Source: Catajapyx aquilonaris (Eukaryota). From it: a stretch of 20,000 nucleotides of DNA. Shown piece by piece: positions 1 through 20,000 of this stretch. Where the stretch lies: the NCBI GenBank assembly GCA_000934665.2, contig KZ538465.1, positions 48,422 through 68,421 of the forward strand. The letters are read 5' to 3'. Made by a program: the position numbers and the translations under genes. Below the pieces are notes generated by a model, which saw only the letters and a list, made by a program, of their open reading frames with translations, was not told the origin of the DNA and ran no database searches. How positions within the stretch are numbered: position 1 is the stretch's first letter; each line of letters begins with the position of its first letter.

Positions 1-97
1 CAAAGAGAGGGTAGGTGGCGCCCTACTAATTATAGTGAGCAAAGGTAGAATTAATCTGAATATGCCCATTGCAGGGCCTGCTGTCACGTGACCTAAT

Positions 98-99
98 CA

Positions 100-165
<66 letters not shown>

Positions 166-307
166 ATTATTATTGTTGTTGTTGTTGTTATTATTATTAT
201 TATTATTATTTGTTATAAGCCACGCGCTTATTGGTATCAGTTAAGAATAATTATTTATTATTAATAATAAATAATGATGGCGATGATGATGACAATAATA
301 CTAATAC

Positions 308-354
<47 letters not shown>
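98..354. repeat. Compound trinucleotide microsatellites (TAT)n/(TGT)n and (TAA)n
   Basis: Directly visible runs at about 98-210 and 293-354. Confidence 0.95.
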
Positions 355-356
<2 letters not shown>

Positions 357-650
357 CAAAAATTATATAGTTACGGAGTGATAAAATGAAACTGATCAAA
401 TGAAAATAATAATTTATTATTCAAAAATTAGAAATCAGCAGTAAATGAAAATAAAACAAGTCAACATTAAATAGAAGGATGATATGTGTATAATAAAACA
501 ATAGCATTAAATATAATACGTGGGATATTATGGAAAATATACGTGATGTTTTAAATAATAATGAAATGTAATAAATCTACTAAACAAAACAATGAACAAT
601 GACAGGTGAAATAGCCTACTGCTATCCTGCTAATAAAATAAATTAATGAA

Positions 651-847
651 AATCAATTGATCAAAATGAAATCGTAATAAAATAAATTAACAATCAATTG
701 ATCGAAATGAAATTGTAATAAAATAATAATTAACAATCAATCGATCGAAATGAAATTGTAATAAAATAATAATTAACAATCAATTGATCGAAATGAAATT
801 GTAATAAAATAAATTAACAATCAATGGATCGAAATGGGATTGTAATA
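651..847. repeat. AT-rich minisatellite, 41-43 bp unit, about 4.7 copies
   Basis: Unit AATCAATTGATCGAAATGAAATTGTAATAAAATA(AT)AATTAAC starts at 651, 692, 735, 778 and 819. Confidence 0.9.
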
Positions 848-1167
848 TCAAATGTGTATAAAATTGACATATGAGAGATAAAATGAGTGTAAAATGAGTG
901 CATTAAATTGACACTTATTTGAGCATGAAATGGGTATACGAAATGAGCATAAAATGACAGACGAACTTTTCGCCTTTTTTATATGCAGAGAAGATTGCGT
1001 ACATTCAATTTAACTGTACATAGGAATCGTGAATCATATAGTATAAGTGGGGCGACATTTAATGCTGTTAATTTTTCAAGCTCATTATTCTCAGTAATGA
1101 GGTAGTATAATGAAGATGGGGGCACAAATACATAAATATGATCATCTTGGTGTTCACGAGCTCAACG

Positions 1168-1274
1168 GGTTGAATTTTCGTCCCACTGCTTGTTATACTA
1201 GCACCACTATAACAAGTGCCAACAATGGCACTGCTAAGTTAGCAGTGAACTAGCAGTGGGACGAAAATTCAACC
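1168..1274. mobile_element. 107-bp MITE-like element with perfect 23-bp terminal inverted repeats
   Basis: GGTTGAATTTTCGTCCCACTGCT (1168-1190) is the exact reverse complement of 1252-1274. The interior is also palindromic. No clear TSD. Confidence 0.7.
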
Positions 1275-1284
1275 AATTTTGATA

Positions 1285-1883
1285 CTAAACCAATAATGCT
1301 TTGGCCTGCTTCTTTGAATGTAATTTGCTTCTGTGTCGCACTAGTGCAGATTTGGTCACGAAGGACTTCCCGCAATGTTTGCACGAGAACGGCCGCTCGC
1401 CCGTGTGCGTCCTGATGTGAATTGTAACCTGTCCGGCCGTCGTGAAGAGCTTGCCGCAAAACTTGCAGGGATGGAGCTTCTCCATGCTGTGAACTGTCCT
1501 GTGCAAAGCCAGGTCATGCCTAGTACGATACGATTCGCCACAAGTCTCGCACACGTATGTCGGAGCATCCGAGTGTGTCTTTGAATGCCGTTCTAAGTTA
1601 CTCCTGTTGCTAAACGCCATGCTGCACACACCGCAATCGTACGGCTTCTCCCCGGTGTGTACCCGCCGGTGCAGGACCAACACATTGTTGCGGGAGAACG
1701 ACTTCCCACATGTCTCACACACATGGAGCTTAACCGTCTGATGCAAGCCAAGTTCAAGCGGATCATGAGCATCGTCAGCCGCATCCGGCGCAGCCACCAG
1801 CATCTCCTCCTCCTCCTCCTCTTCCGTCTTCACCTGAACCTGCCAAGTGTCCTCCTCAACCTTCACGTTCAGCATAGACATTT
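1285..1883 (-). CDS. C2H2 zinc-finger protein ZNF-A (5 fingers), main exon; probable upstream exon 2002-1946
   Basis: Five CxxC-x12-Hx3-4H fingers with TGEKP/TGERP linkers. Acceptor tttacag precedes 1883. A putative 62-nt intron (1945-1884) joins an in-frame 57-nt exon. The true 5' end is uncertain because of the gap at 2096-2189. Confidence 0.92.
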
Positions 1884-2095
1884 CTGTAAACAATAAACGA
1901 CAAGTAAACGACTGCGATTGAACCGCAAGTTATGACCTACAGTACCGGAGTGATCTCCTCCGCTTCTTGTCGACTGCTGAAGGGCTATCTGCTGAAGGCA
2001 ACCTGCAGCTCCAAAAGTAATTGTAAATAAATAATTACTGGTAATTAGTGGGTATGACCTGACATCTGGGGGGGGGGGGGAGGGGGGAAGACAGG

Positions 2096-2189
2096 NNNNN
2101 NNNNNNNNNNNNNNNNNNNNNNNNNNNNNNNNNNNNNNNNNNNNNNNNNNNNNNNNNNNNNNNNNNNNNNNNNNNNNNNNNNNNNNNNN
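2096..2189. other. Assembly gap (N run) flanked by poly-G
   Basis: Run of N. Confidence 1.
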
Positions 2190-2635
2190 GGGGGGGACAG
2201 ATCTAGACCGCATTCGAGTGGCTGGCAGGCAGATCTGCTCATCTGCAAAAATGTCCTAAATGCCATTGTTATTAATAGGCAGCTGAAGAGCAGCCTTTTC
2301 ATGCCCATTGTTGGGACCAGTCCATGCCGGAAGGACTTCCAGTTGATGATGAGTAGTTTCAGGTAATTAATTTGATCAGACTGAATTATAGAAGTCTCAG
2401 AAAAAAAAAACACCATTACCTGAGGCCCTAATATTCAACACGCTCAGGTAATACCAGCTTGAATTATAAAGGAATCAGTTAATCACCTAGTACTTTAGAT
2501 TATACCATTAATTAAGATGATGCAATTGCTTATATAGTGTGTAATCATAATTCGTGGAAAAAAACACAAAATGCACCACACACAATAATGCACAATCATA
2601 TACTGCTATGTGGACTACTACAAAAGTGCGGACAA

Positions 2636-2716
2636 TCCTAACCGTGGTTTTCTGTGGTTTTCCCATGGTCCCCCCAGGAGAATTCCGGGATTGGTTCCTA
2701 AATAACTAGACCACAG
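2636..2716 (+). mobile_element. Possible SINE-core-like fragment
   Basis: GTGGTTTTCTGTGGTTTTCCC...CCAGGAGAATTCCGGGATTGGTTCCTAAA...GACCAC resembles, from memory, the conserved central domain of insect tRNA-derived SINEs. Not verified by a search. Confidence 0.35.
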
Positions 2717-3447
2717 GGGATGGAGTTCCAGCATGTGTGGGAGCGGTCGTCCAAACCCATTATTATATCAAAAACTCCGCATTTGGCTCCTTGAAATAAG
2801 CTGTATGGAGTCTGCCAAGTAAGAATTTGGCTCCTTGGAAGGTTTTATAACAATGGCATGGCGTGCATGGATTTAAATCCAGAGAGAGGGGGGGGGGGGG
2901 GGGTNTGGATTTGTAGGAATTTAGTTCATATGTGGAGTTCCCCCTTCAAATTACAAGGATGCGTTGTTGTTCTTGAGGTGGGGGCGGAGGGAGTCTCCCA
3001 AGGGAGGGTGCTCGTCCGAGTCATTTCTGACTCTCTTTTAATACCAGACCTTTTCTGCAGGCGCTGGACAGAGAAGGGAGTGCGATTCTGCCCTGACACG
3101 GCGGGTGAAAAGCGGCAAAATACCCGACCAAGCTGAGGTGATCGGGGTGGGGGACAGAACCTCCGGACCTCCCGCTTGGCTGGCCCGTAGCAATAGGCCA
3201 CTGTGTCTCCCAACTGACTCCCTCCTGCATGTAACGCATGTTTAGTTTTGGTTCAAGAGGAACTCTCGCTCTGACTCCTGTCTGGCGCCATTGCTGTTGC
3301 CATATGCAATTGTCATGTTTAGTTTTAAGGGTAAGTCTCGCTCTGACTCCTGTCACCATTGCCATTGTCACCGCCACTCGGAGACCAAATTCTTGGACTT
3401 TGAGGTAAAAAATAAATAAAAAACTCCATACAGGTCAGTAATTTGGG

Positions 3448-3962
3448 GCCACAACACAGCGCAGAAGGGGACGTCGGTGGGGGCACTGGTGGCCTCCATG
3501 AATCCTGTGTACACCCGCTACTTCAGCACCGTGGCCATACATCGCCATGAGGAGGAGCTGTCCAACTTCATCGCCACCAACATGGTGCAGGCCTTGCACA
3601 AGTACAAGGAGACGAATGGCAAGCTACCGTCGCACATAATTTTGTACCGTGATGGTGTTGGTGAGGGACCGCCCAAGCAGGGGAACCCCAGCCCTGGGAC
3701 CATTGTGGACGACATCATCACTCTTCCGGAGAGGTATGACTTCTACCTGATCTCCCAGACGGTGCGGCAGGGGACGGTCTCGCCCACCAGCTACTCCATC
3801 ATCTTCGACACGCTAAATCTGGAGCCGGACAAGGTGCAGCGTCTTACCCACAAGATGTGCCACCTGTACTTCAACTGGAGTGGCACCATCCGCGTGCCTG
3901 CCCCCTGCCAGTACGCCCACAAGCTGGCCTACCTCGTTGGGGAGTACATACACACCGCCCAC
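3448..3962 (+). pseudogene. piwi: Piwi/Aubergine-clade PIWI-domain C-terminal fragment, intronless, with an internal in-frame deletion
   Basis: Motifs GALVASM, EELS, IILYRDGVGEG, NPSPGTIVDDIITLPERYDFYLISQTVRQGTVSPTSY and HLYFNWSGTIRVPAPCQYAHKLAYLVG are diagnostic of the PIWI clade. N/PAZ/MID domains, the GxDV motif, the roughly 45-aa segment containing KRINTRF and the terminal LxxL are absent. Confidence 0.9.
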
Positions 3963-4551
3963 TGCAGTATGTCGCTGCCATCGATAAATGCTACAGCAAC
4001 ATTGGCATCAATATTTTGATAAAATTCAGAATGTAATTGCTTCTAATAATTGGCAGTGCTTTCAATAAATCCTCTGTAAATGTTCAAACTTGGAGATAAA
4101 AATTACCTAAGCTGAACAGCCACTTTCAGTAACAATAGTCTGACATAATACCGCAACACCCATAAAAAAAATTACATCAGGACATTCACATGGGCCGGAT
4201 TTTAAATTTTTTGAACATGTTAATTATAATTGTAAGCGCTCTGTATTATAAGAGAACAATTGTTGGAGAAAAAAAAAATCATGTGACCAACACAACAACT
4301 TTCAGATCTATCCGGACCTGAACATATCAAATTTTGAAAAAAATTAGAAAGGTATTCGCATTCCACACAGCCTACATTATACAGATCAATTGAAGTACTT
4401 ACACTCGCAAATGAAACGCATTTAAATAACGCCGCCTGTATAAAAAATTATCAAATCTGATTGTAATTACTTAGCTTTTGGTTGACTTGCGCCAAAAAAA
4501 AGTCGTATAACTATGAAAGTGTGACATGTTCATATATATGTCATGCACTTA

Positions 4552-6814
4552 TCTAATACATATTTCAAGACCTATATCTGTCTGTCTGTCTGTCACCTAA
4601 ACAGATCCATACGGAGGCCTCCACATATGCCCCAGGGGTATCACCAGGGGTAGTTTTTTACCGGGAATAACATAGGCACATTGGAATTGACCTCCGAGGT
4701 CATCCTTGGCCACAGGAGGCGAAAAGGACTTTGGACGTTGGCCCCCTGTGTTCTAATAATGCTGTTTAGTTGCCCTGGAAACCATGTCCCTCCCTCCCTC
4801 CCTCTCTCTCTCTCTCCATTCCTCCCTCCCCCCCCTGCCACCACCTCCTCCAGCCCCTCAGTGTCATTACATTTCTACGTGGTGGCTGTACTTTGGTCAG
4901 TGCTTTTGCACTCACATTGGGTGCATACTTTATTGTTCCAATTTAGAATTTATTACACACTGTTGCCTTGGTTACGAGACTACTGGTGTGATTGGGTGAT
5001 GGTCACGTTTTGTTCATAATATTCAAAGAGTTCCATATATTGCTATGCTGGTATCTCATTTCAACACGGTGGCACGGTCCAGCTACGGCCTCGGGGCAGG
5101 CCCAGGGTTCGAGCTGGTGGTATACAAATGCGCTGTATGTAAGAATAGCGGTTTTGGGTTGTTTCTTCAGGGAGCCTGTCGGAATTTTCTTGGCGTACTT
5201 TTCCTGCATTACCTTTTCCTCTACGTATACTGTGTCATGTGCTTTTTGTCGGAATTCTCCTGTTCCGAACTGTGTTACGTTCTGTGTCGTGTAGTTTTCA
5301 ATCGTTTTGTTTTTATTTGTTTTTTCCCTCTTTGTAAATTTTGGACCTCCACATTCTCAGTGTATATTCAGAAGTCGTTATGGGATGTGGTTTAACGTGT
5401 TTAAGGTGTGGTATAAAGGTATAAGGTGTATAAGGTGTGCCATAATGTGGTCTACGTAGGTTTGTGTCATGCAGTTTTCAATCTTCTTTGCATTTGTTTG
5501 TTTTTTCACTTTCTAACGTTTGGACCTCCAGATTCTCAACACCCCACCGACTTTAACATGGGCCTAAAAACATAGCAGCATTGGCAGAAGCACATTGTAC
5601 ACACGCAGAGTTCGGCTAAGGGTGAGGGACCAATCAAGAGACTGAGGAAGAACACCAATCATGTCTCCACTCTATGAGAAACAGCGGCCATCAGTCGGAG
5701 ATTAGCTCCATTTTCTTCAACCCACCTCCTACATGCCGCTTTCCACTACTCAGCAGACATTGACAATAATTCTTCTGTCGGTGTTGTTGCAATTGGATCT
5801 ATGTCAGAGGTATGCCACCATTGTCAGGCAAAGAAGTGGAAGGGTGAAACAAAATCGATCTGTTGCTCCATTGGAAAGGTTAGCCTTCCTCTAGACTGGC
5901 TGAGCCTCCACAGCTACTTAAAATGCTTCTCTCAGGTACAGTACATCGTCTGATTCAAAACATTTCCTGAATACCATCAGAAATTACAATTTGGCCTTCC
6001 AGATGACATCTTTTGGGGCCAACGTTGTTAGACAAGGGGGCTTCATGCCTACATTCAAAGTGCAAGGGCAAATTTACCTTCGCATGGGATCACTCCTTCC
6101 TTCAGAAAATCACAGTCCGCGGTTTCTGCAACTTTACTTCGTGGGAAACATGCAACAGCAGGCGGAATACAGTTGCACCTACTTAAACGACACACGCCTC
6201 CACATCACACTGCAACTTCAGGAGATGATCCATTCCACTCACACTTACGTCAAAAGCGTCAAGCTTGCACTTGAGAGTCCTCCTCCTCTCGAATTTGACT
6301 TGGTCATCGATGCAGACAAGCGACCACAAGGTGAGCATCGTGGTCGATTCAATCAACCTTCTTGCAATGGGGCTGCTGTGATCATGAGTGGTCAGGATGA
6401 GCATGGTAATAAGAGGGAAATTGTGTTGAAGCTTCGAGACAACACGCTTCATCTATGCAATTATGAACGTAATTGGCTATACCAAATATTGCATGTGCAT
6501 CAAGTCCAGAAAACACACATTGGATATCAGATTGTAAGCTCTGCCATGCTGGAGCTTCTACACATTCTACATTTACTTCTACATTTACTGCACAACCTTC
6601 AATTTTTCATTACATACTTTTGCTGGATTTTGGAGGTGCATTGTGTATTACCTTACAATCTGACATCCGCAGTGTGGTGTTTGGACTTCATGCACATGCA
6701 ATATGCTCCATGTCATGGTATGCCAACATTGTATAGCCATAATTATTGCAAATCAATGAGTCACTCCTATGGAAAAGTATTTCATAACCCGAGCAACGCC
6801 GGGTATCCGGCTAG
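4552..6814 (+). mobile_element. Non-autonomous, internally deleted Helitron
   Basis: 5' A|TC at 4551/4552, followed by a (CTGT)n microsatellite at about 4577-4594. 3' hairpin ACCCG-agcaacgc-CGGGT (6787-6804), then CTAG|T (6811-6815). Internal RepHel N-terminal coding remnant. The 3' end is more certain than the 5' end. Confidence 0.8.
5792..6450 (+). pseudogene. Helitron RepHel N-terminal region remnant (Cys cluster plus pre-Rep region), frameshifted and truncated
   Basis: IGSMSEVCHHCQAKKWKGETKSICCSIGKVSLP / EPPQLLKMLL / SKHFLNTIRNYNLAFQMTSFGA...GFMPTFKVQGQIYLRMGSLLP...PRFLQLYF...GEHRGRFNQP...REIVL. Two frameshifts near 5895 and 5945. No HUH Rep core or Pif1 helicase seen. Confidence 0.88.
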
Positions 6815-6999
6815 TTGTCTATATAATTGCTGAACATTAACAAATTCACAGAATTTAAATATCTGATTGGCATTTAAATAATTATTTATTTCCAGCACTG
6901 CGCATTCCAATAGAGAACACCAGTCAGAACGCACCCTTAAAAAAAACTGTTTTTCTAAGACATCGGTAGCAACGCACCCTTTTTTTTATAAATAAATAA

Positions 7000-7011
7000 T
7001 CCAAGATGGCG
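7000..7011 (+). promoter_or_regulatory. YY1/Pho-type motif TCCAAGATGGCG upstream of the Harbinger-derived gene
   Basis: Matches the AAGATGGCG YY1/Pho consensus about 20 bp before the ATG at 7031. The identical 12-mer occurs upstream of ZNF-D. Confidence 0.45.
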
Positions 7012-7030
7012 ACTGTTCCACTCAGATAAA

Positions 7031-8508
7031 ATGGACGAGGATTTGCTCCTTGCTACGGCTGCCTTTGGGCTTTTCGCGATGGCATGCACGGTAGTAGAAA
7101 AGGTGCGGAAATGTCGGCGACGTAGGGGACCCACCAGGGATTTGGAACGACGGCGTCACGAGAGAGGAACTTACAACAACATACGTGAACTTCACTTCCA
7201 GGACAAGTAAGTCGTGTTCCAGGCACTTGACAACAACCCCCTTCATTTAGATTCTTCTTTTTTTTTCCAATAGCGAGTGGCTACGGATGGATACGTTCAA
7301 CTACTTGGCCGACCTGACCAGATCACGACTGACACGGCAAACAAGTTTGATGTGTGAAGCTGTATGCTCGGAGGAACGGCTTGCAGTTACGCTCAAGTAT
7401 CTGGCCACTGGAACCACCTTTAAAGAGTTGTCATGCGTGTTCCGGCTGGGGGAGAGGACCATTTCGTACATTGTTATCGAGACATGCTTGGTGTTAAGTG
7501 AGGTCCTAGCTGGCCTCATTCAATTCCCCCGAAATCCGTCAGCATGGGAAGACGTTGCTCTTGGATTTTGGGAACAATGGAATTTCCCCAGGTGCTTAGG
7601 CGCCATCGACGTGAAGCGTATCACTCTCAGAAAGCCGTTACTGTCCGGCTCACAAGGGATTGACCTTATGGCGGTTGTAGATTCGGACCTTAAGTTTATC
7701 TACGTCGACATTGGAACAAGCGGGGTTTGGGACGAGTGCAGATTGAGTAGGGAATTGGCCGAGGGGAAGATTGATCTCCCGAGGCACATGCCGTTGCCTG
7801 GGGAGACGCAGCAGATCCCTCATGTTTTTGTCGGTGATGACGCCTTCCCACTCAAACCTTACCTTATGAAGCCGTACGCCACGAGGAATCTGGCTTATGA
7901 GCAAAGGATTTTCAATTACCGGTAGGTGTGTTTCATGCAAAGGTTATTGCGGAGTAATTAAATATATTAATGTTAGGCTTTCACGAGCGGCGCGGTGCGT
8001 AGAGAGCGCCTTCGGAGTTCTCGCATACAGATTCCGTGTTCTCCTGAATCCCATGCTACTGCAGCCATCCCAGGCTACGATTGTCGTCCGTGCTTGCTGC
8101 ACCCTCCACAACCTGTTGCGGTCAAGAGCAACCTCCAGAGATGTGTACAGCCCAAAAAATCTAACAGACCAGGAAGACGAAAGCAGCGGACACATTACGC
8201 CGGGAATGTACGTATAATGTACCTCTTGCCGCCTAAAAGTGCTGTCCTTTTGTGTACATTTTATGCGAGAAAAGTGCACAATGAATTTGGCCAGAAATAA
8301 TCATGTGCATCAGGCCACCTCAACTTCTCTTTTGTTGAAATTACGCTTTTTAAATCATTTCAGATGGAGACAAGATGACCACTCGTATTCCATGCTTCCA
8401 ATCACCCCGCCAGCCAGAGGACAAAACGGTCTTACAGAAGCCGAGGAAGTACGACAGCGATTCAAGGACTTCTTCAACTCGCATGGCGCTGTACCTTTGT
8501 CAGGATAA
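7031..8508 (+). CDS. PIF/Harbinger transposase-derived protein (HARBI1/ALP1-like, DDE_Tnp_4 family), 399 aa; exons 7031-7206, 7274-7921, 7977-8207, 8364-8508
   Basis: Three GT-AG introns (67, 55, 156 nt) give one 1200-nt frame. Motifs: LRMD, EERLAVTLKYLATG (HTH), WNFPRCLGAID, FVGDDAFPLKPYLMKPY, IFNYRLSRAARCVESAFGVL, CCTLHN, VRQRFKDFF..GAVP. AATAAA at 8580-8585. Confidence 0.9.
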
Positions 8509-8786
8509 CTCGAAATTGCAATGAACTGTGCCTCTGGCGCAATGTAACACACAAAGAGGACAAAAAAGAGCGTAAGAACAATAAATCGGACGGTTTCTAC
8601 ACTTTCACCCAGAAATATTCCCCCGATGCTCATTTAAAAATAATTTTATTTAACAAACATGTCCATTGACAATGTAAATATAATTGCTAGCATTAGTCGC
8701 AAAAATATCGCTGAGTAACTGCAACTGCACATTATCATATGAAAATAACACCTCATGGAGCTCTTTAATAATATAACACAATCATT

Positions 8787-8996
8787 GCATATATAAAAGG
8801 CAAAGTTTGTCTGTATGTCCATGGCAACAGGCGTCCATAGCAACGGTTGTTAGTGGAAGCAGGCCACACGTGAAGATCAAGCTCGATTATCATCATTACA
8901 TATATAAGCCGCACAGTTTGTTTGTCTGACCATGGCAACAGGTGGTCATGGCAACAGGTGGTCATGGCAACAGGTGGTCATGGCAACAGGTGGTCA
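8787..8996 (+). repeat. Short interspersed element with duplicated head and 4x 16-bp tandem repeat CATGGCAACAGGTGGT
   Basis: Heads at 8787 and 8899. Perfect units start at 8931, 8947, 8963 and 8979. The head is similar to the reverse complement of 12845-12900. Confidence 0.8.
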
Positions 8997-9102
8997 GGGA
9001 ATCAAACTGTGGAAACAGTCCACTGCTGTGAAGATTTCCAGTATAATATAATAATAACTGTAATTTTAAGGGTGCACGTGACAACATGTGTGTAAAAATG
9101 CA

Positions 9103-9959
9103 TTATTTGGCAGCGTGTTTCCGCTTTATGTGCATCTTTAGAGTGGAGCGTACGACGAACGAGCGGTTGCAATATTCGCAAATGTATGGCCTCTCGCCTG
9201 TGTGTATTCGTGTGTGTTCAATCAAGTGGCATTTGAGAGTGAAGGACTTCCCGCAGGTTTCGCATGGGTATGGCCGCTCACCAGTGTGCGTCCGTCTGTG
9301 CTGCACCAAGTGTAGCTCCCACGAGAATCCTCGGTTGCAATACTCGCATGTGTAAGGAAGCCCGCCTGAGTGTGACTTCGCGTGGACGACCAGGTTGGAG
9401 CTCTTAGCGAACGACATGTTACAGCGCTTGCAAGTGTACTTTTTCTCGCCCGTGTGAGTACGTATGTGTGCGACGAACGCGCTGCTTTGAACGAACGACT
9501 TGCTGCAAATCCTGCATGTGTATGGCTTATCCCCGTTGTGAGTCGCGCGGTGTCTGACTAACTCGGAGTTGTGCGCAAATGTCTTATCACAGAATTCGCA
9601 TGCAAACGGCTTTTCCTCCACATGCACGTCCGCATGATCAGTCAGTGCCGTACGAGACGTGAAGGACTCGCTGCAAACGGTGCAAGTGAACGGCCGCTTC
9701 CCACCATGGGTCTTAAGGTGCGGTAACATCTGCCGCTTGGCATGAAACGACTTCTTACAAAATTCGCAACTGTAAGTGGATCTAGTGTGCGGCCCCTTTG
9801 ACTTCTCAGCTGCGGCTGAAGCATCCGGATCGTCTTCGGCATTGTCTGAAGCTTCAGGGGCTTGCGCTACTTCAACAACATCATCGTCCGAGTCGTCTAG
9901 TGTCACCTCTTCCTTAACCTCAGACTTCACTGTCGATCTATTCACCAGCGGCATCTGGT
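9103..9959 (-). CDS. C2H2 zinc-finger protein ZNF-B (8 fingers), main exon
   Basis: Eight canonical fingers with HTGEKK/HTGERP linkers and an acidic N-terminus (VKSEVKEE...DDSDDD). Acceptor ttgcag precedes 9959; in-frame ATG at 9954. Upstream exons not resolved. Confidence 0.95.
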
Positions 9960-10021
9960 CTGCAATTAATTAATTAATAAAAATTCATAATGCAAGGTCA
10001 AAATAACCATTCTACAGTTTC

Positions 10022-10022
10022 A

Positions 10023-10077
<55 letters not shown>
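10022..10077. repeat. (ATT)n microsatellite
   Basis: Uninterrupted trinucleotide run. Confidence 0.97.
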
Positions 10078-10079
<2 letters not shown>

Positions 10080-10730
10080 AAGGCAAAATGTTTTCTCGCT
10101 TGTCCAGTTTGTTCGTCCAAATATTGTTTGCTTGTCCCTCATTTGTCAATTTGTTGGTCTTACGTTTGTTTGTCCAGATAGTTTGTTTGTCCTTCGTTTG
10201 ATAATTTGTTTGTCCACACACTTTGTTTTATCCTGCGTTTGTTTGTTTGTCCAGATACTTTCTTTTTGTTTGTCCTTCGTTTGTTTACTTGTTTGTCATG
10301 CATCTGTCCAGACACTTTGTGTTGTCCTGCGTTTGTTTGTTTCTCCAGATACTCTGTTTGTTTGTCCTCCATTTGTTTATTTGTTGGTCGTACGTTTGTC
10401 CAGATACTTTTGTTTGTTAATTTGTTTGTCCAGACACTTTGTTTTGTCCTGCGTTTGTTTGTTTGTCCAGATACTTTCTTTGTTTGCCCTTCGTTTGTTT
10501 GTCCTTCGTTTGTTTGTCGTACGTCTGTTTGTCCAGACACTTTGTTTTGTCATGCGTTTGTTTGTTTGTCCAGATAACTTTGTTTGTCCATTGTTAATTT
10601 GTTTGCCCAAATTGTTTGTCTTAATTAGTTCATTTGTTTGTTGTACGTTTGTTCGTCCAGATGTTTGTCCTTCGGTGGTTCGGTTGTTCATTTGTTTGTC
10701 CAGTTTGTTTGTTTGTAAAGGTTTGGTTAT
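10078..10730. repeat. TTTG-rich degenerate minisatellite with recurring TTTGTCCAGAYAC cores
   Basis: Repeated TTTGTTTGTCCAGA(T/C)ACTTT and GTCCT(G/T)CGTTTG blocks; strongly A-poor on the + strand. Confidence 0.9.
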
Positions 10731-11661
10731 CCGCAGTACTTTGAAACGCTGTACTTTTCCACTGTCGCAATATTCACCAGTGACACGTGATCCGTAATTA
10801 ATTAATTAAGTAATTAATTACCAATTAAAGTGTTGAATGAATAATGAACAGCTGAAAACAGCAGTATATACTTTACAATGTTACAAACTAGTTACTGGCC
10901 AGGTGTGTACTTTCCAGGGCTCCAGGGACAGTTGGCGTTCCAATTAAGTCTGCAAACGAGAAGCACCTTGACGTGTATGACCGATAATTAGCGAAGTAAT
11001 TGACTCCGCAATTAGTGCAATCTCGACAATAATAGAAAGAAAAGGTGGGTATATGGCGACTCCAAGCGGCGGGTATGACAACTAACTAGAAATCTGATTC
11101 ATATGATAATTTTAATTGAACGTGACTGCTCTTAAATATGTTTTGACAATACATAAAGACGTTTAACTATGTAAAGCACTTAAAATAAATTAAAACAGTC
11201 CAAATTATTGAGTGGTAACAACGCTAGATGTCTGATAGCGGTCAATATTGAAAATATATTAAGGCTCATTCGGGTGTCTGCTCATTACCTGCACTTTTTT
11301 ATTTAATTAAACTTCAGTTCTAATCTAGGGTTAGCTCATACGCATTTTAATGTAATACTGTCCCTACACAATAGGATATTAATTTAAACAACTGTAAGTA
11401 GAACAAGTTAGCATTTACTTTAAGAAAAAAATATCAATACTTCTGCATTACCAGATCAGAAAATCATTATCGCAATTAAAGCATATTTAATAGCCTAATT
11501 ATTAAACATTTCTGCCGAGCACATGGTTTGATTTAATTGGCTGCAAATTTTTAGCGCACATTAATATTGTGCAAATAAAATCCAAATGAAAATGTGGGGT
11601 TGCCAGACACAGCGCGCACTTCTCCTCACCCGGCGTTCGAAACTTTCTGCTGAAGCTTTAA

Positions 11662-11708
11662 GGGTCATTCCAGGTCATTCCGGGTCATCTGGAGGTCAGC
11701 CCAGGTCA
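11662..11708 (+). promoter_or_regulatory. Five direct RGGTCA nuclear-receptor-type half-sites, spacers 4,4,5,4
   Basis: GGGTCA 11662, AGGTCA 11672, GGGTCA 11682, AGGTCA 11693, AGGTCA 11703. The pattern is certain; function is inferred. Confidence 0.4.
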
Positions 11709-11944
11709 CCATCACGTTTATTACAAGTTCAGTATTGTAAGGTATACACGCATGTGTAATGTAAAGTACGCAATGTACGGATTGCATCCCAAAAAAAAAT
11801 GTTTCTCTCCACACATATATGTATATGCACATAATATATTATGACAACCAAAGTTCCATAATTATAATTATAATAACAAGTAATGACTGATGAATTGTAC
11901 AGTACTTGCAAATATATTCACTAGGTAAAACTCAGGCACCAGTA

Positions 11945-14900
11945 ATGGACTGGCTGAAGGAGCTTCACTACTACATGTCGTCGAAGGAAGACGTCCCTCG
12001 CATGCAGGGAGAAATGCTTCTGCTGCAGCCGAACGTCATCTTCAGACTTGTCGTCAAGTTCAACTTGCTTCAAGTCTTCAACGACACAGGTACGCAGCTT
12101 CAATTACCATACAATTATTCCATACAATTAATATTATCTGTATCTCTATCTCATCTATAGCTCTATATTTAATTATATAAAAGCGTGGCTATAAGTTTGT
12201 TCGTTTATCCAGGCTGTTTGTTTGTTTATCCAGGTTGTGTTTGTTTGTTTGTTTATCCCGATTGTGTTTGTCTGTTTCTTTATTCAAGTTGCACTTGTTT
12301 GTATGTTTGTTTATCCAGGTTGTTATTGTTGCTCTCTTCTTTGTCCAGGCATCAGGCTGTTTGTTTGTTTGTTTATGTGTCCAGATTGTGTTTGTTTGTT
12401 TATCAAGATTGTGTTTGTCTGTTTCTTTATCCAAGTTGCACTTGTTTGTATGTTTGTTTATCCAGGTTGTTTGTTTATCCAGGTTGTTTGTTTATCCAGG
12501 TTGTTTGTTTGCTTGTTTCTTTGTCCTGATTGTTTTCTTTGCTGTCTTGTCCAGGCTGTCTGTTTGTTTATCCAGGTTGTGTTTGTCTGTTTGTTCATCC
12601 AGGTTATGCTTCTCCCAGTTGTTTGTTTGTTTTGTTCAGTTGGGTTGTTTATCCATGTTATGTCGTTTCTCCTGGTTGTTTGTTTTGTTTATCCAGATTA
12701 TTTGTTTGCTTGTTTCTTTGTCCCCGATTGTTTTCTTGCTCTTTTGTTTGTCCGTCAGCCTGCTTGTTTCTTTGTTTGTCCAGGTTTGGTTACCACGCCA
12801 ACAGGTTTCTATAATTTTCATAATCCTCAGCGGAACCTGCCTGTTTTCCATGGTAGCCCTGTTGCTATGGACAAACAAACAAACTTTCCCTTATATATAC
12901 CTGAGTGTATGCGTAAGAAAATAATTTGATGAAAATTGATGGACTTCTTCTATACCTATTTGAATGTGTTGCAGTGCATTTGGGTTGGAAGTTGATAACC
13001 ATACCCAAGTATGTGGAGGCCGCCATCAGAGAGTGGGTAGTGGACGTGTCCAAGGGAGCCTTGGAAGCGGCCAGGGTCCAGGTTGCGCTGAGGATATCGC
13101 ACCATCCGCACCCAGGAGTGGTGCCGGAGATCCACCGCTTCTCACAGCTCCTGACGTCGCCTTCGGAACCAAAATCCATTCTGTTCCAGTGCTCCGGATT
13201 GCTGTTGGCCATGTCCAACCCAGTTCTCTACAAGTGAGAATTACATGTCTGAAATGCGGATGGGGATCTAATCGAATGAATTTATTGCAGTCAGAGCGAA
13301 TCGTACCATTGCCCCGATAAAGCTTGCCCTGGACGATCCGAGTGGATATTCGACACTTGTCCGACCGACAAGCCGCAACAGCTGCTGTGCGCCACGTGCG
13401 GCCAGCTCCTTGAACTAGACTACACCCAGAAGATCCTGGGGACAAAGGTCATGGGCACAGTTGTCCCCGACCACACCCCCTACAATGCACACATCAGTCG
13501 TACTCAGACAATCCAAGTTTCCTTCAAAGGTGCGTTTTCTGGTACGGAAACACTGGTTTTTTACTAATTATGGTCCATCCGCAGATGACCTCGTTAAAGG
13601 ACTGACCCTCGGCGGACACTACGACATCCTGGGATATCCCGTGTACATTAACGACAAGACACTAAAGAACCAATGGGTCACATGCTTAGAGTGTTGCGGC
13701 GTGGTCCATATCAGGACCTACTCGCCGTTTCCAGCCTGCCATCCTCCATTGCCAGATACTCCAGCCGGTGAACTCTACCACTGCTTGCGACAGGACCACC
13801 ACAATAGCCTGTTTCCGCTGGCTTTGGCCTTCTCCGCAGCTCCCATGGTGACACATCCGGCCACATTCATCCAGCTCAAACTTGCATTGTTGCTGGGACT
13901 CGTAGCGAACAGTGTGCATCCGATATCAATATTGGCCGAAGCATCTGACTCAAACACTGTGCACGACATTATGAGCTGGGCACTTCAAATTGCCCCTAGG
14001 TAAGCGCCATGTAATCGACGACGTTTAATGACGCTCAAAACCATTTGTCACATGTAGGTCAGTTGTACATTCCATCAGCATGCCGCTGGTGGTTGGAGCA
14101 ATGCCGAAGAAGCAGGGTGCGGAGGCTGGCTCAATGTTGCGGGCCGGTAATGGCGTGTGCTACCTTGGCGAAATATCCCGTCTCCGTAAGGATGCAAGGA
14201 ATGCGATTTACACGGTACTGGACAATCAGGCGGTTGCGGCGAAGGCCTGCAGTGAGCTGGATCGCATGGGACGAGGAATAAGCTCGTACAATATCACATG
14301 CGGGCTGTGGGCGTACAGCGAACTTGTGCCCAAGTCCAAGGAACCCATCATGCGGTATGCGAATTGTACAGTAATTCATAATGGATTGTAATCACTCGTT
14401 TACATTCATCAGGATGTTTGGACTCCACTTCTACATAGACGACTCCAGTAGGATTGGTCAGGAGCTGGACGTAATTAAGTCGTCGTACTTTCTGGCCTGT
14501 GCGACTAATGGCGACAAGAAGAACCTTCCGAGAGGGGCCAACCTGAGCGTCGTAGAATTCCGGCAGCTCATATACGAGAGTGCGGGCAGGAAGGTCGTGT
14601 TCTCGCCCGAAGCCGAGATGATGATCCGCCATTACTACGTGACCACCAGGAAAATCCGGTATGAAAACGGCGGTGCGCTCAGCAAGAATTTCGTACCGGA
14701 CTCGGCTTGCGCTGCCATGTGCGTAACCCAGTATGCATCTGGAACGTTACTTTAGCTCAGAATAATGTACCGCAATTTTTTGTAGAACCGGAATGGCCGT
14801 TGCTCATGCGAAGTTGCGGTACAGCAGCGAAGTGACTGAAGATGATGCCGCAATTGCGATCTGGATCTACGAGGATGCTAAAACTGCGCTGGCTAATTTC

Positions 14901-15123
14901 TCGTGCCTCGGATGGGAGTCGCAGCCGCATATGATTGGGATCAACACCATTGAGGACCTAGCCAGCAAGGTCTGGAAGTTAAATTTGGCTTAAAAATAGC
15001 CTAATTTAACCGAGTGTATTCTTGCAGCATGATGTCTTCTTCTCATCGTTGAAAGGCGCAATCAGGAAATTCATGGCCGAAGATTCAAAGGCAGCCTCCA
15101 ATGATGGCAGCAGATCCGGCTGA
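11945..15123 (+). CDS. MCMDC2: MCM domain-containing protein 2-like (meiotic recombination), 646 aa; exons 11945-12089, 12975-13233, 13291-13529, 13585-13999, 14058-14354, 14413-14718, 14786-14969, 15028-15123
   Basis: Seven GT-AG introns join into a stop-free 1941-nt frame. It has an MCM Zn finger (CPDKAC...CATC), LKLALLLGLV, EAGSMLRAGNGVCYLGEI, FSPEAEMMIRHYYVTTRKIR and AHAKLRYSSEVTEDDAAIAI. Degenerate Walker A/B motifs fit MCMDC2 rather than MCM2-9. Confidence 0.88.
12176..12900. repeat. TTTG-rich repeat element (TTTATCCAGGTTG cores) filling most of MCMDC2 coding intron 1
   Basis: Recurring GTTTGTTTATCCAGGTTG units inside the 885-nt intron 12090-12974; the other six introns are 55-67 nt. 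Confidence 0.9.
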
Positions 15124-15940
15124 ACACATCGTTTTCCTGCGCAAAGATGCAGAGAGTAACGTCTACCAAGCGCATACGTTGGTACCTGGCTTCAGTTAGG
15201 TCGATGTTTGTTCAGTTATGTTCGTTCATGTTTTAATCTAGTCGCTTCAGATGTAATTAGTCATCTGCTACAGTCATGTCATGGTGCAATTATTTAACTT
15301 ATTTAACGTGCCGTTGAAGCGCACGTTGCTTCAAAATGTTAACAATGTTTCTCATAGGTGTTGGACCTAGTGTTAATTCCCGGCATTGTTTGCCCGAGTA
15401 GGTGAAGGTTTTTAATGGAAGCATCTTCCATATGTATATAGAGAAGGATTATCGTTATTTTAAGTGTTTTGTTTGAAGCTAGGTCCATGCTACACCTTGT
15501 TGTGCTGAAAGTTTTATCTGTTACGTTTAATTTAATGTACGAGAAGTCACAGGCTCCTTGTAAATACTGCGGGCTAGTTTCTCATAGATTCGTAGCCTGC
15601 TGTTACAGCCAAATAAAAAGTCAAGGACTTATTTATTTTACGTAGAGTACGACTTATAAAATCGGCACCTAGTCAAGTTATTTTTTTTTCTTCCTAATAT
15701 AATACAATCTGACACTATATATTAAAATGTGTCGTGACTTAGTGGATTCCATGCCAGTTTAAGGAATATTTGCGAGCACAGAACTCTTTATTATCCAACA
15801 ATGTAACTAGGTAACAGTGCAATGAGGACACTTATACAAAGAATTAAATTAACAGACTGACATGCTCAAACTATAACTTGCAGAAGGCCGGTTACAGTGA
15901 CAGATTACTTCAATGCCACCTTGACTTCTGCGGGAATATT

Positions 15941-16819
15941 TCAGAGGAGTCCACCGTGGATGTTGGCAATGTGTCTCTTAATACTTGCGCAGTATGAAAA
16001 CCGCATGTTGCATATTTCACAGGCAAACGGCTTCTCACCAGTGTGCATCCTCTTGTGAACAACTAGGTCACCCTTCCACATGAACGACTTGCCACACTCT
16101 TCACACTTGTATGGCCTCTCTCCTGTATGGGTCCTCCTGTGTACAAGTAGCACAATCTTTTGCGTGAAAGACTTGGCACACTCTCCACATTTGAATGGCC
16201 TCTCCCCAGTGTGGATTCTACGGTGCCTCGCCAAGGCTGAGTGGAAAGAGAAAGTTTTGCCACAATCCGGACACTCCAGTGGCTTCAGTCCACGGTGCAT
16301 TTGTCTATGCTTCATCATGTCGCTGTCACGAGGGAATGTCTTGTAACAAATCTTGCAACTAAATGGCCTAGGTCCACTACTAGAAGGCTGTGTGGACATT
16401 GCAGGTGTGCCAAGTGGATCTTCAACTCCTTCGGTGATTCTTGGTGCATCCACCAGCATTTCCTCTTCTTCTTCAGTCTTCACCTCCACTTCTCCAATGT
16501 CCAACTCATCATCTTCACAATCATCTTGCTCTTGCACTGGTGAGAGCCTCTCTTGCTTAATCATCATGGTTGCCTCTTCTGCAGTATCGTCACTTCCTTC
16601 TTTCACCTCAGAGGTATGAATTTGCCATCTGTGGGAAATGCAAACAGACACATCATGTATCATTAGAGGATAATATCACTGGTGCGACTCTTGTTTATAT
16701 ATAATGGCCTGTCAGGATTAGGAGGGAAATGATTTCACGACTTAGGTGTAAGTACACAACCAGCCGTACCTGTTGTCGTTATCAGCAATTGTGGCGCAGT
16801 CCCATCCCCAAGCCTCCAT
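15941..16819 (-). CDS. C2H2 zinc-finger protein ZNF-C (5 fingers), 245 aa; exons 16819-16770 and 16628-15941
   Basis: Five fingers with TGERP/TGEKP linkers. The 141-nt intron (AG|gtacgg...ccacag|A) joins MEAWGWDCATIADNDNR in frame to WQIHTSEVKE. Confidence 0.92.
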
Positions 16820-17099
16820 CGCCTTCGTACTCTTGAGTGTGAGACACAAGCAGCTCTCGTGCACCACAATCGCTTTCTACTGCTTCGAAACTACACCACA
16901 CACACTTCCAAACAATAACGAAGACATTCCGAACAACACCATGTCTCCGTAGCAATCAACAGTGAAAAGATGCCAACAGAAAGATGAGTAGCCTAATGAG
17001 AATGCAGTAGTCTAGATGGGACATCCGCAGCAGGTTGGCATAGTGGATAATTGGCGTTTTTGCATGTCCCACAGGACGGTTGTCCATAATAAATACGAC

Positions 17100-17670
17100 T
17101 CATCAGATTACGTTAATCACTTCCGTGGTAATATTTCAGAGGAGTCCACCGTGGATGTTGGCAATGTAATACAATCTGGGTAACCGCACCGTTACCCAGA
17201 TGTATTGTTGGATAATAATAATTTAAATAACAATTACGACATTAGAAAGGTTGTGCCACATTCCGTACACTCTGGTTTTACTCCGCTGTGAATTTTTCTA
17301 TGCTTCATCGCCACCTTGGTCTTGCCCTCTTGAGACCTTCTCTTGCTTAATCATCCGCAGTACCATCAGCTTCTCTGGTTTCCTCATTCACCTCGGTATG
17401 AAATTGTAATCTGGAAAATACAAACAGACATATGTCATACCTCCAACATGATACCAGTGGTGGAGAGATGCGGCTCACCATTAGTCCCTCGTTTTATTTT
17501 GACCATATCCTGCCACGTTTCGGAGCGAAATGATTTCACAACTTATGCGTCATTAATCACCACGTACTGTGGAGTGAATCAAGTGCACCACAATCGCTCT
17601 CTACTGCTTCCAAAACACTCGCACAAAAGTTCCAAACAACCCAACTCTCCATACCAACCATCAATGAAAA
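17100..17670 (-). pseudogene. Deleted tandem duplicate of ZNF-C
   Basis: Colinear blocks: 17130-17167 = 15935-15972 (identical), 17251-17309 ~ 16257-16317, 17331-17430 ~ 16541-16650, 17522-17545 ~ 16721-16744, 17583-17639 ~ 16859-16915. Confidence 0.88.
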
Positions 17671-18025
17671 TGGGGAGAAATGTTGGAAAACAATGAAACG
17701 TAAAGTTTATTACAAATAAATGAGCTTTTTTATTATTATTAGCAGTTGAGTAAAAACACAAGGTAAGCTGGCCACGGGGATTTTGCATGAAATATTTATC
17801 GGTGACATCTTATAGTATGTTCAAAAAATAAATGTCTGATTCGTGCCACAAAATACACTCAGACTACATCTAAGAAAGAACAAAATCATTCCACTCCCAG
17901 CGTACGCTTTAAAAAATTTGATCCACATTTGCACAACATGCATTCCTATTATGCAAATATTGCAACTGCTATACACAGTACAACACCATACAATGGTAAG
18001 CTTTATGCATCTCACAGTATAGTTT

Positions 18026-19067
18026 CTATCCATTATGAATTCGCATATGCTGTTTCAAAGTGCTTGACTGACTAAAACCTCTCTGGCAGACATCACAAAT
18101 GAATGGCTTTTCTCCCGTATGAGTTCGCATGTGATCTTGCAAATTGCTTTTAGTCCTAAATCCTTTCTGGCACACCTCACAAATGAATGGTCTCTTTTGA
18201 GTATGAGTTCGCATGTGTGTTTTCAAAGCGCATGACTGACTAAAATTTTTCTTGCACACATCACAAGTGTATTGTCTCTCGCCGGTATGAATTAGCATGT
18301 GTGTTTTCAAATACTTTGAATCGAGAAATCTTTTCTGGCAAAGCTCACATTGAAGTCTCTCTCCCGTATGAATTCGCATGTGAGCATTCAAATCACATGC
18401 TGTGCGAAATACTTTCTCGCACAACTCACAAATGAATGGTTTAACCATTGAATGAACTTGCATGTGAAGTTTCAAGCCACTTGAACTGACATATTTCTTC
18501 TTGCACACGTCACAAGTAAATGGTCTCTCGCCCGTATGAGTTCGCATGTGAACTTCCAAGCTCCTTTCATTACACAATTTCTTCTGGCAAATTTGGCAGC
18601 GATTTTTGTCACGATGAGTTAACATATGAATTTCCAATTTATGCAGAGTACCAAACAATTTCTCGCATATTCTGCATGCATGTGGATTTCCTGTAGTGCT
18701 TCTTTCCTCCTTGGTTCTGCCCTTTCCTGCTGCGTCTTCAGCGGTATCTTGCACGATCTGAAATGTGAATCAAGTTTAGCACAAATTTATATTGGAATTT
18801 CAGCAGATTACGTACCGCACTAATCTTTCCGGAGCCAAGTGCTAATGGGTCTTCTTCATCTTCGACCGCACTGGGCGTGGCCAACACCATCTCCTCCTCC
18901 TCCTCCTCTGGCTCCTCTTTGATTCCTTCTTCTACGAAGAGTGTGGCGTCCCCTTCGAAGCATCCCGGTGCCTCCTCCTTGAGCTGCAGCCTCCACGTCT
19001 CCTCCACCTTGAGGTCTTCTCCTTCCTCCAGCTCCTCCTCCTCCTCCTTGACCCCCAACGAGGTCAT
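18026..19067 (-). CDS. C2H2 zinc-finger protein ZNF-D (8 fingers), about 327 aa; exons 19067-18816 and 18757-18026
   Basis: Acidic exon joined by a 58-nt phase-0 intron (GCG|gtacgt...tttcag|ATC) to an eight-finger exon. An in-frame stop lies upstream of the ATG at 19067. Confidence 0.92.
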
Positions 19068-19331
19068 GGAGGTCACCCAATGACCTCAATCCACGTCCCA
19101 ACCTTGGAGGGTCTGCCAAAGAGGAACATTCGGATGTGCCTGCCGCACACTTCGAAACAAAAGGCCTGCCCTTCCACCCTCACACCTGAGCCCTCCTTCC
19201 CTGCACTGAGCATGCCCTGCACATCAAACCCTAGTTACCTGCACTCCTCCCGGGGTAATCACACGTCTAATTAAACGTCATTCATTGTTTGCAAGTGTTG
19301 GAAGTTCAATGTTTCAGAAAATAACAATCGG

Positions 19332-19343
19332 CGCCATCTTGGA
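19332..19343 (-). promoter_or_regulatory. YY1/Pho-type motif TCCAAGATGGCG upstream of ZNF-D
   Basis: CGCCATCTTGGA on +, in sense orientation for the minus-strand gene. Confidence 0.45.
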
Positions 19344-19759
19344 TTCGGAACAAGTGACGGTCGCCCAATGGTGCCAACACAAAAAAAGATGTGAGCGTTA
19401 ATATTAGCTAATTAATTATCTTTTCATTAGGCAATTAAATGTCTCGGCTTTAATTACATGCTGCGAATGTCAAGGTCTTTAAGAAAATTGAATGCTAATT
19501 TTCTGTTGGCATCACATTTAAACGCGGGATGTTCACACAATGAAAACATTAAATTAATTTAAACATGTTAAATTTCATGGGAGGTGAAAATTAAGTCTCA
19601 CTGCCGATATAACTATCTTTCATGTTTTATTAACATGCATTTTGCCTTCTTCGATCACTGCGTAGCGAGAACATGTCATGATGATGAATGATGAGCGGCA
19701 TTCTAACCAGGGAGAGACGGTGAATGTTGGCAACAACGCAATGTCATGTTTATTACAAA

Positions 19760-20000
19760 CTAGCAGCGGTACCCGTTCTTCGCACGGGAAAAAAGAGCGT
19801 GGATAATTACACCGACGAAATCTTCTTAGATCTCAAGCAATATTAAATGCAAAACTGCTCATTCCCTTGCATAATTATGTAGGCACTGGAAGGGTGTAAC
19901 AATTCTGGTTTGTTTGCGTAATAAAGAGCCACGCAACTATGGCTATGTGGTTATCAGAATGCAAAAAGGTGGGACAGATGGAGAGAGAAACAAAGAGGAA
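19760..20000 (-). mobile_element. 3' terminus of a second Helitron, probably extending beyond the window
   Basis: The minus strand reads CCCGT-gcgaaga-ACGGG hairpin (19788-19772), then taccgctg-CTAG|T (19763-19759), the same architecture as 6787-6815. Confidence 0.7.

Follow-up and report, generated by a model that had tools for sequence, protein, structure and literature searches.

Organization of the zinc-finger cluster

The 20,000-nucleotide window analyzed here (positions 48,422 to 68,421 of contig KZ538465.1 of Catajapyx aquilonaris) contains four C2H2 zinc-finger (ZNF) genes, ZNF-A to ZNF-D. The four peptides quoted in the preliminary description fall in minus-strand frames 5′ of C2H2 arrays, as judged from open reading frames (ORFs) and Pfam zf-C2H2 matches, with five fingers each in ZNF-A and ZNF-C, eight each in ZNF-B and ZNF-D, and the TGEKP-type linkers of tandem C2H2 ZNFs. 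The finger contact residues vary among all the genes of the window, as had been noted, and also from finger to finger. The features are as follows:

1285-1881, minus strand: ZNF-A coding exon (198 aa: short head and five C2H2 fingers); its ATG lies 2 bases past a CAG acceptor-like site, a splice site predicted from sequence only
1747-1881, minus strand: ZNF-A head, a shortened form with the middle linker missing
1855-1866 and 1822-1851, minus strand: ZNF-A head sites VKVE and DTWQVQVKTE (Trp element), respectively
1795-1803 and 1756-1764, minus strand: MLV and DPL of the ZNF-A head, which also carries poly-Glu
9103-9959, minus strand: ZNF-B, eight fingers and an acidic N-terminus
9907-9930, minus strand: overlapping VKSE/VKEE sites of ZNF-B, whose head-family membership is not demonstrable
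15941-16628, minus strand: ZNF-C second coding exon, five fingers, no Trp element
16550-16561, 16472-16483, 16451-16459 and 16412-16420, minus strand: IKQE, VKTE, MLV and DPL of ZNF-C, respectively
16770-16819, minus strand: predicted ZNF-C first coding exon, 50 nt from its ATG to a phase-2 GT donor
17119-17640, minus strand: decayed partial ZNF-C-type copy with frameshifts, a stop and a finger remnant
18026-18757, minus strand: ZNF-D finger exon, eight C2H2 fingers
18816-19067, minus strand: ZNF-D head exon, full form, with a predicted in-frame splice to the finger exon (327 aa)
19041-19052, 18972-19001 and 18912-18923, minus strand: ZNF-D head sites VKEE, ETWRLQLKEE and IKEE, respectively, with a further LKVE
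18882-18890 and 18843-18851, minus strand: MVL and DPL of the ZNF-D head, which also carries poly-Glu
19239-19380, minus strand: putative promoter and non-coding first exon of ZNF-D, with TGTTGGCACC, CAAGATGGCG and a conserved GT donor

In ZNF-D, as in most D-type genes, the finger exon comes after a separate head exon, the FiNZ-type layout; A- and C-type genes carry head and fingers on one exon. The predicted first exon of ZNF-C is kept in C-type paralogues and yields an open 245-aa frame, leaving no room for a ZAD. Blocks of the decayed copy are 72-94% identical to ZNF-C. The promoter and first exon were defined on an alignment of 12 close paralogues other than ZNF-D, which shows frame-breaking indels, and the corresponding elements could be placed on the window sequence; the CAAGATGGCG element we take to be YY1/Pho-like.

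A shared acidic head

An acidic N-terminal head is common to ZNF-A, ZNF-C and ZNF-D, and in all three the Met of the hydrophobic patch (MLV/MVL) lies exactly 13 codons 5′ of DPL, with Pro at M+5, bearing out the constant spacing described before. Under three profiles, each of these heads outscored 500/500 shuffles of itself; one of the profiles left out A and C and kept one C-type paralogue. Since the module profile matched 0 reversed ORFs and 0/3,480 composition shuffles, the sharing is not due to chance. The ZNF-B head was equalled or outscored by 214-467 of 500 shuffles, has DDPD in place of DPL and only two psi-K-x-E sites, and returned a single paralogue match, at E 8; we have therefore not retained it as a family member, and the proposal that all four genes share the module holds for three.

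The head family comprises at least 232 copies in the C. aquilonaris genome, mostly 5′ of C2H2 arrays. The spacing is kept in 126 of the 155 copies that could be parsed (of 179); of the 155, 68 have Pro and 71 have Ser at M+5. Downstream of heads without nearby fingers, inspection by eye revealed mostly transposon debris in long introns and no other DNA-binding domains.

The core of the head reads M..psiKxE..E(T/S)W-x-psi-x-psi-KxE. This corrects the earlier motif, in which DPL and the Pro were defining: DPL occurs in only 10 of 27 heads picked independently by the Trp element, and M+5 is variable. The upstream psi-K-x-E site is present in 24 of these 27 heads, selected by the Trp element alone, and lysine sites persist both in the divergent heads lacking DPL (17/27) and in the C-type subfamily, from which the Trp element is absent. 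The head is 35% Asp+Glu with a near-invariant Trp, and looks disordered, with AlphaFold predicting no fold (pLDDT 60.5, pTM 0.16).

Three or more psi-K-x-E sites were present in 111 of 130 heads compared to 59 of 26,000 shuffles; in this set, conservation of the first Lys, the Trp (both in the filter) and DPL (in the profile) is inflated. A negatively charged (NDSM) SUMO site is defined as psi-K-x-E followed by acidic residues (PMC5727262), and at least two acidic residues occur within the next ten at 392/422 sites, a figure partly expected from composition. Together with selection on the Lys and the Glu at +2 (see below), this upholds the SUMO consensus in acidic context that had been proposed. 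The SIM placed in the hydrophobic patch is not supported, as SIM patterns (a V/I/L-rich four-residue core with acidic flank) occurred in 29/130 heads versus 57% of shuffles. Among other patterns, HP1 PxVxL occurred in 1/130 heads, WRPW, eh1 and LxxLL in 0/130 each, and the CtBP-binding PL[DN]L / PxDLS in 0/165 copies, with a looser CtBP pattern in 2/165, one being PLELG in ZNF-A.

Selection on head and fingers

Across 60 paralogue pairs, dN/dS in the heads was 0.03 at the SUMO lysines, 0.05 at the Glu at +2, 0 at the Trp and 0.07 at DPL, against about 0.43 in linkers and 0.64 in the spacer, so the motif is better conserved than its flanking linker. The head is thus selected mainly for three psi-K-x-E sites and for the Trp that immediately precedes the second of them; many subfamilies additionally show selection on the terminal D-P-L. 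Lysines at consensus columns were altered in 4/177 comparisons versus 65/148 at other Lys columns, the Glu at +2 in 4/166 versus 262/1,115 at comparison columns, and 26 of 27 changes at psi remained hydrophobic. Mapped fly consensus SUMO sites are reported to follow the same pattern, with only K and E+2 conserved (PMC10363806).

The finger contact residues diversify while the head is conserved: contact dN/dS was 1.68 (bootstrap 1.25-2.2; 12 pairs) and 1.43-1.67 under per-finger filters, the positive selection that characterizes FiNZ- and KRAB-ZNFs. The suggested comparison of contacts with motif thus gave 1.4-1.7 against 0-0.07. Positive selection at the contacts does not reveal the target DNA.

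Known domains and homologues

Thirty heads matched no Pfam family, including KRAB, in agreement with the view that the motif is not a described domain, and 46 upstream ORFs gave no KRAB, ZAD or BTB; a 94-base N gap upstream of ZNF-A was unreadable in this check. ZAD (zf-AD) matched 12 times in the genome, never on contig KZ538465.1, where BTB was also absent among the 150 of 346 candidates scored. Upstream ZAD or BTB exons are thus absent as far as the sequence is readable. An origin from ZAD-ZNF linkers was set aside, the head not being seen by eye in ten ZAD loci and 1.5 kb flanks.

Outside the genome, no head homologue scored among 5 or 8,000 candidates, and the best ESM Atlas score was 0.77, these searches being rather insensitive to motifs so short and acidic. 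Large protein searches with the head profile, limited in power by low complexity, returned no FiNZ-type protein; one match from 1.84 billion representatives (E 5.5e-4), to a repetitive 1,476-aa protein that has no fingers, was dismissed as chance. A literature search covering mainly open-access papers found no description of the head. Two or more psi-K-x-E sites do occur in 63/120 unrelated animal ZNF N-termini, including KRAB-less ones in fish, aphid relatives, beetles and moths. The module would therefore be lineage-specific in that these searches found no alignable homologue outside the genome, but not in its SUMO sites, which may be a generic regulatory feature.

Proposed function of the head

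Our best reading, to which we give as a whole about an even chance, is that ZNF-A, ZNF-C and ZNF-D are members of a recently expanded arthropod C2H2 family whose head would be a multi-site SUMO acceptor recruiting silencing complexes. The disordered, 35% acidic head would provide the effector common to the family, and the finger array its variable address. Ubc9 would SUMOylate the head lysines, aided by the acidic flanks, and the multi-SUMOylated head might then bring SIM-bearing silencing complexes (SetDB1/Wde, Mi-2/MEP-1) to the sequences that the fingers bind, transposons being plausible candidates. Trp and DPL probably serve as additional short motifs onto which partner proteins dock.

Several reports are in line with such recruitment: SUMOylated Sp3 (IKEE) recruits SETDB1 and Mi-2 (PMC2978682), SUMO motifs mattered in 149/166 human repression domains (10.1101/2022.08.26.505496), the fly SUMO pathway recruits SetDB1/Wde (PMC10363806), and fly Bonus requires SUMO for repression (PMC10672805). 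Counting against silencing, a Drosophila repression screen reportedly found SUMO motifs not enriched in repressive domains (PMC9890238).

The main rival is activation: the head may act, by way of Trp, Leu and Phe contacts with co-activators, as an acidic activation (or two-way) domain, with SUMO doing no more than dampening or tuning the output, as in Sp3. Its 35% Asp+Glu with a near-invariant Trp suits this, and 90/130 heads pass a relaxed and 26/130 a strict predictor (PMC10550315), ZNF-D passing both; however, ZNF-A and ZNF-C fail both, selection falls mainly on K, E+2, W and DPL and is not distributed across hydrophobics, and human activation domains are reportedly rarely altered by SUMO-motif deletion (10.1101/2022.08.26.505496), so that we consider activation unlikely. 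Somewhat less probable still is a non-silencing role for head SUMOylation in localisation, in turnover or in insulator-like architectural clustering as in ZAD-ZNFs, many of which work at fly boundaries (PMC12947871); SUMO sites are indeed widespread in ZNF linkers, but no dimerisation fold is predicted for the head, and conflict better explains the rapid duplication, the decayed copies and a dN/dS >1 at the contacts.

A KRAB-style arrangement, in which the Trp strand (W-x-psi-x-psi) or DPL directly binds a scaffold such as Bonus/TIF1 and SUMO is secondary, would account for the constraint on Trp and DPL; the alternating hydrophobics would suit a bound strand, and TRIM33 has been proposed as a FiNZ partner (PMC11603059). 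Yet the lysine sites outlast both elements in C-type and divergent heads, and neither KRAB nor the CtBP PL[DN]L motif was matched, making this improbable. Very improbable, and already contradicted, is that the heads are alike merely because a neutral acidic linker was inherited from a recent ancestor or spread by gene conversion: heads are closer than finger arrays at synonymous sites in 26/33 pairs (picked by head similarity), but constraint is confined to the motifs and relaxed in the spacer, and a neutral history cannot spare consensus lysines yet not neighbouring ones.

Comparison with known systems

With its SUMO sites strongly selected and the finger contacts changing fast, the head is probably a home-grown silencing handle akin to vertebrate KRAB or fish FiNZ. 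Like the FiNZ-ZNFs of cyprinid fish, the family is lineage-restricted, numbers in the hundreds, has a short Glu-rich N-terminus without a known domain on its own exon before the finger exon, and shows adaptive finger evolution (PMC10547256). By description, FiNZ spans 28 aa, whereas the present head is about 45-85 aa long and contains Trp and DPL; FiNZ-ZNF transposon repression has knockdown evidence, and 'SUMO' does not occur in the main text of that paper (PMC10547256). The Hemiptera ZF271-like/APEZ expansions are likewise insect tandem clusters with turnover and no KRAB, but are reported with fingers as their sole domain, whereas a selected head is defined here (PMC6444547). The Sp3 inhibitory domain shares a psi-K-x-E site (IKEE) in a disordered region of a C2H2 factor; Sp3 is a single conserved gene with one site (PMC2978682), whereas the exon found throughout the present family carries three or four.

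Head and finger exons, clusters, pseudogenes and positively selected contacts recall KRAB-ZNF/TRIM28, from which the family differs in the lack of a KRAB match, the predicted disorder of the head, and SUMO sites on the ZNF rather than the scaffold. KAP1 SUMOylates itself. ZAD-ZNFs are also an arthropod expansion with an N-terminal module, but the head here has no Cys4 ZAD, and ZAD genes lie on other contigs, ten loci being without such a head. FiNZ and some cockroach or termite ZNF N-termini may likewise start with psi-K-x-E sites, followed by DPL in the cockroach or termite proteins; if so, the module would be convergent or older than this lineage.

The mode of action of insect ZNF expansions that lack KRAB/TRIM28 has been called an open question (PMC6444547), as has the mechanism of FiNZ (PMC10547256). 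We put forward, tentatively and with less confidence than the best reading, that the finger protein, through a multi-SUMO platform of its own, may need no TRIM28-like scaffold to bring SetDB1-type complexes to transposons. The recurrence of multiple psi-K-x-E sites in KRAB-less ZNFs means that this could be a repeatedly evolved solution and, if true, a general way for such expansions to silence DNA. Residing on more than 200 genes with fingers under diversifying selection, the head residues (three lysines, one Trp and one DPL) offer a directly testable answer at residue level.

Locus and genes in the window

The window, the final 20 kb of its contig, carries four C2H2 zinc-finger genes (ZNF-A to ZNF-D), all on the minus strand, with an N gap of 94 bases upstream of ZNF-A and the contig end 930 bases upstream of ZNF-D. 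The preliminary description assigned to all four an acidic N-terminal module, comprising SUMO-consensus sites (psi-K-x-E), an MLV/MVL (MVV) patch and a DPL tripeptide. The peptides it quoted are exact in the sequence, as are the 13-codon Met-to-DPL spacing and the Pro at the fifth position after the patch Met (M+5) in ZNF-A, -C and -D, and the finger contacts (positions -1, 2, 3 and 6) do differ among the window ZNFs. Using three profiles, the heads (acidic regions upstream of the fingers) of ZNF-A, -C and -D outscored all 500 shuffles; 214–467 of 500 shuffles equalled or beat that of ZNF-B, whose membership is not demonstrable and whose head search returned itself and one match at E 8. By splice sites inferred from the sequence, the ZNF-D head and finger exons would join in frame (327 aa), and ZNF-C would contain an extra 50-nt coding exon, kept in its paralogues. 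Four further ZNF genes with acidic, divergent heads lie upstream on the same contig (G000:C834:36024-48100, L031/L032); with the full-head profile, three beat all 500 shuffles and the fourth was beaten by two.

The window also contains the following features:

3420-4019, plus strand: Piwi-domain fragment (Pfam E 2e-51) that has no introns and seems to have lost an internal segment
~5600-6450, plus strand: Helitron-like fragment (no Pfam match)
~7030-8500, plus strand: Harbinger-like transposase (DDE_Tnp_4 and HTH_Tnp_4 under cut-off)
10100-10720 and 12190-12780: degenerate repeats rich in TTTG, in long tracts on either side of the ZNF-B/MCM-like intergenic region
~11900-15120, plus strand: multi-exon MCM-family gene (Pfam MCM E 1.8e-4; PDB MCM7 E 0.02)

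The Piwi-domain fragment is probably a processed pseudogene. The MCM-family gene, presumably MCMDC2-like, lies head-to-head with ZNF-B, and one frame of its region gave a weak MULE lead only. Sequence similar to the fragment that we take to be Helitron-like also occurs downstream of a family head on contig C2909.

Family size and head anatomy

Genome searches returned 151 matches to the ZNF-D head (150 of 416 candidates scored) and 48 to the ZNF-C head, 17 at E <1e-4. At the DNA level, a search pattern representing the Trp element had 232 exact matches (reversed control, one); because no more than 103 of the 166 known head ORFs fit this pattern, the family must be larger. In 695 kb of DNA around matches, the module profile found 179 copies in the 166 ORFs, whereas the controls (reversed ORFs and 3,480 shuffles) yielded no hit. 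Downstream DNA extends for at least 1 kb in 161 copies; of these, 102 are followed within 1.5 kb by two or more fingers on their own strand, and not one by such a group on the opposite strand. A three-finger ORF within 4.5 kb was linked to 124/166 head ORFs; by eye, the remainder mostly have long transposon-filled introns, or the examined DNA ends first. In some heads (e.g., L011:1516-1920, minus strand) the MVV..DPL module occurs twice in tandem.

The full head comprises, in order, Met, psi-K-x-E, an acidic tract, E(T/S)W-x-psi-x-psi-K-x-E, a linker, psi-K-x-E, poly-Glu, MVV, ten residues and DPL; ZNF-A is without the middle linker and ZNF-C without the Trp element. At most two of 30 heads matched any one Pfam family (best E 0.0065), and AlphaFold (pLDDT 60.5, pTM 0.16) reported no secondary structure. 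A filter that required the first Lys plus a Trp gave a set of 130 heads and removed 36 ORFs; across the unfiltered 166, the Lys of the three sites (K1–K3) occur in 150, 152 and 142, Trp in 137, and D, P and L in 156, 159 and 156, with 16 K3 misses due to a two-column misalignment of ZNF-C-like genes. Twenty-seven heads were also chosen by the Trp element alone, among the matches listed and outside the existing set, a choice that favours divergent subfamilies: the upstream site is present in 24, a third site in 17, fingers within 4.5 kb in 18 and DPL in only 10. Pro at M+5 (68/155) is rivalled by Ser (71/155), so neither DPL nor Pro defines a core. Since the Trp-picked heads mostly keep the lysine sites, often without DPL, these sites are the constant part of the head, and the module first described is its dispensable C-terminal half.

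The ATG sits 4 nt after YAG in 107/130 full heads. A promoter-like block and first exon with frame-breaking indels are common to 12 close ZNF-D paralogues, and elements of this block were also located in the window. Within 900 nt upstream of 99/124 heads lies AAGATGGC (e.g., window 19332-19341; reverse form once), which we take to be a YY1/Pho-like element and whose recurrence points to a shared promoter. Upstream exons coding for ZAD or BTB, raised earlier as an alternative, were not found: 46 upstream minus-strand ORFs (at least 45 aa, two Cys) gave no Pfam family above cut-off, and this contig has no match to ZAD (12 in the genome) or BTB (150 of 346 candidates scored). The ZAD domains on other contigs are in keeping with an arthropod. 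Long single-frame BTB genes form a large clustered genome expansion (150 scored matches), and one match (G000:C359:94294-94611, plus strand) is followed, ~1.5 kb beyond its end, by a same-strand head.

Selection on heads and fingers

Head dN/dS was computed from 60 of 65 disjoint paralogue pairs (five dropped at distance ≥0.25; dS 0.26). As the preliminary description predicted, motif residues are better conserved (consensus Lys 0.03, the Glu two positions on (E+2) 0.05, Trp 0, DPL 0.07) than linkers (0.42–0.44); MVV stands at 0.31 and the MVV-DPL spacer at 0.64. Consensus Lys is altered in 4/177 comparisons, versus 65/148 for other Lys. The diversifying finger contacts of that description are also borne out, with dN/dS of 1.68 (1.25–2.2; 12/33 pairs), 1.55 (23/33 pairs) and 1.43–1.67 under per-finger filters (52–202 fingers), all counting estimates that mispaired fingers or codon bias may inflate. 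Synonymous divergence was greater in finger arrays than in their own heads in 26/33 pairs, with differing finger numbers, which may reflect array shuffling or head gene conversion and is partly a product of pair choice.

SUMO sites and predicted function

The conservation limited to K and E+2 resembles that of mapped fly consensus SUMO sites (PMC10363806), and we consider it quite likely that the head is a SUMO acceptor. The SIM proposed for the hydrophobic patch fared poorly, SIM patterns occurring in 29/130 heads versus 57% of shuffles. DPL as a family-wide CtBP motif was ruled out (0/165 copies).

Whether the head would act in SUMO-dependent silencing is evenly balanced. SUMOylation of a C2H2 factor can bring in SETDB1 and Mi-2 (PMC2978682), SUMO motifs mattered in 149/166 human repression domains (10.1101/2022.08.26.505496) and repression by fly Bonus requires SUMO (PMC10672805). 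Against silencing, SUMO motifs are not enriched in fly repressive domains (PMC9890238), and 90/130 heads satisfy a relaxed activation rule (PMC10550315). Transposons may be the finger targets, a suggestion drawn only from turnover and contact selection.

Relation to known ZNF classes

N-terminal of the first finger, 63/120 unrelated animal ZNFs have at least two psi-K-x-E sites and 37/120 have three, so SUMO sites are a general ZNF trait, although density per 100 aa is 0.73 there versus 3.96 in this family. DPL occurs in only six of the 120, and none scores against the head profiles (best E 0.019). The claim of lineage specificity thus fails for the SUMO sites and holds for the particular head, which appears lineage-restricted as far as homologue searches reach; the literature searched gave no description of it.

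The family does not belong to the KRAB, ZAD or BTB classes. In layout and evolution it is similar to KRAB-ZNFs and, by description rather than sequence comparison, to FiNZ-ZNFs (PMC10547256, PMC11620358 and PMC11603059). Hemipteran ZF271-like expansions are described without an extra domain (PMC6444547), in contrast to the selected head here.

Follow-up and report, generated by a model that had tools for sequence, protein, structure and literature searches.

Gene structure and genomic surroundings

The window, i.e. the whole stretch of 20,000 nucleotides from Catajapyx aquilonaris that was analyzed, harbors on its plus strand a gene of four exons, which splice to an open frame of 1200 nt (399 amino acids plus stop). 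Exon 1 (7031..7206) runs from the ATG to the first donor and contributes 58 codons and 2 nt, including a basic cluster, RKCRRRRGPTRDLERRRHERG. Exon 2 (7274..7921) encodes helices resembling HTH_Tnp_4 and the first part of a DDE_Tnp_4 RNase H-like core, the end of which, with E284 in the motif VESAFG, lies in exon 3 (7977..8207). Exon 4 (8364..8508) adds a C-terminal tail, followed by the stop codon TAA. The three introns, namely intron 1 (7207..7273, 67 nt), intron 2 (7922..7976, 55 nt) and intron 3 (8208..8363, 156 nt), all have GT..AG borders, in agreement with the intact four-exon frame of 399 amino acids claimed in a preliminary description of this DNA. Intron 1 is predicted, and introns 2 and 3 are removed in RNA-like contigs (see below). 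In the relatives P0256 and P0224, the open reading frame begins immediately ahead of the same xWLRMD, as would be expected if intron 1 were shared, and in P0256 and P0258 it stops just after FNYR, next to intron 2. The intron positions flanking exon 2 appear identical in these three relatives and in the window gene.

Four C2H2 zinc-finger open reading frames, all on the minus strand, were found in the window, in line with the zinc-finger neighborhood described earlier. The surroundings are also rich in repeats and gene fragments, i.e. a high-copy repeat, MCM fragments and a Piwi-like fragment (3420-4016) that is closest to arthropod Siwi/Aubergine (52-54%); the N-termini of the zinc-finger proteins seem fish-like. 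A frame at 5922-6830, at first taken for Helitron-like, gave no Pfam match at E<=0.01, and this assignment was dropped.

Family membership and predicted fold

PIF/Harbinger (DDE_Tnp_4) transposases are collinear with all four exons. A phmmer search returned 8191 library proteins at E<=0.001, with a best E of 1.8e-46. Exon 1 was aligned to the N-terminus of the family at a collinear profile position (hhalign probability 61%, E 8e-5), and exon 4 to its C-terminus over 44 columns (probability 96.6%, E 6.9e-10). Among the Pfam models, exon 2 matched DDE_Tnp_4 (E 5e-4, 20.2 bits, with the cut-off at 24.8) and HTH_Tnp_4 (E 5e-3), and exon 3 matched DDE_Tnp_4 (E 2e-4, 21.4 bits, same cut-off of 24.8) and Plant_tran (E 1.4e-4). 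A longer frame at 7870-8214 scored 24.9 bits against DDE_Tnp_4 (cut-off 24.8). Judged by this similarity, which extends across the whole transposase, the gene is assigned to the PIF/Harbinger transposase superfamily.

An AlphaFold2 model of exon 2 alone had a mean pLDDT of 90.2 and the three core strands in place, although AlphaFold2 is prone to reproduce the fold of a family when run with an alignment of its members. A sequence search of the PDB yielded no meaningful match. When a model of the relative P0103 was compared with the PDB by Foldseek, weak matches to DDE transposases and integrases were obtained (best E 2.3e-3, to ISCth4, with a TM of about 0.26), which would at most confirm the general fold class.

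Relatives and phylogenetic position

No relative of more than 55% identity was found in the protein library or in the metagenome searches. The best identities were 48% (P0102), 46-50% (P0256) and 54-55% over 118 amino acids (P0224), and the best matches in the metagenome scan reached only 40-42%. In the phylogenetic tree, the sister group of the window protein consists of animal Harbinger transposases with intact motifs (support 0.89). The terminal branch of the window protein measures 0.73, compared to a median of 0.39, and ranks 34th out of 221. Several animal Harbingers, i.e. the P0103/P0249/P0250 cluster, P0102, the Eriocheir cluster P0001/P0253 and P0256, have the same domain order and length as the window gene. 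These intact animal Harbingers keep DGKH (DGKR in P0102), the NYK segment and the NGRxSD segment, whereas the window gene does not. The names 'HARBI1' and 'ALP1-like' carried by some of the matched proteins stem from automatic annotation.

The catalytic triad and its missing neighbors

The DDE triad is kept in the window protein as D171 (7608-7610), D247 (7836-7838) and E284 (8002-8004), which align with the nearly invariant D, D and E of the family. The motifs GAID, GDDAF and VESAFG, in which the preliminary description had placed the triad, are all present, and alignment to the relatives bears out that reading. Directly after D171, VKR (7611..7619) replaces the family GKH, turning IDGKH into IDVKR as had been proposed. 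Among 370 relatives, the glycine concerned is found in 355 and replaced by V in three; the histidine is found in 335 and replaced by R in 25.

Two segments of the core are missing, likewise as claimed before. At the first site (7653..7658), eight amino acids of the segment xYxNYKxxFS are gone between Q and G of SGSQ|GIDL: four residues follow the conserved GS, compared to 12 in 348 out of 369 relatives. At the second (7716..7724), within IGTSGVW and with a break point that is ambiguous by one residue, six amino acids of NGRxSD are gone, leaving two residues of a segment (xNGRxSDG) that has eight in 357 of the 369. Both deletions are in frame. Shortening of either segment is rare among these 369 proteins, with ten having eight residues or fewer in segment 1 and three having three or fewer in segment 2, and none of them lacks both segments. 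In the P0103 model, segment 1 forms the loop between core strands 1 and 2; segment 2, which contains a nearly invariant D, forms the loop after strand 3 and the beginning of the following helix. An assembly error is not the source of the deletions, since run X5, which stems from another sample and study, contains a contig (7493-7751, one difference) that spans both sites.

Out of 56 strongly conserved columns, 44 are kept in the window protein, compared to a median of 53 among the relatives, a number as low or lower being seen in just 13 out of 220. The 12 lost positions cluster at the catalytic core. This, together with the longish branch, would also fit decay, and counts against domestication. 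The gene could then be an old, immobilized Harbinger relic that has lost its ends and its partner gene, suffered two in-frame deletions and is expressed from a neighboring or chance promoter, with no selection acting on it; its frame would be open by luck, or the copy would be younger than it looks. We regard this as quite possible, if below even odds. The Pfam scores, below or at the cut-off, and the lack of any relative above 55% identity can be read in the same way. Against a relic, both deletions, unique in their combination, preserve the frame, and most of the conserved positions outside the deleted segments are retained.

Copy number and transposon hallmarks

Copy number was judged from Logan contigs of DNA runs aligned at >=80% identity. 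The gene lies in a single-copy segment (6832..8703). To its left, a repeat of very high copy number extends to about 6815 (bins from 6000 to 6831 read 3e4-1e5), and to its right a roughly 7-fold repeat starts at about 8704. A contig covering 6780-8960 has a depth of 36.3 in run X1 and 22.5 in run X4, compared to 31.1 and 20.8, respectively, for a neighboring contig. The copy-number check suggested in the preliminary description thus gave single-copy depth, and at >=80% identity only one additional contig was found on the gene. This contig is 473 nt long, also of single-copy depth, and covers 7296-7434 (139 nt) with 14 differences, i.e. about 90% identity, the rest of it being without match. 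As the single-copy unit bears introns, it is not a retrocopy.

The additional contig raises the possibility of a small, diverged host family of at least two Harbinger-derived paralogues, in which domestication would predate this locus and the deletions would have occurred later in one paralogue. The depth and the roughly 90% identity of the contig agree with this, and the differences lean towards silent ones (four codons silent and three replacement among the nine listed of the 14). Yet the part aligned at >=80% identity is limited to 139 nt; the rest of the contig is without match, so that it may be a mere fragment, and the silent and replacement tally leaves out five of the 14 differences; we consider such a family improbable. 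The same fragment is also compatible with the relic explanation, against which stand a 1200-nt frame and six intact splice sites in a gene that has no sibling of at least 80% identity apart from this one piece.

Terminal inverted repeats (TIRs) and target site duplications (TSDs) were not found beyond chance: 90 inverted pairs were counted, against a mean of 65 and a maximum of 92 in shuffled sequence, and one pair had equal 3-bp flanks (0.85 expected), none of them TWA. This upholds the earlier statement that TIRs are lacking. The partner frame reported as absent was not found either, with no Pfam match to Myb/SANT/MADF among the 75 open reading frames of at least 75 amino acids in the whole window or the 68 of 40-74 amino acids at 4300-11500 (143 in all). 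The Myb-like gene of Harbinger elements, however, changes rapidly in sequence and may be interrupted by introns, as stated in the part of PMC9710019 drawn on here.

With a DDE triad, a helix-turn-helix, a full-length frame and transcription, the gene has several properties expected of a living Harbinger copy, autonomous or mobilized in trans and still able to move. This explanation is nevertheless largely refuted and very improbable. Besides the absence of TIRs or a TWA duplication beyond chance, and of the Myb-like second gene in a system where both proteins are described as needed for transposition (PMC9710019, in the part used), the gene is of single-copy depth and lacks segments present in 348 and 357, respectively, of 369 relatives.

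Two further structures were inspected around the single-copy segment. Joints in the DNA runs from 6999 to 8794 and from 6807 to 8789, which could have represented an 'empty site', were rejected as chance alignments because their short side consists of 20-21 nt of low-complexity A/T beside the roughly 7-fold repeat. The segment is bracketed by a 16-nt imperfect direct repeat (6816-6831 and 8673-8688, 14 of 16 matching); a long target duplication was considered and set aside, the unit bearing introns and short two-copy repeats often being due to chance.

Transcription and regulatory motifs

Run X5 comes from a different sample and study than the DNA runs, and its kind is not on record; we took it as RNA-like because it contains intron-less joints without intron cover. 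For intron 3, an X5 contig of 506 nt (depth 11) joins 8207 to 8364, its shorter side measuring 232 nt and the intron being without coverage, and for intron 2, a contig joins 7920 to 7976, with a cut that is ambiguous by 1-2 nt and 28 nt on the short side. Neither joint occurs in DNA runs X1 and X4. The expression check proposed earlier is thereby answered positively for introns 2 and 3 and not for intron 1, the junction of which was not seen in X5, where a contig at 7008-7213 reads 7 nt into the intron. At the 3' side, the downstream AATAAA noted previously is located at 8580..8585 (plus strand), and an RNA-like contig ends at 8609, 24 nt beyond it.

The 5' end of another RNA-like contig of X5 (record 20), at 7008, falls within a promoter-like motif, TCCAAGATGGCGAC (7000..7013, plus strand). 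Its core AAGATGGCG (7003-7011), situated 20 nt before the ATG, corresponds to the upstream motif of the preliminary description and is putatively of YY1 type. The core occurs twice in the window, with 0.13 matches expected, and only three out of 200 shuffles reached two. A near-identical copy of the motif is found at 19330-19341 on the minus strand, upstream of a zinc-finger gene, with the shared motif TCCAAGATGGCG about 250 nt ahead of the coding frame.

Transcripts from which two introns are correctly removed and which end at a poly(A) signal, and a host-type promoter motif common to a zinc-finger gene, argue against a decaying relic. On the other side are the repeats and fragments of the setting (high-copy repeat, Piwi, MCM) and the fact that Harbinger elements are commonly expressed (PMC9179366, in the part consulted). 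Expression alone proves little, since the same source describes Harbinger transposons in animals as being themselves transcribed.

Comparison with known domesticated Harbinger transposases

Hosts have repeatedly taken over Harbinger transposases, with chromatin regulation as the field of action of the cases known. HARBI1 of vertebrates is a Harbinger-derived host gene in which the DDE triad is retained and which acts together with a Myb-like partner, NAIF1, encoded elsewhere. The window gene resembles HARBI1 in its derivation from a Harbinger transposase and in its triad, but is probably not an orthologue: its closest relatives are unnamed or automatically named proteins of 35-48% identity with intact motifs; the tree with which it was placed contained no bona fide HARBI1 sequence.

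In insects, PIF-like genes (PLGs) have been described in Drosophila (DPLG) and in mosquitoes, Lepidoptera and cockroaches (APLG, LPLG and BPLG), as given in the part of PMC9710019 used here. Like the window gene, they encode about 400 amino acids, are single-copy and intron-bearing, and have no TIR or TSD according to that part of the paper. It also presents PIF domestication as recurrent, transposase-only cases included: BPLG1, BPLG2 and LPLG1 are such genes, for which it reports no adjacent MADF gene, as for the window gene. Of the features by which insect PIF domestications are recognized, the window gene shows an intact frame, no related copies and no TIR or TSD. The difference is that the insect PLGs are defined by syntenic orthologues in several species and by dN/dS values of 0.04-0.25 (same part of PMC9710019); the criteria applied there look to distantly related species and to an exon structure that is conserved. 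The identity of the window gene to the listed insect proteins, which may not include the published PLGs, does not exceed about 43%.

In Arabidopsis, ALP1, ALP2 and HDP1 are domesticated transposases that have lost transposition and are found in chromatin complexes, i.e. PRC2 and a histone acetyltransferase complex (PMC4671723, PMC7282668 and PMC5339849, each in the part consulted). They belong to a plant lineage and serve as the model for an adaptor reading of the window gene; a chromatin role for the latter would be pure analogy with them. PIF domestication as such is a recurrent event, with cases known from insects, plants and vertebrates.

Origin and possible role of the window gene

The window gene is an immobilized, expressed transposase-derived gene. 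We consider it a candidate domesticated transposase, i.e. a Harbinger transposase gene that was fixed at this locus and retained as an ordinary host gene, at a rough probability of 0.55. The locus has no TIRs, no target duplication and no second, Myb-like gene. The protein would no longer work as a transposase, because it has no ends to act on, its DGKH has become DVKR and two core loops have been removed. Its helix-turn-helix, RNase H-like fold and DDE triad, all retained, would in that case have been put to a different use. To judge from ALP1/ALP2, HDP1, HARBI1 and the insect PLG genes, the protein would most likely be a nuclear adaptor whose DNA-binding partner is the product of a gene located elsewhere; a nuclease with changed specificity is the less likely alternative. 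That both deletions are in frame, and that frame and splice sites are intact in a copy without close siblings, suggests selection on the frame. The nine listed differences from the 139-nt paralogous fragment give no more than a hint of purifying selection.

Domestication is accordingly plausible but unproven: the single-copy state, the absence of TIRs or TWA duplications and the spliced transcripts speak for what the preliminary description had claimed, whereas no relative above 55% identity, and no counterpart in another species, was found. Its further claim that the case is undescribed may hold for the gene itself, but not for its kind, which is well known, as recurrent PIF domestication, transposase-only cases among them, is described in the part of PMC9710019 referred to above. 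A more specific version, which we find doubtful, is a lineage-restricted and independent domestication outside the described PLG, HARBI1 and ALP families, in which the DDE triad was kept and the active-site loops were cut back. The product would be a re-tooled nuclease or a chromatin adaptor, expressed from a promoter element common to the neighboring zinc-finger genes, themselves possible partners.

For the present, the gene is a well-documented candidate rather than a demonstrated new gene, and its value is mainly that of a locus to be examined in related genomes. Should it prove to be a further case of domestication, it would show which parts of the enzyme are dispensable in a protein that no longer mobilizes DNA: the window gene has retained the catalytic triad but lost two nearby loops that rank among the most conserved.

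Gene structure and family membership

The transposase-derived gene consists of four exons on the plus strand (7031-7206, 7274-7921, 7977-8207 and 8364-8508), which, spliced by script, give a coding sequence of 1200 nt, i.e. 399 amino acids and a stop codon; another in-frame stop lies 14 codons 5' of the ATG. The introns are 67, 55 and 156 nt long with GT..AG borders in each, and the intact four-exon frame of the preliminary description thereby stands. Pfam recognizes the pieces of the gene only weakly: exon 2 matched DDE_Tnp_4 (E 5e-4, 20.2 bits against a cut-off of 24.8) and HTH_Tnp_4 (E 5e-3), exon 3 matched DDE_Tnp_4 (E 2e-4) and Plant_tran (E 1.4e-4), and the longer frame 7870-8214 reached 24.9 bits with DDE_Tnp_4. 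By direct sequence search the family assignment is beyond doubt. Exon 2 alone retrieved 8191 proteins at E<=0.001 (top 1.8e-46) in an exhaustive library search, while word-indexed searches returned animal proteins of about 400 amino acids with PF13359 and PF04827, at 35-50% identity. As hhalign also aligned exon 4 with the C-terminus of the family (probability 96.6%, E 6.9e-10) and exon 1, weakly, with the N-terminus (probability 61%, E 8e-5, collinear position), the four exons jointly encode a full-length PIF/Harbinger-type transposase homologue.

Losses around the catalytic triad

The family consensus from our alignments, GAIDGKH..P..SGS.Y.NYK..FSIVLMA.VDA.Y.F.YVDVG..GR.SDGGV, is replaced in the window's protein by GAIDVKRITLRKPLLSGSQ, eight missing residues, GIDLMAVVDSDLKFIYVDIGTS, six missing residues and GVWDEC. 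Segment lengths were compared in 371 relatives, 369 of them covering this region. The first segment had 12 residues in 348 of the 369 and the second had 8 in 357, against 4 and 2 in the window's protein; short first segments (<=8 residues) occurred in 10 relatives and short second ones (<=3) in three, and in none of the 369 were both short together. Directly behind the first catalytic Asp, 355 of 370 relatives have G and three have V. A contig (7493-7751, one difference) from X5, a run of unrecorded kind that belongs to a second sample and a second study of the organism (85,611 contigs, 32 million letters), crosses both deletion sites, which are therefore not an assembly artefact. Alignments, census and contig agree with the changed IDGKH and the two in-frame deletions noticed earlier, and the D, D and E said to remain are D171, D247 and E284 of the product.

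Columns common to at least 85% of 220 full-length relatives number 56; 44 of these are kept in the window's protein, compared with a median of 53 in the relatives, and 13 of the 220 keep 44 or fewer. The losses cluster at the active site, namely G172V, H174R, the N/Y/K and G/D columns, R280A and N285S. On the aligned sequences the motif losses are real and unusual, and the kept triad combined with two excised core loops is the sole unusual trait of the gene. A loss of conserved positions beyond that of about 94% of relatives speaks for an open but unselected Harbinger relic, a reading that we treat as a serious though tentative alternative. Against it, the two deletions are unique and both in frame, and the long four-exon frame has all splice sites intact and no close sibling copy. 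These features favor a domesticated, host-maintained gene, to which we assign a probability of roughly 55%.

No solved structure in the PDB matched the window's protein by sequence. AlphaFold2 modelled exon 2 with a mean pLDDT of 90.2 from a 111-row alignment, a family alignment biasing the prediction towards the family fold, and placed five N-terminal helices before strands 107-117, 128-135 and 141-147; confidence dipped at both shortened joints. In the model of P0103, the closest intact relative (pLDDT 93.2), the first deleted segment is the loop joining core strands 1 and 2, and the second comprises the loop that follows strand 3 together with the beginning of the helix behind it, with a nearly invariant Asp. 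Foldseek matched this model weakly to DDE transposases/integrases in the PDB (best E 2.3e-3). The models suggest that the fold is probably kept, with two conserved loops beside the catalytic sheet cut back.

Relatives and intron positions

Harbinger relatives come from crustaceans, molluscs, insects and fishes, and no close counterpart was found in protein or JGI metagenome searches. The best identities were 48% to protein P0102, 46-50% to P0256 and, over 118 aa, 54-55% to P0224, a fragment that ends before the deletion sites, and three loci on JGI metagenome contigs reached 40-42%. A FastTree phylogeny (LG, 221 sequences, 380 columns) makes the ENA cluster P0103/P0249/P0250 the sister of the gene (support 0.89), in a clade including the crab protein P0253; its terminal branch of 0.73 (median 0.39) ranks 34 of 221. 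P0256 and P0258 are exon-2-like ORFs with intact motifs, both ending just after FNYR, and P0256 opens at ..SWLRMD and P0224 at ..NWLRMD. As these ends fall at the exon 2 borders, the gene probably owes its intron positions to the transposon lineage.

Copy number and transposon hallmarks

Contigs of the DNA sequencing runs X1 and X4 and of X5 were aligned to 6000-9100 at >=80% identity. One contig spans 6780-8960 at a depth of 36.3 (X1) and 22.5 (X4), near that of the next contig (31.1 and 20.8), which is single-copy depth. The sole other contig touching the gene, 473 nt long and at single-copy depth, matches the 139 nt of 7296-7434 with 14 differences, and therefore represents one paralogous fragment. 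The nine differences listed, comprising four silent and three replacement codon changes, lean weakly towards constraint. A small diverged paralogue family, to which such a fragment might belong, is improbable.

Searches for inverted repeats detected no pair that encloses the gene. A script that paired every inverted 12-mer of 5800-7031 with its partners in 8508-9700 counted 90 pairs, within the shuffled range (mean 65, maximum 92); one pair had identical 3-bp flanks (expectation 0.85), and TWA flanks did not occur. Myb/SANT/MADF/THAP domains were matched by none of 75 ORFs of >=75 aa in the whole window and 68 ORFs of 40-74 aa in 4300-11500, a scan that a fast-evolving, intron-split partner gene could escape. 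The preliminary description, which had seen neither TIRs nor a Myb/SANT/MADF partner ORF, is upheld in both respects. This lack of transposon hallmarks favors a host-kept gene, and a mobile transposon copy is very improbable.

Transcription and a promoter-like motif

An X5 contig of 506 nt (depth 11) joins 8207 to 8364 exactly, at GT..AG, with 232 nt on the shorter side, and at its other end 7920 to 7976, with 28 nt on the short side. X5 has no cover inside introns 2 and 3, and their joints were not found in X1 or X4. The contig's 3' end, 8609, lies 24 nt past AATAAA (8580-8585). Another X5 contig (7008-7213) has its start within the motif TCCAAGATGGCGAC (7000-7013) and its last 7 nt in intron 1, leaving the first junction unconfirmed; of the proposed splicing, the removal of introns 2 and 3 is thus borne out. 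Correct splicing of these two introns and polyadenylation count for host maintenance; against it, Harbinger elements are often transcribed anyway (PMC9179366).

The window contains AAGATGGCG twice, where 0.13 occurrences are expected. On the minus strand, the coding frame of a zinc-finger gene (18741-19085 and 18029-18769) is preceded, at a distance of about 250 nt, by the second copy, TCCAAGATGGCGCC (19330-19341), which shares the element TCCAAGATGGCG with 7000-7013 (plus strand), a motif presumably of the YY1 type, as it had been named. The sharing of a promoter-like motif with a host gene hints at a host-type promoter element and is another point for a host-kept gene; TCCAAGATGGCG may be a promoter element that is common in this genome.

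Surroundings of the gene

Left of about 6815 lies a very abundant repeat, with a summed depth of 3e4-1e5 over 6000-6815 (single-copy about 36) and variant contigs in the hundreds; the other copies cease to be homologous at about 6815. An open frame of 303 aa (5922-6830, plus strand) crosses the repeat, with no Pfam match at E<=0.01. A 16-nt imperfect direct repeat, 6816-6831 (TGTCTATATAATTGCT) and 8673-8688 (TGTAAATATAATTGCT), identical at 14 of 16 positions, marks both edges of the gene-bearing single-copy segment and may be due to chance. A moderate repeat of about 7-fold depth follows (about 8704-9015), with head-to-tail GGTCATGGCAACAGGT copies at about 8930-8985 and a pair of similar units, each about 120 nt long. 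Within this array several contigs 'go back', which suggests that its length varies.

C2H2 zinc-finger coding frames with 4-7 fingers each were found at 1288-1929, 9106-9969, 15944-16675 and 18029-18769, all on the minus strand. Acidic Glu-rich stretches precede the fingers in three of the four genes, for 18029-18769 in the adjoining upstream frame 18741-19085 and otherwise in the same frame. The 9106-9969 gene and the transposase-derived gene face each other tail-to-tail, and 8967-9100 is represented in an X5 contig. A Piwi-domain open frame of 199 aa (3420-4016, plus strand; E 2.2e-51 in two stretches, reaching the profile end) had arthropod Siwi/Aubergine as best relatives (52-54% identity), and no closer relative was found; it looks like an intron-less Piwi gene fragment or pseudogene in a repeat-rich stretch. 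At 14032-14990 (plus strand) separate frames weakly resemble the MCM P-loop domain (E 1.8e-4) and the MCM lid (E 6e-3), and an MCM-like gene has probably decayed to fragments there. Long frames, stop-free on both strands, at 9991-10805 and 12173-12929 have monotonous translations (FVCLSRL..., QTNKRRT...) and no Pfam match, and look like minisatellite-like repeats, not genes. Assembly gaps occur at 2096-2189 (94 N) and 2905 (a single N).

Possible function

Transposition by the product seems unlikely, because it has no ends to bind, a bulky Val stands next to the first Asp, and the loops with NYK and GRxSD are missing. The retained HTH and RNase H-like body would act as an adaptor in the nucleus, for a DNA-binding partner whose gene lies elsewhere, a role that we infer by likeness to ALP1/ALP2, HDP1 and HARBI1; the basic cluster in exon 1 could be a nuclear localization signal. 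As the triad is intact, a nuclease with altered specificity is a less likely possibility.

The closest known kind is that of the recurrently domesticated PIF/Harbinger transposases of insects, vertebrates and plants. Vertebrate HARBI1 and plant ALP1/ALP2 and HDP1 belong to it; the 'ALP1-like' and 'HARBI1' labels on matched proteins are automatic names and no mark of orthology. Insect DPLG, APLG, LPLG and BPLG are of the same kind, with transposase-only cases among them (Markova et al., PMC9710019). For insect PIF domestications these authors used the within-genome criteria named above, which this gene displays, and, as separate criteria across species, syntenic orthologues, conserved exon structure and a dN/dS of 0.04-0.25. 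The transposase-derived gene of Catajapyx aquilonaris is thus a possible further case of this recurrent domestication.
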